Shown: positions 1 to 64,000 of the stretch, one piece after another
Position numbering within the stretch: the stretch's first letter is position 1
Layout: each line of letters starts with the position of its first letter
Assembly: GCF_044324875.1 (NCBI RefSeq)
Contig: NZ_CP172185.1
Reading direction: 5' to 3' (one strand)
Origin: Escherichia coli
GTDB lineage: Bacteria > Pseudomonadota > Gammaproteobacteria > Enterobacterales > Enterobacteriaceae
Length of the DNA stretch: 64,000 nucleotides
Notes under the pieces: generated by a model
The model's database searches: none
What the model saw: only the letters and a program-made list of their open reading frames with translations
What the model was told of the DNA's origin: nothing
Position numbers and translations under genes: made by a program

Positions 1-124
1 TTAAAGAGAAAGGGCAATATCCGATGAATAAAGTCGCGACCGATGATATCGGGTTTGCGATTTATCAGGTGGATTTGAGTAAGTAATACACTTCTTTTTC
101 GGCCTGCAAATCATCAACCGCATC

Positions 125-200
125 CGGCATTTATTGGCGGATGCGATGCTGGCGCATCTTATCCGCCCTACAAGTCATACACCGTAGGCCGCGCATCCTG
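125..200. repeat. REP-like palindromic unit(s) downstream of ytfH
   Basis: GC-rich imperfect palindromes (ggcggatgcgatgctggcgcatcttatccgccctac) resembling E. coli REP/PU elements; boundaries approximate. Confidence 0.4.
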
Positions 201-203
201 CAG

Positions 204-584
204 TTACGCCGCACGTTCATCCCGCACCGCCAACACCTCGGGCAAATTCAACTCAATCCAGTCCGCCAGTGCAGCAACCTTTTCGCTCACCTGCTCGCCC
301 AGCGGCGTGAGGCTATATTCCACATGCGGCGGCACCACCGGATACGCGATACGGTTAAGAAAACCATCCTGCTCTAGCGCCTGTAACGACTGCGCAAGCA
401 TCTTTTCACTCACCCCGCCCATTTTGCGCCGCAGGTCGCTAAAGCGATGAGTACCTTCGCGTAGCGCCACCAGAATCAACACCCCCCAACGGCTGGTGAC
501 GTGTTTCAAAACCTCGCGCGACGGACACTGTTCAGCGAAGAGATTTCCCTCTTTCAGTTGTTGCGACAGGCTAACCTGACTCAT
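204..584 (-). CDS. ytfH: HxlR-family transcriptional regulator YtfH
   Basis: Track ORF 204..695; start moved to internal Met (MSQVSLSQQLKEGNLFAEQCP...) giving 126 aa, the length I recall for YtfH; winged-helix HxlR-like sequence. Confidence 0.85.
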   Translation of the reverse strand: MSQVSLSQQLKEGNLFAEQCPSREVLKHVTSRWGVLILVALREGTHRFSDLRRKMGGVSEKMLAQSLQALEQDGFLNRIAYPVVPPHVEYSLTPLGEQVSEKVAALADWIELNLPEVLAVRDERAA

Positions 585-672
585 CTCATACTTACCTTTT
601 TGTACGTACTTACTAAAAGTAAGTTTAGGTGTTAGCGTATTTAAACACAAGACAAAACGATGGAGACTTCCT

Positions 673-1533
673 ATGATCGCAATTACTGGTGCCACTGGCC
701 AACTTGGACACTATGTTATTGAATCCTTGATGAAAACGGTTCCTGCCAGCCAAATAGTGGCTATCGTTCGTAATCCGGCAAAAGCCCAGGCACTGACAGC
801 ACAAGGCATTACCGTGCGTCAGGCTGACTACGGCGATGAAGCCGCACTGACATCTGCACTTCAGGGAGTGGAAAAACTGCTACTGATCTCTTCCAGCGAA
901 GTGGGGCAACGTGCCCCGCAGCATCGAAATGTTATTAATGCCGCTAAGGCGGCGGGCGTGAAATTTATCGCTTATACCAGCCTGCTACATGCTGATACCT
1001 CCCCGCTCGGCCTCGCCGATGAGCACATCGAGACGGAGAAAATGCTGGCTGATTCTGGCATTGCTTACACCTTGCTGCGCAACGGCTGGTACACCGAAAA
1101 CTATCTCGCCAGCGCCCCGGCAGCACTGGAGCACGGCGTATTTATCGGTGCCGCGGGCGATGGCAAAATTGCCTCGGCAACGCGGGCAGATTATGCGGCA
1201 GCTGCGGCGCTCGTGATTAGCGAAGCCGGTCACGAAGGCAAGGTTTACGAGCTGGCGGGCGATAGTGCCTGGACGCTGACACAGTTAGCGGCAGAGCTGA
1301 CCAAACAGAGCGGCAAACAGGTTACCTATCAAAATCTGAGCGAAGCCGATTTCGCCGCGGCACTGAAAAGCGTCGGACTGCCCGACGGACTGGCGGATAT
1401 GCTGGCGGATTCTGACGTTGGCGCATCGAAAGGCGGTCTGTTTGATGATAGCAAAACGCTGAGCAAATTGATTGGCCGCCCAACGACAACGTTAGCCGAA
1501 AGCGTAAGCCATCTTTTTAATGTTAATAACTAG
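673..1533 (+). CDS. qorB: NAD(P)H:quinone oxidoreductase QorB (YtfG), NmrA-like
   Basis: 286 aa ORF with N-terminal Rossmann motif ITGATGQLG; synteny with ytfH and ytfF. Confidence 0.9.
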   Translation: MIAITGATGQLGHYVIESLMKTVPASQIVAIVRNPAKAQALTAQGITVRQADYGDEAALTSALQGVEKLLLISSSEVGQRAPQHRNVINAAKAAGVKFIAYTSLLHADTSPLGLADEHIETEKMLADSGIAYTLLRNGWYTENYLASAPAALEHGVFIGAAGDGKIASATRADYAAAAALVISEAGHEGKVYELAGDSAWTLTQLAAELTKQSGKQVTYQNLSEADFAAALKSVGLPDGLADMLADSDVGASKGGLFDDSKTLSKLIGRPTTTLAESVSHLFNVNN

Positions 1534-1632
1534 TTAATTAAAGTGGCATCCTCCCGCATCCTCTCTGATAATGACGGGATGCCGGGAGCAATCATGTCTG
1601 CTTCCTGAACGTTTCTTCTGACAGACCAATGG

Positions 1633-2607
1633 ATGCCAGTAATGATTAGCGGCGTGCTGTACGCCCTGTTAGCAGGGTTGATGTGGGGGCTTATTTTTGT
1701 CGGGCCGTTGATCGTGCCGGAATACCCGGCGATGTTGCAGTCTATGGGGCGTTATCTGGCGTTAGGGTTAATTGCGCTGCCCATTGCCTGGCTGGGACGC
1801 GTGCGTCTGCGTCAGTTGGCGCGTCGCGACTGGCTTACCGCCTTGATGCTCACCATGATGGGCAACCTCATCTATTACTTCTGCCTTGCCAGTGCCATTC
1901 AACGTACTGGCGCGCCTGTTTCCACGATGATTATCGGCACCCTGCCGGTGGTGATTCCTGTCCTCGCCAATCTGCTTTATAGCCAGCGTGACGGTAAACT
2001 CGCGTGGGGGAAACTCGCCCCGGCGCTGGTTTGTATTGGCATCGGCCTGGCATGTGTAAATATTGCTGAGTTAGACCACGGACTCCCCGATTTTGACTGG
2101 GCACGTTATACCTCTGGCATCGTGCTGGCGTTAGTTTCCGTGGTCTGCTGGGCGTGGTATGCCTTGCGCAACGCCCGTTGGCTGCGGGAAAACCCAGACA
2201 AACATCCGATGATGTGGGCGACGGCGCAGGCGCTGGTCACGCTGCCGGTTTCGCTCATCGGTTATCTTGTCGCCTGTTACTGGCTGAATACGCAAACGCC
2301 GGACTTCTCCCTACCTTTTGGCCCCCGTCCGCTTGTATTTGTTAGCCTGATGATTGCGATAGCTGTGCTTTGCTCATGGGTCGGCGCACTTTGCTGGAAC
2401 GTCGCCAGCCAGCGATTACCGACCGTGATTCTCGGGCCGCTGATTGTTTTCGAAACGCTGGCAGGTTTGCTGTACACCTTTTTACTCCGCCAGCAAATGC
2501 CGCCGCTGATGACGCTAAGCGGTATCGCGCTGTTAGTGGTTGGCGTGGTCATTGCAGTCAGAGCAAAACCGGAAAAGCCTTTAACTGAATCTGTCTCAGA
2601 AAGTTGA
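1633..2607 (+). CDS. ytfF: DMT/EamA-family inner membrane transporter YtfF
   Basis: 324 aa strongly hydrophobic multi-helix ORF; alternative start at 1642 (MISGVLY) possible. Confidence 0.85.
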   Translation: MPVMISGVLYALLAGLMWGLIFVGPLIVPEYPAMLQSMGRYLALGLIALPIAWLGRVRLRQLARRDWLTALMLTMMGNLIYYFCLASAIQRTGAPVSTMIIGTLPVVIPVLANLLYSQRDGKLAWGKLAPALVCIGIGLACVNIAELDHGLPDFDWARYTSGIVLALVSVVCWAWYALRNARWLRENPDKHPMMWATAQALVTLPVSLIGYLVACYWLNTQTPDFSLPFGPRPLVFVSLMIAIAVLCSWVGALCWNVASQRLPTVILGPLIVFETLAGLLYTFLLRQQMPPLMTLSGIALLVVGVVIAVRAKPEKPLTESVSES

Positions 2608-2665
2608 CACGCTGGCAGTGAGTTAAATAAGCCTCTGCTACGTAAGGGTTATAGCATTTGCCTTA

Positions 2666-2688
2666 AAGATGCATTTAAAATACATCTT
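2666..2688. promoter_or_regulatory. NsrR operator (inverted repeat AAGATGCATTT-A-AAATACATCTT) upstream of ytfE
   Basis: Perfect 11-1-11 inverted repeat seen about 27 bp upstream of the ytfE start codon; matches the known NsrR binding motif; nsrR itself lies at 32551..32976. Confidence 0.8.
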
Positions 2689-2714
2689 ATATTATTAAGA
2701 ATGAGGTATCAGCT

Positions 2715-3377
2715 ATGGCTTATCGCGACCAACCTTTAGGTGAACTGGCGCTCTCTATTCCTCGCGCTTCGGCTCTGTTTCGTAAATATGATATGGATTA
2801 CTGCTGCGGCGGTAAGCAAACGCTGGCGCGTGCGGCGGCACGTAAAGAGCTGGATGTTGACGTCATTGAAGCTGAACTGGCAAAGCTTGCTGAACAACCG
2901 ATTGAGAAAGACTGGCGCAGCGCCCCGCTGGCTGAAATCATCGACCATATCATCGTGCGCTACCACGATCGCCACCGCGAGCAGCTGCCGGAGCTGATCC
3001 TGCAAGCGACTAAAGTCGAGCGCGTTCACGCCGACAAACCGAGCGTGCCAAAAGGGCTGACAAAATACCTGACCATGCTGCATGAAGAGCTTTCCAGCCA
3101 CATGATGAAAGAAGAGCAGATCCTCTTCCCGATGATCAAACAAGGCATGGGCAGCCAGGCGATGGGGCCAATCAGCGTAATGGAAAGCGAGCACGATGAA
3201 GCGGGCGAACTGCTGGAAGTGATCAAACACACTACCAATAACGTCACACCGCCGCCAGAAGCCTGCACCACCTGGAAAGCGATGTATAACGGCATTAATG
3301 AACTGATTGATGACCTGATGGAGCACATCAGCCTGGAAAATAATGTGCTGTTCCCACGCGCGCTGGCGGGTGAGTGA
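2715..3377 (+). CDS. ytfE: Iron-sulfur cluster repair di-iron protein YtfE (RIC)
   Basis: 220 aa [36 protein letters not shown]...; hemerythrin-like repeats. Confidence 0.93.
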
Positions 3378-3384
3378 TTTGTTC

Positions 3385-3418
3385 GATCAACGATCCTGAC
3401 ATGGGCAGGATCGTTGAT
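3385..3418. terminator. Hairpin between convergent ytfE and island gene A (likely bidirectional terminator)
   Basis: Inverted repeat gatcaacgatcctg / caggatcgttgat with a 7-nt loop in the 44-bp gap between two convergent stop codons. Confidence 0.5.
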
Positions 3419-3421
3419 TAT

Positions 3422-4906
3422 TCAGTCATTCAGTGGAAATAATTCATTGTTGTAACTGGTGTACTCACCTTCAACGGTAAGCAAACTGCCGTTTTTATCA
3501 AGATGCGCCGCATCGAGTTGTCGAGTCTCATTACGCCGCTTCGCATCACGTACCAGTCCATCGCCTACGTAATAAATATAGTGGTCATCATGAGCAAAGG
3601 TATCTGATAATTGACCATTGGCGTATTTAAACCACGTCCATTGGCCTTTCAGTTCAAAATGCTCAACCGTGTCTTCATCAATAAAATACGTATAGCGATC
3701 GTCATGTGCTAAATAATTTAATGGTGTGCCATCGGGGCTTTTATACCACTGCCATTGCCCATTAATATCAAAAATAGTCACATCATCGCTCGCAATGAAA
3801 TAAACTTTATCCCCTACAATATTAACACCTTCCTGTAATTCTTGTTGCGGGTCTGGTAAATGAATGACCGACAGCGTTTTTTCGACCGCAGAAACATACT
3901 TCACCAGATAGAGCGAATCTTTATATTGCGCCACATTCTCCGTCAGCGGGCGAAAATATTCCGGATCAACATCAGGAATAGTCGCAACCCGGCAGTCATT
4001 AGCACGCCTGGAAGCATCACGCGTCAACCATGTTACTTTATCCCGCTGCAGGTCAAACGTACTCCGACAATTTTTACCGAACGCATAACGTTTCTCCCCG
4101 TCTTTATCGCGATAAATTAGCAGTGAACCGGCTATCCAGCGCACAATATGAAAGGTATCCGGATCGGCGTTGATGGCATCTCCATTCACAAAGACCTGTG
4201 ATTTAGTCCGCCAGATTGTATCCCAGGGTCCCGGATTACTTTTGCTTTGGCAGCTATTGGGGGAAAATAAAATAATTCGTCGGTCCCAGGATTTAACGCC
4301 AAGAATAGAATACCCTTGCGCACTGCCCAACCAGTGCCCCTGAAAGTAAATATTGTGACGATCTTTCAGCACATCCGCGGAATCACCTGAACCGCCGACT
4401 TGTTGCAACGAATCCATATCGACCTGCTTTTCGTCGCGATTATCATCCGTGCGTTCACCATCAAAATAGAGACTATCTTTATCGGCGGCAAAACGCCCCC
4501 ACGCGCGGAATGTTGCAACATCAACTTTCGGTGTTCCCGGCGGGTTCTGGACTATTTTCCCTGCCCATAAAATATGGCGGCCATCGGTTAACCAGTCGAA
4601 ACGCCAGCCGCCATTTGACCGATAGCCAGAGAAGGGAGCCACCCGCACAAAATCATTATTGATATCATCAGGTGAATCGTATTCACCATCAGTGCCGTTG
4701 GGTACGCGGCGAAGTTGTTTGAACTTTACCTGCGGCAAATGAATATCCGGAAAATCGATACCGTAACCGTCACTATCTTCAACGATATATTTTGTGCCTT
4801 GCCCCCACGGCTGGTAGTAAAACGCAGCATAAGGCACGCCGGAGCAGGCTATCGAAGCGGTTGAAAATAAAGCCAGTGCGAGACAAACGGGTTTAATTGG
4901 CAACAT
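3422..4906 (-). CDS. Secreted/lipoprotein-like protein of unknown function, island paralog A (494 aa), repeated DK..Y(F/Y) and W.W aromatic motifs
   Basis: Long uninterrupted ORF; N-terminal hydrophobic signal (MLPIKPVCLALALFSTASIACSG); shares several conserved blocks with the upstream gene (WLTDGR.ILWAGK, FAADK.S.YFDG.RTDDN, HWLGSA.G, VDPEYF); absent from K-12 at this locus as I recall. Confidence 0.7.
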   Translation of the reverse strand: MLPIKPVCLALALFSTASIACSGVPYAAFYYQPWGQGTKYIVEDSDGYGIDFPDIHLPQVKFKQLRRVPNGTDGEYDSPDDINNDFVRVAPFSGYRSNGGWRFDWLTDGRHILWAGKIVQNPPGTPKVDVATFRAWGRFAADKDSLYFDGERTDDNRDEKQVDMDSLQQVGGSGDSADVLKDRHNIYFQGHWLGSAQGYSILGVKSWDRRIILFSPNSCQSKSNPGPWDTIWRTKSQVFVNGDAINADPDTFHIVRWIAGSLLIYRDKDGEKRYAFGKNCRSTFDLQRDKVTWLTRDASRRANDCRVATIPDVDPEYFRPLTENVAQYKDSLYLVKYVSAVEKTLSVIHLPDPQQELQEGVNIVGDKVYFIASDDVTIFDINGQWQWYKSPDGTPLNYLAHDDRYTYFIDEDTVEHFELKGQWTWFKYANGQLSDTFAHDDHYIYYVGDGLVRDAKRRNETRQLDAAHLDKNGSLLTVEGEYTSYNNELFPLND

Positions 4907-4939
4907 AGCATCATCCTGAAGCTGTTAGCGTGTAAGAGG

Positions 4940-6103
4940 TTATTTAAATAAGGGTTTCAGACCGCTCGGGGGTTGCTTCACCGTAGACCATTCTGCTGAA
5001 ATGGGGTTGTAACGCAGCCATTCAGTTTGCTCGTAGTGTTTTCCGTCGATTGTGGTTAATCCACTAAGTTCGTGACTGTAGAGTTGCCCGTCTGTAGTGA
5101 TATACATGTAGCCAGTTACCATGCTTTCCCTATCTAATAATTCAAAAACATCCTCTGGCTTGGGTGTTATCAGTTCACCTTCACCTAATGCATTGGTTTT
5201 AACCTTATAGAATTGATCTTTGTAATAGCCTACCGACCCGGTAAGTAAGGTAAAATATTCCGGATCAACTCCTTTAAGCGTTTCATAAACACAATCACTG
5301 CCCGCAGGCGTCGCTTCTTGTTTGAGCCTGGACACATTCTTCAAACCGATATTAAATAACGCACAACTGTGACCAATATCTTCCAACGTATAGTCATGCT
5401 CGCCGCTTTTATCGCGATAAACTAACCGTTCGCCAGGCATCCAGCGGATTATCTGAAAGGTTTTGCGATCGGCGGGCAGCGGCTTGCCATTAACAATCAC
5501 CTGCGAATTTGTCATTACAACAAATTGCAGGGATGAATCATGCCGCAGGATTTGAAACCCGTCAGCGCTGCCCAACCAGTGCCCCTTATGCCAAAGACTA
5601 TTTTTATCACGCAGTAAATTCCAGATGTCCGTCTCTTCAAGCGTTGACATATCCACCTGCTTATCACCGCTATTATCATCGGTACGCTGGCCGTCAAAAT
5701 AGATACTGCGTTTATCAGCAGCGAAAGCGCCGAATGCCTTAAAACTGGCGGCATCGACATTAGGTTCACCGGATGGATTTTTCAGGACTTTGCCTGCCCA
5801 AAGGACAGAACGTCCATCGGTGAGCCAGGTATGCTGGCAATCCCCCTCGTCATCACAGTCGAACTTATCGGGATTAAAATCGGAGAGCAGCCGGGTTTCT
5901 TGTTTATTGGCTAAATTGGCAATGCGCCAGAGGCGGGAAAAATTAACGTCTGGTAATTCGGAGAGGATCTCATCTTCTTTTCCCTTCTGTTCGGCAACGT
6001 AAACCGTGCCTTTTTCATGCTGGCGGTAATAAAAATCCGCGCCCCAGGAAGGTGAAATGGAGAGAGGTAATGCGGCGATTAATAACCAACTGCGCTTAAC
6101 CAT
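4940..6103 (-). CDS. Secreted protein of unknown function, island paralog B (387 aa from MVKRSWLLIAALPLSISPSWGA)
   Basis: Track ORF 4940..6331; start placed at the internal Met that begins a Sec-type signal peptide; paralogous to 3422..4906; lies 33 bp upstream of it on the same strand (probable two-gene operon). Confidence 0.65.
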   Translation of the reverse strand: MVKRSWLLIAALPLSISPSWGADFYYRQHEKGTVYVAEQKGKEDEILSELPDVNFSRLWRIANLANKQETRLLSDFNPDKFDCDDEGDCQHTWLTDGRSVLWAGKVLKNPSGEPNVDAASFKAFGAFAADKRSIYFDGQRTDDNSGDKQVDMSTLEETDIWNLLRDKNSLWHKGHWLGSADGFQILRHDSSLQFVVMTNSQVIVNGKPLPADRKTFQIIRWMPGERLVYRDKSGEHDYTLEDIGHSCALFNIGLKNVSRLKQEATPAGSDCVYETLKGVDPEYFTLLTGSVGYYKDQFYKVKTNALGEGELITPKPEDVFELLDRESMVTGYMYITTDGQLYSHELSGLTTIDGKHYEQTEWLRYNPISAEWSTVKQPPSGLKPLFK

Positions 6104-6195
6104 AGTGAACTCTGCAACGAGTGGCAAAGATTCACGGTAAGCTCGCGCCTGAGGGCTGTCTATGATGGTAGATATTTTTAAGAATATATAAAGAC

Positions 6196-6217
6196 AAAGG
6201 CACCCGCAGGTGCCTTT
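6196..6217 (-). terminator. cycA rho-independent terminator
   Basis: Hairpin aaaggcacc-cgc-aggtgccttt immediately downstream of the cycA stop, followed on the minus strand by a T-rich tract. Confidence 0.6.
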
Positions 6218-6236
6218 CAGAGCTATAAACGCAGCA

Positions 6237-7640
6237 TTACTTCGCCATGCGTTTTTTACCAATAAACAACCAGCCCAGCCCCAGAGCGATAAACCACAGC
6301 GGGGTAACCAGCAGCGCCTGGCGGGTATCATCTTCCAGTGTCAGCAGCACGACCACGAACACAAAGAATGCCATACATACCCAGCACATCAGCTTGCCGA
6401 GCGGCATCTTGTAGATCGACTTATCATGCAGGTGTGGACGCTGTTTGCGGTACACCAGGTACGAGCAAAGGATAATCGTCCAGACGAACATAAACAGAAT
6501 CGCGGAAACGGTTGTAATCATCGTGAACGCGCCAATCACGCTGGGATTCACATACAACATCACCACGCCGCCGAGCAGACAGATACAAGAGAAGGTCAGC
6601 CCTTTCGCGGGTACTGCGCGCTTAGAGAGTTTAGCGAACGCTTTCGGTGCCACACCTTCCTGCGCCAGACCAAACAGCATACGGCTGGTAGAGAAGACAC
6701 CGCTGTTAGCGGAAGACGCCGCAGAGGTCAGCACCACAAAGTTGATCACGCTGGCAGCCGCAGGCAAACCTACCAACACAAACAGCTCAACGAACGGGCT
6801 TTTCTCCGGGACTACCGAACTCCACGGCGTCACGGACATAATCACAATCAACGCGAAGACGTAGAACATAATGATACGGATCGGAATGGAGTTAATCGCG
6901 CGTGGCAGTGATTTCTCTGGATCTTTGGTTTCCGCAGCTGTTGTACCTACCAGCTCAATCCCCACGAAAGCGAAAACCGCTATCTGGAATCCGGCAAAGA
7001 AGCCACTTAAACCTTTCGGGAACCAGCCGCCGTCATTCCACAAATGCGCGAATGACGCTTCTACACCGGTCGGTGACTGAAAGTGCATCGCCACCATGAC
7101 CAGGCCGACGACTATCAGCGACACAATGGCGACGATTTTGATCATCGCAAACCAGAACTCCATCTCACCGAACATTTTCACGGTGGCGAGGTTGAGCGTC
7201 AGCAGCAGCACTATCACCGCCAGCGAGGCGACCCAGTCGGAGAGATCGGGGAACCAGAACTGAGCATAAGCCGTGATCGCCACCACGTCTGCCATACCGG
7301 TTACAACCCAGCAGAACCAGTAAGTCCAGCCGGTGAAATATCCTGCCCACGGCCCGAGTAAATCGGAAGCGAAGTCACTAAAAGATTTGTATTCCAGATT
7401 CGAAAGCAGCAATTCCCCCATTGCCCGCATCACGAAAAAGAGCATAAAACCAATGATCATATAAACAAAAATGATCGACGGCCCGGCAAGGCTAATCGTT
7501 TTGCCGGACCCCATAAACAACCCCGTACCAATGGCACCGCCAATGGCAATAAGCTGAATATGTCGGTTTGTGAGATTGCGCCGTAGCGACTGTTCAGCCG
7601 GAGCCTGATCATCGGCAACGACTTTTACCTGATCTACCAT
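6237..7640 (-). CDS. cycA: D-serine/D-alanine/glycine:H+ symporter CycA (APC family)
   Basis: 467 aa ORF, MVDQVKVVADDQAPAEQSLRRNLTNRHIQLIAIGGAIGTGLF...; amino acid permease signature. Confidence 0.95.
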   Translation of the reverse strand: MVDQVKVVADDQAPAEQSLRRNLTNRHIQLIAIGGAIGTGLFMGSGKTISLAGPSIIFVYMIIGFMLFFVMRAMGELLLSNLEYKSFSDFASDLLGPWAGYFTGWTYWFCWVVTGMADVVAITAYAQFWFPDLSDWVASLAVIVLLLTLNLATVKMFGEMEFWFAMIKIVAIVSLIVVGLVMVAMHFQSPTGVEASFAHLWNDGGWFPKGLSGFFAGFQIAVFAFVGIELVGTTAAETKDPEKSLPRAINSIPIRIIMFYVFALIVIMSVTPWSSVVPEKSPFVELFVLVGLPAAASVINFVVLTSAASSANSGVFSTSRMLFGLAQEGVAPKAFAKLSKRAVPAKGLTFSCICLLGGVVMLYVNPSVIGAFTMITTVSAILFMFVWTIILCSYLVYRKQRPHLHDKSIYKMPLGKLMCWVCMAFFVFVVVLLTLEDDTRQALLVTPLWFIALGLGWLFIGKKRMAK

Positions 7641-7948
7641 GTTTTTTTCTTCCTGTACCTGTCTGTGTTGTTCAGGCTCTACGGCCTTTAGTCAGTCTAT
7701 GATACGACGAATCTGTATCGGGACTCATCGATATTAGGTAACAATACGCGGGATGAATACTAAGATTTAGATCTAATGTTAATGTTATGTTTAAAGTGAG
7801 TGTCATATCACGGTGATAACGCGAAACAGCTCACAAAAATACACGCTTACGGGGTCTTTGCAACACAAAATAGCGCCGTTTGGCAAACTGAAGGGTTTAT
7901 TGCTGAATGCCTGCTCCCCTCTGGCTCGAGGGGAACAGAATGCGCTGC

Positions 7949-8569
7949 TTAGAGGATTTCCAGCAGTTCGACTTCAAACACCAGGGTGCTGAACGGAGGG
8001 ATGGACGCGCCTGCGCCACGCTCACCATATGCCAGTTCCTGCGGGATAGTCAGTTCCCATTTAGAACCTACCGGCATCAGAGTCAGCGCTTCAATCCAGC
8101 CTGGGATCACGCCGTTAACCGGGAATTCAGCTGGCTCGCCGCGAGCAACGGAGCTGTCAAACACGGTGCCGTCGATCAGTTTTCCGGTGTAATGAACACG
8201 AACGCGGTCGGTACGTGCCGGAATTGCGCCTTCGCCCTGGTTGATCACGCGGAATTGCAGGCCAGATTCGGTGCTATTCACACCTTCTTTTTTGGCGTTT
8301 TCTTCCAGGTATTTCACACCTTCAGCAGCCATCGCCTGGAAACGCTGACGACGAACGGCATCGGCGCGTTCGTGGATTTCACGCAGCGCGCGGTGCACCA
8401 CATCAACCGGAACAGCCGGATGTTTGCCTTCCAGCGCATCAGCAATGCCTGCAACCAGTGCTTCTGGCAGCAGCCCTTCCAGGCCAGATTCACTCAGTTG
8501 TTGCCCTACCTGCAAACCAATGCCGTAGCTTGCTTGCGCTTCGATGGTGTCAAAAGTTGGGGTGGTCAT
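7949..8569 (-). CDS. fklB: FKBP-type peptidyl-prolyl cis-trans isomerase FklB
   Basis: Track ORF 7949..8728; start moved to [20 protein letters not shown]... giving 206 aa; FKBP domain at C-terminus. Confidence 0.92.
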
Positions 8570-8786
8570 CGTATTTCCTTTCTTAGGGTATAAAGTAGCG
8601 GGCAGCATATCAGCCACACTTCTTTGGGTAAAACTTTGTCGCGGGAATGATGACAAATCCCGGGGAAAAAGAAACAATAGCAATATCCCGTATGAATATA
8701 ATAAAGGCGGGTTTACCACGGACATCATAGCGTTAGCTTATTCATAGGCTATGATTGAGGAACAAGACGCGGAGCAGGAGGAAACC

Positions 8787-9425
8787 ATGCCCGGGCGCTT
8801 TGAACTAAAACCAACCCTGGAGAAAGTCTGGCACGCGCCGGACAATTTTCGCTTCATGGACCCGCTGCCGCCGATGCATCGTCGGGGGATCATTATTGCC
8901 GCCATTGTATTGGTGGTCGGATTTCTGCTTCCATCTGATGATACGCCCAACGCGCCAGTGGTGACGCGTGAAGCGCAGTTAGATATTCAGTCGCAATCAC
9001 AACCGCCGACAGAAGAACAGCTGCGGGCGCAGCTAGTTACGCCACAAAATGATCCTGATCAGGTGGCCCCGGTCGCTCCAGAACCTATACAGGAAGGCCA
9101 GCCAGAAGAGCAGCCGCAAACTACCCAAACGCAACCATTCCAGCCAGATAGCGGAATTGATAATCAATGGCGCTCTTACCGTGTCGAACCCGGTAAAACG
9201 ATGGCGCAGCTGTTCCGCGACCACGGACTGCCCGCTACCGATGTCTATGCAATGGCGCAGGTAGAAGGCGCGGGTAAGCCGCTGAGTAATTTGCAAAACG
9301 GGCAGATGGTGAAAATCCGCCAGAACGCCAGCGGCGTGGTGACGGGCTTAACCATTGATACGGGGAATAATCAACAGGTCCTGTTTACCCGCCAGCCGGA
9401 TGGCAGTTTTATTCGTGCGCGGTAG
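8787..9425 (+). CDS. ytfB: Cell-division OapA/LysM-like protein YtfB
   Basis: Track ORF 8751..9425; start at MPGRFELKP gives 212 aa; single TM segment then Pro/Gln-rich linker and C-terminal OapA-like domain. Confidence 0.85.
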
Positions 9426-9525
9426 ATGAAGGGTCAACCAAAAGCCAGCTAAGGATTGTCTCTTTGATGACCTTACGTCTGGCTTCCAGTGCCTGAGGTG
9501 AAACCATACTGATATGTTGACATCC

Positions 9526-9547
9526 TCCACGCCCTGAAGGACGTGGA
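9526..9547. repeat. IS200/IS605 subterminal hairpin, tnpB-proximal (presumed RE)
   Basis: 6-bp stem TCCACG/CGTGGA with loop CCCTGAAGGA, 25 nt beyond the tnpB stop. Confidence 0.7.
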
Positions 9548-9571
9548 TCCCTGCTACGTTCAGGCTGTCGC

Positions 9572-10768
9572 CTAAATCATTTCGGGGGGTTCCTGCTTCA
9601 ACGAGCGGCCTGACTGCACCATCTCTCCACAGGCAAGAACGGCGTGCCCCGCCGCTAAAATGTTACGAGCGCCATTTACATCGGCGTTCGCTGTATATCC
9701 ACATGCCTGGCATCTGAATTTACTTTGTGACAGGCGATTTTCTTTCGCTGTATGACCACAGCACGCGCAACGCTGGCTTGTGTACGCTGGCGGAACAGCA
9801 AGCACCTGACCGCCACGCCAGAGCTGCTTGTACTCAAGCTGGCGGCGCATTTCATACCAGCCCTGATCCAGTATCGAACGGTTTAAACCTGATTTTGCCC
9901 GGACATTGCGCCCCGGCTGGCTGACCGTACCCGCTGCTGACTTTGACATGTTGCTGACCTTCAAATCCTCAATGACTATCATTGCGTGGTTTTTGCTGAC
10001 GGTCGTTGTGACTTTGTGAAGGTAGTCCCTGCGGATATTTGCGATACAGGAATGCAGTCGCTGTATTTTGCGTTTCTGCTTCTGCCAGTTATTGCTGAAT
10101 TTGACCTTGCGGCTTAACTGTCGCTGAAGTCTCGCCAGCTTCTTCTGGTTTTTCTGAAAACTGTTTACAGGCTCAAAGACTGTGCCATCTGACAGCGTGG
10201 CGAGTTTAGCCACGCCAGCATCCAGCCCGACCATTGATGCTGAAGGGTGAACCGGAGTTGATACTTCATTTTCAGTCTGAATACTGATGTACCACTTACC
10301 GCAGGACTGGCTGACAGTGACATTTTTCACAACACCCGTGACCTGACGGCTATTCCGGTAGCGCATCCAGCCAAGTTTCGGCAGAAAAATACGGCTGTTT
10401 TCCTGATCGAGCTTAACGCCCTGCGGGTAGCGGAATGCATCATTCTGTCCCCGCTTTTTGAATCGGGGAAAAGCAGCCCGCTTCTGGAAGAAGTTTTTGT
10501 AAGCCCGCTCAAGGTCTTTCAGTGACTGTTGCAATGGCTGTGAGGGCGAATCTTTAAGCCATTGCGTTTCAGTGGCGTTTTTCCACTCAACCAGCCAGGA
10601 AGCCATTTTCCCGTAAGGGATGTATTTATTACCGGCCTCATGATTCTCATTCTGACGTGCCAGAGCACGATTGAAAACGAAACGACATGCGCCTGCGAAG
10701 CGCCTCATTTCACGCTCCTGTTGACCACCGGGTCTTAACTGGAATTTAAATGCCTGTAGTCGTTTCAC
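9572..10768 (-). CDS. tnpB: IS200/IS605-family TnpB (OrfB), RuvC-like RNA-guided nuclease family
   Basis: 398 aa; N-terminal [13 protein letters not shown]..., RuvC-I-like IEDLKV, C-terminal zinc finger CACCGH...CQACG and RuvC-III-like DVNGARNI; full length with no internal stops. Confidence 0.9.
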
Positions 10769-10775
10769 AGGCCAA

Positions 10776-11390
10776 ATGATACTTTGGTCTGTGAGAAAAG
10801 AAACCGATATCCGGCGTGGAAGGCATTGTGTTTTCCTGATGCATGTTCACCAGGTCTTTGTCACCAAATACCGACGTCAGATTTTTGACCATGACGCGAC
10901 AGAAAAACTACGCACTTACTTTTCAAATGTATGTGCTGATTTTGAAGCTGAACTGGTTGAAATGGATGGCGAACCAGATCACGTCCATTTGTTAATTAAC
11001 TATCCTCCCAAACTGGCGATATCCAGTCTGGTAAACAGCCTCAAAGGCGTATCGGGTAGGTTACTGCGACGAGATCGACCAGATATTGCAGTCAGGTATT
11101 ACTACAAAGGCGTTTTGTGGAGTCCTGGCTATTTTGCCAGTAGCTGCGGAGGTGCGCCAATATCCGTCATCCGCCAATACATTGAACAACAGCAAACACC
11201 TGATCAGGTGGAAAACCGCGCCTTATATCCCCGCCCTGAAGGACGGGGTTTTACGGCGCACCGGATAAACCAGGCCAAGCGTATGCTGGTTGATCAAATA
11301 ATATCCCCCAAGCGCAGCAATATTAATATTCACCTGCAATGGGTCGATATCTGGCTTAAAAATATTGTGTTTCCTCCCTTCATCCAATAA
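10776..11390 (+). CDS. tnpA: IS200/IS605-family HuH transposase TnpA; ORF reads through the subterminal hairpin, so the functional C-terminus is uncertain
   Basis: HuH motif ([11 protein letters not shown]) and catalytic Tyr region ([22 protein letters not shown]); about 55 extra codons follow and cross the 11229..11248 hairpin. Confidence 0.75.
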
Positions 11391-11483
11391 GGATTCCATT
11401 AACTGCAAGTGCGCATGATTAATTTCTAAGAGACACTGTGATTTTGCATAATGCACACCTTTACTTTGGTTTTCACTATGCAC
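11223..11483 (-). pseudogene. ytfA-like regulator fragment whose 3' end is encoded by IS-end sequence
   Basis: 86-aa ORF at the position where K-12 carries ytfA (as I recall); its last codons overlap the IS hairpin, suggesting the IS inserted into or next to the gene's 3' end. Confidence 0.3.
11229..11248. repeat. IS200/IS605 subterminal hairpin, tnpA-proximal (presumed LE)
   Basis: 5-bp stem CCCCG/CGGGG with the same loop CCCTGAAGGA as the hairpin at 9526..9547. Confidence 0.7.
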
Positions 11484-11832
11484 AATTTTTAAAAACCAGG
11501 GATTAGCAATATAATAATCCCAGGTAAAATCGATGATTTTTTCAATGGCTTTTTGTGGCTGGTTAACCTGCTGATTAACAAACGCACCGATACCGACAGC
11601 GTAGAATAATTACATACCGCACAACAAGAATGTATGGTGTAAGGCGTTGTCAGTCATCTCCCTCCCTGGGTGCATCGTTATATCCGTGATGAGCGATTTT
11701 TGATATTAATATCTTTCACCATCCGCTATTTTCACTACTTCAGAAAACAAACTTATTTTTATTAATATCGATTCTTTTTCTTTGAGCATTTAACTACGAT
11801 ATTTATAAAAAAATTAAACAGGCAAAAATACA

Positions 11833-12627
11833 ATGACATTACCAACCACTATTTATTCATTTCCTGCATATTCACCCCGTTTTTCGTCCACCGACAAACC
11901 AGTAAAATTAAAATTTCATCAATACGCACGCGCTACATTACTTTCAAATCGTGGAAGAGATCATAATTGCGATGGCAGACATACTGTTGAGATCCACAAA
12001 CTAGATCTCTCAGACTGGCAAGCATTCAATAAACTAGCGATGGCGTGTAATGCTTACGATGGAATAACAATGAATGGTGATAATTCTTTTGGATGGAACC
12101 ATGAGGCTACATTAGATAATATTCACGCCCAGAAATACAATAAAGCTTACGCGGGTGCGAGGTTAACCGCAGAACTGAAATATTTATTGCAAGATGTCGA
12201 ATCCTTCGAACCCAACAGTAAATACACAATACACGAGGTTGTTTTGGGTCCAGGTTATGGTACTCCAGACTATACCGGCCAAACGATAGGATACGTTGTA
12301 ACCCTTCCTGCCCAAATGCCTAATTGCTGGTCATCTGAACTACCAACAATCGATCTTTATATCGACCAACTTCGCACTGTTACAGGCGTTTCTAATGCCC
12401 TCGGATTCATCATTGCTGCATTGCTAAACGCGTATTCTGATTTACCCCATGATTTGAAAATTGGTCTGCGTTCCTTATCAAGTTCAGCAGCAATCTACTC
12501 GGGTTTGGGTTTCGAGCGAGTGCCGCAGGACCGAGACATAAGGTGCGATCATATGCATCTAACGCCAGCAAACCATCCTGAATTATGGACACAAGAGAAT
12601 GGTGAATGGATCTACTTACGAAACTAA
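11833..12627 (+). CDS. yjfZ: Uncharacterized protein YjfZ
   Basis: 264 aa ORF at the expected syntenic position next to rplI, preceded by a very AT-rich upstream region (11650..11832). Confidence 0.7.
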   Translation: MTLPTTIYSFPAYSPRFSSTDKPVKLKFHQYARATLLSNRGRDHNCDGRHTVEIHKLDLSDWQAFNKLAMACNAYDGITMNGDNSFGWNHEATLDNIHAQKYNKAYAGARLTAELKYLLQDVESFEPNSKYTIHEVVLGPGYGTPDYTGQTIGYVVTLPAQMPNCWSSELPTIDLYIDQLRTVTGVSNALGFIIAALLNAYSDLPHDLKIGLRSLSSSAAIYSGLGFERVPQDRDIRCDHMHLTPANHPELWTQENGEWIYLRN

Positions 12628-12650
12628 TACCTGACGAAAAATAGAAAGCA

Positions 12651-12677
12651 AAACGCCGACCACTGGTCGGCGTTTTT
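12651..12677. terminator. Bidirectional rho-independent terminator between yjfZ and rplI
   Basis: Hairpin aaacgccgacc-actg-gtcggcgttt flanked by T-runs on both strands, between convergent stop codons. Confidence 0.7.
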
Positions 12678-12697
12678 ACGTCTCGTTGAATAACGAA

Positions 12698-13159
<462 letters not shown>

Positions 13160-13188
13160 TCAAAGTCGTATTAATGGACCGTGACCGA

Positions 13189-13735
<547 letters not shown>

Positions 13736-13741
13736 CAGAAA

Positions 13742-14155
<414 letters not shown>

Positions 14156-14463
14156 TTATTCAGCCTCCTGTCTGGGTCAGCCGAATCCCGGGGAGGCAAG
14201 GAACGTGTTAAAGGTCGGCTGAAAAATGACGCGTTATAGTACTGACATACCCCGCTAAACTCAAGGCCAGCCGACAAATAAATCTCATCTTTCACCAAAT
14301 CGTACTAACACGCTGATTTGAAGTTCATCACACTTCATCATGGTGTTTTTTTGAACAACTGCATCAGAAATGGTCACCATCAACTTCTTTATCATTGATT
14401 AAAATTAAATCAGAAGATCATCACAGAGGAGAGCACACAAAGTCAGCCGTTGAGGAGGTATCT

Positions 14464-14739
14464 ATGTTCAGTCGTGTTTTAGCCCTTCTGGCTGTGCTTT
14501 TGCTAAGTGCAAATACATGGGCAGCCATTGAAATTAATAACCACCAGGCCAGAAATATGGACGATGTGCAAAGCTTAGGCGTGATTTATATCAACCATAA
14601 CTTCGCCACTGAAAGTGAAGCACGTCAGGCATTAAATGAAGAGACAGATGCGCAGGGCGCAACGTACTACCATCCGATCCTGATACGGGAACCGGGAAGT
14701 AACGGCAATATGCACGCCAGCGCGGATATTTATCGCTAG
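14464..14739 (+). CDS. yjfY: Small secreted DUF-type protein YjfY (YdgH/BhsA/McbA family)
   Basis: Track ORF 14395..14739; start at MFSRVLALLAVLLLSANTWA (signal peptide) gives 91 aa. Confidence 0.8.
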   Translation: MFSRVLALLAVLLLSANTWAAIEINNHQARNMDDVQSLGVIYINHNFATESEARQALNEETDAQGATYYHPILIREPGSNGNMHASADIYR

Positions 14740-14779
14740 CACCAGGTATAACCAACGAAACATTGCCATAGTTTGCTTT

Positions 14780-14805
14780 GCCCCCTTCGCAGGGGGCTTT
14801 TTTTT
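14780..14805 (+). terminator. Rho-independent terminator downstream of yjfY
   Basis: gcccccttcgcagggggc hairpin followed by an 8-T run. Confidence 0.8.
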
Positions 14806-14868
14806 GAAAAACGGCTGCGGAATTAGACCAGTTATCTCCCGAAGAAGGAAATTTCCGCAGCGCGTGTT

Positions 14869-15555
14869 TTACTTCTGCCCGTAATAAGCGTTGGGACCAT
14901 GCTTACGCATGAAGTGTTTATTCATCAGGTAGCTGTCGATGTGATTCAGTTGTGGGTTAATGCCGCGGGCAATCCACGCCATTTTTGCCACTTCTTCCAT
15001 CACCACCGCATTATGCACCGCATCGTGGGCATCTTTCCCCCAGGCGAACGGCCCGTGCTGGTACACCACAATCCCCGGTGTATGCAGAGGCTCGGCGTTG
15101 CCCAGCGTTTCGATAATCACTTTGCCGGTGTTCAGTTCATACTCGCCCTGCACCTCTTCTTCGCTTAACCCGCGCGTACACGGGATATCGCCAAAGAAGT
15201 AGTCGGCGTGCGTGGTGCCTAACGCCGGGATCGCCAGCCCCGCCTGCGCCCATGCGGTAGCATGAGTGGAGTGGGTATGGACAATGCCGCCAAGCGACGG
15301 ATAACGACGGTAGAGTTCGAGATGCGTCGCAGTGTCGGAAGACGGACGATACTCCCCTTCCACCACCTTACCGCTCATATCGACCACCACCATATCGTCT
15401 GCTTTCATGGTTTCGTAGGCGACACCGCTGGGCTTGATCACCACCAGCCCGCGTTCGCGGTCAATGGTGCTGACGTTGCCCCAGGTAAAGGTCACCAACC
15501 CATAGCGCGGCAGATCCATGTTGGCTTCAAACACCTGCTGTTTTAGCTTTTGCAT
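14869..15555 (-). CDS. ulaF: L-ribulose-5-phosphate 4-epimerase UlaF
   Basis: Class II aldolase/epimerase sequence; start at [12 protein letters not shown] gives 228 aa; last gene of the ula operon. Confidence 0.92.
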
Positions 15556-16409
15556 TATGCCGCCTCCACCATGCCTGCTTTGGCCATGCGCGCTTTCACC
15601 CAATCACGCGCTTTCGCCACTTCTGCCGCCGGGTCTTCCGCCGTTTCGCTCCACATCTCAATCAGGTACGGCCCGCAATAGCCACTCTGTTTGAGCGTTT
15701 CGAAGCAACGTTCGAAATCCACTACACCCTCACCAAACGGCACGTTTTTGAAGACGCCCGGTTTGGTGTCTTTCACATGCACCGCGACGATATGCCCGAT
15801 TCCGGCCTGCAACTCCATCTGCACGTCGTTATCCCACGCCGACAGGTTGCCGATATCCGGGTAGAGCTGGAACCACGGGTTGTTGAGATAGTGCGTGTAA
15901 CCCAACGCCTTACTGATGGAGTTCATCAACGGGTAATCCATGATCTCCATCGCCAGCGTCACCTGCGCGCGGCTTGCCATCTCAACGCTCTCTTTCAGCC
16001 CGTCACGGAAACGACGACGCGTTTCGTTATTGGCTTCCTGATAGTAAACGTCATAGCCCGCCAGCTGGATCACGCGAATACCGACGTCCTGGGCGAACTG
16101 GATAGCTTTGCGCATAATCTCCAGCCCCTGCGCCCGTACCGCGTCATCTTCGCTGCCCAGCGGGAAACGACGATGAGCAGAAAGGCACATGGACGGCACG
16201 CGCACGCCAGTTTCAACAATCGCATTCACCAGCGCCAGACGCTGCTCGCGGCTCCAGTCGAGGCGCGACAGGCGATCGTCAGTTTCATCTACCGACATCT
16301 CGACAAAATCGAAGCCTAACGTTTTTGCCAGTTGCAGCCGTTCCAACCAGCACTCCCCGGCGGGGAGCGCTTTTTCATAGATGCCAAGCGGGATTTGTTT
16401 GGACAACAT
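15555..16409 (-). CDS. ulaE: L-xylulose-5-phosphate 3-epimerase UlaE
   Basis: 284 aa, [42 protein letters not shown]... Confidence 0.93.
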
Positions 16410-16418
16410 ATCCGCTCC

Positions 16419-17069
16419 TTAGCCCCACAGTTCGGCGATGGAACGTTTGAACTGACGCGCGGCTTCAACCGGAGAAGCGGCATCACGGATACTGCGACCA
16501 GCGATAAACACGTGAATCGGAATGCCTTTGAACAGCGGCAGATCTTCCAGCGCCAGGCCACCGGTGACGGTCACTTTGAAGCCCATATCGGAAAGACGTT
16601 TGATCGCGGTAATGTCCGCTTCGCCCCACGCCACGCCTGCGGCCTGTGCGTCACGGCTGCGGTGATAAACCACCTGTTGAATGCCTGCGTCGCGCCACTG
16701 TTGCGCCTGTTCCCAGGTCCAGTAGCCGGTCAGCTCGATCTGCACGTCGCCGTTAAACTCTTTTGCCACGTCCAGCGCACCTTTGGCGGTGTTGATATCC
16801 GCACAGCAAATCACGGTCACCCAGTCAGCGTTGGCTTCAAAGCACATACGAGAAAGGATTTTGCCCGCATCGGCAATTTTGGCGTCTGCCAGTACGATTT
16901 TGTGCGGGTAAAGCGCTTTCAGATCGCGAACCGCACGCACGCCTTCGCCCACGCACAGAATGGTGCCCACTTCGATAATGTCGACTTCTTCGGCAATCAG
17001 GCGAGTGGTTTCGTAGGCGCTATCCATAGTCTGGTTGTCCAGCGCGACTTGCAACATTGGTAATGACAT
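16419..17069 (-). CDS. ulaD: 3-keto-L-gulonate-6-phosphate decarboxylase UlaD
   Basis: Start at [23 protein letters not shown] gives 216 aa; OMP-decarboxylase-like fold family. Confidence 0.92.
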
Positions 17070-17082
17070 CTTCAATTCCTTC

Positions 17083-17547
17083 TTAAGCTGCCGCGTTGGT
17101 GCGGTCAATTAAATCCAGTACTTCCTGCTCGGTACGGCAGGCGCGTAAACGGTCGAAATTCTCTTCATCTTCAAACAGGTTAACGATCTGCATGATGCCC
17201 ACTTCCTGGTGGGTGTTGGCATCAACCGCCGCCATGGTGATGAGGATATCCACCGGATCGTTATCTTCGTGGTTGAACTCCAGCGGCTTTTTCAGCGTCA
17301 CCAGCGCAAAACCGGTTTTCTTAACGCCCTCTTCCGGGCGACCGTGCGGCATTGCCAGGCCTGGTGCGAGCACAAAGTACGGACCGTGCTGTTCAACCGC
17401 ATCCAGAATCGCCTGGTAGTAACGCGGCTCGACAACATCCGCCGCCACCAGCAGGTCAACGCCGATTTTTACTGCGTCCTGCCATGTCTCAGCTTCAGCC
17501 TGCAGGCGGATGGATTTATTCTCCGCCAGCGAATCACGTAATTTCAT
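17083..17547 (-). CDS. ulaC: Ascorbate-specific PTS enzyme IIA UlaC
   Basis: 154 aa, [26 protein letters not shown]... Confidence 0.93.
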
Positions 17548-17556
17548 GGCGCGTCC

Positions 17557-17862
17557 TTACTTCACATCCTGCGGGAAATGCTCTTTGATCACTTCCAGCA
17601 GTTTCGGGCCAAAGTCGGCAGGAGAGAGCATGTTGCGCACACCAACCACGTATTTGTTGCCGGTCACGGTGATTTCGCCCGCAATGTGCGTAGAAGCGAT
17701 GATGATATCCGCGCCGCTCAACTCGCTTTTGTATTCGCCAACCGCGCAGCTGTTTACCGTGTGGTCAATGTTTGATTGGGTTAAAAACTGGTCCACTTTC
17801 ATCTTCATGATCATGGAACTGCCTTGTCCGTTGCCACACACAGCCAGAATACGTACGGTCAT
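17557..17862 (-). CDS. ulaB: Ascorbate-specific PTS enzyme IIB UlaB
   Basis: About 101 aa, [23 protein letters not shown]..., active-site Cys in the CGNGQGSS loop. Confidence 0.92.
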
Positions 17863-17877
17863 AATCAAAACTCCTTA

Positions 17878-19629
<1,752 letters not shown>

Positions 19630-20694
19630 ATGAGTAAAGTGAAAAGTATCACCCGAGAATCCTGGATCCTGAGCACTTTCCCGGAGTGGGGTAGCTGGCT
19701 GAATGAAGAAATTGAACAAGAACAGGTCGCCCCTGGCACATTTGCGATGTGGTGGCTAGGCTGCACCGGGATCTGGCTGAAATCAGAAGGTGGCACCAAC
19801 GTTTGCGTTGATTTCTGGTGCGGCACTGGCAAACAAAGTCACGGTAACCCGTTAATGAAACAGGGTCACCAGATGCAGCGCATGGCTGGCGTGAAAAAAC
19901 TGCAGCCAAACCTGCGTACCACCCCGTTTGTTCTTGATCCGTTTGCGATTCGCCAGATCGACGCGGTACTGGCGACTCACGATCACAACGATCATATCGA
20001 CGTTAACGTCGCTGCTGCCGTGATGCAGAACTGTGCTGATGACGTACCGTTTATCGGACCGAAAACCTGTGTGGATTTGTGGATTGGCTGGGGCGTACCG
20101 AAAGAGCGTTGCATCGTGGTCAAACCGGGCGATGTTGTAAAAGTGAAAGACATTGAAATTCATGCGCTTGACGCTTTCGACCGTACTGCACTGATCACCC
20201 TACCTGCCGATCAAAAAGCGGCTGGCGTACTGCCAGATGGCATGGACGATCGCGCAGTAAACTACCTGTTCAAAACCCCTGGCGGTTCCCTGTATCACAG
20301 TGGCGATTCCCACTACTCTAACTATTATGCGAAGCACGGTAACGAACATCAGATCGATGTGGCGTTAGGATCGTACGGTGAGAACCCGCGCGGTATTACC
20401 GACAAAATGACCAGCGCCGATATGCTGCGTATGGGTGAAGCCCTGAATGCGAAAGTGGTTATCCCGTTCCACCACGACATCTGGTCAAACTTCCAGGCCG
20501 ATCCGCAAGAAATCCGCGTGCTGTGGGAGATGAAAAAAGATCGTCTGAAGTATGGCTTCAAGCCGTTTATCTGGCAGGTGGGCGGCAAATTTACCTGGCC
20601 GTTGGATAAAGACAACTTCGAGTACCACTATCCGCGTGGTTTCGATGATTGCTTCACTATTGAACCGGATCTGCCGTTCAAGTCATTCCTGTAA
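19630..20694 (+). CDS. ulaG: L-ascorbate-6-phosphate lactonase UlaG (metallo-beta-lactamase fold)
   Basis: 354 aa from [21 protein letters not shown]...; HDHNDH metal-binding motif. Confidence 0.93.
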
Positions 20695-20801
20695 TCTGTC
20701 GTTTATACCGGATAGCGTGGAGTAGTTCGCGCTATCCGGCGTAGTATTTCCTGGCTATTTCAAATATCATCTAAAAAAATCAAATTTTATCGGAATAGCT
20801 C

Positions 20802-21557
20802 ATGACTGAAGCACAAAGACATCAAATCCTCCTGGAAATGCTCGCACAATTGGGCTTTGTGACCGTTGAGAAAGTCGTTGAGCGTCTGGGAATTTCGCCT
20901 GCCACTGCGCGACGCGATATCAATAAACTTGACGAAAGCGGCAAACTGAAAAAAGTGCGCAATGGCGCAGAAGCTATTACCCAGCAGCGCCCGCGCTGGA
21001 CGCCGATGAATCTGCATCAGGCGCAGAATCACGATGAAAAAGTACGTATTGCTAAAGCGGCCTCGCAGCTGGTTAATCCGGGCGAAAGCGTAGTCATCAA
21101 CTGCGGCTCCACCGCGTTTCTGCTTGGGCGGGAAATGTGTGGCAAGCCTGTGCAAATCATCACTAATTATCTACCGCTGGCAAATTACCTGATCGATCAG
21201 GAGCATGACAGTGTGATCATTATGGGCGGACAATACAACAAAAGTCAGTCCATCACTTTAAGCCCGCAAGGCAGCGAAAACAGTCTCTATGCCGGGCACT
21301 GGATGTTTACCAGCGGCAAAGGGCTGACAGCAGAAGGGTTGTATAAAACCGATATGCTGACGGCAATGGCAGAGCAGAAGATGCTAAGCGTGGTAGGGAA
21401 ACTGGTGGTACTGGCTGATAGCAGTAAGATCGGCGAACGCGCGGGAATGCTTTTTAGCCGTGCCGATCAAATCGATATGCTGATCACCGGCAAAAATGCT
21501 AACCCGGAAATCCTGCAACAACTGGAAGCGCAAGGGGTCAGCATTCTGCGTGTTTAA
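20802..21557 (+). CDS. ulaR: DeoR-family repressor UlaR
   Basis: 251 aa, [43 protein letters not shown]... (HTH) plus sugar-binding domain. Confidence 0.93.
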
Positions 21558-22303
21558 AGATGCTGGCGGAAAAATGTCACGGCAGCATCTAACGCCTCAG
21601 GCGTAATGCGGTGACGCACGCCTGGCTGCCATGAACAGGTTAGCAGTTTATCCCGTCCCGTCTCGCTTAAGGCCTGCTGCAAACGTAGTGATTCGTCGGC
21701 AGGCACGACGTCATCGTCAAGGCCATGCCACAGCAGTAGAGGTCTGTCAGCAAGTTGTTCCAGGTGGTTTGTCGCTTCCCACTCTGCCAGCGGCGCGACA
21801 ATGTTATTGAATTCATTCTGCTGTGCTGCCGTTTCAGGTATCAGCGGTGGAAACAGTGAACGGGCGAGCGATGTAAAATAGCCCGATCCCATCATGCTGG
21901 CGGTACATTTCACCGTGGAGTGGCGAGCGGTAATTCCCAGTGCCGTCATCGCGCCCATCGACGCGCCACCGACTGCCAGACGGTCAGCAAGCAGCCAGTT
22001 TTCTTCGGCTATTGCCGCACGTAACGTAGTGAATTCCTGCATACTTTGTAGCAAGATTTGCCAGAATTGATTTAACCGCCGCGCTGCGTCGCCACTAAAA
22101 CGACTACCGTGATCGGGCGCATCCGGCATGATCACCCGCAAACCAGCCTGCGCCAGCGCAACGGCAAAATAGCTATACACCAGACTGGACGAAGTAAAGC
22201 CGTGATAAAAAATCGCGCACGGTAACGGGGTATCTTTTTGCCCGACAGGATAAGCATGAAGAACGGGAATATCTGCCAGCTCGCGTGATTCTATTTCAAT
22301 CAT
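21554..22303 (-). CDS. yjfP: Alpha/beta-hydrolase esterase YjfP
   Basis: 249 aa, GGASMG nucleophile elbow motif. Confidence 0.88.
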
Positions 22304-22484
22304 CTGTCTCTCCTTTTTGTCTGGTATGACATGAAGAAATCCTTAGCACAAGTTTCTGCTGGCGGTATTAGTTCATAATGTTGAGATGTGGGTTACGCTT
22401 TCATCACGTTTTCATTCGAAAATCGCGTACCAGGTAACAATTCGGGAACATTCCCCCAAAGTTAAATTAATAAGGCACTACACT

Positions 22485-22814
22485 ATGGTTAGCAGGAAAC
22501 GTAATAGCGTTATTTACCGGTTTGCCAGTTTATTATTGGTGTTGATGTTAAGTGCCTGTAGCGCACTACAAGGTACGCCACAGCCAGCACCGCCAGTAAC
22601 CGACCATCCGCAAGAGATTCGCCGCGACCAGACGCAAGGGTTACAGCGAATAGGTAGCGTAAGCACGATGGTTCGGGGTTCTCCGGATGACGCATTAGCA
22701 GAAATCAGAGCGAAAGCTGTCGCTGCAAAAGCTGATTATTACGTTGTCGTCATGGTGGACGAAACCATCGTGACAGGACAGTGGTATTCACAAGCCATTT
22801 TGTACCGTAAATAA
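22485..22814 (+). CDS. bsmA: Biofilm stress and motility lipoprotein BsmA (YjfO)
   Basis: Track ORF 22386..22814; start at MVSRKRNSVIYRFASLLLVLMLSACSA (lipobox LSAC) gives 109 aa. Confidence 0.85.
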   Translation: MVSRKRNSVIYRFASLLLVLMLSACSALQGTPQPAPPVTDHPQEIRRDQTQGLQRIGSVSTMVRGSPDDALAEIRAKAVAAKADYYVVVMVDETIVTGQWYSQAILYRK

Positions 22815-22962
22815 ATCAGACAACTTACATAGTCAGCTTTACATTGCTTTGCGTCCCTATGCGTTTACCTGTGCACAATAAATTACCGGCTGGAAGCCTG
22901 GGCGTTTATTACCGCGATGGAATGCCCTGCAACATGTGGGGAAACGAAAAATGGAGCTGACG

Positions 22963-23238
22963 ATGAAACAATTACTTGCCTCACCCTCGCTGCAATTAGT
23001 GACTTATCCTGCGAGCGCCACGGCACAGTCTGCAGAATTCGCCAGTGCTGACTGCGTGACGGGCCTGAATGAAATAGGTCAGATCTCAGTTAGCAATATT
23101 TCAGGGGATCCGCAGGACGTGGAACGTATCGTGGCGTTAAAGGCCGATGAACAAGGTGCGTCATGGTACCGCATTATTACCATGTACGAAGACCAGCAGC
23201 CTGATAACTGGCGCGTACAGGCGATACTGTATGCATGA
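22963..23238 (+). CDS. yjfN: Small protein YjfN (DUF1471/YdgH-BhsA family)
   Basis: Track ORF 22936..23238; start at MKQLLASPSLQL gives 91 aa. Confidence 0.8.
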   Translation: MKQLLASPSLQLVTYPASATAQSAEFASADCVTGLNEIGQISVSNISGDPQDVERIVALKADEQGASWYRIITMYEDQQPDNWRVQAILYA

Positions 23239-23262
23239 GTGTCATCTACAGCAAATGAACAA

Positions 23263-23297
23263 TGCCGGATGCGGCGCGAGCGCCTTGTCCGGCCTAT
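23263..23297. repeat. REP element
   Basis: tgccggatgcggcgcgagcgccttgtccggcctat, a classic E. coli REP palindromic unit, between convergent yjfN and aidB. Confidence 0.7.
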
Positions 23298-23354
23298 AAT
23301 TTTCACATATTTCATTGAGTTAATTGAAACCAGCGTTGCATCAGTCGTATACGC

Positions 23355-24980
23355 TTACACACACACTCCCCCCGTCGCCCGCAGCAATAAATCATTCTGG
23401 ATCTGCTCTGACAACCGTACGCCGCCGCGCGTATCTAACATCACCTGACACCACGCCTGCGCCATTGGCGGAGAGGCATATTTCAACATTTGCGCACCGC
23501 AGCCCAGCAGGAATAGCTGATGAGTAATCTCTCGCCCCAGTTCTTCAGCAGGCTTACGCAGCTGCTGCTGTAAACGACGAACCGCGCGATCAAAATAGCG
23601 ATCCTGCCCTTTCACTTCCACAAATGCTTCCGACAATAAGTCGTATACACCCGCTTGCTTATTGAGAACGCGCAGCACATCCAGGCACATAATATTGCCG
23701 GAACCTTCCCAAATACTGTTTACCGGCATCTCCCGGTAAAGCCGCGGCAGCTCGCTCTCCTCGCAATAACCAATGCCGCCCAGCACCTCCATCGCTTCGG
23801 CCACAAACGGCATACCTCGTTTGCAGATCACAAATTTTGCCGCAGGCGTAAATAAACGCGCCCACAGGGCTTCTTTGGCATCGGCACGCCGGTCCCACGC
23901 TCGCGCAAGACGAAACAGCAACGCCGTTTGCCCTTCAAGCTGAAGTGCCATGCGACTTAAGACATGACGCATAAGGGGCTGTTGGATCAATGGATTACCA
24001 AAAACATGGCGTTGATGTGCATGATAAATCGCCAGCGAAAATGCACGGCGCATCATGGCATGGCTACCCAGGGCGCAATCAAAACGCGTCATCCCCCCCA
24101 TTTTCAGGATCAGACGAATTCCTTCCCCTTCCTGCCCCAACAACCAGCCAATGGCATCCTGAAACTCCACTTCGCAGCTGGCGTTAGAGCGATTACCCAG
24201 CTTATCTTTCAGCCGCTCGAGGCGAATCGCGTTGCGTTGCCCGTCAGGCAAAAAGCGCGGCACAAAAAAGCAGGATAAACCGCCCGTAGTCTGCGCCAGC
24301 ACCAGATGCGCATCGCTTTGCGGCACCGAGAAAAACCATTTATGCCCCACCAGCCGATAAGAGCCATCTTCCAGACGCTCTGCGCGGGTGGTGTTGCTCA
24401 TGACATCGGAACCGCCCTGCTTTTCCGTCATTCCCATGCCAATCAACAAACCGCGTTTTTGCCCACCTGGCAATAAGTGAGAATCGTAGCGATCGCTCAA
24501 CAGCGGCGTGGTCCAGTCCTGAAACGGCGCGGGTAACATCTGTAACAGCAATGGCGTGGCGGCAAAGGTCATCGTTATCGGACATAACGACCCTGCCTCA
24601 ACCTGTGCGTGCAACATAAAACGCGCCGCGCGCGCCACAAATGCGCCGGAGCGAGCGTCTTCTTCCCAGGCAAGATTGTGCACCCGATTGGTACATAGCG
24701 CCTGCATCAGCAAGTGCCAGGCGGGGTGAAAACGCACATCGTCCAGATGGCGTCCTTGCGCATCGTAGCGCAATAATTCAGGCGGATTCACATTCGCCAG
24801 CCGCCCCAGTTCAAGGGATTCAGCCGTCCCTAACTGCTGACCAATACTAGCTAGAAAATCGCTATCCCAGCCAGCACCTTCACGCGTTACCGCTTCGCAG
24901 AGCGCGCCATCAGACAGGTATAAGTTGCTGTTATTTAATGGTATAGGTTGATTAAAAACGGTGTGAGTTTGCCAGTGCAC
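23355..24980 (-). CDS. aidB: Adaptive-response acyl-CoA-dehydrogenase-like protein AidB
   Basis: Track ORF is 547 aa from an upstream ATG; K-12 AidB is 541 aa as I recall, which fits a GTG start at the Val of ...TVHWQTHTVFNQ. Confidence 0.9.
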   Translation of the reverse strand: MHWQTHTVFNQPIPLNNSNLYLSDGALCEAVTREGAGWDSDFLASIGQQLGTAESLELGRLANVNPPELLRYDAQGRHLDDVRFHPAWHLLMQALCTNRVHNLAWEEDARSGAFVARAARFMLHAQVEAGSLCPITMTFAATPLLLQMLPAPFQDWTTPLLSDRYDSHLLPGGQKRGLLIGMGMTEKQGGSDVMSNTTRAERLEDGSYRLVGHKWFFSVPQSDAHLVLAQTTGGLSCFFVPRFLPDGQRNAIRLERLKDKLGNRSNASCEVEFQDAIGWLLGQEGEGIRLILKMGGMTRFDCALGSHAMMRRAFSLAIYHAHQRHVFGNPLIQQPLMRHVLSRMALQLEGQTALLFRLARAWDRRADAKEALWARLFTPAAKFVICKRGMPFVAEAMEVLGGIGYCEESELPRLYREMPVNSIWEGSGNIMCLDVLRVLNKQAGVYDLLSEAFVEVKGQDRYFDRAVRRLQQQLRKPAEELGREITHQLFLLGCGAQMLKYASPPMAQAWCQVMLDTRGGVRLSEQIQNDLLLRATGGVCV

Positions 24981-25063
24981 TGTGTCTCCCTCCATCAATG
25001 GCAGTCACCCTTAGTATGGTCACTGCCATGGATTCCTGACAGAAAGAGATTGCTAAAACATTC

Positions 25064-26227
25064 TTATCCAGCAATGTAATGCGGAACGAAACGTGAGGTG
25101 TCTTTGGTGATCAGCGTGTTATCTTCACGGATCCCCATTCCGCACGCTTCATCATCGACAATCCAGCTACCGATGAGTGTGTAGCTATCGCCAAATCGCG
25201 GCAGAGGTTGAAGCGCCTGGTAGATCATCGGTTCATCGGCGTAATCACCATCAGCGTGGTCAACGACGTTATTCTGACCGTCGAAAATGGTGACGTTTCC
25301 GCCTTCGCGTGAGTAGATCGGTTTACGCACATAGCTTTCGCCAGCGGCAATCTGCGGTTTTTCGCCCTCAAACCAGGATGCAAGAAGGTTAGGATGACCA
25401 GGAAAGAAACGCCAAAGCAGCGGCATTAACCCTTTGTTGCTCAAGATACTTTTCCATAACGGCTCCACCCATTGCTCGCGACGCTTGCGCAGCAGCGGAC
25501 CGTTATCGTCACGCATCATCCACTCTAGCGGATACAGCTTAAATGCACGCTGGATGACATTATCATCAAGATCGGTCAGTACACCGCCGACGCCCAAACC
25601 GAGATCTTCAATGTAGATAAACCGCGACTCCTGCCCAGCCTGCTGGGCGCAGTCCTGCAAGTACAGCACGGTAGTCCTGTCTTCATCGGTGTCCTGACAG
25701 CAGCAAAAATAAAACGGTTCCCGACTGTAAAGCTCACTAAAGCGCGAAATCAGGCGTTCCTGAATGGCATTGTACTGATCGGCGTCACGTGGAATAACGC
25801 CGCTGCGCCGGGCATCTTCCAGCCACAGCCACTGGAAATAAGCCGATTCATACAACGAGGTTGGCGTATCGGCGTTGTACTCCAGCAGCTTCACCGGCGC
25901 ATTGCCACACCAGGCAAAATCCATCCGGCCATACAGCGAAGGATCGCGTGCGCGCCAGCTTTCGGCGATCACATCCCAGTACAACGGCGGGATCGCCAGT
26001 TGCGTCAGGATCTCTTCGTCTTTAACCGCGCGATCTACCACCTCAAGGCACATCTGATGCAGTTCCGCAGTCGGTTTTTCGATCTGCTCTTCAATCTGGC
26101 GCAGGGTAAAGCGGTAAGCCCGACTCTCATCCCAATAGATTTCATTGTCGATGATATGAAAGTCGAAACCGTTGTCAGCGGCGATCTGGTCCAGATCCCA
26201 CCGTACAGGAACGTTGTGTCTCAGCAT
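25064..26227 (-). CDS. yjfC: Glutathionylspermidine-synthase-like ATP-grasp protein YjfC
   Basis: Track ORF 25064..26242; start at MLRHNVPVRWDLDQIAADNG gives 387 aa. Confidence 0.85.
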   Translation of the reverse strand: MLRHNVPVRWDLDQIAADNGFDFHIIDNEIYWDESRAYRFTLRQIEEQIEKPTAELHQMCLEVVDRAVKDEEILTQLAIPPLYWDVIAESWRARDPSLYGRMDFAWCGNAPVKLLEYNADTPTSLYESAYFQWLWLEDARRSGVIPRDADQYNAIQERLISRFSELYSREPFYFCCCQDTDEDRTTVLYLQDCAQQAGQESRFIYIEDLGLGVGGVLTDLDDNVIQRAFKLYPLEWMMRDDNGPLLRKRREQWVEPLWKSILSNKGLMPLLWRFFPGHPNLLASWFEGEKPQIAAGESYVRKPIYSREGGNVTIFDGQNNVVDHADGDYADEPMIYQALQPLPRFGDSYTLIGSWIVDDEACGMGIREDNTLITKDTSRFVPHYIAG

Positions 26228-26229
26228 GA

Positions 26230-26868
26230 TTAGCCTCCCCAATGCCCACGGGCGCTGGAAGAACGACCATAGCCGCCGCGAGAAACGGTTGACGCTTTTT
26301 TGGTGGTAAAGCCGCCCGAAGAATAGGACTCTTTTTTGCCAGAACCGGAGCGCCAGGAGTAATCACCGGAAGTGTTGCGCCAGACGGGGCGCGAAGCAAA
26401 AGAGGAACCGCCGCTGTTATACACAAACTGCTCGTCGCGATCTTTACGAATAACCCGGCTTAACAAAAATCCAGAAACAACCGGGATCCAACTCTGTTCA
26501 ACGTTGTCGTAGTAACAATTTTCATACTTAGACTGACAATTCTGCTGAGTCATATTCTTTGGAACATCGGCATAAAACGCCGCTTTGGCGTTGTTCCAGC
26601 CATGAGCACAGATATCTGAATTATTACCGTCATCAATACAATCCTGCACAGTCGAGTAAAACGTTCCGTCGCCGTCGTTATCGACATCGCCACTATCGCC
26701 ACAACCTTTCAATACGAAAAAAGCGGCACCGCCCATTAGCGCCAACGTTAAGTATTTTTGTGCGTAACGATTGCGACGCGGTTCAAAAGGATTATTCGGT
26801 CTACCAATGCGACTGATCGCTCCGTGACCAATTTTACTGTTATTTCTTGATTTGCGTTTTCTGGCCAT
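26230..26868 (-). CDS. yjfM: DUF1190-family protein YjfM
   Basis: 212 aa, basic N-terminus, TM segment, Gly/Ser-rich C-terminus. Confidence 0.8.
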   Translation of the reverse strand: MARKRKSRNNSKIGHGAISRIGRPNNPFEPRRNRYAQKYLTLALMGGAAFFVLKGCGDSGDVDNDGDGTFYSTVQDCIDDGNNSDICAHGWNNAKAAFYADVPKNMTQQNCQSKYENCYYDNVEQSWIPVVSGFLLSRVIRKDRDEQFVYNSGGSSFASRPVWRNTSGDYSWRSGSGKKESYSSGGFTTKKASTVSRGGYGRSSSARGHWGG

Positions 26869-26877
26869 GATCGTCCA

Positions 26878-27276
26878 TTACCATGTCATACAAGCTGCGT
26901 TAAAAATACCGCCAGCCAGTGCGGCGGTTCCCATAAACATTCCTGCTGCGGTATTGTGATTAATAATTTTTTCGCTTAATGCGGGCATATAAAGTCTGAC
27001 GCCAGCAAAAACGAGTAACTGAATCACCAGTGCGATCCCGCCCCAGGCGAAATAGTCTGGAATACTCACCGCATTGATTGCCGCACTGGATAAGGGGATC
27101 ACGTAACCCAACAATGTACCGCTGAACGCCAGTGACGCCGCGGTATTATTGTTTTTGATTAACTGCCATTCGTTGTGCGGTGTAATTTTTGAATAGATAA
27201 ACAGAAAAATAATCACCATAGCCACGCCAATAAAAAAATAGGCACTAAAGGCAAGAAGAGAATCCAGTATATGCAT
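26878..27276 (-). CDS. yjfL: DUF350-family inner membrane protein YjfL
   Basis: Track ORF 26878..27357; start at MHILDSLLAFSAYFFIG gives 132 aa; four predicted TM helices. Confidence 0.8.
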   Translation of the reverse strand: MHILDSLLAFSAYFFIGVAMVIIFLFIYSKITPHNEWQLIKNNNTAASLAFSGTLLGYVIPLSSAAINAVSIPDYFAWGGIALVIQLLVFAGVRLYMPALSEKIINHNTAAGMFMGTAALAGGIFNAACMTW

Positions 27277-27293
27277 TGTAAACGTCCTTGTAA

Positions 27294-27953
27294 TTAACCA
27301 ATAATATGAAGTGATGTCAGCGGGATATCGACACCCAACGCGCGCGAAAATAACCACTCTGGCTCGCCGAGATCGTTAAAAGATTCCTCACCATTTAGCA
27401 GCAAATATTCGTAAGTATCTTCGGTTACTTGCCGTTGGTAGCCCATGGTAAAATTATGTACTTCCCATTTGGCATGGTTTTGATTTTCTACTTTTTCCAG
27501 CATGTAGACGGGTTCGATATTTCCCGGTTCTTCGCTGTTAAAAAATCGCTGCCAGCGTTTTTCCTGCCAGTTTAAGGTCATTGCCCCCATCGCTTTGGCA
27601 TTGATCGTCTCGCGCCAGTGACTCTCTTTACTGATACCGTAGCTCTCTTCATAGACAAAGAGCTTGATATCATCAATGTTATCAATATTTTCGCCGCCGG
27701 TGGTATTGATTTGCAGAAACTCATCGCCTGAAGTGTAGTAGCGGAAAATCTGGCTACCGCCGCCCAGATCGATGTGACTGACAGCGGCTACCGTAAATTC
27801 CTCACCCGGCAGCGCAATCAGCAATTCATCTTCCAGCAAACGAAACGCTAACGTGTCGAGCGTAAAGCCACTATTGAGATGAAGTCCCAGCGGACCGCGA
27901 GCGATAGCAGGCTTATTATCCTTGCCAAACAGACGCTGGAAAAAACCAGACAT
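27294..27953 (-). CDS. yjfK: DUF2491-family protein YjfK
   Basis: 219 aa, MSGFFQRLFGKDNKPAIARGPLGLHLN... Confidence 0.8.
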   Translation of the reverse strand: MSGFFQRLFGKDNKPAIARGPLGLHLNSGFTLDTLAFRLLEDELLIALPGEEFTVAAVSHIDLGGGSQIFRYYTSGDEFLQINTTGGENIDNIDDIKLFVYEESYGISKESHWRETINAKAMGAMTLNWQEKRWQRFFNSEEPGNIEPVYMLEKVENQNHAKWEVHNFTMGYQRQVTEDTYEYLLLNGEESFNDLGEPEWLFSRALGVDIPLTSLHIIG

Positions 27954-28003
27954 ATTTTATCCTTAAAATAGTTGCCAGCCTTGCAGTGAGGCTGGCAAAA
28001 AAA

Positions 28004-28702
28004 TTACTCGCCCTGTTGGCGTTGCAGTCTTGCTAATACATCCTGGGCGCTACTTTTATTGCTACCGCCTATTCCGGCTTCCGCCAGCTTTTCATCAAGA
28101 TCGCGACCGTCTGCGACTTTTTCCAACTGTGCAGCAGCATCCAGGCGAGCCTGACGTTCGGCCTGACGCGTTTGCAGGCGTTTTAAGGATTCTGCCGCTG
28201 TCGAAACGCTGGAAGATGCGCCAACGGTAGAGGTCGTTACAGCCTGTTGTGCACGCTGCATGGCTTCAGTAGCTTTAACGACTTCCATTTGCTGCTCAAA
28301 CTGAGCGATACGCTGCGCTGTCGCTGTAACTGCTTTTTCCACGCCATCACGAGAGACTTCCAGATTCGACAACACTTGCTCTTCAGCGGTAATGAGATTC
28401 TCAAGGCGCGCGATTTCTTCAGCAACTTCGTTAATCAACGACGGATTAACGTTCTTGCTTAACGCTTCCAGCGCACGGGCTTCCAGACTGGCTTTGCGCT
28501 CACGTAAATCTTTCAGCTTATCGTGACTTAATTTCACCCGCGCCAGCAGATCAACGCGAGATTTTCCGGCTTTATCGAGTTCAGCTTTAGCGTCACGAAT
28601 ATGCTGTTCCAGCATGCGCACGCCCTGGGTTTCTTCAATGGATTCTTCCGCCTGAGAGATAAACGATTTCCCCAGCGTAAATAAACTTTTTAAAATTCCC
28701 AT
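28004..28702 (-). CDS. yjfJ: PspA/IM30-family protein YjfJ
   Basis: 232 aa, coiled-coil-rich, MGILKSLFTLGKSFISQAEESIEETQ... Confidence 0.85.
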   Translation of the reverse strand: MGILKSLFTLGKSFISQAEESIEETQGVRMLEQHIRDAKAELDKAGKSRVDLLARVKLSHDKLKDLRERKASLEARALEALSKNVNPSLINEVAEEIARLENLITAEEQVLSNLEVSRDGVEKAVTATAQRIAQFEQQMEVVKATEAMQRAQQAVTTSTVGASSSVSTAAESLKRLQTRQAERQARLDAAAQLEKVADGRDLDEKLAEAGIGGSNKSSAQDVLARLQRQQGE

Positions 28703-28720
28703 AAATACCCGTCCTTGTAA

Positions 28721-29122
28721 TTAGTGTGAATATTCTTCTGTAATTTCAGCCAGATCCAATGCGTTATCTACCAGCGAGGTTATCTCAAGCAGGATATCTT
28801 CAAGAGAAGATTTAAGCGATAACGCACCGAAAACAATGTAATACTCTTCATGTTGCACGCTGGAGATCCCTACCGATGACAACGGCATCATCTTCTGATT
28901 TCTTAATAAGAAGGTATTAAATTCATCTGGATTGCTGATACTACTTACCGGACAAATAAAGGTTTCGATAATCATTTGGCGGGAAGTAAATAGAATATTG
29001 ATTTGCAAATCGCCATAATCATTCATTTTAATAATTAATGCGTTCTCGCCATTTGTTACATCAATATTTTGTTCAGGTACAGTTTGCAGCGCCGTCGCCA
29101 GCGCCAACGGATTCCATGTCAT
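28721..29122 (-). CDS. yjfI: DUF2170-family protein YjfI
   Basis: 133 aa ORF at the head of the yjfIJKLM cluster. Confidence 0.8.
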   Translation of the reverse strand: MTWNPLALATALQTVPEQNIDVTNGENALIIKMNDYGDLQINILFTSRQMIIETFICPVSSISNPDEFNTFLLRNQKMMPLSSVGISSVQHEEYYIVFGALSLKSSLEDILLEITSLVDNALDLAEITEEYSH

Positions 29123-29248
29123 ATATTATTCCATATAAATTAAGTTTAAATATTAATAAAATGAATATTTGCAGTACGTAATTATCTTACCAGCTATAGA
29201 CAAAAAAAAACCATCCAAATCTGGATGGCTTTTCAAAATTCAGAGGAA

Positions 29249-29980
29249 CTAGCTGCGCTGTCGCACCGCTTCAAATAAGCAAATCCCTGTCGCCACAGAA
29301 ACGTTCAGGGAAGAAACGCTTCCTGCCATTGGGATGCTGATCAACTCGTCGCAATGTTCACGAGTCAGGCGACGCATACCTTCACCTTCCGCGCCCATCA
29401 CCAGTGCCAGCCGTCCGGTCATTTTGCTCTGATAAAGTGTATGATCCGCCTCACCTGCCGTACCGACGATCCAGATATTCTCTTCCTGCAACATACGCAT
29501 GGTGCGCGCAAGGTTAGTCACCCGAATCAGCGGAACGCTTTCTGCCGCGCCGCAGGCTACTTTTTTCGCCGTGGCGTTGAGCTGTGCGGAGCGATCTTTC
29601 GGCACAATCACCGCATGAACACCTGCGGCGTCCGCGCTACGCAGGCACGCGCCGAGGTTGTGCGGATCGGTTACGCCGTCGAGGATCAGCAGGAACGGTT
29701 GATCGAGCGAAGCGATCAGATCCGGCAGATCGTTTTCCTGATACTGACGTCCTGGCTTCACACGGGCAATAATGCCCTGATGCACGGCACCGTCGCTTTT
29801 CTCGTCGAGATACTGACGGTTCGCCAACTGGATAACCACGCCCTGGGACTCAAGGGCGTGAATCAGCGGTAACAGACGTTTATCTTCACGGCCTTTTAAA
29901 ATAAAGACTTCCTGAAAACGTTCAGGGGCGCGCTCCAGCAGGGCCTGCACTGCGTGGATGCCGTAAATCATTTCGCTCAT
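29249..29980 (-). CDS. rlmB: 23S rRNA (guanosine2251-2'-O)-methyltransferase RlmB
   Basis: 243 aa SpoU/TrmH-family sequence, [25 protein letters not shown]... Confidence 0.93.
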
Positions 29981-30070
29981 TAATGTACTCGTTGTTTACG
30001 TTTTGCCGGGAGCGCCACGCTTGCCCGGCCTACGGATAATTCACCCTCTTCTGTTTGAAGAGGGTTATGA

Positions 30071-32512
30071 TCACTCTGCCACTTTTTTCTTCGCCGCACG
30101 CTTCGCTTTGGTCGCTGCGGCTATTTTCTGCGTTTTAGCCGATAGCTTTTTCGCTTTTCTCGCGTCTTTCTTCGCCGCTTTCGGCTTCGTTTTTTTCTCA
30201 CCGCGGAAGGCGCTGTCTGGCTCAAAGTTTACCTTTTTACCGACCTGACGACGCTTGCCGCCTTTTTTACCTGCATCGCCTTTTTTCGCTTTCTCGCGCG
30301 CCGTTTTACCGACGTTGCGCGGTGCGCGTTCGCTGGAGATCAGGCTAAAGTCGATTTTGCGCTCGTCCATATTAACCGCTTCGACGCGAACTTCTACGCG
30401 ATCGCCCTGGCGATAAGTCTGGCCACTGGATTCACCCATCAGGCGTTGCCCTACCTGGTCAAAGCGATAGTAGTCATTGTCCAGCGAAGAGACATGGACC
30501 AGACCATCAATGAACAAGTCGTCCAGACGGACGAAGAAGCCAAAGCCAGTGACGCTGGAAATTACGCCTTTAAAGACGTTACCTACCTGGTCGAGCATGA
30601 AGTCACACTTCAGCCAGTCAGCTACATCGCGTGTTGCTTCGTCGGCACGACGTTCCGCCATCGAACAGTGCTGACCCAGTTGCAGCATCTCTTCCATCGA
30701 ATAATGGTAACCGCCGGTTTCAGTAGTGTTGCCCTGATGCCCCTGCTCTTTCGCCAGCAGATACTTAATGGCGCGGTGCAGCGTCAGGTCAGGATAACGA
30801 CGAATCGGCGAAGTAAAGTGCGCATAGGACTGCAATGCCAGGCCGAAGTGACCACGGTTTTCCGGATCGTAAATCGCCTGTTTCATCGAGCGCAGCAGCA
30901 TGGTTTGCAGCATTTCTGCATCAGGACGATCGGCAACCGACTCCAGCAGCTCCGCGTAGTCACGCGGTTCCGGCTTGTTACCGCCCGGCAATTCCAGCCC
31001 CAGCTCCGCCAGCACTGAACGGAAAGAGGTAATTGCTTCGGTGCTCGGCTTATCGTGAATACGGAACAGTGCCGGTTCTTTCGCTTTCTCAACGAAACGC
31101 GCCGCCGAGATATTCGCCAGAATCATACACTCTTCAATTAATTTGTGTGCGTCGTTACGCTGGGTCTGTTCGATACGTTCAATACGGCGTTCAGCGTTGA
31201 AAATGAACTTCGCTTCTTCGCTCTCAAATGAGATCCCACCGCGTTCTTCACGGGCTTTATCCAGCACTTTATAGAGGTTATGCAACTCTTCGAGATGCTT
31301 AACCAGCGGGGCGTACTGCTCGCGCAGATCCTGATCGCCCTGCAGAATATGCCAGACTTTGGTGTAGGTCAGACGTGCGTGAGAGCTCATTACCGCTTCA
31401 TAGAATTTGTAGCCAGTCAGGCGGCCTTTCGACGAAACCGTCATCTCGCACACCATACACAGGCGGTCTACCTGCGGGTTAAGCGAACATAGACCGTTAG
31501 AGAGCACTTCCGGCAGCATCGGGATAACCTGCGAAGGGAAGTACACCGACGTACCACGGTTACGCGCTTCTCTGTCCAGCGGCGTTGGAGGGCGCACATA
31601 GTAGCTGACGTCGGCAATCGCGACCCATAAACGCCAGCCGCCGCCGCGTTTTTTCTCGCAGTAAACCGCATCGTCAAAGTCACGGGCGTCTTCGCCATCA
31701 ATGGTGACCAGCGGTAAATCGCGCAGATCAACACGGCCCGCTTTTGCTTCTTCCGGCACTTCTTCTTTCAGCCCGGCAACCTGTTGCTCAACAGCCTGCG
31801 GCCAGATGTACGGAATTTCATGGGTACGCAGAGCAATATCAACCGCCATGCCGGTGCCCATATTGTCGCCCAGCACTTCGACGATTTTACCCACCGCTTT
31901 GGTACGGCGAGTCGGGCGTTGGGTCAGTTCAACAACCACCACAAAGCCCATCCGCGCGCCCATGATCTGATCGGGCGGGATTAAGATATCGAAGCTCAAA
32001 CGACTGTCGTCAGGAACCACAAAGCCGACGCCCGCTTCGGTAAAGTAGCGACCAACAATCTGGCTGGTTTTTGGCACCAGTACGCGGACAATACGCGCTT
32101 CACGACGACCTTTACGGTCAGCACCCAGCGGCTGCGCCAGCACCTGATCGCCATGAATGCAGGTTTTCATCTGCTCGCTGGAGAGATACAAATCATCTTT
32201 ACGCCCTTCAACCCGCAGAAAGCCGTAGCCATCACGGTGGCCAATAACGGTACCTTTCACCAGGTCGAGGCGTTCCGGCAGCGCATAGCACTGACGACGA
32301 GTGAAGACCAGTTGACCATCGCGCTCCATCGCGCGCAAGCGGCGACGCAGGCCTTCAAGCTGCTCTTCGCCTTCAATGTGCAGTTCTACCGCCAGCTCAT
32401 CACGGCTGGCCGGTTTTTCACGTTTGGTTAAATGTTCGAGGATAAATTCCCGACTAGGGATGGGATTCGCGTATTTTTCAGCTTCGCGTTCCTGGAAAGG
32501 ATCTTGTGACAT
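30071..32512 (-). CDS. rnr: Ribonuclease R
   Basis: Track ORF 30071..32554; start at [20 protein letters not shown] gives 813 aa; RNB domain, S1 domain and Lys-rich basic C-terminal tail. Confidence 0.93.
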
Positions 32513-32550
32513 CTCGGTTCCTCCGTTGTCATCTCTGATGAAGATTTTCG

Positions 32551-32976
32551 TCACTCCACCAGCAATAATTTATAAAGCGGTTGATTCTCTTCAACCAAAT
32601 CGGCAAGCGTGTAGTTATCAAGTTCCGTAAGAAAACTTTGCACGGCCTTAGAAAGCGCCTGTTTCAACCGACAGGCAGGTGTAATGTGGCAAAACTCACT
32701 GCTGCAATTCACCAGCGATAAGGGCTCCAGCTCGCGCACCACATCACCAATACGTATCGCACTCGCCGGTTTACCCAGACGAATGCCGCCATTTTTTCCA
32801 CGAACAGCAGTCACGTAGCCGGCACGACTAAGTTGATTGATTATTTTGACCATATGATTACGGGAGACGCCGTAGACGTCAGTCACTTCAGAAATACTGG
32901 TCATCCGCCCTTCTGGCAATGACGCCATGTAGATCAGCGCACGTAATCCGTAATCAGTGAAACTCGTTAACTGCAC
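32551..32976 (-). CDS. nsrR: Nitric-oxide-sensing Rrf2-family repressor NsrR
   Basis: 141 aa, [49 protein letters not shown]..., three-Cys cluster ligand region. Confidence 0.95.
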
Positions 32977-33180
32977 ATCAACCTCAAAAGGGAAATCGGG
33001 AAAAAATACATTTATATTGATGATAAACCAGCCACAAGCTGTGTCGCTAATTTATTTCAGTTCGGGGAAGGAAAAAAGCGAGGATTTAACACTGTGTCGG
33101 ATAGCGTAATGGCTTAACCGACACAGCAATGTATCACACTGTTAGCCCGGCAGGCAAAATATCTGCCAGGCGTACCAGAA

Positions 33181-34482
<1,302 letters not shown>

Positions 34483-34582
34483 TCAAAATCACCGTTTGCT
34501 TAAAAATGGATTCTACCATCGCTTTTTCAGAGTTACAGCACTTTTTGCACTCAAAAATGACCTCGATCAGTCTGTTTTTTGT

Positions 34583-34780
34583 TCAGCCAATCGTTTTCCT
34601 CAACATGTAGTAGACCACAACGCCCGCAACCACAAGTCCACCGCCAAAACGACGTAAAATATTATCGGGCAAATTGGTCATCGCAGAGATCATCTTCTTC
34701 CATGCCTTCGGGTAAAGCATCGGCCCTAAACCTTCCAGTACCAAAACCAGGGCAAGCGCCAGCCAGATTGTCGAATTCAT
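34583..34780 (-). CDS. yjeT: DUF2065 small membrane protein YjeT
   Basis: 65 aa hydrophobic ORF immediately downstream of hflC. Confidence 0.8.
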   Translation of the reverse strand: MNSTIWLALALVLVLEGLGPMLYPKAWKKMISAMTNLPDNILRRFGGGLVVAGVVVYYMLRKTIG

Positions 34781-34861
34781 TCATTATCCTTATAGAAAAA
34801 GAAAACCACCGACATCCCTGAGGATGCGGTGGCTTTATTGACCTGTACCGCAGTCGTTATA

Positions 34862-35866
34862 TTAACGCGTTGCGGAAGTCGGCGTCTTCATGTAGCGGAA
34901 GAAATCGCTGTCCGGGCTCATGACCATCACGTCCTGATTGCCAGAGAAGCTGTTCTCATAAGCACGCAGGCTACGGATGAATGCGTAGAAGTCCGGATCT
35001 TTACTGAATGCATCAGCAAACAGTTTGGCTGCTTCGGCATCGCCTTCACCACGCATGATGCGGCCCTGACGCTCAGCTTCTGCCAGCGTTCTGGTCACTT
35101 CATAGTCGGCAGTCGCGCGCAGTTTTTCAGCTTCTTCCTGACCTTGTGAACGGTGACGACGCGCTACCGCTTCACGCTCGGCGCGCATACGGTTGTAGAT
35201 CGCTTCAGACACTTCGGTCGGCAGGTTGATCTGCTTGATACGCACATCGACAACTTCAATACCCAGCGCCGCCATACTGTTCGGGTTGATGACCGGAACT
35301 TTGCCCTTCGTCTCAGCCGTTACGCGCTCTGCCGCTTCGGCAATGGCGTTATCTGCCGCCGGGGTAGTAACTTCATCTTCTGTACCCGCAGAACCGGAGT
35401 TCAGCGCGTCACGTACTTCGAGGGTCAGACGACCACGGGAATCAGTGACGATATCTTTCACGTCCAGGCGACCAATTTCAGAACGCAGACGGTCAGAGAA
35501 CTTACGTTTCAACAGCACTTCCGCTTGCGAAATGTCGCCACCGCCCGTTGCCAGGTAGTAACGGCTGAAATCGCTGATGCGCCATTTGATGTAAGAGTCG
35601 ACGATCAGGTCTTTCTTCTCTTTGGTCACAAAGCGGTCGGCCTGGTTGTCCATGGTCTGAATACGTGCGTCGAGCATTTTCACCGTTTCAATGAACGGTA
35701 TCTTGAAATGCAGACCCGGCTCATAAACCAGAGGTTTGTTGTCATCGTCACGCAGTACCTTACCAAAACGCAGCGTAATACCGCGCTCACCTTCTTTGAC
35801 GACAAAGACAGACATGTAAAGCACTACCAGCACGATGATGATAATCGCGATAACTGACTTACGCAT
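34862..35866 (-). CDS. hflC: FtsH modulator HflC (SPFH/band-7)
   Basis: 334 aa, MRKSVIAIIIIVLVVLYMSVFVVKEGERGITLRFGKV... Confidence 0.96.
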   Translation of the reverse strand: MRKSVIAIIIIVLVVLYMSVFVVKEGERGITLRFGKVLRDDDNKPLVYEPGLHFKIPFIETVKMLDARIQTMDNQADRFVTKEKKDLIVDSYIKWRISDFSRYYLATGGGDISQAEVLLKRKFSDRLRSEIGRLDVKDIVTDSRGRLTLEVRDALNSGSAGTEDEVTTPAADNAIAEAAERVTAETKGKVPVINPNSMAALGIEVVDVRIKQINLPTEVSEAIYNRMRAEREAVARRHRSQGQEEAEKLRATADYEVTRTLAEAERQGRIMRGEGDAEAAKLFADAFSKDPDFYAFIRSLRAYENSFSGNQDVMVMSPDSDFFRYMKTPTSATR

Positions 35867-35868
35867 CG

Positions 35869-37128
35869 TTATTCCCCCTGACGCTGGTAGTCGTTACGCT
35901 GCGCGTTGGCGCGGCGTTGGTCCATAATATCGCCCTGACTGGTGGACGACGTGTTGCTTGCTCCACTGGTTGTGGAGGAAGAGGCTGGCGGCAGACGCAG
36001 CAGATTGCTGGCACCGTTATCGCTCTTCGCCGCAGGGGCGTTACCACCTTTCAGCATCTGGTCTAACGGCAGAACCATCAGGTTGCCACCTTTGTCGTTA
36101 ACCAGCACTTTGCGGGTGTTACCCAACACTTTTTCCATCGTCTCGATATACAGACGCTCGCGAGTAATTTCCGGCGCAGCTTTATATTCCGGCAGAAGTT
36201 TAGCAAAGCGCGCCACTTCACCCTGAGCTTCCAGGATGGTCTGGGCCTTGTACGCACGTGCCTCTTCGAGGATACGTTGCGCCTGACCGTTCGCACGCGG
36301 CTGAACTTCGTTGGTATACGCTTCTGCTTCACGAATGTATTGCTGTTCGTTTTCACGCGCGGCAATCGCATCGTCAAACGCCGCTTTTACTTCTTCTGGC
36401 GGACGAGCTGCCTGGAAGTTGACGTCCAGCAGAGTGATGCCCATGTCATACGGACGAATCGTCTCTTCCAGTTCGCGCTGAGTATCGCTACGAATCACGG
36501 TACGACCTTCCGTCAGAATGCGGTCCATGGTGTATTTACCGATAACCCCGCGCAGGGCGCTGTCGGTAGCCTGACGCAGGCTGTCATCCGGGCTGGTCAC
36601 GCTATACAGATATTTTTCCGGATCGGTGACGCGGTACTGCACGTTCATCTCAACGCGCACTACGTTCTCGTCCGACGTCAGCATCACACCAGAAGCTGCC
36701 AGTTCACGCACGGCTTCCACGTTCACTGGTTTGACTTCGTCAATAAACGTCGGTTTCCAGTTCAAACCCGGCTCAACCAGATGGCTGAATTTACCAAAGC
36801 GTGTTACCACGCCGCGTTCGGCTTCTTTAATGGTATAGAAACCACTGGCCGCCCAGATAATGACAATCGCTGCCGCTGCGATGGTAACGACGCGACCGCC
36901 AAGCTGCGGGCGCGGGCCTTGCGATGAACTGCCACCGCCAGATCCGGTGCCTTTACCGCCGCCCAGACCACCGAGCTTTTTGCTCAGCTTGCGGAAGATA
37001 TCATCTAAATCAGGTGGCCCTTGATCGCGACCGCCTTTGTTTCCATTTCCCTCAGAGTTGCCGCCAGGTTTGCTGCTTCCCCACGGGTCGCGGTCTTGTC
37101 CGTTATTACCGGGCTGATTCCACGCCAT
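35869..37128 (-). CDS. hflK: FtsH modulator HflK (SPFH/band-7)
   Basis: 419 aa, Gly-rich N-terminus then SPFH domain. Confidence 0.96.
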   Translation of the reverse strand: MAWNQPGNNGQDRDPWGSSKPGGNSEGNGNKGGRDQGPPDLDDIFRKLSKKLGGLGGGKGTGSGGGSSSQGPRPQLGGRVVTIAAAAIVIIWAASGFYTIKEAERGVVTRFGKFSHLVEPGLNWKPTFIDEVKPVNVEAVRELAASGVMLTSDENVVRVEMNVQYRVTDPEKYLYSVTSPDDSLRQATDSALRGVIGKYTMDRILTEGRTVIRSDTQRELEETIRPYDMGITLLDVNFQAARPPEEVKAAFDDAIAARENEQQYIREAEAYTNEVQPRANGQAQRILEEARAYKAQTILEAQGEVARFAKLLPEYKAAPEITRERLYIETMEKVLGNTRKVLVNDKGGNLMVLPLDQMLKGGNAPAAKSDNGASNLLRLPPASSSTTSGASNTSSTSQGDIMDQRRANAQRNDYQRQGE

Positions 37129-37213
37129 GTTTGTGCTCCATATTTGTTATGCGGTGATCCCTGTTGTCTTTCGACGCCAGAGGATATGACTCCACGCTTC
37201 AGACGCTACGCCG

Positions 37214-38494
37214 TTAGATCAGGTAATCGATCAACGCCGGTTCTTGTTTACAGAGGCGACGCCAGTCAACGATCGGCATACGAACTTGCAGACTTACGCT
37301 GCCGTCCTCCTCCATCCACTCTTTTTCTATTGCCTGAAGCTGATAAAAACGACTTCTCAGACGCCCTTCCTGCGGTGGCAGACGCAATGTATGCTGCGCC
37401 ACCTCGCCGGAAAGCCGCTCCGTCAAAGCCTGAAAAAGCTGTGGTATCCCCGCTCCGGTCTGTGCGGAAAGCCAGACACGGATCGGTTTGTTCTCTTCGT
37501 CCCGATCAATACGCGGTTCGAAATCTTCCAGCATATCGATCTTGTTCATCACCAGCAGGGTTGGGATCTCGTGAGCGTCGATCTCTTCAAGAACCGTATT
37601 CACCGCTTCGATGTTTTCTTGTACACGTACATCCGCCGCATCAATGACGTGCAGCAGCAATGTGGCTTGCCGCGTCTCTTGTAACGTGGCTTTAAATGCC
37701 GCCACCAGATCGTGCGGCAGGTGGCGAATAAACCCTACGGTATCTGCCAACACGGTTTCACCGACATCCGCGACGTCAATACGCCGCAACGTCGGGTCGA
37801 GGGTGGCAAACAACTGGTCTGCCGCGTAGACCCGCGCTTCGGTGATGCGATTGAAAAGGGTAGATTTACCGGCGTTGGTATATCCCACCAGCGAAACAGT
37901 AGGAACGTCGGCTTTGATACGCGATTGCCGCCCCTGCTCACGCTGCTTTTCAACTCTTTCCAGGCGCGACTGTATCTGCACGATGCGATTACGCAACAAA
38001 CGACGGTCGGTTTCGAGCTGGGTTTCACCCGGACCACGCAAACCTATCCCGCCTTTCTGTCTTTCAAGGTGGGTCCAGCCACGCACCAGGCGCGTAGCCA
38101 GATGGCGCAGCTGCGCCAGCTCAACCTGCAACTTACCCTCATGGGTACGCGCACGTTGGGCGAAAATATCTAAAATAAGGCCGGTGCGGTCGATAACACG
38201 ACACTCGCACAAACGCTCCAGGTTACGCTCTTGCGCCGGGCTCAGGGCATGGTCAAAAAGAACGACCGAAGCACCCGTCGCTTTGACAGCTTCCGCAATT
38301 TCAACTGCTTTACCTTCACCTACAAAATACTTTGGGTGCGGCGCTTTACGGCTACCGGTAATCACCTGCAATGCTTCGACACCGGCGGAAGAGACCAGAG
38401 ATTCAAACTCCTGGAGGTCTTCCATATCTTTGTCTTGCGTAAAATAGATGTGTACCAGTACCGCCTGCTCACCAGCATCATAACGGTCAAACAA
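37214..38494 (-). CDS. hflX: Ribosome-associated GTPase HflX
   Basis: 426 aa, G-domain motifs GYTNAGKST and DTVGF. Confidence 0.96.
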
Positions 38495-38569
38495 GCGTAT
38501 AACCCTCTAAATAGATCAGCGGGGAACGCAGGATCGCTGGCTCCCCGTGTAAAAAAACAGCCCGAAACC

Positions 38570-38890
<321 letters not shown>

Positions 38891-38963
38891 TTATATGCTT
38901 ATTTGTACTTTGAACCTTTCGATTCTGAAAAAATTGCGCACGATACGTCTCAATTGTACACAT

Positions 38964-39914
38964 TCAGCCTGCGATAGCACCAACAACCTGTAATACTTCG
39001 TCACGCGCTTGTTCTGGTTTTTCACTGTCAAGCCAGTGAACCCCTTCCCAACCACGCAGCCAGGTTATCTGCCGCTTCGCCAACTGTCTCGTGGCGCAAA
39101 CACCTCGATAAACCATTTCATCGTATGAGATTTCGCCTTCAAGGTAAGACCACATCTGGCGATAACCCACGCAACGAATGGAAGGCAAGTCCGTATGCAA
39201 ATCTCCTCGGGCAAAAAGCGCCCGGACTTCTGCTTCAAAACCTGAAGCCAACATCTGATGAAAACGCTGCTCAATTCGTTGATGGAGCAGTTCACGGCTC
39301 GCCGGGGCGATGGCGAACTGATGCACCTGATACGGTAGAGCGTCTCCTGACGTTTGCGTCAGTTCCGTTAAAGTTTTACCCGAAATGAAAAAAACTTCCA
39401 GTGCCCGGGAAAGCCTTTGTGGATCATTTGGATGAATCCTTGCTGCCGCAACCGGATCGATCTCCTGAAGTTGACGATGCAATGACTCCCAACCTTGCTC
39501 TGCCGCCTGTTGCTCAATTCTGGCCCGCACTTCCGGGTCTGCCGACGGTAGCGGCGACAACCCTTCCAGCAATGCCTTGAAATACAACATCGTACCGCCC
39601 ACTAACAGTGGGATCCGCCCCGCCGCGGTGATATCGGCCATTTCCGCCAGCGCATCGCGGCGAAAATCAGCAGCCGAGTAAGCCTGCGACGGATCGCGAA
39701 TATCCAGCAATCGGTGCGGCGCGGCGAGTAACTCTTCAGCGTTCGGCTTCGCCGTCCCGATATCCATCCCTTTGTAAATAAGGGCAGAATCAACGCTTAT
39801 CAACTCTACTGGTAAAATTTTACGCAGCTCAATGGCTAACGCCGTTTTACCGGAGGCCGTCGGCCCCATCAAAAAAATCGCCTTAGGCAGGCTCGCCTTA
39901 CTGATATCACTCAT
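38964..39914 (-). CDS. miaA: tRNA dimethylallyltransferase MiaA
   Basis: 316 aa, P-loop GPTASGKT. Confidence 0.96.
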
Positions 39915-41754
39915 CTTTCAGGGCTTTTATCGCCGGATGTAAATCAACAGATTGTAACAGACCACCCGGCGGCGTTTTCACAAGTTGCGGACATAACCGT
40001 TCCACGTCCGCCAGCAGGGTTATGGCCTGCGCCATTGACCACTGCGCATGTTCGCTCATCAGATTTCGTGCAATCCACTGCGCAATATTGCCAGGTTCGA
40101 ATACGGACTGCTTCGCCAGGTAGCCTATCAGTTCAGGAATCAAGATTTGTAAATTTTGTTGGCGTAAGGGTAAAGGCACGGCCCTGATGGTCACATGCTG
40201 CGCATCGGACTGGAAATCAATACCCAATTCCGCCAGGGCAGACTGCGCTTTTTCTAATGCCGATTTTTCTTCGCCAGAAACTTTTAGCCGCAGCGGAATC
40301 AGCAACGGCTGGGCGCAAACTGGCGCTTCACCCGGCGTCAGTTGCGCCTGACGCAGCCAACGTTCTGCCACTGACAAGGCTAAAAGTGAAATGTTGCCGT
40401 CGCGCTCCAGCAACGCACAGTCGGAATGGACGATAGTCAGTACCCGACCAAAACTCTGACTGTTCGCCGCAAGTGCAGATTCCTGCGGTTCTGGCGCTTT
40501 TGGTTTTTGCATCGGCGCGGGCGTTTGCAAAAGCTGGCGATACACTTCACCTTGCTGTTTCTGGTAGCCTGGCTGCGCATTCGGCCAGGGGGCAGCCGGA
40601 CGACTGCCTGAGGCGGGCGCAGGAGAGTAGCGCGGAGCTACCGGCTCACGAGCTGCCGGTTCAGCAAAATGATTGCGCCCCGCCGCCACGCGGTTTTCCG
40701 GGATGGCGCGCGGTGCAGGTTGTGGTTCATCGTCCAGCGGCAGCGGCGTTTCCAGTTGCTGTTGTAGCACGCTCAGCACGCCCTGATAGATAAAATCATG
40801 CACCAGACGCGACTGATGGAAACGCACTTCGTGTTTGGCAGGGTGCACGTTGACGTCCACCTGATGTGGGTCGATCTCCAGATACAGCACAAATGCCGGT
40901 TGCTGATCGGCCCCCAGTTTGTCTTCACAGGCCTGGCGGATCGCGTGATTGATCAGGCGATCGCGCATCATGCGACCATTCACATAGCAATACTGAATTT
41001 CCGCCAGTGCGGGCGTGGTGTGATTCGGATCTGCCACCCAGCCGCGCAGCGTAAGATCGCCGTGTTGCCATTCAATCGCCAGCGCTTGTTCGAGAAAAGC
41101 GGTACCGCAAATCGCGCCTAAGCGCCGTTCTTTTTGCCCGCCTTCCGGCACTGCGCGGTACTGACGCACAATTTTACCGTTATGCGACAGGTTGATCGTG
41201 ACGTCGAAACGCGCCAGCGCAATGCGGCGGATGATCTCATCAATGTGGTTAAATTCGGTTTTCTCGGTGCGCAGGAATTTGCGCCGCGCCGGGGTGTTGT
41301 AGAACAGATCCAGCACCTCCAGCGTCGTTCCCACAGGATGCGCCGCCGGTTTTACCGTCACGTCCATATCGCGCCCTTCGGCATAGGCCTGCCAGGCTTC
41401 CTGCTGTTCTGCGGTACGTGAAGTGAGCGTCAGGCGGGAAACCGAACTGATACTCGCCAGCGCCTCACCGCGAAAGCCCAGGCTGATAATGGCTTCGAGA
41501 TCGTCCAGAGAGGCGATTTTACTGGTGGCATGACGAGCCAGCGCCAGCGCCAGCTCATCTTTTTTGATACCGCAGCCGTTATCACGAATGCGGATAAGTT
41601 TCGCCCCACCGCGTTCGATATCAATATCGATACGCGTCGCACCTGCATCGAGGCTGTTTTCCACCAGTTCTTTGACTACCGACGCAGGTCGCTCGACCAC
41701 CTCACCTGCGGCAATCTGGTTCGCCAGTTGTGGCGGTAAGACCTGAATTGGCAT
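39907..41754 (-). CDS. mutL: DNA mismatch repair protein MutL
   Basis: 615 aa from [39 protein letters not shown] (GHKL ATPase); 3' end overlaps the miaA start by 8 nt. Confidence 0.96.
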
Positions 41755-41763
41755 CAATAATCC

Positions 41764-43101
41764 TTAGTTTGGCAGCGTGCGATCTGGCGTCGTCACCGTA
41801 CTGGCCGTTTGTGCCGCTGCACCCTGCGGCGCAGATTGCATCGGATGCGCAAGGAAATAATTGCGCAGGCCTTTGTAAATGGCTTCTGCCAGCTGTTGTT
41901 GGTAATCGTCGCTCGCCAGCAAACGTTCTTCGCTGTTGTTGCTGATAAAACCGGTTTCGACCAGTACTGATGGGATATCCGGCGAACGCAGAACGCCAAG
42001 GCTGGCGTGTTCTGGTCGACGTTTATGTATTTCGCCAATGCGTTGCAACTGGCTGATCATACTGGTCGCTACATCATACCCTACACGCTGGGAATGACCG
42101 AACTGTAAATCCAGCACCGCCTGGCTTAAATAGGGGTCAGACTGACTGTTCGCCAGCACATCGCCCGCTCCGCCCAATAGCTCCGACTGTTTCTCATGCT
42201 GTTCCAGCCAGCTTGCCATCTCGCTGTTTGCACGACGGTTAGAGAGCACCCATACGGAAGCGCCAGTCGCACTGCGGTTTGGTGCGGCATCAGCGTGAAT
42301 CGACACGAGGAAATTGGCGTTTTGCTTACGTGCCACATCGCTGCGCCCCATCACCGAAATAAAGTAATCCCCATCACGAGTTAAAACGCCTTTAAACATC
42401 GGATCGTCATTGAGCAAGGTACGTAATTTACGCGCAATGGCGATGGTGACATTTTTCTCCCGCGTACCGCCGGGGCCGATAGCGCCAGGATCCTGACCGC
42501 CGTGTCCGGCATCAATAGCGATGATAATTTTATCGCCAGTGTTAGCCGTCGCGCGCGCTGCCGGACGCGTTACCGTATTACTGCTGATAACCCCCGTAGT
42601 GCGGTTACTTTCGGTTTTAAACGGATTGCGCGCCGGTTCGCTGACGCGCGGTGCGACAACCGCAGGTGTTTCAACGCGTTTCGCAACCACGGGCGGCGGA
42701 GGAGGCGGTGGCGGCGCATCGGCGTTAATCGTAAAGACGACAGTGTAATTGCTGCCATTCTGCCGCTTCACCGCTTCGGTTTTACCATTTTCGGTAAGAT
42801 CGACCACCAGCCGTAGCGTTTGTGCATCTTTAGGCGTTCCAGAGCGAATCGCCTTCACCAGATTATTGCCGCTGAACAACAACGGCAGTCCCTGAATCAC
42901 GCCCGTTTGTTTGATATCGAGCGCCACGGTGCGTTTGCTTTGATGGCTAAACGCATAATCAGGATCGCCAATAAAACTCAACGTTATCCGCGCCTGTTGG
43001 TTGCCGTTAGAAACCTGAATATCAGAGAGCGTCGCGGCACCCACCTGCGCGCACAGCAGCAGCAACGTCGCTACCAACCAATTTCTGATGCGATACATCA
43101 T
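41764..43101 (-). CDS. amiB: N-acetylmuramoyl-L-alanine amidase AmiB
   Basis: Track ORF 41764..43116; start at MMYRIRNW gives 445 aa; signal peptide, poly-Pro linker, amidase_3 domain. Confidence 0.93.
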
Positions 43102-43119
43102 CCCGCCACCTTTCAAAGG

Positions 43120-45098
<1,979 letters not shown>

Positions 45099-45100
<2 letters not shown>

Positions 45101-46238
45101 GTCAGAGCCCCTCGATCTCAATCAGTTAGCGCAAAAAATTAAACAGTGGGGGCTGGAACTGGGCTTTCAGCAGGTAGGTATTACCGATACCGATCTCAGC
45201 GAGTCCGAGCCCAAACTGCAAGCATGGCTGGACAAACAATACCACGGAGAAATGGACTGGATGGCGCGTCACGGTATGCTGCGCGCTCGCCCCCATGAGT
45301 TATTGCCCGGTACGCTGCGCGTGATCAGCGTGCGGATGAATTACCTTCCTGCTAACGCCGCATTTGCCAGCACGCTGAAAAACCCTAAGCTCGGCTATGT
45401 GAGCCGTTATGCGCTGGGCCGTGACTATCACAAACTTCTGCGCAACCGACTCAAAAAGCTGGGCGAGATGATTCAGCAACATTGTGTTTCGCTGAATTTT
45501 AGACCGTTTGTCGATTCTGCGCCTATTCTCGAGCGCCCGTTAGCTGAAAAAGCTGGGCTCGGCTGGACAGGTAAGCACTCACTTATCCTCAATCGCGAGG
45601 CCGGTTCATTCTTCTTTTTAGGCGAATTGCTGGTCGATATTCCGCTGCCCGTGGATCAACCAGTCGAGGAAGGATGCGGTAAATGCGTGGCCTGTATGAC
45701 GATTTGCCCGACCGGAGCCATCGTCGAGCCATATACCGTCGATGCTCGCCGCTGTATCTCTTATCTCACCATCGAACTGGAGGGGGCGATCCCGGAAGAG
45801 TTGCGACCGTTAATGGGAAACCGTATTTACGGTTGCGATGACTGCCAGCTTATCTGCCCGTGGAATCGCTATTCGCAACTCACTACAGAAGACGATTTCA
45901 GCCCGCGTAAGCCGCTACACGCACCGGAACTCATTGAGTTATTCGCCTGGAGTGAAGAGAAGTTTTTAAAAGTCACGGAAGGTTCGGCGATTCGCCGTAT
46001 AGGTCACCTGCGTTGGCTGCGTAATATCGCCGTAGCATTAGGCAATGCCCCCTGGGATGAAACGATTTTGACAGCGCTGGAAAGTCGTAAAGGTGAGCAC
46101 CCACTTCTCGATGAGCACATAGCGTGGGCGATTGCGCAGCAAATCGAGAGGCGAAATGCGTGCGTGGTCGAAGTGCAATTACCGAAAAAACAGCGTCTGG
46201 TTCGGGTGATTGAAAAAGGGTTACCGCGTGACGCCTGA
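45099..46238 (+). CDS. queG: Epoxyqueuosine reductase QueG (YjeS)
   Basis: Track ORF 44991..46238; start at MSEPLDLNQLAQKIKQWG gives 379 aa; 4Fe-4S Cys motifs (CGKCVACMTICP, CDDCQLICP). Confidence 0.9.
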
Positions 46239-46507
46239 TTCATCCACAGCTTGTGAATAAAAATAAAAACACATTGCAATTCAAGACGAATAAAATCGTC
46301 AAGTGATCGACTCGACAAAACGGAATCTTAATTTTCAACCTATATATCAATAAGTTAAAAAAATACTATTCACCGTGCGAAGTTTCTTTGAAATTAAGAT
46401 TACGGCCTGAGGCTGTGGATAACTCTGTTTACAAGAGTTTGTCAGAGACAACAAAAACCAGCAATAACGCATTGCGTCGCTGTGGATATTTTATTGAGAG
46501 AAGAATT

Positions 46508-46583
<76 letters not shown>

Positions 46584-46618
46584 TTGGGTGGTCTGTGCTT
46601 TACAGCACTTTCAAATTT

Positions 46619-46694
<76 letters not shown>

Positions 46695-46851
46695 TTAATC
46701 TTCGTCTTTCGAACCGCTACTGCCTTGGCTGCCTTCACTCACCTTAGTCACTTACTTTTGTAAGCTCCCAAGGATTCGTTCAGTTGCCGCCTTGTCGCAA
46801 TTCGAAATACTGCGATTGGGTGGTCTGTGCTTTGCAGCACTTTTCAAATTT

Positions 46852-46927
<76 letters not shown>

Positions 46928-47137
46928 GTACTACTTAATTTTGCTTTCGTAATTTTCGCATTTCTGCGTCGTTACGGGAGGCGCATTATACGAGAAATCT
47001 TTCCCTCTGCAACCCCCCTAAAAAATTTTTTTTGAGTTTTTATCTCAAATGCTGAAATTATCAGCAAGACGTTCAATTTAGCGTCAAAATCACGCCGCCG
47101 CAAGTGGATTCCGGCGCTTACGTGACCAGGAAAAATT

Positions 47138-47683
47138 TTACAGCTTGATAAAATGCTCGCGATAGTAAGCCAGTTCTGCCACCGACTCACGGATATCATC
47201 CATCGCCTGATGCGTCCCCTGCTTGGTAAAACCATCAAGAATTTCCGGCTTCCAGCGGCGCGCCAGCTCTTTCAGCGTGCTGACATCGAGATAACGGTAG
47301 TGGAAGTAGGCTTCCAGCTCCGGCATGTATTTAAACAGGAAGCGACGATCCTGGCCGATGCTGTTACCGCAAATCGGCGATTTTCCCGCAGGCACCCACT
47401 GTTTTAAGAATTCGAGCGTTGCCAGTTCAGCTTCACGATCGCCCATTGTGCTCGCTTTCACGCGCTCCACCAGCCCGCTGGCGGTATGGGTGCGCACGTT
47501 CCAGTCATCCATCAGCGCCAGCTGTTCATCAGACTGGTGTACTGCAATGGTCGGCCCTTCTGCCAGAATATTCAGGTTGGCATCGGTCACCAGCGTGGCA
47601 ATCTCAATAATGCGATCGCGCTCGGGATCCAGACCGGTCATCTCAAGATCGATCCAAATCAGGTTGTTTTCATTGGCACTCAT
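47138..47683 (-). CDS. orn: Oligoribonuclease Orn
   Basis: Track ORF 47138..47827; start at [29 protein letters not shown] (DEDDh exonuclease motif) gives 181 aa. Confidence 0.93.
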
Positions 47684-47777
47684 GCTATTTTCCACCCATT
47701 CACAGTGACTATATTGATCCACAATTGCGTGTATCATAGATGTTTTGCCCATCAGGGGCGACCAGGAGTCTGTACGA

Positions 47778-48830
47778 TTGAGTAAAAATAAACTCTCCAA
47801 AGGCCAGCAGCGCCGCGTGAACGCCAATCACCAGCGTCGTCTTAAAACGTCTAAGGAGAAGCCCGACTACGACGACAATCTGTTTGACGAGCCTGATGAA
47901 GGTATCGTCATCAGCCGCTTTGGTATGCACGCTGATGTGGAATCCGCCGATGGCGACGTTCACCGCTGCAATATTCGCCGTACCATCCGTTCACTGGTGA
48001 CCGGCGACCGCGTAGTCTGGCGTCCGGGTAAACCGGCGGCGGAAGGCGTAAATGTCAAAGGGATCGTGGAAGCGGTGCATGAGCGCACCTCGGTGTTGAC
48101 GCGTCCGGATTTCTACGACGGCGTGAAACCTATTGCCGCCAACATCGACCAGATTGTCATTGTCTCCGCCATTTTGCCGGAGCTGTCGCTCAATATTATC
48201 GACCGTTACCTGGTGGCCTGCGAAACCTTGCAGATTGAGCCGATTATTGTGCTCAACAAGATAGACCTGCTGGACGACGAAGGTATGGAGTTCGTCAACG
48301 AGCAGATGGATATCTACCGCAATATCGGTTATCGCGTATTGATGGTTTCCAGCCATACTCAGGATGGGCTGAAACCGCTGGAAGAGGCGTTGACCGGGCG
48401 CATCAGCATTTTTGCCGGGCAGTCTGGCGTCGGTAAATCCAGCCTGCTGAACGCGTTGCTGGGGCTGCAAAAAGAGATCCTGACCAACGATGTCTCTGAC
48501 AACTCGGGTCTCGGTCAGCACACCACGACCGCCGCTCGGCTGTATCACTTCCCGCACGGCGGTGATGTGATTGACTCCCCAGGAGTGCGTGAGTTCGGCC
48601 TCTGGCACCTGGAGCCGGAACAAATCACTCAGGGCTTTGTCGAATTCCATGACTACTTAGGTCTGTGTAAATATCGCGATTGCAAACACGATACCGATCC
48701 GGGCTGCGCTATCCGGGAAGCGGTTGAGGAAGGAAAAATCGCGGAAACCCGTTTCGAAAACTATCACCGTATTCTGGAAAGCATGGCGCAGGTAAAAACG
48801 CGTAAAAACTTTTCTGATACGGATGACTGA
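47778..48830 (+). CDS. rsgA: Ribosome small-subunit-dependent GTPase RsgA (YjeQ)
   Basis: Track ORF 47745..48830; K-12-length 350 aa requires a TTG start at ...ttg agt aaa aat aaa ([13 protein letters not shown]); G motifs GQSGVGKSS. Confidence 0.88.
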
Positions 48831-48926
48831 CAATTAAGCTAACCGTCGTTAGAATCGTCCCCTTTTTTTCAGGATCCGGCATGTAGGCCGGATCAGGAAC
48901 GACAAAACAATGGCCTGGAGGCTACC

Positions 48927-49895
48927 TTGTTAAATTCATTTAAACTTTCGCTACAGTACATTCTGCCGAAACTATGGCTTACTCGCCTGGCGGGTTGGGG
49001 CGCAAGCAAGCGGGCAGGATGGCTGACAAAACTGGTTATCGATCTGTTCGTTAAATACTACAAGGTCGACATGAAAGAGGCGCAAAAGCCGGATACCGCC
49101 AGCTACCGCACCTTTAACGAATTCTTTGTCCGTCCGCTGCGTGACGAAGTACGCCCAATCGATACCGATCCGAATGTACTGGTTATGCCTGCCGATGGCG
49201 TTATCAGCCAGTTGGGTAAAATCGAAGAAGATAAAATCCTGCAAGCCAAAGGCCACAACTACAGCCTCGAAGCCCTGCTGGCAGGCAACTATCTGATGGC
49301 GGACCTGTTCCGCAACGGTACGTTTGTGACCACTTACCTCTCCCCGCGTGACTACCACCGCGTACACATGCCGTGCAACGGTATTCTGCGTGAGATGATC
49401 TACGTGCCAGGCGATCTCTTCTCCGTTAACCATCTCACCGCTCAGAACGTGCCGAATCTGTTTGCCCGTAACGAACGCGTGATCTGCCTGTTCGATACCG
49501 AATTTGGCCCGATGGCGCAGATTCTGGTCGGTGCGACGATTGTAGGCAGCATTGAGACGGTCTGGGCGGGCACCATTACGCCGCCGCGCGAAGGCATCAT
49601 CAAGCGCTGGACCTGGCCTGCCGGGGAAAACGACGGTTCTGTGGCACTGCTGAAAGGCCAGGAAATGGGTCGCTTTAAACTCGGTTCCACCGTTATCAAC
49701 CTGTTTGCACCGGGTAAAGTGAATCTGGTTGAGCAACTGGAAAGCCTGTCTGTTACGAAAATTGGCCAGCCGCTGGCAGTATCTACCGAAACCTTTGTTA
49801 CGCCAGACGCTGAACCCGCCCCGCTTTCTGCTGAAGAGATCGAAGCAGAACACGACGCCAGCCCATTGGTTGACGATAAAAAAGACCAGGTCTAA
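48927..49895 (+). CDS. psd: Phosphatidylserine decarboxylase proenzyme
   Basis: 322 aa with the LGST self-cleavage motif near the C-terminus ([11 protein letters not shown]). Confidence 0.95.
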
Positions 49896-49916
49896 TCCAT
49901 CAAAGGAAACGCTGAC

Positions 49917-52900
49917 GTGCGCCTGATTATCACTTTTCTGATGGCCTGGTGCCTCAGTTGGGGGGCGTACGCCGCGACGGCCCCCGATAGCAAACAAATC
50001 TCACAAGAACTGGAGCAGGCAAAAGCGGCGAAACCCGCGCAACCGGAAGTCGTAGAGGCGCTCCAGTCTGCCTTAAATGCGCTTGAGGAACGGAAAGGTT
50101 CCCTTGAGCGCATCAAGCAATATCAAGAAGTCATTGATAATTATCCGAAACTCTCCGCTACTCTGCGCGCGCAATTAAACAACATGCGTGACGAGCCGCG
50201 CAGCGTGTCACCGGGAATGTCTACCGACGCGCTGAATCAGGAAATTCTCCAGGTCAGCAGCCAGTTGCTGGATAAAAGCCGTCAGGCCCAGCAAGAGCAG
50301 GAACGCGCCCGCGAGATTGCCGATTCGCTGAATCAACTGCCGCAACAGCAAACCGATGCCCGCCGTCAGTTAAATGAAATCGAGCGCCGCCTGGGGACGC
50401 TTACCGGCAATTCCCCGCTCAATCAGGCACAAAATTTCGCGTTGCAGTCTGACTCCGCACGCCTGAAAGCGCTCGTCGATGAACTGGAACTGGCGCAGCT
50501 GTCCGCCAATAACCGCCAGGAATTAGCGCGCTTACGCTCAGAGCTGGCGGAAAAAGAGAGCCAGCAACTGGATGCGTATTTGCAGGCCTTACGTAATCAG
50601 TTGAACAGCCAACGTCAGCTTGAGGCGGAGCGGGCGCTGGAAAGTACCGAATTGCTGGCAGAAAACAGCGCCGATTTGCCGAAAGACATCGTCGCGCAAT
50701 TCAAAATTAACCGCGAACTATCAGCGGCGCTGAATCAACAGGCGCAGCGGATGGATCTCGTTGCCTCGCAACAGCGTCAGGCTGCCAGCCAGACGTTACA
50801 GGTCCGGCAAGCGTTGAATACGCTGCGTGAACAGTCGCAATGGCTGGGATCGTCCAATCTGCTCGGCGAAGCGTTGCGGGCGCAGGTGGCACGGCTGCCG
50901 GAAATGCCAAAACCACAACAGCTTGATACCGAAATGGCGCAGTTGCGTGTGCAACGGTTACGTTATGAGGATCTGCTTAATAAACAGCCGCAGCTACGGC
51001 AAATCCATCAGGCCGACGGTCAGCCGCTGACCGCCGAGCAAAACCGTATTCTGGAAGCACAGCTACGCACTCAGCGTGAGTTGCTGAACTCATTGTTGCA
51101 GGGTGGAGACACGCTACTACTGGAACTGACCAAGCTGAAAGTCTCCAACGGGCAACTGGAGGATGCGCTGAAAGAGGTGAATGAAGCGACGCACCGCTAT
51201 CTGTTCTGGACCTCTGACGTGCGCCCGATGACCATCGCCTGGCCGCTGGAAATCGCCCAGGATCTGCGTCGTCTCATTTCGCTGGACACCTTCAGTCAGT
51301 TGGGCAAAGCCAGTGTGATGATGCTGACCAGTAAAGAGACAATTTTACCGCTGTTTGGCGCGTTGATTCTGGTCGGTTGCAGTATTTACTCACGCCGCTA
51401 TTTCACCCGTTTTCTTGAACGTTCGGCGGCGAAAGTCGGCAAAGTGACTCAGGATCACTTCTGGCTGACGTTACGCACTCTTTTCTGGTCGATTCTCGTC
51501 GCGTCACCGCTACCGGTGCTGTGGATGACGCTGGGTTACGGCTTGCGCGAGGCGTGGCCTTATCCGCTGGCGGTCGCGATTGGTGATGGCGTAACGGCCA
51601 CCGTGCCGCTGCTGTGGGTAGTGATGATTTGCGCCACCTTTGCCCGCCCGAACGGCTTGTTTATCGCTCATTTTGGCTGGCCGCGCGAACGGGTTTCCCG
51701 TGGGATGCGCTACTACCTGATGAGCATCGGGCTTATTGTGCCGCTGATTATGGCGCTGATGATGTTCGATAACCTCGACGACCGTGAATTCTCCGGTTCG
51801 CTGGGACGGCTTTGCTTTATCCTCATTTGCGGTGCGCTGGCGGTGGTCACTCTCAGTCTGAAAAAGGCCGGGATCCCGCTGTATCTCAACAAAGAAGGCA
51901 GCGGTGACAACATTACCAACCATATGCTGTGGAACATGATGATTGGCGCACCGCTGGTTGCCATTCTGGCGTCGGCGGTGGGTTATCTGGCAACGGCGCA
52001 GGCGCTGTTAGCGAGGCTTGAAACCTCGGTTGCCATCTGGTTTTTGCTACTGGTGGTTTATCACGTTATCCGCCGCTGGATGCTGATCCAACGCCGCAGG
52101 CTGGCGTTTGACCGGGCGAAGCATCGCCGGGCAGAGATGTTAGCGCAACGTGCGCGTGGCGAAGAGGAAGCACATCATCACAGTAGCCCGGAAGGGGCAA
52201 TTGAAGTCGATGAAAGCGAAGTCGATCTCGATGCCATCAGTGCGCAGTCCTTGCGGCTGGTGCGCTCAATTTTGATGTTGATCGCCCTGCTTTCGGTCAT
52301 TGTGCTGTGGTCAGAAATCCATTCCGCTTTCGGCTTCCTCGAAAATATTTCGCTGTGGGATGTCACCTCCACGGTACAGGGCGTAGAAAGTCTGGAGCCG
52401 ATTACCCTCGGTGCGGTGCTGATTGCCATTCTGGTGTTTATCATCACCACGCAGCTGGTGCGCAACCTGCCCGCGCTGCTGGAACTGGCGATTTTGCAGC
52501 ACCTGGATTTAACGCCGGGTACAGGTTACGCCATCACCACCATCACCAAATATCTGCTGATGCTGATTGGCGGGCTGGTCGGCTTCTCAATGATTGGTAT
52601 TGAGTGGTCGAAATTGCAGTGGCTGGTCGCCGCGCTCGGTGTTGGTCTCGGTTTTGGTTTGCAGGAAATTTTCGCCAACTTTATCTCTGGCCTGATCATC
52701 CTGTTCGAAAAACCGATTCGCATTGGCGATACGGTAACGATCCGCGATCTTACTGGTAGCGTGACGAAAATTAACACCCGCGCCACCACCATCAGCGACT
52801 GGGACCGTAAAGAGATAATCGTGCCGAACAAGGCGTTTATTACCGAGCAGTTTATCAACTGGTCGCTCTCTGACTCGGTCACGCGCGTGGTGTTGACGAT

Positions 52901-53240
52901 TCCGGCCCCTGCCGATGCCAACAGTGAAGAAGTGACGGAAATCCTGCTCACCGCAGCGCGTCGCTGCTCGCTGGTGATCGACAACCCGGCACCGGAAGTC
53001 TTCCTGGTGGATCTGCAACAGGGGATTCAGATTTTCGAGCTGCGTATTTACGCCGCTGAGATGGGTCACCGTATGCCGCTACGCCATGAGATCCACCAGC
53101 TAATTCTGGCAGGCTTCCATGCCCACGGTATCGATATGCCATTCCCGCCCTTCCAGATGCGTCTGGAAAGCCTGAATGGTAAACAAACGGGGAGAACATT
53201 AACTTCTGCGGGCAAAGGTCGTCAGGCGGGAAGTTTGTAA
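49917..53240 (+). CDS. mscM: Miniconductance mechanosensitive channel MscM (YjeP), MscS family
   Basis: 1107 aa; signal peptide, long periplasmic coiled-coil region, multi-TM region and C-terminal MscS-like domain; GTG start. Confidence 0.93.
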   Translation: MRLIITFLMAWCLSWGAYAATAPDSKQISQELEQAKAAKPAQPEVVEALQSALNALEERKGSLERIKQYQEVIDNYPKLSATLRAQLNNMRDEPRSVSPGMSTDALNQEILQVSSQLLDKSRQAQQEQERAREIADSLNQLPQQQTDARRQLNEIERRLGTLTGNSPLNQAQNFALQSDSARLKALVDELELAQLSANNRQELARLRSELAEKESQQLDAYLQALRNQLNSQRQLEAERALESTELLAENSADLPKDIVAQFKINRELSAALNQQAQRMDLVASQQRQAASQTLQVRQALNTLREQSQWLGSSNLLGEALRAQVARLPEMPKPQQLDTEMAQLRVQRLRYEDLLNKQPQLRQIHQADGQPLTAEQNRILEAQLRTQRELLNSLLQGGDTLLLELTKLKVSNGQLEDALKEVNEATHRYLFWTSDVRPMTIAWPLEIAQDLRRLISLDTFSQLGKASVMMLTSKETILPLFGALILVGCSIYSRRYFTRFLERSAAKVGKVTQDHFWLTLRTLFWSILVASPLPVLWMTLGYGLREAWPYPLAVAIGDGVTATVPLLWVVMICATFARPNGLFIAHFGWPRERVSRGMRYYLMSIGLIVPLIMALMMFDNLDDREFSGSLGRLCFILICGALAVVTLSLKKAGIPLYLNKEGSGDNITNHMLWNMMIGAPLVAILASAVGYLATAQALLARLETSVAIWFLLLVVYHVIRRWMLIQRRRLAFDRAKHRRAEMLAQRARGEEEAHHHSSPEGAIEVDESEVDLDAISAQSLRLVRSILMLIALLSVIVLWSEIHSAFGFLENISLWDVTSTVQGVESLEPITLGAVLIAILVFIITTQLVRNLPALLELAILQHLDLTPGTGYAITTITKYLLMLIGGLVGFSMIGIEWSKLQWLVAALGVGLGFGLQEIFANFISGLIILFEKPIRIGDTVTIRDLTGSVTKINTRATTISDWDRKEIIVPNKAFITEQFINWSLSDSVTRVVLTIPAPADANSEEVTEILLTAARRCSLVIDNPAPEVFLVDLQQGIQIFELRIYAAEMGHRMPLRHEIHQLILAGFHAHGIDMPFPPFQMRLESLNGKQTGRTLTSAGKGRQAGSL

Positions 53241-53268
53241 GGTTTTGTGCCGGATGAACCCATCCGGC

Positions 53269-53583
53269 TCACAAACAAAACTGATAGCGCAGAAAAAACT
53301 GCCACAGCCAGTAGCCGAAAATAGCCAGCGCGGTGGCGTACATAAACCAGCCGCGTTTTTTTCGCCACAAAGCGAACCAGAGAAAAGGGAAAAAGAGCGG
53401 TAACGTCATTATCACACCGACATCGCGAGTATCGTCATCTTCGAGATACATCAAAACATCACAGACGTTGTTAATCCCGCGTCCATCAATCATCCACTCT
53501 TTGTCCAGCGCGGAGGTAATGGTTATCCAGAGGAACGCCACAATGAACCAGATGCAGCACAAGACAAACATGCGCGCACTCAT
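53269..53583 (-). CDS. yjeO: Small inner-membrane protein (YjeO-like)
   Basis: 104 aa hydrophobic ORF between mscM and yjeM; gene name from remembered synteny, not verified. Confidence 0.55.
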   Translation of the reverse strand: MSARMFVLCCIWFIVAFLWITITSALDKEWMIDGRGINNVCDVLMYLEDDDTRDVGVIMTLPLFFPFLWFALWRKKRGWFMYATALAIFGYWLWQFFLRYQFCL

Positions 53584-53680
53584 GAGATAACCCGTAGTTT
53601 AATTTCGCTATAGCACATACGAAATCCCACTAATTCCCTGTCATTGCGCCCTATCGTCAGACAGACGATAGGGCATCGGG

Positions 53681-55183
53681 TTATTCCACCACCCACTGCG
53701 GATTTTTTGCCACTCTGCTGCAATAGTTCTGGTAAATCGCCATCGCTAACAGCGAGAAGAAGACAGGGCCGCCAATCATCCACAATGTGCTGTCCCAGTC
53801 TCCGGCTTCAACCACAGGTTGAATGATGGTGAAGACGTTCGCAAATGTCACAACCAGTACGACAACCACCGTCGCAATCATTGCCGACATACGCGTTTTG
53901 AAAATCACAAACGGTCTGTCGAGATCCTGACGTGCTTTAAAGAATGGGAAAGCCAGCGCGAGGAACAAGTAAGGAAGCGTCATAGACACGTTCGCCATCA
54001 GAGTCAGTTTGTTAAAGAACGCCGATGCGGTGCCACCGCCAAACGAAACCAGAAGAATGAAGATAGTAACCAACCCGCACTGCATCCACATGGCGATAGA
54101 AGGCATACCCATCGTATTCAGGCGCGTCATCGGTTCCGGCCACAACGCTTTCGGCGTTCCCTGGATGATGGCTTTCAGCGGTGAATAGCAAAGCGTAAAG
54201 AACGCACCGGTATAAGCGAGGAACATCGAAAGCCCGGTAATACGCGCAAACCATACGCCCAGCGACAATGACGCTTCTGGTGACAAATGCAGTGCGTTAC
54301 CCAGCGTCACCCCGAGGCTCTTCATCAGCACATAGGTAATATTGCCGAGGTTAACGGAACCATTACTTAATACCTGCTGCCAGTTTGTGCTGACGCCCCA
54401 TAAAAATATTGCCAGCGAATAACCGATTGAAATAACAATAGCGGCAAAAACAATACCTTTGGCAAAGTTCTTTTCTGGATTTTCCGTTTTATCGACCAGA
54501 CCACCAACCGCTTCAATTCCGCCATAGGCAAAAATAGCAAATACCACAAACGATAGCATTGCCAGACCGGACTGATAACCTGGATTCGGTGATGCAAGGA
54601 AATTAATATCCTGCGCGAAATGCCCACCATTTAATAACAAAATAGTAATGCTTACTAACAGCAATACTAAATTCAGACACATTACTGCAATACCGCCCAC
54701 CGCAGTAATGCGGGCAATTTTATTAATCCCTTTTGAAGCAACGACGGTGACCAGAATCATCCATGCCACTGCCAGCAGACCAACCACCTGCGTAGGCTCC
54801 AGTCCGGCAATATGCCAGTGCTGGGTCATGTCGCTACCATAGAGGAATGTTGAGAACGGTACCCAAACTTTCGCGGAGGTACTCACCATCCAGATGATAT
54901 AAGAGGAAAACCACATAAACGTACCAATGAAGGCAAAACGTGGTCCGACACTATTATTCATCCAGGAATAGATACCGCCTTCTTCTTTGCGATAAGCAGC
55001 TCCCATTTCAGCCATCATTAAGGCGAATGGAATAAAGAATAACAATGCAGAAAATATATAAAAGGGAATCGCACTATAACCCATTAAGTAATAAGCCGAT
55101 GGGCTATTGGCAAATCCAAATACGGAAGTAAAGATCATCAATATGAGTCCTATCAGACTCATCTTTTTTATCGTGTGAGGCAT
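53681..55183 (-). CDS. yjeM: APC-superfamily amino acid/polyamine transporter YjeM
   Basis: Track ORF 53681..55225; start at MPHTIKKMSLIGLILMIF gives 500 aa; 12-TM permease. Confidence 0.88.
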   Translation of the reverse strand: MPHTIKKMSLIGLILMIFTSVFGFANSPSAYYLMGYSAIPFYIFSALLFFIPFALMMAEMGAAYRKEEGGIYSWMNNSVGPRFAFIGTFMWFSSYIIWMVSTSAKVWVPFSTFLYGSDMTQHWHIAGLEPTQVVGLLAVAWMILVTVVASKGINKIARITAVGGIAVMCLNLVLLLVSITILLLNGGHFAQDINFLASPNPGYQSGLAMLSFVVFAIFAYGGIEAVGGLVDKTENPEKNFAKGIVFAAIVISIGYSLAIFLWGVSTNWQQVLSNGSVNLGNITYVLMKSLGVTLGNALHLSPEASLSLGVWFARITGLSMFLAYTGAFFTLCYSPLKAIIQGTPKALWPEPMTRLNTMGMPSIAMWMQCGLVTIFILLVSFGGGTASAFFNKLTLMANVSMTLPYLFLALAFPFFKARQDLDRPFVIFKTRMSAMIATVVVVLVVTFANVFTIIQPVVEAGDWDSTLWMIGGPVFFSLLAMAIYQNYCSRVAKNPQWVVE

Positions 55184-55401
55184 GAAACCATCCTTCATTT
55201 CAGCGCGTGTATAAAACGCGCCCACTGAACTGCACTGCCCAACATTGAGCGGGCAGCGTAAAAACCAATACAGAATTGATACCTGGATGATATCAAATAT
55301 CCAGTCTTAAATTGTGGCCTTTGGCGGAAAAATGAAAACATATGCTACAGAATGGCGCTTATCACGCCATTCTTCGCGGTTAATTCAGTAATTTTTCAGA
55401 A

Positions 55402-56379
55402 TTATGCCCGGTCAACGCTAAAGGCGATGACTTCAGCCAGTGTCTCCGCGCCCAGCGCCAACATCACCAGACGATCAACACCTAATGCCACGCCGGAACA
55501 GTCAGGCATACCGACTTTCAAGGCTTCAATCAGATTCTGGTCAATGGGGTGCTGCGGCAAACCGCGCGCCGCGCGCTTACGGTTATCTTGTTCAAAGCGT
55601 TGTTGCTGCTCACGGGCATCCGTCAATTCATGGAAACCATTCGCCAGCTCAATACCTTTATAATAAACCTCAAAGCGTTCAGCGACCCGATGATCTTCGG
55701 TACTGATTTGCGCCAGTGATGCCTGGCTGGCTGGAAAGTGATACACAAAGGTCGGTTTTTCTTTGCCAATATTTGGCTCTACGCCAAAGGTAAACAGCAA
55801 TTGTAGCAACGTGTCGCGGTCTTCTTCGGTATCAGCAACGTTGCTTAAATCCAGTTTCGCTGCCACTTCCCGCAGTTGCGTTTTGTCGGCAGAGAGCGGG
55901 TCAATTTCCAGATAACGCAAGAAAGCTTGTTGATAAGAAAGGCTTTCTGCTGCCGGGCAGTCCAGCACTTGTTGTAAGAGATCGTCCACCTCGTTCATCA
56001 ACCGGTACATATCATAGTGCGGTCGATACCACTCAAGCATAGTGAACTCAGGGTTGTGATAACGCCCCATCTCTTCATTACGGAAGCTGCGGCACAGCTG
56101 GAATACCGGCCCACAACCGGCAACCAGCAGGCGCTTCATATGGTATTCCGGGCTGGTCATTAACCAGAGATTCATCCCCTGCGAATGCCCGGGGCCAACG
56201 AAACGTGTCTCAAACGGGACCAAATGAATATCGGTTACCGTCGCCTGGCTCATACAAGGCGTCTCCACCTCCAGCACTCCACGATCGGCAAAGAAACGAC
56301 GGATCTCCGCCATAATCGCCGCGCGTTTTAATAAGTTAGGAATGGATGCGCTCGGCTGCCAGGATGCCGTTTCGCTCAT
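55402..56379 (-). CDS. epmA: Elongation factor P-(R)-beta-lysine ligase EpmA (PoxA/YjeA)
   Basis: Track ORF 55402..56424; start at [30 protein letters not shown] gives 325 aa; class II aaRS-like (LysRS paralog). Confidence 0.93.
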
Positions 56380-56556
56380 AGTTAAATCTCCAGTTTTTGA
56401 CAAGGGCACGAAGTCTACTCGCAACGCGACGGCGAGACAAATTTTACGCAGGAATCAAACAAGGGTGGGCTGTGACTAAAAAAAGCACGATCTGATGGTT
56501 TAGTAATTAAATTAATCATCTTCAGTGATAATTTAGCCCTCTTGCGCACTAAAAAA

Positions 56557-56572
56557 ATCGATCTCGTCAAAT
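56557..56572. promoter_or_regulatory. Candidate FNR site in the frdA promoter region
   Basis: atcgatctcgtcaaat sits about 130 bp upstream of the frdA GTG start; resembles an FNR half-site pair (TTGAT-N4-ATCAA) and frd is known to be FNR-activated. Confidence 0.4.
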
Positions 56573-56703
56573 TTCAGACTTATCCATCAGACTATACTGT
56601 TGTACCTATAAAGGAGCAGTGGAATAGCGTTCGCAGACCGTAACTTTCAGGCACTTACCCTGAAGTACGGGGCTGTGGGATAAAAACAATCTGGAGGAAT
56701 GTC

Positions 56704-58504
56704 GTGCAAACCTTTCAAGCCGATCTTGCCATTGTAGGCGCCGGTGGCGCGGGATTACGTGCTGCAATTGCTGCCGCGCAGGCAAATCCAAATGCAAAAA
56801 TCGCACTAATCTCAAAAGTATACCCGATGCGTAGCCATACCGTTGCTGCAGAAGGGGGCTCCGCCGCTGTCGCGCAGGATCATGACAGCTTCGAATATCA
56901 CTTTCACGATACAGTAGCGGGTGGCGACTGGTTGTGTGAGCAGGATGTCGTGGATTATTTCGTCCACCACTGCCCAACCGAAATGACCCAACTGGAACTG
57001 TGGGGGTGCCCATGGAGCCGTCGCCCGGATGGTAGCGTCAACGTACGTCGCTTCGGCGGCATGAAAATCGAGCGTACCTGGTTCGCCGCCGATAAGACCG
57101 GCTTCCATATGCTGCACACGCTGTTCCAGACCTCTCTGCAATTCCCGCAGATCCAGCGTTTTGACGAACATTTCGTGCTGGATATTCTGGTTGATGATGG
57201 TCATGTTCGCGGCCTGGTAGCAATGAACATGATGGAAGGCACGCTGGTGCAGATCCGTGCTAACGCGGTCGTTATGGCTACCGGCGGTGCGGGTCGCGTT
57301 TATCGTTACAACACCAACGGCGGCATCGTTACCGGTGACGGTATGGGTATGGCGCTAAGCCACGGCGTTCCGCTGCGTGACATGGAATTCGTTCAGTATC
57401 ACCCAACCGGTCTGCCAGGTTCCGGTATCCTGATGACCGAAGGCTGCCGCGGTGAAGGCGGTATTCTGGTCAACAAAAATGGCTACCGTTATCTGCAAGA
57501 TTACGGCATGGGCCCGGAAACTCCGCTGGGCGAGCCGAAAAACAAATATATGGAACTGGGTCCACGCGACAAAGTTTCTCAGGCCTTCTGGCACGAATGG
57601 CGTAAAGGCAACACCATCTCCACGCCGCGTGGCGATGTGGTTTATCTCGACCTGCGTCACCTCGGCGAGAAAAAACTGCATGAACGTCTGCCGTTCATCT
57701 GCGAACTGGCGAAAGCGTACGTTGGCGTCGATCCGGTTAAAGAACCGATTCCGGTACGTCCGACCGCACACTACACCATGGGCGGTATCGAAACCGATCA
57801 GAACTGTGAAACCCGCATTAAAGGTCTGTTCGCCGTGGGTGAATGTTCCTCTGTTGGTCTACACGGTGCAAACCGTCTGGGCTCCAACTCCCTGGCGGAA
57901 CTGGTGGTCTTCGGCCGTCTGGCCGGTGAACAAGCGACAGAGCGTGCAGCAACTGCCGGTAATGGCAACGAAGCGGCAATTGAAGCGCAGGCAGCTGGCG
58001 TTGAACAACGTCTGAAAGATCTGGTTAACCAGGATGGCGGCGAAAACTGGGCGAAGATCCGCGACGAAATGGGCCTGGCTATGGAAGAAGGTTGCGGTAT
58101 CTACCGTACGCCGGAACTGATGCAGAAAACCATCGACAAGCTGGCAGAGCTGCAGGAACGCTTCAAGCGCGTGCGCATCACTGACACTTCCAGCGTGTTC
58201 AACACCGACCTGCTCTACACCATTGAACTGGGCCACGGTCTGAACGTTGCTGAATGTATGGCGCACTCCGCAATGGCACGTAAAGAGTCCCGCGGCGCAC
58301 ACCAGCGTCTGGACGAAGGTTGCACCGAGCGTGACGACGTCAACTTCCTCAAACACACCCTCGCCTTCCGCGATGCTGATGGCACGACTCGCCTGGAGTA
58401 CAGCGACGTGAAAATTACTACGCTGCCGCCAGCTAAACGTGTTTACGGTGGCGAAGCGGATGCAGCCGATAAGGCGGAAGCAGCCAATAAGAAGGAGAAG
58501 GCGA

Positions 58505-58512
<8 letters not shown>
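56704..58512 (+). CDS. frdA: Fumarate reductase flavoprotein subunit
   Basis: 602 aa, GTG start, FAD-binding [16 protein letters not shown] and the covalent-FAD His region (SHTVAAEGG). Confidence 0.97.
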
Positions 58513-59645
<1,133 letters not shown>

Positions 59646-59655
59646 GGAGCCTGAG

Positions 59656-61211
<1,556 letters not shown>

Positions 61212-61299
61212 AATTTCATCGGGTCCGAATTTTTGGACCTTTTCTCCGCTTTTCCTTGCTGTCATCTACACTTAGAAAAAAACCAGTAAGGAAACATTT

Positions 61300-61833
61300 A
61301 TGCGCCTGCTCCCTCTCGTTGCCGCAGCGACAGCTGCATTTCTGGTCGTTGCCTGCAGTTCTCCTACGCCGCCCCGTGGCGTGACAGTAGTGAATAATTT
61401 CGATGCTAAACGCTATCTCGGTACCTGGTATGAGATTGCCCGTTTTGATCACCGCTTTGAACGTGGACTGGAAAAAGTCACCGCAACATACAGCCTGCGG
61501 GATGACGGCGGCCTGAATGTCATTAATAAAGGCTATAACCCTGACAGAGAAATGTGGCAGCAGAGTGAAGGGAAAGCGTACTTTACCGGCGCACCAACTC
61601 GCGCTGCGCTGAAAGTGTCATTCTTTGGTCCTTTCTATGGCGGTTATAACGTTATTGCACTCGATCGGGAATACCGCCATGCGCTGGTTTGCGGCCCGGA
61701 CCGCGACTACCTGTGGATACTCTCCCGCACGCCAACCATTTCTGACGAAGTGAAACAGGAGATGCTGGCAGTCGCGACCCGGGAAGGGTTTGATGTCAGT
61801 AAGTTTATTTGGGTACAGCAGCCCGGTAGTTAG
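61300..61833 (+). CDS. blc: Outer-membrane lipocalin Blc
   Basis: 177 aa, lipobox VVACSS, lipocalin motif GTWYEIAR. Confidence 0.95.
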
Positions 61834-62147
61834 TGAGTGCTGAGTTTCAGACCAATAATCCCCAATACGATTAACGCCAGACTCGCCAGGCGCATCGGGT
61901 TAGCGGACTCGCCGAGCAGCACAATGCCGGTGATGGCCGCGCCGACTGCGCCAATACCCGTCCACACGGCATAAGCCGTCCCTACTGGTAACGATTTCAT
62001 CGCCCAGGCAAGTAGCGCCATACTGACAATCATCGCCGTCACAGTAATAACACTTGGCGTCAAACGACTAAAGCCGTGGGTATATTTCAGGCCAACGGCC
62101 CATACCACTTCCAGCAGACCAGCAATAACTAAGATAATCCAGGACAT
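61830..62147 (-). CDS. sugE: SMR-family guanidinium exporter Gdx (SugE)
   Basis: Track ORF 61830..62210; start at [22 protein letters not shown] gives 105 aa; four-TM SMR protein with the conserved Glu in TM1. Confidence 0.93.
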
Positions 62148-62165
62148 ATCAGGCTCCGGAGAATT

Positions 62166-62210
62166 GGGGCCGTCCCCGGTGAAAAGAGGCGTTTGCAGGT
62201 CGTCCTGCAA
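62166..62210 (-). ncRNA. Guanidine-II riboswitch (mini-ykkC) in the sugE 5' leader
   Basis: On the minus-strand transcript: two short GC hairpins with ACGR tetraloops, ttgcagg-ACGA-cctgcaa and gggg-ACGG-cccc, separated by about 10 nt and ending about 20 nt before the sugE ATG. Confidence 0.8.
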
Positions 62211-62321
62211 AGCTGATGGTTGAACGGATATTTTGCCAGGTGGCAGGGGAATTTCAACTATTACCTTTGTGACTATCGCAAAAAAACAAACGGCACGACA
62301 TAACTGTCGTACCGTTATTGC

Positions 62322-62468
62322 TTACTGCTGCGCTTTCGTTGCTGCGCCAGAAATCGCGTTACCGCCATCAGAAATGTCTTCACCAACGCCACGCGTGGTG
62401 TTGCAGGCAGTTAATACTGTTGAAAGCACCAGAACAGAAAAGATCGCTGCAATTGTCTTCTTCACCAT
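62322..62468 (-). CDS. ecnB: Entericidin B (small lipoprotein)
   Basis: Manual translation of the minus strand gives [48 protein letters not shown] (48 aa, lipobox LTAC); absent from the ORF track, presumably because of its short length. Confidence 0.9.
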
Positions 62469-62578
62469 AACGTCTTCCTTTTAGGTAATGTTATTTATGT
62501 TTGCCTATAGCAAATTAATAATAGACAACATCACCAAAAATGATGGAAATCTGATGATTTTTCGGAAGAGAAGAAAAA

Positions 62579-62704
62579 TTAGCTGGCAGCGCGGGAGATG
62601 GAATTACCGAGATGTTTAATGTCTTCACCGAAACCGCGAGCGGTGTTACAGCCCGTGAGCAGCGCACTGGCAAGCAAAACAAGAACGATAAGGCGTTTCA
62701 TCAT
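62579..62704 (-). CDS. ecnA: Entericidin A (small lipoprotein)
   Basis: Manual translation gives MMKRLIVLVLLASALLTGCNTARGFGEDIKHLGNSISRAAS (41 aa, lipobox LTGC). Confidence 0.9.
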   Translation of the reverse strand: MMKRLIVLVLLASALLTGCNTARGFGEDIKHLGNSISRAAS

Positions 62705-62755
62705 CTCTGGCCTGAATAAGTGATGGTGCAGCCTGCAGGCCGCACCACAACCGCA

Positions 62756-63322
62756 TTACTTCACGCGAGAGACGTATTCACCAGAGCGGGTATCCACTTT
62801 GATGACTTCGCCGATCTGCACGAACAGCGGAACTTTAACCACAGCGCCAGTAGACAGGGTAGCTGGTTTGCCGCCAGTACCTGCGGTATCACCTTTCAGG
62901 CCCGGATCGGTATCAACGATTTCCAGTTCAACGAAGTTCGGCGGAGTAACGGAGATCGGCTGACCATTCCACAGAGTTACGATACACTCTGCCTGATCAA
63001 GCAGCCATTTCGCGTTGTCGCCAATTGCTTTTGCGTCAGCAGACAGCTGCTCGAAAGTTTCGTTGTTCATGAAGTGCCAGAACTCACCGTCGTTGTACAG
63101 GTAAGTCAGGTTCATATCGACAACATCAGCGCCTTCAGCGGAATCAGTAGATTTGAAGGTTTTTTCTACGCGAGTACCGGTCAGCAGACGACGCAGTTTA
63201 ACGCGAGCAAATGCCTGGCCTTTACCCGGTTTTACGAATTCACTCGCTTCAACCGCGTAAGGTTCGCCGTCTAACATGATTTTAAGACCAGCACGAAAAT
63301 CGTTGCTATAGTACGTTGCCAT
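62756..63322 (-). CDS. efp: Elongation factor P
   Basis: 188 aa, [58 protein letters not shown]... (modified Lys34 in the KPGKGQA loop). Confidence 0.98.
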
Positions 63323-63362
63323 AAGGCCCTCTGAAATTTGTTAATTGGTAGCTAAGCCACAA

Positions 63363-64000
63363 AATGGCGCATATTGTAACCCTAAATACCCCATCCAGAG
63401 AAGATTGGTTAACGCAACTTGCCGATGTTGTGACCGATCCTGATGAACTTCTGCGTCTTTTGAATATAGACGCGGACGAAAAACTGTTGGCCGGACGCAG
63501 CGCCAAAAAGCTTTTTGCCCTGCGTGTGCCCCGCTCATTTATCGATCGCATGGAGAAAGGCAATCCGGACGATCCTCTTTTGCGTCAGGTACTTACCTCG
63601 CAAGATGAGTTTGTCGTCGCGCCCGGATTCTCCACCGACCCACTGGAAGAACAGCACAGCGTAGTGCCTGGTTTGTTGCATAAATACCACAACCGGGCGC
63701 TTTTGCTGGTCAAAGGCGGCTGCGCGGTAAATTGCCGCTATTGCTTCCGTCGTCACTTCCCCTATGCCGAAAATCAGGGCAACAAGCGTAACTGGCAGAC
63801 TGCACTTGAGTATGTTGCTGCGCATCCGGAACTGGACGAGATGATTTTCTCCGGCGGCGATCCGCTGATGGCGAAAGATCACGAGCTGGACTGGTTGCTC
63901 ACACAACTGGAAGCCATCCCGCATATCAAACGTCTGCGGATTCACAGCCGTCTGCCGATTGTGATCCCGGCACGCATCACAGATGCGCTGGTTGAACGCT
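63363..64000 (+). CDS. epmB: EF-P beta-lysylation enzyme EpmB (YjeK; lysine 2,3-aminomutase-like radical SAM), 3'-truncated by the window edge
   Basis: Manual translation from the ATG at 63363: MAHIVTLNTPSREDWLTQLADVV... with radical-SAM motif CAVNCRYCFRR; no stop before the window end, which is why it is missing from the ORF track. Confidence 0.88.

Follow-up and report, generated by a model that had tools for sequence, protein, structure and literature searches.

Six genes lie between rlmB and aidB in Escherichia coli, and the locus raises the question of whether they act together and, if so, which of their products form the core of the system. In the window, the whole 64,000-nucleotide stretch analysed here, they occupy positions 25064-29122 of the minus strand as six intact, closely spaced ORFs, yjfI-yjfJ-yjfK-yjfL-yjfM-yjfC, with intergenic gaps of 18, 50, 17, 9 and 2 bp in that order. 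An earlier note on this DNA had described six tightly packed genes on one strand, leaving the strand unnamed, and had assigned each to a family. Both the layout and the assignments are confirmed: Pfam gives exactly those six families, all far above the gathering thresholds, and RefSeq annotates the same six genes.

28721-29122, minus strand: yjfI, DUF2170 protein with CesT/Tir-like chaperone fold, 133 aa (Pfam 5e-44, 149.8 bits)
28004-28702, minus strand: yjfJ, PspA/IM30 (bacterial ESCRT-III) protein, 232 aa (Pfam PF04012, 5e-58)
27294-27953, minus strand: yjfK, DUF2491, soluble mostly-beta protein, 219 aa (Pfam 4e-71)
26878-27276, minus strand: yjfL, DUF350, four-TM inner-membrane protein, 132 aa (Pfam 1e-33)
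26230-26868, minus strand: yjfM, DUF1190 envelope protein, 212 aa (Pfam 7e-18, family alignment A4)
25064-26227, minus strand: yjfC, ATP-grasp carboxylate-amine ligase, 387 aa (Pfam GSP_synth, 8e-149)

The 5.2-kb region is matched in 5425 of 5426 complete E. coli genomes and is at least 80% covered in 5326 of these. The cluster is carried by essentially every E. coli genome, and by many Proteobacteria, and it holds a second PspA-type membrane-repair protein as well as an enzyme whose chemistry is known. YjfJ belongs to the PspA/IM30 family over its full length, N-terminal helix included; it aligns with PF04012 over residues 2-232 (196.7 bits, cut-off 33.9), and with a profile of 13 YjfJ orthologues the match to Vipp1/PspA structures covers positions 1-229 (E 1e-13). 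YjfI is similar to the “DUF2170 family protein” of PDB 8Q8O (E 6e-17) and scores 7e-27 with the NCBIfam BacA model, under that model's cut-off. The CesT-like assignment of DUF2170/BacA was reported previously (PMC11237479, PMC10948618). YjfK carries the conserved N-terminal motif MFxRLFG[KR]K, and YjfL contains the unit helix, short helix, helix twice (model pLDDT 94.8) and has the invariant residues E36, W78 and Q86. The PADLOC anti-phage defence models gave only weak coiled-coil noise for YjfJ among the cluster proteins (E ≥ 5e-4).

Transcription of the cluster

The signals found around and within the cluster are as follows.

29205-29234, minus strand: rlmB intrinsic terminator (terminator scan), 13-bp stem followed by a nine-T run (29210-29202)
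29128-29156, minus strand: constitutive sigma-70 promoter TTAATA-17-TGGAAT in the rlmB-yjfI spacer (sequence from PMC3946193, placed by eye)
28710-28723, minus strand: exact copy 2 of 2 of TAATTACAAGGACG, at the yjfI stop codon and yjfJ ribosome-binding site (repeat family D9)
27972-27998, minus strand: GC-rich hairpin in the 50-bp spacer between yjfJ and yjfK, with only a weak T tail (terminator scan)
27283-27296, minus strand: exact copy 1 of 2 of TAATTACAAGGACG, at the yjfK stop codon and yjfL ribosome-binding site (repeat family D9)
26908-26928, minus strand: terminator-like hairpin and T run within the 3' end of yjfL (terminator scan)

The rlmB terminator, which folds as RNA with -16.9 kcal/mol (z -3.2) and is identical in sequence in K-12, marks the upstream edge of the cluster. 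The -10 element of the published promoter ends 5 nt ahead of the yjfI ATG; our own consensus scan missed this promoter. The hairpin between yjfJ and yjfK (-17.1 kcal/mol, z -2.2) is a candidate partial terminator or attenuator, and it lies where the published unit nsrR-rnr-rlmB-yjfIJ ends (PMC3946193).

Published expression data divide the cluster further downstream. A heat-adaptation iModulon comprises yjfIJKL and excludes yjfMC, and the operon is upregulated in heat-evolved strains (PMC12492005); plasmid activation of yjfIJKL sped up growth at 42 °C more than 1.21-fold (PMC11472167). Since yjfMC lies outside this iModulon, the core and accessory genes distinguished below are not under strict common regulation in E. 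coli. The terminator-like hairpin in the 3' end of yjfL may be the reason for the exclusion of yjfMC, with the reservation that the scan returned 10 such sites against 5.4 ± 2.0 expected and this hairpin may be a chance match. The published unit, the iModulon and the yjfJ-yjfK hairpin together speak against a single operon of six genes; the six E. coli genes do not form one simple transcription unit.

Gene neighbourhoods in other genomes

The relation between the six genes was followed in loci from other genomes, taken as the best 80 hits among YjfC relatives, a sample biased by its many Bradyrhizobium loci. The genes recur across Alpha- and Gammaproteobacteria in at least six different orders. 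I-J-K-L-M-C is found in E. coli and Rudaea, M<L<K< >I>J>C in 13 loci (Sphingomonas, Caulobacter, Brevundimonas, Pseudovibrio and Acidiferrobacteraceae), J<I< >K>L>M>C in Rhizobium, J<I< >K>M>L>C in Jiella and I>J>C>K>L>M in Novispirillum; a further locus, ordered L>M>C>I>J>K, also has a K+ channel. These orders agree with independent gene calls carrying precomputed Pfam labels. Recurrence in so many orders argues that the six genes are a real module, and the earlier suggestion of a functional module is supported to this extent.

The centre of that module is not where the earlier note had placed it, on the PspA-like protein. Of the 81 loci examined, 76 contain a DUF1190 or DUF1190-like gene and 58 a DUF350 gene, whereas yjfI, yjfJ and yjfK each occur in only 21. 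The reverse search from four DUF1190 proteins found a GSP_synth gene alongside in every case, and the median gap between yjfM and yjfC homologues is ~0 bp across loci. The widespread core is yjfL-yjfM-yjfC (DUF350-DUF1190-ATP-grasp) and not the PspA gene, which changes the choice of genes that functional studies should delete jointly, the ygiBC paralogues included.

The same loci bear on a quite different reading, in which yjfIJ and yjfKLMC are two unrelated operons that share no function and are adjacent in E. coli by chance. It can draw on the separate transcription units reported, on the hairpin between yjfJ and yjfK, and on the occurrence of the I-J pair with quite different partners, as in the P. 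aeruginosa bac cluster. Nevertheless, I, J and K occur together with L, M and C in 21 loci of distant lineages in at least six arrangements, and in 13 of the 21 the yjfC homologue directly follows yjfJ with K-L-M divergent. We strongly disfavour it and regard it as the least probable of the explanations considered.

The YjfM tail and the YjfC ligase

YjfM begins with a basic stretch, followed by a membrane anchor and an acidic domain with four cysteines; a conserved hydrophobic segment then leads into a basic tail, whose end is SRGGYGRSSSARGHWGG-COOH and whose last four residues are HWGG. Residues C77, C87, C111, C118, P129, R197, G199 and G201 are invariant in alignment A4, and YjfM has the four cysteines, the W/F-x-P hydrophobic segment, the RGG[FYW]G motif and the small-residue C-terminus of DUF1190/YgiB proteins. 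An RGG[FY]G motif is shared by YjfM, its paralogue YgiB and distant relatives, and the tails of all of them finish in Gly-Gly or in other small residues. Among YjfM orthologues the ending is RG[HS]WGG down to 44% identity, and in YgiB, which is only 23% identical, it is RSMGG. A Gly-Gly end is found in ~60 of 81 motif-selected ORFs in the loci, in 118 of 120 proteins from a profile search (mostly Brevundimonas), and in none of 202 proteins labelled I, J, K, L or C; genuine DUF1190 exceptions in the loci, about one-fifth of the tails, end in GS, SS, AG, SG, SA or AT.

The yjfC gene starts 2 bp past the yjfM stop codon, with its Shine-Dalgarno sequence GGAGG within the last two glycine codons of yjfM. 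The Gly-Gly end is not merely this ribosome-binding site, since all 14 M genes on the strand opposite to C, which therefore do not precede it, still encode it. The four-cysteine domain and the tail, which flank the hydrophobic segment, have opposite median net charges (-7 and +8), a pattern held by 121 of 122 proteins. The segment itself has a mean Kyte-Doolittle value of ~0.95 over 19 residues, marginal for a membrane helix.

YjfC is the ortholog of the crystallised E. coli YjfC of PDB 7UK6 (E 6.5e-272 over residues 1-387). Residues R101, D103, E116 and N118 do not vary among 42 family members and align to the GRMD and EYNAD motifs of 2IO7, so that the GspS catalytic core (GRxD...EYNAD) is present. 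Structures are available for YjfC (7UK6/7UK7) and YgiC (7UK8/7UKA), peptide-spermidine ligase activity was reported by Pederick et al. 2023, as cited in PMC11762307, and the K-12 RefSeq product name is “peptide--spermidine ligase YjfC”. For YjfC the earlier view that the biochemistry of the cluster is unresolved is therefore out of date; the operon type itself has also been described (PMC11237479).

The explanation that we favour, at roughly even chances of being correct, is a composite envelope-maintenance module with the core yjfL-yjfM-yjfC, the accessory genes yjfI-yjfJ and yjfK, and the YjfM tail as the putative YjfC substrate. In the core, cytoplasmic YjfC activates a peptide carboxylate with ATP and joins it to spermidine, according to the in vitro activity and structures from the literature, next to YjfM as a putative membrane-anchored DUF1190 protein and YjfL as a predicted four-helix DUF350 membrane protein. 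GspS acts on the C-terminal glycine of glutathione, and by this analogy the acyl substrate in the cell may be the YjfM C-terminus with its conserved R-[S/G]-x-G-G-COOH sequence. A lipoprotein-type signal with a canonical lipobox is found in most DUF1190 proteins and places the tail by default in the periplasm, away from an ATP-dependent enzyme. Access could be gained if the conserved hydrophobic segment brings the basic tail back into the cytoplasm, or if ligation precedes export. We also note that YjfM has L-K-G-C after a 38-residue basic extension instead of the canonical L-[AS]-[GA]-C, and that other Enterobacterales YjfM proteins have K or R at position -2 too. Among the accessory proteins, YjfJ, as its PspA/ESCRT-III-type sequence suggests, would bind and stabilise the inner membrane, YjfI would be its CesT-like chaperone, and YjfK would be a soluble beta protein travelling with yjfL and yjfM. 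In heat and similar stresses the two parts would act jointly to protect the inner membrane or to remodel it, through a molecular link that we infer.

More specifically, YjfC may attach spermidine as an amide to the conserved Gly-Gly carboxyl terminus of the DUF1190 protein translated with it, as YgiC would for YgiB, a protein C-terminal polyamination that we propose tentatively and consider rather improbable as it stands. If it were true, the product would be a polyamine-tipped basic tail at the inner membrane, acting jointly with the DUF350 protein and also with the PspA-like YjfJ system in genomes that have it. Such a reaction would add a new post-translational modification to those of bacteria, linking polyamines covalently to envelope proteins, and the long-sought physiological substrate of YjfC/YgiC would be identified. 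The RGGFG motif and the YjfM tail could instead be a binding element.

The latter role belongs to a model following Ravi et al. 2024 (PMC11237479), in which a soluble small peptide-polyamine conjugate resembling glutathionylspermidine is the product or the substrate of YjfC, the membrane proteins and YjfJ monitor or answer polyamine levels, and the DUF1190 protein is a periplasmic metal-binding lipoprotein with the Gly-Gly tail as its binding or anchoring element. The closest characterised relatives of YjfC use a small tripeptide, the lipobox and four invariant cysteines suit a periplasmic domain, and a ligand-gated K+ channel belongs to some of the related clusters. Left unexplained are the tight translational coupling of yjfM with yjfC and the small-residue extreme C-terminus, whose conservation spans very distant proteins in a tail otherwise of low complexity; in addition, YjfC and YgiC are reported to lack glutathionylspermidine synthetase activity. 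We regard this model as possible, with the balance against it. Far less probable is the pore or membrane-crowding proposal of Rychel et al. 2025 (PMC12492005), based on structure predictions, in which large ring pores are made of YjfJ and hexameric channels of YjfL, YjfK is a primitive beta-barrel porin of the outer membrane, YjfI is a periplasmic lipoprotein, and at high temperature overexpression makes the membrane denser in protein and more viscous. The growth benefit of overexpression in heat is real, but no signal peptide was seen on YjfK (alignment A2) or YjfI (translation), both read by eye, YjfI shares homology with the soluble BacA/CesT-like fold, and the conserved linkage to yjfM and yjfC is ignored. 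This proposal is very unlikely.

Comparison with known systems

YjfJ shares with PspA of the canonical phage-shock system pspF-pspABCDE the full-length PspA/IM30 sequence with its N-terminal helix. In contrast to that system, YjfJ is paired with a chaperone-like DUF2170 protein and reportedly does not assemble into large oligomers (PMC5333519), and pspB, pspC and pspF are absent from its neighbourhood, where the annotated genes are rlmB, rnr, nsrR and aidB. The P. aeruginosa bac cluster (BacA/BacB, PA3732-PA3729; BacA crystal structure 8Q8O) has the same DUF2170-PspA pair and, going by its authors' description, lacks the DUF350, DUF1190 and ATP-grasp genes.

GspS/Gss and trypanothione synthetase possess a homologous ATP-grasp synthetase domain (E 1e-33 to 1e-71) with the GRxD...EYNAD core of YjfC, and join a C-terminal glycine carboxylate to spermidine. 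YjfC is the synthetase domain only, the N-terminal amidase domain of GspS being absent. After EYNAD, GspS has SASC, which has a role in glutathione binding, and the YjfC family has TPTS. The ygiB-ygiC pair downstream of tolC in E. coli is a paralogous DUF1190 and ATP-grasp pair, likewise closely spaced and with M preceding C, and YgiC has the same reported ligase activity as YjfC. Like YjfM, YgiB has four cysteines, the RGGFG motif and a Gly-Gly end. It differs in having a canonical LAGC lipobox, as opposed to LKGC with the 38-residue basic N-terminal extension, and the pair is not accompanied by DUF350, DUF2491, DUF2170 or PspA genes.

The cluster as a whole is not new. It is the E. coli yjfIJKLMC example of the CesT/Tir-PspA plus ATP-grasp operon type already described by Ravi et al. 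(mSystems 2024, PMC11237479), whose third group comprises the same six protein families and has YjfI and YjfJ as type examples. Pfam finds the full set here on one strand, the DUF2170-PspA pair together with the GSP_synth-like ATP-grasp, DUF350, DUF1190 and DUF2491 proteins. The K+ channel with an intracellular ligand-sensing domain of that group is absent from the window and present in one of the other loci (L091), and it appears to be an optional component of the operon type.

The yjf cluster and earlier work on it

The yjf cluster occupies 25064-29122 on the minus strand and consists of six ORFs, all intact, separated from yjfI to yjfC by intergenic gaps of 18, 50, 17, 9, and 2 bp.

Genes of the yjf cluster
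28721-29122, minus, yjfI, 133 aa, DUF2170
28004-28702, minus, yjfJ, 232 aa, PspA_IM30
27294-27953, minus, yjfK, 219 aa, DUF2491
26878-27276, minus, yjfL, 132 aa, DUF350
26230-26868, minus, yjfM, 212 aa, DUF1190
25064-26227, minus, yjfC, 387 aa, GSP_synth

The six Pfam assignments (E-values 7e-18 to 8e-149) agree with the earlier note, which had described tightly packed same-strand genes of these families, and RefSeq likewise places these six genes between rlmB and aidB. The region is matched in 5425 of 5426 complete E. coli genomes. Over window positions 24500-29700, just 8 of these 5425 genomes reach 99% identity or more and most fall at 95-99%, so the window belongs to a somewhat uncommon lineage of E. 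coli. Rfam returned no RNA family within 24500-29500, and PADLOC matched the cluster proteins to no defence family.

The cluster was correctly noticed but is already known. Ravi et al. (2024, PMC11237479) described this operon type by comparative genomics: a CesT/Tir-like protein (YjfI, DUF2170) paired with PspA, an ATP-grasp ligase related to glutathionylspermidine synthetase (GspS), a DUF350 four-helix protein, a DUF1190 lipoprotein, DUF2491, and, in some cases, a K+ channel. Crystal structures 7UK6, 7UK7, 7UK8, and 7UKA cover YjfC and its paralogue YgiC, and the K-12 RefSeq product name of both is “peptide--spermidine ligase”. As cited in PMC11762307, PMC12506659, and PMC12568646, Sui 2012 and Pederick 2023 found the two proteins to be without glutathionylspermidine synthetase activity and reported peptide-spermidine ligase activity. 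YjfC is an ATP-grasp carboxylate-amine ligase, and published work has it joining peptides to spermidine in vitro. The biochemistry, earlier regarded as unresolved, is thus settled for YjfC in structure (7UK6/7UK7) and in vitro activity.

Among the other components, YjfI matches the structure of BacA (PDB 8Q8O), a crystallised DUF2170 protein of P. aeruginosa whose gene adjoins a PspA homologue (PMC10948618). PDB sequence searches with single YjfK or YjfJ sequences gave no match; for YjfJ only the orthologue profile succeeded, matching Vipp1/PspA structures end to end (E 1e-13). YjfJ also carries a conserved C-terminal helix, ...DVLARL, beyond a flexible linker. The predicted model of YjfL consists of two repeats of helix, short helix, helix with structural matches to generic helical bundles only, and its invariant residues are E36, W78, and Q86.

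Gene neighbourhoods and transcription signals

The YjfC family comprises 2996 representatives at E <= 1e-3. The best 80 hits of a scan across single genomes of each species supplied the loci, a biased and partly redundant sample. Most come from Alphaproteobacteria and some from Gammaproteobacteria, and Desulfovibrio and Neisseriaceae contribute one each. Their genes were labelled by iterated HMMs, seeded with the six window proteins, on crudely called (longest) ORFs, among which shadow ORFs occur in high-GC genomes. The commonest arrangements, with each gene denoted by its last letter, are L-C (20 loci, in which L and C flank a short DUF1190-like gene that the HMM missed), L-M-C (15), and M-C (14). 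Each of I, J, and K was picked up in 21 loci, and the full set was found in 17 whose contigs span the whole cluster. These six-gene loci show at least five different orders, and an independent look-up added another.

Gene orders in six-gene loci (> and < give gene direction)
I-J-K-L-M-C
M<L<K< >I>J>C, divergent, 13 loci
J<I< >K>L>M>C
J<I< >K>M>L>C
I>J>C>K>L>M
L>M>C>I>J>K, then a K+ channel (Ion_trans_2 + TrkA_N), at 1639-6911 of locus L091 (independent look-up)

The L091 channel corresponds to the one mentioned by Ravi et al.; the E. coli cluster lacks it. Neighbourhoods in which genes had been called independently and carried precomputed Pfam labels gave the same families, and in a reverse start from DUF1190 proteins a GSP_synth gene lay alongside in 4/4. 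Because co-occurrence persists through repeated rearrangement, the module is real, bearing out the proposal of a functional unit. Its conserved core is L-M-C, with I-J and K as an accessory set, rather than the PspA-like protein on which the earlier note had centred it. C joins either the I-J unit or the K-L-M unit, in line with where the hairpin divides yjfJ from yjfK in E. coli.

Natural fusions of the ATP-grasp protein with DUF1190 or DUF350 were also sought; the longer homologues proved to be chimeras, over-called starts, or unrelated extensions. In another genome, a YjfC-like ATP-grasp gene (L089:660-1817, ~36% identity) lies amid small unannotated genes on a contig where it has no DUF1190, DUF350, or PspA neighbour; this context may be a phage or mobile element.

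Signals bearing on transcription of the E. coli cluster are as follows.

Transcription signals
29234-29205, minus, strong rlmB intrinsic terminator (-16.9 kcal/mol, z -3.2) with a T9 run 3' of the stem
29156-29128, minus, sigma-70 promoter TTAATA-17-TGGAAT, published in PMC3946193 and mapped onto the window
27998-27972, minus, GC-rich hairpin with a weak T tail filling the yjfJ-yjfK spacer (-17.1 kcal/mol, z -2.2)
26928-26908, minus, terminator-like hairpin and T run inside the yjfL 3' end (terminator scan)

The -10 element of the published promoter ends 5 nt ahead of the yjfI start codon, and PMC3946193 gives the transcription unit as nsrR-rnr-rlmB-yjfIJ. A sigma-54 promoter 5' of yjfI, an idea taken from the Pseudomonas bac cluster, was not seen on reading the upstream sequence. 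In PMC12492005, yjfIJKL constitutes the “YjfJ iModulon”, with raised expression in heat-evolved strains, and plasmid activation of yjfIJKL improved growth at 42 C (PMC11472167). The terminator-like site in yjfL lies just before the stop codon, at the position where iModulon membership stops, and might explain the exclusion of yjfMC, although the scan gave 10 sites where 5.4 would be expected and this one could be a chance match. Further downstream, yjfC starts 2 bp past the yjfM stop codon and its ribosome-binding site, GGAGG, sits within the final two glycine codons of yjfM. Scanning the yjfC-aidB spacer (24981-25063, 83 bp, both genes on the same strand) revealed no terminator-like site. Taken together, the hairpins, the published unit, and the iModulon point to graded or segmented transcription in E. 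coli, and not to one simple operon of six genes, a correction to the earlier interpretation.

PMC12492005 ascribes the activation of yjfIJKL to the loss of one nucleotide 80 bp upstream of yjfI, termed a “promoter” mutation; the site is the last T of the rlmB terminator T9 run (29202-29210, minus), which is the same in K-12, spacing included, and so the effect could involve rnr-rlmB read-through or a homopolymer slip instead of a classical promoter change. An exact 14-nt repeat, TAATTACAAGGACG, covers the yjfK stop codon together with the yjfL ribosome-binding site at 27283-27296, and the yjfI stop codon together with the yjfJ ribosome-binding site at 28710-28723; ~0.04 such pairs are estimated by chance in 4.4 kb, and the repeat may be a shared translational-coupling element. 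Just ahead of the aidB start, the yjfC-aidB spacer carries an inverted repeat that is imperfect, ATGGCAGTGACC...GGTGACTGCCAT.

The C-terminal tail and charge dipole of DUF1190 proteins

What is new here is a family-wide C-terminal motif and charge dipole in DUF1190. YjfM orthologues from enterobacteria, some as little as 44% identical, all share the end ...SRGG[YF]GRSSSARG[HS]WGG, and the paralogue YgiB, only 23% identical, ends in ...TRGGFG...SSRSMGG. An alignment of 17 diverse members reveals four invariant cysteines, an invariant R-G-G-[FYW]-G, the invariant proline of a W/F-x-P hydrophobic segment, and the C-terminal pattern R-[S/G]-x-G-G. A Gly-Gly end occurs in 60/81 motif-selected ORFs of the loci, a few of them spurious; the other ends are GS, SS, AG, SG, SA, and AT in genuine members and SN, TL, GL, and RR in likely spurious ORFs. 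In an independent, Brevundimonas-dominated profile search the end was found in 118/120 (SG in the other 2), and among labelled I, J, K, L, and C proteins in 0/202. Retention of the two glycine codons solely as the yjfC ribosome-binding site is ruled out, since M genes opposite in strand to C, and hence without C downstream, end in Gly-Gly in 14/14 cases; tail conservation does not come only from that overlap.

Median net charge is -7 from the anchor cysteine to the hydrophobic segment and +8 in the tail past it, a dipole present in 121/122 sequences. Averaging ~0.95 on the Kyte-Doolittle scale over 19 residues, the segment has no more than marginal hydrophobicity and might or might not form a second membrane span. 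The first 38 residues of YjfM are strongly basic and its “lipobox” is atypical (L-K-G-C), features consistent with a putative helical hairpin having both termini in the cytoplasm.

Many YjfM variants in public collections (e.g. P0004 and P0011) frameshift at or after the GKK codons, at an A6 run in ...GGCAAAAAAGAG... (window ~26330-26345), losing the RGGYG...WGG tail and reading on into the yjfC start; these may be genuine alleles that lost the tail at a homopolymer, or else artefacts of assembly. In another genome (L088:4038-7308), two GSP_synth paralogues in tandem come after a long DUF1190 protein of 312 aa whose end reads ...GGRGGGA.

A candidate substrate for YjfC and rival readings

We are evenly divided over the composite picture of an envelope module with an L-M-C core and I-J and K as accessories. 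In it, YjfI-YjfJ and YjfK would stabilise the inner membrane in connection with the YjfLMC system, YjfL would serve as the membrane partner, and the natural carboxylate substrate of YjfC would be the conserved Gly-Gly end of YjfM, reached through a cytoplasmic tail or modified before export; YgiC would correspondingly act on the C-terminal end of YgiB. That YjfM is the natural substrate is advanced by analogy and only tentatively, as we judge it rather improbable. The main rival, the metabolite or polyamine-sensing model of Ravi et al., is possible though unlikely. We disfavour a pore and crowding model as very improbable, and still more so a reading as two unrelated operons, against which the co-occurrence surviving rearrangement counts directly. 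The tail motif and charge dipole reduce the YjfC/YgiC substrate question to a simple experiment.

YjfC has a GRxD...EYNAD core in common with GspS and trypanothione synthetase, whereas its family has TPTS where GspS reads SASC. The Gly-Gly end proposed as substrate would mirror the glycine carboxylate of glutathione in GspS.

Follow-up and report, generated by a model that had tools for sequence, protein, structure and literature searches.

The window, that is, the whole stretch of 64,000 nucleotides of Escherichia coli DNA that was analysed, showed the gene order of the 94-95 min region of the K-12 chromosome in reverse. The order runs from cpdB through ulaA-G and aidB (minus strand) to rnr, nsrR, purA, hflXKC, hfq, miaA and mutL, and continues with orn (minus strand), rsgA (plus strand), psd and mscM, then frdABCD and ampC, and finally efp. 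Seven of these genes are described here, and their K-12 counterparts are rsgA (b4161), psd (b4160), mscM (b4159), frdA (b4154), hflX (b4173), nsrR (b4178) and aidB (b4187). Upon comparison with K-12 MG1655, the seven genes were identical in start codon, leader sequence and protein length, and the differences amounted to strain-level SNPs only, such as G for T at position 25009 in the leader of aidB. A query of 1.5 kb spanning the rsgA start matched 5,425 of the 5,426 complete genomes of E. coli and was 100% identical to strain 042, whereas the aidB region was 100% identical to strain ST2747; relative to complete genomes, the window is a mosaic. Collinearity of the window with strain 042 was rejected, as 042 has other genes at the aidB position.

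To count start codons, the annotation was transferred to all 68 intact coding sequences of the window. We found 59 ATG, five GTG, three TTG and one ATT start, which gives a non-ATG share of 13% (9/68). The GTG starts belong to aidB, nsrR (32976, minus strand), mscM, frdA and an IS200/IS605 tnpB gene (10768, minus strand), the TTG starts to hflX (38494, minus strand), rsgA and psd (48927), and the ATT start to one doubtful PGAP 'hypothetical'. The original prediction had listed rsgA, aidB, mscM and frdA as genes with non-ATG starts; the sequence, the K-12 annotation and the PGAP annotation placed all four starts exactly where it had put them, but the list omitted psd, hflX and nsrR. As evident from the comparison with curated orthologues, starts and lengths agreed with the K-12 MG1655 and PGAP records. 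In the K-12 record (NC_000913.3), rsgA, psd and hflX start with TTG, whereas frdA, mscM, nsrR and aidB start with GTG, and the protein lengths are equal to those found here. PGAP annotates identical starts in strains 042, ST2747 and KK05-19, one Keio strain and two divergent E. coli. The four non-ATG starts of the original prediction are already known and curated, and initiation at GUG and UUG is textbook knowledge. The RefSeq versions (NP_418585.4 for rsgA and NP_418608.6 for aidB, with frdA, mscM, psd, hflX and nsrR all at.1) are consistent, as far as version numbers go, with an earlier revision of the rsgA and aidB starts by curators.

The number of non-ATG starts in the window is ordinary and lies at the genome-wide background. 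Published values for this background are approximately 12% (PMC9825163) and 17%, the latter from ATG, GTG and TTG shares of 83, 14 and 3% (10.1101/063800). At these backgrounds, the binomial probability of at least nine non-ATG starts was 0.43-0.84, and that of at least three TTG starts was 0.16-0.57. We also considered the three neighbours rsgA, psd and mscM, which are adjacent on the same strand and all have weak start codons, each conserved across the family; this arrangement could reflect something particular to the region, for instance an operon whose genes are jointly down-tuned in translation. At background, however, a run of at least three adjacent non-ATG genes among the 68, as in rsgA-psd-mscM, has a probability of 0.10-0.24, the total of nine lies at background as well, the rsgA stop is separated from the psd start by 96 nt, and more distant relatives show a mixture of ATG, GTG and TTG for rsgA and psd. 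A special regional property is very unlikely on this evidence, and enrichment of non-ATG starts in the window was rejected by the binomial and run tests.

The rsgA gene begins with TTG at 47778-47780 on the plus strand, both in the sequence and in the K-12 and PGAP annotations, and this codon is followed by AGT AAA AAT AAA CTC (SKNKL). The coding sequence extends over 47778-48830 and specifies 350 residues according to the annotation and to alignment with PDB chains. A Shine-Dalgarno (SD) core, AGGAG, is located at 47764-47768 (plus strand), where it was invariant in 69 distinct sequences; it lies 9 nt before the TTG, and 8 nt remain between the paired stretch CAGGAGU and the TTG. The calculated anti-SD duplex for this start was -6.9 kcal/mol, compared with +0.1 kcal/mol for an upstream TTG at 47745, -3.2 kcal/mol for a GTG at codon 14 and -2.1 kcal/mol for an ATG at codon 50.

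For comparison across species, we used 80 Enterobacteriaceae rsgA loci with up to 10 kb of flanking sequence, taken from a scan of species-representative genomes. In 80/80 loci, TTG was aligned with the start codon of E. coli. Among the 69 distinct sequences, the mean column entropies at the first, second and third positions of codons 2-19 were 0.04, 0.03 and 0.72, while those of the 11 triplets upstream of the TTG were 0.34, 0.41 and 0.33. Variation confined to the third position begins at codon 2, so that the TTG marks the exact onset of triplet periodicity. Upstream of it, the triplets either showed non-synonymous changes (ATG/ACG/AGG, CCA/TCA and GCA/GTA/GCG) or were invariant at all three positions. 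The original prediction of a TTG start at 47778 with a 350-residue product is thus in agreement with the sequence, the annotation, the SD, the substitution pattern and the relatives.

An in-frame TTG at 47745-47747 (plus strand) opens the longest reading frame of 361 codons, and translation from this codon would add 11 residues to the protein. The codon is in frame and invariant in all 69 distinct sequences, and no stop codon intervenes between it and 47778 in 79 of 80 species. In Trabulsiella guamensis, however, an in-frame TAA occupies codon -2, between the two TTG codons. The upstream TTG also lacks an SD, as its duplex energy indicates, and the 11 triplets that follow it are without third-position bias, a pattern expected of a nucleic-acid element. 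In particular, this TTG forms the first three nucleotides of the stem of a leader hairpin at 47745-47761 (plus strand), in which UUGCCC and GGGCGA enclose a variable loop of 5 nt and all six pairs are kept in 25/25 species. In addition, the ATG of distant rsgA relatives is positioned at the site homologous to 47778 and not further upstream. A start at 47745 is accordingly exceedingly improbable; we judged this codon to be a non-start, and its invariance is attributed to the conserved leader hairpin or to a promoter element. No covariation was seen in the hairpin, the stem being invariant in the 25 species, an Rfam search of the leader gave no match, and the whole leader did not fold better than its shuffles (z = -0.5). 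A promoter scan of the orn-rsgA spacer returned only one weak match, on the minus strand, so that any placement of transcription starts is tentative.

The start at 47778 was also compared with an internal alternative and with distant relatives. Codon 14 is GTG in approximately half of the sequences and GTA, GTT or another valine codon in the rest; a start at this codon, which would give a 337-residue RsgA, was dismissed because the codon is not conserved as GTG and has a weaker SD duplex. Among RsgA representatives with 41-73% identity, the basic motif M-[STAG]-K-[KRN]-K-L-[ST] at the N-terminus is retained. At the position homologous to 47778, the start was GTG in a relative at 73% identity and ATG in five relatives at 45-56% identity. 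The conserved motif and the starts at the homologous position in distant relatives indicate that the position of the rsgA start is ancient and that TTG is the Enterobacteriaceae state of this codon. The RsgA of the window aligned over residues 1-350 with the 350-residue E. coli RsgA chains 2YKR, 7BOI and 7NAR with few substitutions, and D/G and E/A replacements were present relative to the K-12 sequence in the PDB; these chains, like the other PDB chains compared below, are recombinant constructs that follow the annotation and are not independent proof of the starts. Its sequence identity to characterised RsgA, including the basic N-terminal segment, assigns the protein to the circularly permuted GTPase RsgA/YjeQ, and the N-terminal motif K[KR]KL[ST]..Q is retained in relatives down to approximately 41% identity.

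The GTG starts that had been proposed for mscM at 49917 and for frdA at 56704 were found in the sequence and in both the K-12 and PGAP annotations. The mscM start codon (49917-49919, plus strand) is followed by RLIITFLMAW and opens a coding sequence of 1107 residues (49917-53240, plus strand), in accordance with the annotation and with the 1113-residue MscM chain of PDB entry 11sm, which aligns over residues 1-1107. GTG occupied this position in 80/80 species, most of which have in-frame stop codons 3-15 codons before it. Conservation collapsed upstream of the mscM start, with entropies of 1.54, 1.54 and 1.44 at the three codon positions compared with 0.32, 0.23 and 0.42 after it, and the anti-SD duplex was -5.6 kcal/mol. 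The frdA start codon (56704-56706, plus strand), which is present in the sequence and the annotation, was GTG in 66/66 species. Its SD, GGAGG at 56693-56697 (plus strand), is marked by a near-invariant CTGGAGGAATGTC block and gave a duplex of -9.3 kcal/mol with a 5-nt gap. The frdA coding sequence (56704-58512, plus strand) specifies 602 residues according to the annotation, and the 602-residue FrdA chains of 1KF6 and 1L0V align over residues 1-602. As in rsgA and psd, variation among Enterobacteriaceae shifts to the third codon position from codon 2 of frdA.

The three genes that the original list lacked have similar features. The psd start is a TTG at 48927-48929 (plus strand) in the K-12 and PGAP annotations, and the aligned codon was TTG in 77/80 species and GTG in 3/80. 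Its SD, GGAGG at 48917-48921, gave a duplex of -9.3 kcal/mol, and the Psd beta chain in the PDB begins at residue 1. The hflX start in the K-12 annotation is a TTG at 38492-38494 (minus strand), which was conserved in all 34 species whose locus reaches the start, with an SD duplex of -6.3 kcal/mol. The K-12 annotation places the nsrR start at a GTG at 32974-32976 (minus strand); the SD, UGAGGUU, showed a duplex of -6.3 kcal/mol in the E. coli sequence, the only one used for this gene.

The aidB gene lies on the minus strand and starts with GTG at 24980-24978, followed by HWQTHTVFNQP. Its coding sequence (23355-24980) specifies 541 residues according to the annotation, and the 541-residue AidB chains of 3DJL and 3U33 align over residues 1-541. 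The SD, GGAGGGAG at 24986-24993 (minus strand), was invariant across six genera or species; its duplex, 7 nt away from the GTG, was -9.8 kcal/mol. We aligned the leader sequences of E. coli, Salmonella, three Citrobacter species and one sewage contig, and found that the block GCCATTGA-N-GGAGGGAGACAC was invariant. The variable N makes an ATG in E. coli, and AAG or ACG in the other sequences. In all five non-E. coli sequences, the codon aligned to the E. coli GTG is ATG, and similarity in the coding region of the orthologues starts at this GTG/ATG column. The ATG at the aligned column in every non-E. coli sequence identifies 24980 as the homologous aidB start, and the predicted GTG start at 24980 with a 541-residue product is consistent with the sequence, the annotation, the SD and the orthologue alignment. 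We infer from the five ATG sequences that the GTG is probably a recent change from ATG in the E. coli lineage, and E. coli appears to have gained a decoy ATG inside its own aidB SD.

Two in-frame codons, TTG (24998) and ATG (24995), are positioned just upstream of the aidB start (24993-24998, minus strand), and the GTG might then be merely an internal valine codon of a protein with 547 or 546 residues, respectively. The ATG, five codons before the GTG, is a stronger start codon, and an AAGGG in this strain is found 11 nt before the ATG and 8 nt before the TTG, although its duplex is weak at -4.9 kcal/mol. This AAGGG reads AATGG in K-12 and in two divergent E. coli, however, and in Salmonella, Citrobacter and the sewage relative the codon aligned to the decoy ATG is AAG or ACG and that aligned to the E. 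coli GTG is ATG. Moreover, the decoy ATG overlaps the invariant SD, whose spacing suits the GTG. A conserved CATACT box agrees with a published account in which the first base of the aidB -10 element is C (PMC3141248). This box would set the 5' end of the transcript approximately 26 nt before the GTG, so that the weak SD-like match would probably fall upstream of the transcription start and the decoys would have no space for an SD before them. The K-12 curators also chose the GTG, and the protein accession stands at version 6, which is consistent with a revision although it does not prove one. A start at either decoy is highly improbable on these grounds; minor initiation at the decoy codons may occur in this strain, in which the G at 25009 creates the AAGGG.

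Taken together, the starts of the seven genes had SD duplexes of -5.6 to -9.8 kcal/mol with gaps of 3-8 nt overall and of 5-8 nt in rsgA, aidB, mscM and frdA, compared with +0.6 to -4.9 kcal/mol for the alternatives. In the four genes of the original prediction (rsgA, aidB, mscM and frdA), the SD was present about 4-8 nt upstream, and the alternative starts were weak or without an SD. The substitution-pattern test was performed with 62-81 Enterobacteriaceae sequences, and the entropy calculation used 63-74 distinct sequences. No in-frame ATG is present upstream of the starts of rsgA, psd, mscM, frdA, hflX and nsrR, and the first downstream ATG in these genes lies 8-49 codons in. With regard to experimental start-site data, the INRI-seq table of alternative initiation sites in vitro, which was complete, had no entry for rsgA, aidB, frdA, mscM or psd and listed an in-frame ATG at +69 in hflX. 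Names, accessions and N-terminal peptides of these genes were absent from the TRAINSPOTTER supplements, and a literature search for explicit statements on the rsgA TTG, aidB GTG and frdA GTG starts found nothing relevant.

An SD located 4-9 nt upstream of a start codon positions the 30S subunit, and fMet-tRNA decodes UUG and GUG as Met. The seven genes are very probably ordinary annotated genes whose translation begins at UUG (rsgA, psd and hflX) or GUG (aidB, mscM, frdA and nsrR), and ribosomes presumably initiate at these codons in vivo, as judged from the sequence comparisons. The SD upstream of each UUG or GUG codon would position the 30S subunit, and the initiator fMet-tRNA would read the codon with a first-position mismatch, so that the product would still begin with Met, while the initiation rate would be below that of AUG. 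The codons before these starts, TTG in rsgA and both TTG and ATG in aidB, would then belong to non-coding leaders and be in frame by chance. UUG and GUG reporters reached 10-100% of AUG efficiency and gave an N-terminal Met (10.1101/063800), and start-codon discrimination is governed by IF3 (10.1101/063800; PMC7145577).

The original prediction also held that naive gene callers would give these genes wrong lengths, and the reading frames of the window bear this out, as an ATG-only rule mis-sizes all seven. It further attributed the over-extension of aidB and rsgA to ATG-first calling. Both genes were over-extended in the mechanical list of reading frames compiled for this analysis (547 residues for aidB and 361 for rsgA, both beginning at an upstream TTG), but the cause was the longest-ORF rule acting at these upstream TTG codons. 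The longest-ORF rule over-extended 29 of the 68 genes, 27 of which are ATG genes. A strict ATG-first rule over-extended 12 genes, including aidB, and truncated the other eight non-ATG genes. In particular, the ATG-only rule extended aidB to 546 residues, from the in-frame ATG at 24995, and removed 49 codons from rsgA, 41 from frdA, 8 from mscM, 48 from psd, 23 from hflX and 16 from nsrR. In frdA, an ATG first appears at codon 42, past the GAGGAG FAD/dinucleotide-binding motif at residues 12-17. In mscM, it first appears at codon 9, and a start at this codon would be predicted to deprive the signal peptide of its charged n-region.

A concrete case of such an error was found in the Salmonella Typhimurium RsgA orthologue YjeQ (PDB 2RCN, 358 residues), in which residues 9-358 align with residues 1-350 of the E. 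coli protein; the Salmonella construct has eight extra N-terminal residues compared with E. coli RsgA. An in-frame ATG is present at codon -8 in 25 of the 69 distinct Enterobacteriaceae rsgA sequences, where E. coli has AGG, and the eight extra residues correspond to this ATG, which makes the construct an instance of ATG-first over-extension. The relevance of the non-ATG starts accordingly lies in annotation quality, as longest-ORF and ATG-only models give wrong N-termini in this region: five or six residues too many in aidB, 11 too many or 49 too few in rsgA, 41 too few in frdA with loss of the FAD-binding motif, and eight too few in mscM with loss of the n-region. As the 358-residue Salmonella crystal construct illustrates, errors of this kind reach experiments.

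To assess selection on the identity of the start codons, we counted invariant four-fold sites in codon alignments of Enterobacteriaceae. Only 1 of 78 such sites was invariant in rsgA, 1 of 93 in psd, 3 of 41 in mscM and 1 of 121 in frdA, while the start codon was invariant in rsgA (81 sequences), mscM (76) and frdA (62) and showed one change in psd. The ATG-start genes in these loci were equally stable in their start codons. Invariant starts amid saturated four-fold sites indicate that the identity of a start codon, whether weak or strong, is under purifying selection at the family level. This implies that the weak codon is likely to be held by selection in Enterobacteriaceae for rsgA, mscM and frdA; the codon of hflX is likewise held, and that of psd very nearly so. 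The selective reason would presumably be tuning of the expression level, and the family-wide invariance of the weak codons gives a small hint of such tuning through start-codon strength.

Net selection towards AUG has been described among prokaryotic start codons (Belinky, Rogozin and Koonin 2017, PMC5622118). Our results resemble the pattern of Belinky et al. (PMC5622118) in that sub-optimal starts go together with strong SDs (GGAGG in psd, frdA and aidB) and in that aidB shows a lineage-specific ATG/GTG difference. They differ a little from that study (PMC5622118) in that the weak codon of rsgA, mscM and frdA never changed to AUG in the 62-81 sequences, which suggests that selection in particular genes favours the weak codon or a signal that overlaps it, a pattern that is not new in kind.

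The infC gene, which encodes IF3, starts with AUU, and IF3-dependent discrimination at this codon has been established experimentally. Like infC, rsgA and hflX, which encode GTPases of ribosome quality control, are genes of the translation apparatus with a conserved sub-optimal start codon. In contrast to the infC codon, which is listed as a confirmed start (10.1101/063800), the UUG codons of rsgA and hflX are known here from their conservation. Initiation at UUG is strongly dependent on IF3 and on 30S fidelity. By analogy, these codons might act as sensors of IF3 or of 30S fidelity, with infC-like feedback on ribosome maturation and rescue. The AUG starts of distant rsgA orthologues weaken this reading, for which conservation is the support at hand: the rsgA UUG is conserved within Enterobacteriaceae and is no universal requirement. 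We regard the sensor role as quite unlikely. If it existed, a build-up of immature, error-prone 30S subunits or titration of IF3 would relax start-codon discrimination, and the relaxed discrimination would raise the synthesis of RsgA and HflX. The invariant 5' hairpin located beside the rsgA SD could join that control.

The longest open reading frame of rsgA begins at TTG 47745, upstream of the TTG at 47778 that yields the 350-aa product. This upstream TTG was found to be the first three bases of a leader hairpin stem (UUGCCC / GGGCGA; 47745-47761, plus strand), and the hairpin lies directly 5' of the rsgA Shine-Dalgarno sequence. The 6-bp stem was invariant, while the 5-nt loop was fully variable. 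The hairpin had no match in Rfam, and its invariant stem offers no covariation. Adjoining it, the invariant sequence GTGTATCATAGA (47729-47740) carries TATCAT on one of its strands and TATGAT on the opposite one; for the divergent promoters of rsgA and orn, these two motifs may serve as overlapping -10 boxes.

The crystallised chain of Salmonella YjeQ (PDB 2RCN) contains 358 residues, which corresponds to E. coli RsgA with eight additional N-terminal residues. Comparison with window positions 47754-47780 revealed that these eight residues match an in-frame ATG at rsgA codon -8. This codon is ATG in 25 of the 69 Enterobacteriaceae sequences and AGG in E. coli. The N-terminal extension of 2RCN is probably an annotation over-extension that was carried into the structure.

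The E. coli aidB gene combines a GTG start with a decoy in-frame ATG located within its own Shine-Dalgarno sequence (24993-24998, minus strand). In contrast, aidB of Salmonella and Citrobacter has an ATG start, with AAG or ACG at the position of the E. coli decoy ATG. Upstream of the aidB decoys, a G at 25009 produces AAGGG; among the four E. coli strains compared, it was present only in the window strain.

In the window, psd starts with TTG (48927-48929, plus strand), hflX with TTG (38492-38494, minus strand) and nsrR with GTG (32974-32976, minus strand); these three non-ATG starts agree with the curated K-12 annotation and were missing from the original prediction. The psd and hflX starts were conserved across the Enterobacteriaceae. 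The divergent order of orn and rsgA-psd was retained in gammaproteobacterial relatives down to approximately 47% RsgA identity (distant rsgA loci L096-L101), and the psd starts in the four distant loci examined were TTG, GTG, ATG and TTG, so that psd was non-ATG in three of the four. Among the alternative sites listed by INRI-seq, an in-vitro mapping of initiation sites, are two in-frame ATGs, one at position +69 nt of hflX and one 6 nt before ulaG (Supplementary Table S3; PMC9825163). Both ATGs exist in the window, at codon 24 of hflX (~38425, minus strand) and codon -2 of ulaG (19624, plus strand).

An IS200/IS605 remnant (9572-11510, minus strand) comprises a tnpB gene with a GTG start (10768) and a truncated tnpA. 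Neighbouring these genes is a 95-aa PGAP 'hypothetical protein' (11223-11510, minus strand) with an annotated ATT start, which looks like a doubtful gene call. Compared with any single complete genome, the window is a mosaic: it was 100% identical to strain 042 at rsgA and to ST2747 at aidB, and 042 carries different genes at the aidB position. Two accessory genes between ytfE and cycA (3422-6103, minus strand), encoding a 494-aa hypothetical protein and a 387-aa DKNYY-domain protein, were found in KK05-19 and were absent from ST2747. Rfam matches at gathering score, all on the minus strand, were the RpsF leader upstream of rpsF (14135-14219), three tRNA-Gly genes (46511-46927) and, ahead of sugE, a guanidine-II (mini-ykkC) riboswitch (62165-62211).

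Follow-up and report, generated by a model that had tools for sequence, protein, structure and literature searches.

The window analysed here, 64,000 nucleotides of Escherichia coli DNA (contig NZ_CP172185.1), contains the gene series epmB, efp, ecnA, ecnB, sugE/gdx, blc and ampC. The leader of gdx carries two ACGR-capped hairpins, termed P1 and P2, that are joined by a linker and followed by a Shine-Dalgarno (SD) sequence (Table 1). Over the 801 bases around this site, many E. coli chromosomes show 100% identity, and the region occurs in 5425 of the 5426 complete E. coli genomes; the leader matches that of K-12 MG1655 base for base. Neither the K-12 record (NC_000913.3, 4376700-4376875) nor the PGAP-annotated record NZ_CP032515.1 lists a riboswitch or other regulatory feature at the site; both carry CDS features only. 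Thus, the earlier note was right that annotation overlooks the RNA element described here.

A consensus scan places a predicted promoter upstream of P1, which would put the gdx transcript start approximately 10-15 nt 5' of this hairpin. Both the -35 and the -10 blocks are kept in the Citrobacter-type plasmid copy of the locus; the flanks diverge. The spacer of the predicted promoter includes a perfect 12-bp palindrome, TGCCACCTGGCA (62234..62245, minus strand), which lies within a larger inverted repeat, GTTGAA...TTCAAC (62258..62219), and which is not conserved in the Citrobacter-type copy on pSN254. Farther upstream, the ecnB stop codon is located just before a terminator-like hairpin, which appears to close the ecnB unit and to mark the 5' boundary of the gdx unit. 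Two positions around the loop of this hairpin distinguish the window (ACAGUUAUGU) from K-12 (ACAGCUGUGU), and the window also has one U fewer in the U-run.

Table 1. Features of the gdx leader and its surroundings, in window coordinates.
Feature	Position	Strand	Description and basis
Terminator-like hairpin and U-run	62289..62316	minus	12-bp stem followed by TGTTTTTTTG; consensus scan
Predicted sigma-70 promoter	62230..62257	minus	TTGAAA-16 nt-(TG)CAAAAT; consensus scan
P1 hairpin	62192..62211	minus	8-bp stem UUUGCAGG/CCUGCAAA, ACGA loop 62203..62200; Rfam alignment
Linker CGCCUCUUUUCACC	62178..62191	minus	14 nt between P1 and P2; Rfam alignment
P2 hairpin	62166..62177	minus	4-bp stem GGGG/CCCC, ACGG loop 62173..62170; Rfam alignment
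AAUUCUCC	between P2 and GGAG	minus	sequence reading
Shine-Dalgarno GGAG	62154..62157	minus	6 nt 5' of the ATG with CCUGAU between; present in pSN254
Spurious 21-codon extension	62148..62210	minus	program ORF from the TTG in the P1 5' strand; noncoding
gdx (sugE) CDS	61830..62147	minus	105 aa plus stop, ATG 62147..62145; WP_000118482.1, NP_418572.4

The earlier note proposed a guanidine-II (mini-ykkC) riboswitch in the sugE/gdx leader, composed of two minus-strand hairpins with ACGA and ACGG loops, and suggested an Rfam scan as the check. Both hairpins are present where it placed them (62211..62192 and 62177..62166), and its range of 62148..62232 covers the whole aptamer, the SD and approximately 21 nt 5' of P1. 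The Guanidine-II model of Rfam 15 (RF01068) aligns over its full length (model positions 1-48 of 48) with 62211..62165 on the minus strand at 50.4 bits, compared with a gathering score of 32. The corresponding E-values are 2.4e-8 in a 3-kb search and 5.2e-7 for the whole 64-kb window, where this is the sole riboswitch match at the gathering score. The whole-window scan also returned an RpsF leader (14135..14219, minus strand, 110.1 bits) and three tandem tRNA genes (46511..46927, minus strand, 69.1 bits each), which are ordinary chromosomal features. Matches to RT-17 and CRISPR-DR20 were rejected as chance, with E-values of 7-9 and scores far under the gathering score.

Structurally, both hairpins are of the GG-ACGR-CC type, with GG-ACGA-CC in P1 and GG-ACGG-CC in P2. 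A single GGACGRCC is unremarkable by itself (three in the window versus 3.46 expected), and it is the tandem arrangement GGACGRCC-N10-40-GGACGRCC that stands out, with one occurrence versus 0.01 expected from shuffles. When folded alone, the 47-nt aptamer forms exactly P1 and P2 at -17.4 kcal/mol (z = -2.78), and none of 200 shuffled sequences is equally stable. At 14 nt, the linker is long enough for the loops to kiss head to head; most guanidine-II linkers have at least 13 nt (PMC5486947). The P2 hairpin ends 8 nt before the GGAG and 18 nt before the gdx ATG; the SD of the gdx leader is marked in a published drawing (PMC13064478, Fig. 1).

Comparative sequence analysis began from a Gdx protein scan restricted to one genome per species, which gave 80 homologue loci. 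A guanidine-II element is located directly upstream in 44 of these. Among the 20 best-ranked loci (71-90% protein identity), 19 retain upstream DNA and all 19 carry the element; the top-ranked carriers are Enterobacter, Citrobacter, Pluralibacter, Shimwellia, Hafnia, Serratia, Providencia, Budvicia and Photorhabdus, and Yersinia (L031) also has guanidine-II upstream of gdx. The other 36 of the 80 loci (L032-L090) have no guanidine riboswitch of any class within 600 nt at the gathering score. The same is true of all eight distant plasmid SMR homologues (L003-L010). Distant plasmid homologues from Sulfitobacter, Rahnella, Acinetobacter, Paracoccus, an Enterobacter IncF plasmid, Agrobacterium and Ensifer, none of which matched Rfam, added nothing to the comparison.

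For 43 distinct leaders, P1 and P2 were stacked with the invariant loops as anchors. Standard pairs occupy 89.2% of the stem cells compared with 65.9% in shuffles, a percentage that is biased upward because the leaders were chosen by their match to Rfam. Many distinct pair types occur at seven of the eight P1 positions, an observation that is unaffected by this selection. Compensatory changes on both sides are found at 11 of the 14 stem pairs and at 7 of 8 in P1, and the covariation score is 0.620 versus 0.178 for shuffles and at most 0.205 when the 3' partner is slid by 1-3 columns. Across 46 leaders, the P1/P2 loop pairs are ACGA/ACGA in 27, ACGA/ACGG in 14 (as here) and ACGG/ACGA in five; the loop-to-loop distance is 25-35 nt, and the linker sequence is not conserved. 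A further copy of the locus is the Citrobacter-type blaCMY-2-blc-sugE module found on IncC and other plasmids, represented by pSN254 (NC_009140.1), which has the same gene order and a riboswitch scoring 47.2 bits. Its P1 and P2 are identical to those of the E. coli chromosomal copy, and therefore it adds no covariation and is informative only for the frame test described below. Its linker is 1 nt shorter and has one substitution, the tail before the SD reads UUGUUCU rather than AUUCUCC, and its Gdx protein is 82.9% identical to that of E. coli.

Eight Mesorhizobium leaders (L059, L060, L065, L073, L075, L078, L080 and L085, at about 530-606) have a different spacing. In them, 48-70 nt separate the P2 loop from the start codon, compared with 17-32 nt in Enterobacterales, and an extra, variable hairpin, GCAUC...GAUGC, is present between the aptamer and the SD. 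These leaders may carry a variant expression platform.

The passing of the Rfam gathering score, the covarying stems in gdx relatives and the identity of the sequence to an aptamer already studied by crystallography, NMR and FRET together support the assignment. We therefore conclude, with a probability of about 0.95, that the element upstream of gdx is the E. coli gdx (sugE) guanidine-II riboswitch, as the earlier note had claimed. This identity is already known, and the gdx guanidine-II element is so well studied that nothing in the assignment is new. The mini-ykkC motif was described in 2007 and has been in Rfam since, and its ligand was identified in 2017.

This exact sequence has been characterised in published work, and reviews name E. 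coli as a standard host of guanidine-II (PMC12186494). The construct named 'E. coli P1_8bp' was crystallised with guanidine (PDB 5NDI) as the oligonucleotide UUUGCAGGACGACCUG(BrC)AAA (PMC5486947), whose sequence, UUUGCAGGACGACCUGCAAA, corresponds to P1 at 62211..62192 of the window. The E. coli sugE aptamer has also been examined by NMR and SAXS, in which a 49-mer (Gdn49) had a KD of 130 uM and the strong site was ACGA in P1; ACGG in P2 alone bound no guanidinium (PMC9300104). By single-molecule FRET, a 47-mer from E. coli undergoes kissing in cis that depends on both ligand and Mg (PMC9094411). In vivo, guanidinium enhances gdx-dependent phenotypes including Cs+ resistance, and in strain ZX-1 a 20-bp deletion, CCGGGGACGGCCCCAAUUCU, removes P2 and is credited by the authors for strong constitutive gdx expression (PMC13064478). 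The ZX-1 deletion corresponds to 62179..62160 or 62177..62158 of the window, which are equivalent through a CC repeat. The evidence for its effect consists of RNA-seq and phenotype, which gauge translation only indirectly, and gdx mRNA, not protein alone, is raised in the deletion strain (PMC13064478).

For the family as a whole, one guanidinium is taken up per ACGR loop, two C-G pairs make the kissing contact between the loops, and these RNAs turn on the translation of guanidine detoxification genes (PMC5558903, PMC5486947, PMC12186494). The gdx leader of approximately 75 nt most likely operates as a translational ON switch built from its two ACGR-capped hairpins, each loop of which can take up one guanidinium ion. 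Ligand and Mg2+ favour a P1-P2 loop-loop kiss through two C-G pairs, which would lock both hairpins and keep a masking segment from pairing with the ribosome-binding site. This would free GGAG and the start AUG (62147), so that the 105-aa Gdx guanidinium/H+ antiporter is made. The sequence, family membership, stem covariation, linkage to gdx and correct start codon of this model are direct observations of the present analysis. For this exact sequence, the literature shows that guanidinium is bound, that the loops kiss both in cis and in trans, that gdx is induced in vivo and that its expression becomes constitutive upon P2 deletion (PMC5486947, PMC9300104, PMC9094411, PMC13064478).

The segment that masks the SD is the least certain part of this model. 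We put roughly even odds on P2, which would be metastable and would mask the SD with its C-rich 3' strand. When the leader is folded, the free ensemble has pairing probabilities of approximately 0.99 for P1 and 0.1-0.2 for P2. In the minimum-energy fold, C62169, C62167 and C62166 of P2 are paired with G62154, G62156 and G62157 of the SD, G62171 and G62170 of the P2 loop are paired with C62152 and C62153, and G62176..C62172 are paired with U62141..G62145, which include the G of the AUG. Forcing P1 and P2 to form together costs only 1.1-1.5 kcal/mol in these calculations, which a kiss stabilised by ligand may plausibly cover. Among the 44 leaders, 21 have the P2 3' strand as the best predicted partner of the SD, although base composition accounts for part of the match between a C-rich P2 strand and a G-rich SD, and this match, with both sides invariant, lies beyond what covariation can test. 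In the eight Mesorhizobium leaders the SD lies 30-50 nt further downstream, and the consensus fold still pairs it with the P2 3' strand.

A different masking segment has been drawn for E. coli (Fig. 1A of PMC9300104 and Fig. 1A of PMC9094411), in which the linker CCUCU at 62189-62185 acts as the anti-SD, the kiss draws the linker off the SD, and P2 is stable in both states. A pyrimidine-rich UCU motif does recur in enterobacterial linkers, and in five of the 44 leaders the SD has the linker as its best predicted partner. However, only four pairs are possible (CUCU with GGAG, one of them G-U), and these are absent from the predicted ensemble. Moreover, a common E. coli allele, C62188G, abolishes one of the four, and the ZX-1 deletion spares both the linker and the SD and yet results in constitutive expression (PMC13064478). 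We consider masking by the linker rather unlikely, and other arrangements less likely still. Because the ZX-1 deletion keeps linker and SD, loses P2 and is nevertheless constitutive, and because C62188G weakens linker pairing, the P2 strand is the better fit to the available observations.

Calculated energies do not separate these two proposals. By nearest-neighbour folding, opening the ribosome-binding site costs nearly the same for the free leader (8.5 kcal/mol), the leader with P1 and P2 locked (8.2 kcal/mol) and the ZX-1 deletion (7.7 kcal/mol). Likewise, locking P1 and P2 across the 44 leaders opened the SD in 11 and closed it in 10. Given these similar opening costs and the lack of a consistent effect of locking, secondary-structure energetics confirm no masking model. 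Stated more generally, P2 may be weak by design and repress expression through its C-rich 3' strand rather than through the linker, not only in E. coli but also in many further guanidine-II leaders, and loss of P2 would then unmask the SD; this is a tentative idea that may well prove wrong.

A second alternative concerns the kiss itself, in that two mRNAs might dimerise through P1-P1' kissing in place of the intramolecular P1-P2 contact, with P2 and its weaker ACGG loop serving only to tune the response. NMR, DOSY and SAXS data on the 49-mer point in this direction, as they reveal ligand-induced intermolecular P1-P1' association and no guanidinium shifts in P2 (PMC9300104). Those P1-P1' experiments used high RNA concentrations, however, whereas FRET recorded from individual immobilised molecules detected kissing in cis (PMC9094411). 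The comparative data likewise argue for a role of both loops, each of which is ACGR in all 46 leaders with none having ACGG in both, and deletion of P2 changes expression (PMC13064478). We regard control by dimerisation as improbable.

Even less probable is control by transcriptional attenuation, with P1 and the U-rich linker acting as an intrinsic terminator. The consensus scan does mark P1 plus CGCCTCTTTT as terminator-like, and the elevated gdx mRNA of the ZX-1 deletion strain could be read in the same way (PMC13064478). However, such terminator-like matches are as frequent in shuffles (two found, 1.4 expected), and the U-run begins 6 nt past the stem and is missing from the linkers of many relatives, such as cgcatcaatcat and cgcatcactca. 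Stabilisation of P1 by ligand would turn expression off, which is opposite to the reported induction, and the ZX-1 deletion leaves P1 and the U-run whole and yet mRNA rises. This reading was rejected on two grounds, the poor conservation of the U-run and the wrong direction of control.

The gene under control is, by its protein sequence, the SMR guanidinium exporter Gdx/SugE. The protein matches the NCBIfam SugE equivalog NF008512 at 193.5 bits (cut-off 126), with residues 1-104 on profile positions 1-104 of 104, and all Qac and EmrE models fall far under their cut-offs. The K-12 RefSeq record names the gene gdx and its 105-aa product 'guanidinium exporter'. The closest solved structure is Gdx-Clo (PDB 6WK5), which aligns from residues 1-103 to 1-103 with E = 1.5e-32. 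The profile and the RefSeq name agree with the earlier note's description of the downstream gene.

The program-made ORF begins at a TTG at 62210, the second base of P1, and encodes 126 aa rather than the 105 aa that follow from the ATG at 62147. As the earlier note had argued, this start is over-extended. No purine-rich stretch that could serve as an SD precedes the TTG in GUUCAACCAUCAGCU. In addition, the nucleotides of P1, linker and P2 are almost unchanged in pSN254, but the 1-nt linker deletion shifts the frame of the extension and yields a different peptide, which places the conservation at the RNA level and not at the protein level. Among the 46 leaders, an in-frame start at -63 occurs in this sequence only, 12 have an in-frame stop between the P1 5' end and the start codon, and 18 have no upstream in-frame start at all. 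In all 46 the N-terminus M/V-(S/A/T/P)-W is found at the same position. With the alignments to both NF008512 and Gdx-Clo beginning at residue 1 of the 105-aa protein, there is no room for 21 extra residues, and RefSeq gives 105 aa in the PGAP and the K-12 annotation alike. The true gdx start is the ATG at 62147, and the extension from 62210 is an artefact. That the 126-aa ORF is instead a real gene with coincidental hairpins in its coding sequence is scarcely credible: the reading frame is uninterrupted from 62210 here, but the start lacks an SD and is unique here, the frame is broken in pSN254 and interrupted or without a start in the relatives noted above, and the family profile, the crystal structures and RefSeq all begin with the 105-aa protein. 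A second over-extended start is present nearby, where the program ORF for ampC (59883..61211, plus strand) runs into the frdD-ampC intergenic region and encodes 442 aa from a GTG compared with 377 aa (1134 nt) in RefSeq.

Approximately 42% of genomes differ from the window leader at 1-4 of 86 positions, and the common E. coli polymorphisms are located outside the stems and loops, as with C62188G in the linker (O157 AR-0429, CFT073) and C62161U just before the SD (CFT073). The 86-nt leader match is lacking in 14 of the 5426 genomes, and six more match over less than 80% of its length. One urinary clinical isolate, E. coli strain 167 (NZ_CM132950.1, L092:2486-2580), carries a 29-nt deletion corresponding to 62190..62162 of the window. 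The deletion spares the SD and ATG, takes the whole of P2 and AAUU together with most of the linker, and is flanked by CTC microhomologies. It resembles the 20-bp laboratory deletion of ZX-1. If the C-rich strand of P2 is indeed the repressing element, spontaneous P2 deletions such as that of strain 167 would be natural constitutive alleles of gdx, possibly selected by biocides or cations.

As a discovery the riboswitch carries little weight, because the exact E. coli sequence is a structural-biology model. The case is of use in that a small cis-regulatory RNA was recognised from raw sequence, at a place where gene calls that favour the longest ORF run through such RNAs and have here added 21 spurious codons.

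Compared with known systems, the element is identical in sequence and architecture to the E. coli sugE/gdx guanidine-II representative studied as the 5NDI P1 hairpin, Gdn49 and the 47-mer, with no difference found. Guanidine-I (ykkC), guanidine-III and guanidine-IV riboswitches respond to the same ligand and often precede the same gene family, gdx (PMC5558903, PMC12186494), and none of the three is present at the gathering score in the window or upstream of the 80 homologue loci. Their folds are unrelated to that of guanidine-II; classes I and IV are transcriptional and class III is a pseudoknot. The guanidine-II RNA from P. aeruginosa (PDB 5VJ9) belongs to the same class, with tandem ACGR hairpins before a SugE-like gene and a proposed function as a translational ON switch (PMC5558903). 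Its two loops are identical to each other, whereas E. coli pairs ACGA with ACGG, and its proposed anti-SD consists of the linker and the 5' side of P1 (PMC5558903), whereas folding of the E. coli leader favours the 3' strand of P2.

Follow-up and report, generated by a model that had tools for sequence, protein, structure and literature searches.

Two very short minus-strand open reading frames between efp and sugE, in a 64,000-nucleotide stretch of Escherichia coli DNA (assembly GCF_044324875.1, contig NZ_CP172185.1; hereafter the window), raise two questions: whether they are the entericidin genes ecnA and ecnB, and, if they are, whether their products behave as the bacteriolytic lipoprotein and antidote that their annotation implies.

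The ecnAB locus and its conservation

When open reading frames are listed down to a minimum of 20 aa, ecnA lies at 62579..62704 (−; 41 aa and a stop, ATG start; MMKRLIVLVLLASALLTGCNTARGFGEDIKHLGNSISRAAS) and ecnB at 62322..62468 (−; 48 aa and a stop), with efp (62756..63322, −) flanking ecnA and sugE, also called gdx (61830..62147, −), on the ecnB side. An earlier note on this DNA had described a minus-strand pair of 41 and 48 aa with near-identical mature motifs in this position, and its coordinates, strand, lengths and quoted motifs are all exact, CNTARGFGEDI being present in the 41-aa protein and the corresponding motif in the 48-aa protein. The placement between efp and sugE agrees with the ORFs of the window and with the RefSeq annotation of a 100%-identical locus, and translation of both frames gives zero frameshifts and zero internal stops. 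The note had also called the pair invisible to its ORF track, and rightly so: both genes were missed because they are shorter than the ORF tool's default threshold of 60 aa.

Both proteins match Pfam PF08085 (Entericidin EcnA/B) across the whole profile (1-20 of 20), EcnA with 26.5 bits and EcnB with 30.2 bits against a gathering score of 23.3, and in each the domain begins 2 residues past the lipobox cysteine. The NCBIfam models tell them apart: NF007319 (lipoprotein antitoxin entericidin A) gives EcnA 112.7 bits over residues 1-41 of 41 (cut-off 86) and NF007487 (lipoprotein toxin entericidin B) gives EcnB 121.9 bits over 1-48 of 48 (cut-off 94), with much lower cross-scores of 43.3 bits for the EcnB model on EcnA and 46.5 bits for the EcnA model on EcnB. 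The match of the entericidin precursors to LPAM_1 is sub-threshold. At 52% identity (BLASTP, E 2e-13), EcnA and EcnB are paralogues, and RefSeq labels their 100%-identical counterparts in strain 2014C-3338 “lipoprotein antitoxin entericidin A” and “lipoprotein toxin entericidin B.”

Small open reading frames are abundant here, with 54 of at least 20 aa in a 3.5-kb region, and a loose PROSITE-like lipobox rule matches 14 of the 622 window ORFs of at least 30 aa, so neither small size nor a lipobox is evidence by itself. When the window is aligned with 8 further E. coli loci, third codon positions hold 17 of the 18 variable coding sites (binomial P = 9.6e-8; 9 E. coli genomes), 11 of 12 in ecnA and 6 of 6 in ecnB. 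Opposite-strand ORFs, among them one of 83 aa at 62233..62484 (+), were considered as the coding frames and rejected, since the synonymous-type variation all fits the minus-strand frames.

NCBIfam equivalogs, Pfam PF08085, RefSeq labels and K-12 gene order all agree on the identity that the earlier note had proposed, and it is virtually certain that the window holds the E. coli chromosomal locus for the entericidins, ecnAB, intact and where it normally lies, between efp and sugE/gdx. These are well-known genes that RefSeq already annotates, and there is nothing new in the finding; as textbook E. coli core genes, they give the window little significance of its own. The lesson is one of method: with an ORF cut-off of 60 aa, small proteins that are real, conserved and highly expressed go unseen, and a first-stage reader can recover such genes from sequence motifs alone.

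The 651-bp stretch 62150..62800, labelled ecnB, ecnA and efp by RefSeq, is present in 5425 of 5426 complete E. coli genomes, and the window's version is matched at 99% or better in 639 of the 5425. Strain 2014C-3338 and K-12 MG1655 share the gene order frdABCD-ampC-blc-sugE(gdx)-ecnB-ecnA-efp-epmB. The K-12 locus (ecnA b4410, ecnB b4411) runs efp-ecnA-ecnB-gdx(sugE)-blc, as the window does, with the same lengths (41 and 48 aa), the same 110-bp spacer and terminator and an identical EcnB protein; it differs from the window at 7 of 126 nt in ecnA, 1 of 147 nt in ecnB and 2 of 110 spacer positions, and its EcnA has Thr14 where the window has Ala14. The window locus is the K-12 locus save for this one conservative signal-peptide substitution and synonymous changes.

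The window's EcnB is WP_000239596.1, universal in E. coli and identical across the 9 genomes compared. EcnA is a minority allele, WP_000977754.1 (Ala14), 7 of the 8 other loci compared carrying WP_000977757.1 (Thr14); T14A is the sole EcnA replacement among the 9 loci and sits in the hydrophobic core of the signal peptide, and no functional difference between the two forms is expected. The spacer differs from that of other E. coli at just 1-2 of 110 positions. Against K-12 and most strains, the window's ecnA differs at 6-10 of 126 nt, nearly all of them synonymous, whereas ecnB mostly differs at 1-2 of 147, a contrast suggesting that this ecnA belongs to a separate allele lineage or lies in a small patch of recombination.

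Salmonella and Klebsiella pneumoniae likewise carry a tandem minus-strand ecnA-ecnB between efp and sugE, and their EcnB shares 44-46 of 48 residues with that of E. coli. Among the three genera, ecnB shows 24-30 nucleotide differences and only 2-4 residue differences, and the core C-N-T-x-R-G-x-G-E-D-I...G...I-S is invariant in all six EcnA and EcnB proteins. The Salmonella and Klebsiella orthologues of EcnA, of 43-44 aa, have more divergent signal peptides and are labelled only “entericidin A/B family lipoprotein.” In the Salmonella-type locus seen on plasmid pPJT1-452kb, ecnB and sugE are separated by ecnR, a gene for a LuxR-type regulator that is absent in E. coli and Klebsiella.

Several rarer arrangements were also seen. 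E. coli UPEC129 naturally lacks ecnA and ecnB: a clean deletion has brought sugE to about 100 bp from efp, so that the pair is dispensable. E. coli EC190329 has IS200C inserted between ecnB and sugE. In some E. coli (2 loci, at the place matching window 62322..62330), six bases at the end of ecnB, AGCAAT, are duplicated in tandem; the reading frame then reaches a TAG stop earlier, and the protein is unchanged (...KAQQ). An evolution study found ecnB to be a frequent boundary of ampC amplicons (PMC12625342).

In a plasmid collection, ecnAB has 13 matches, mostly mislabelled chromosomes or chromosome-sized records (several of 4.8-5.4 Mb). The conjugative Salmonella IncHI2 megaplasmid pPJT1-452kb carries a chromosomal-type segment, blc-sugE-ecnR-ecnB-ecnA-efp-epmB, and a 5.3-kb linear Klebsiella oxytoca record, “plasmid unnamed16,” consists of an E. 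coli frdCD-ampC-blc-sugE-ecnB-ecnA fragment and is probably contamination or misassembly. The idea of ecnAB as a mobile addiction module was rejected because the plasmid matches are mislabelled chromosomes or chromosomal segments.

Predicted export and control of EcnA and EcnB

In both precursors a basic N-terminus, with K/R among the first 7 residues, leads into a hydrophobic core and then a lipobox, so that the lipoprotein signal peptides claimed for them are borne out by the lipobox rule. The predicted signal peptide of EcnA spans residues 1-18 (62651..62704, −) and ends in the lipobox L-T-G-C, with the codon of the lipidated Cys19 at 62648..62650 (−); that of EcnB spans residues 1-21 (62406..62468, −) and ends in L-T-A-C, with the Cys22 codon at 62403..62405 (−). 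As pre-lipoproteins, the two would be exported through Sec, receive a diacylglyceryl modification (Lgt) at Cys19 and Cys22, respectively, be cleaved by signal peptidase II (LspA) and then be N-acylated (Lnt), yielding lipopeptides 23 and 27 residues long. Because the +2 residue is Asn, not Asp, in both EcnA and EcnB, the standard rule for Lol sorting predicts transport of both mature lipopeptides to the outer membrane.

Mature EcnA (23 aa, CNTARGFGEDIKHLGNSISRAAS) has a net charge of +1 and mature EcnB (27 aa) a net charge of −1. The best 11-mer of mature EcnA reaches a hydrophobic moment of 0.75, attained by 1.7% of shuffles, and marks a clear amphipathic segment; the Gly-rich mature EcnB reaches 0.55, attained by 8.9% of shuffles, a weak amphipathic signal. 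Comparison of EcnB with solved structures gave no match at E up to 1.

The 110-bp, AT-rich spacer between the genes (62469..62578, −) is where the ecnB promoter and leader would lie, and ecnB appears to be driven separately from ecnA by a sigma-38-dependent, OmpR-repressed promoter of its own. PMC5389655 describes an ecnB promoter on which sigma-38 polymerase is active and sigma-70 polymerase works poorly, overlapped by an OmpR repressor site and bearing a −10-like pause motif, with a critical A that was mutated at +5 and a pause at +17/+18, 10-12 nt past the motif. We infer from the spacer sequence a candidate sigma-38 −10 element, C-TATTAT, at 62524..62518 (−) and, downstream of it, a −10-like pause element, TGCTATAGG, at 62512..62504 (−), a placement that reproduces the +5 and +17/+18 landmarks and, from the position of the pause element, implies a transcription start near 62510-62512. 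A good match to a Shine-Dalgarno sequence, AAGGAAG, follows at 62480..62474 (−). A sigma-70 promoter scan of the spacer gave no match, as would be expected of a sigma-38 promoter with a poor −35. The terminator scan called nothing between ecnA and ecnB and, since no terminator separates them, some co-transcription is possible.

A second layer of control is post-transcriptional: the sigma-E-dependent small RNA MicA represses ecnB by pairing over its first codons. The predicted site, 62437..62467 (−), runs from the second base of the start codon to codon 11 and pairs with MicA nt 1-28; with the K-12 sequence of MicA, RNAduplex gives −24.2 kcal/mol for the MicA 5' domain on ecnB, a value that none of 1000 shuffled targets reached (their mean was −12.6, sd 2.8). 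Experiments have shown that MicA, acting through its 5' domain, represses ecnB mRNA (PMC3551931). The 5' region of ecnA reaches −20.9 kcal/mol with MicA only through a long interior loop.

After ecnB lies an intrinsic terminator (62280..62316, −), with an 11-12 bp G+C-rich stem and a 4-nt loop (62316..62289) and then the T-run TTTGTTTTTTT. Its fold of −21.5 kcal/mol (z = −7.1) was equalled by 0 of 200 shuffles, the terminator scan also calls it, and strain differences within it are confined to the loop. This strong terminator isolates ecnB from the sugE promoter and guanidine-II riboswitch.

For ecnA, the picture is one of weak expression. The 51-bp spacer between efp and ecnA holds a hairpin at 62719..62752 (−) that is stable (−22.6 kcal/mol, z = −2.2) and has zero variable sites in 9 genomes; with no U-tract behind it, it is not a canonical terminator, and the terminator scan did not call it. 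Read-through from efp into ecnA past this hairpin may occur. Ahead of ATGATG, the ecnA Shine-Dalgarno sequence is weak (CAGGCCAGAG), and ecnA is probably expressed through low-level or read-through transcription from efp combined with this weak ribosome-binding site.

Toxin and antidote, or envelope lipoproteins

The description of the pair as a bacteriolytic lipoprotein and its antidote, which the earlier note took over, matches the annotation and also Bishop et al. 1998, in the summaries that PMC7296081 and PMC5105897 give of that work. As these and bioRxiv 10.1101/505081 report it, overproduced EcnB lysed stationary-phase cells at high osmolarity, and in the account of PMC7296081, ecnA in cis relieved that lysis. 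In the published model, too much EcnB would destabilise the envelope so that stationary-phase cells lyse at high osmolarity, an effect that would be countered by EcnA, which resembles EcnB but has the opposite net charge. Whether this classical, literature-based mechanism holds is to us nearly an even call, leaning slightly against it. The toxin/antidote label is inherited essentially from the single study of 1998, and its correctness has already been questioned in later literature (PMC7296081, PMC12529367). As an account of the locus as a whole, an ecnAB locus with two separately regulated, paralogous pre-lipoproteins, to which the published toxin/antidote model applies, is very probably the best explanation.

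The later evidence bears on how strict such a toxin/antidote pair could be. An ecnA deletion mutant of the Keio collection exists and is viable, though the loss of a true antitoxin should do harm (PMC7296081). Cells in minimal medium contain about 70,000 copies of EcnB each and are not killed, and the protein is among the small proteins most commonly detected by mass spectrometry, EcnA not being among those detected (PMC12529367). Induction of the sigma-S regulon includes ecnB and not ecnA, and inhibition of LolCDE raises ecnB 7-13 fold, again without ecnA (PMC5105897). The viable ecnA mutant, the abundance of EcnB, this ecnB-only induction, the weak amphipathicity of EcnB, the non-lytic nature of an Agrobacterium homologue and the loss of the pair from UPEC129 all speak against a strict addiction module.

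Nor do the entericidins resemble classical toxin-antitoxin modules more than loosely. As in mazEF, the original comparison, there are two small adjacent genes, and one product is reported to counteract the other. In the entericidin pair, however, both products are exported lipoproteins and paralogues of each other, and the “toxin” gene ecnB is controlled by a separate stress promoter and a small RNA, whereas classical modules are co-transcribed and autoregulated; the knockout of the antitoxin gene ecnA is, moreover, viable (PMC7296081). Compared with defence and toxin-antitoxin protein families, EcnA and EcnB had no match beyond the entericidin models.

If ecnA and ecnB are genuine entericidin genes but no toxin-antitoxin pair, then EcnB would be an abundant lipoprotein of the outer membrane and its vesicles with a non-lethal envelope or surface role, induced by stress under sigma-S and MicA control and serving a structural or surface function in stationary-phase envelopes; EcnA, a paralogue with weak expression, would tune EcnB, and the lysis of 1998 would be an overexpression artefact. 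Artefacts of this kind are common when small lipoproteins are overexpressed. We regard this alternative as quite possible, if some way short of even. The viable Keio mutant and the copy number of EcnB both favour it, as do the Asn at +2 with its predicted outer-membrane sorting, the separate promoters and differing regulation of the two genes and the weak amphipathicity of EcnB. In several species, outer-membrane vesicles contain EcnB homologues, and that of Agrobacterium, exposed at the surface and associated with vesicles, showed no lytic or pore-forming activity (PMC7296081); the targets of MicA, for their part, are typically outer-membrane proteins (PMC3551931). This has to be set against the lysis on overproduction and its relief by ecnA in cis, and against the bacteriolytic activity on Flavobacterium of a secreted EcnB homologue from Enterobacter C6-6 (Schubiger 2015), both as relayed by PMC7296081. 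The conservation of the tandem pair across Enterobacteriaceae and the joint loss of both genes in UPEC129 also count against it. Should the non-lethal role prove right, the long-standing “programmed cell death” annotation carried by every E. coli genome would be wrong.

A different possibility is that EcnB acts outward, as a lipopeptide released on vesicles, for example, against competitors, with EcnA as the immunity protein of the producer, in the manner of a bacteriocin and not of programmed death. The toxin/immunity-like tandem arrangement would suit this, and PMC7296081 relays that the secreted homologue, of 3 kDa, is active against Flavobacterium psychrophilum and that EcnB homologues are present in vesicles. 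We consider it improbable. There are no adjacent export or bacteriocin-release genes, the neighbours being efp and sugE, and the locus is core, not accessory, given its near-universal presence in E. coli and its invariant EcnB. Typical bacteriocin/immunity pairs diversify. Many bacteria, in addition, carry ecnB-like genes without ecnA (PMC7296081).

The weakest alternative, that both frames are chance, non-genic open frames in intergenic DNA, could appeal to the commonness of small ORFs and lipobox matches counted above, and was rejected as next to impossible in view of the curated family cut-offs that both proteins surpass, their paralogy, the third-position bias of their substitutions, the retention of the proteins across genera despite about 20% DNA divergence and the detection of EcnB peptides by mass spectrometry (PMC12529367).

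Other features of the window

Directly upstream of sugE/gdx, at 62165..62211 (−), lies a guanidine-II (mini-ykkC) riboswitch aptamer, a known element that scores 50.4 bits against a gathering score of 32, with a promoter-like site ahead of it at 62257..62230. The mechanical ORF list starts sugE at a TTG at 62210 (126 aa), running through the riboswitch, and RefSeq starts it at the ATG at 62147 (105 aa).

Farther away, the interval 9513..12645 between ytfB and yjfZ/rplI holds an IS200/IS605-type remnant, with a TnpB/InsQ-like ORF at 9572..10768 (−) and a truncated tnpA from 10776 (+), which adjoins a truncated TetR-family gene. The site varies between strains: in 2014C-3338 it is occupied by another island, about 10 kb long, that carries metabolic genes and a frameshifted hipA-like toxin. 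Between ytfE and cycA, at 3422..6113 (−), are two accessory genes that have no function label in the matching RefSeq record, one for a 494-aa hypothetical protein (lipobox Cys21) and one for a DKNYY-domain protein. The RpsF leader at 14135..14219 (−; 110 bits) and three identical-scoring tRNA genes at 46511..46927 (−), tRNA-Gly in a related genome, are ordinary core features.
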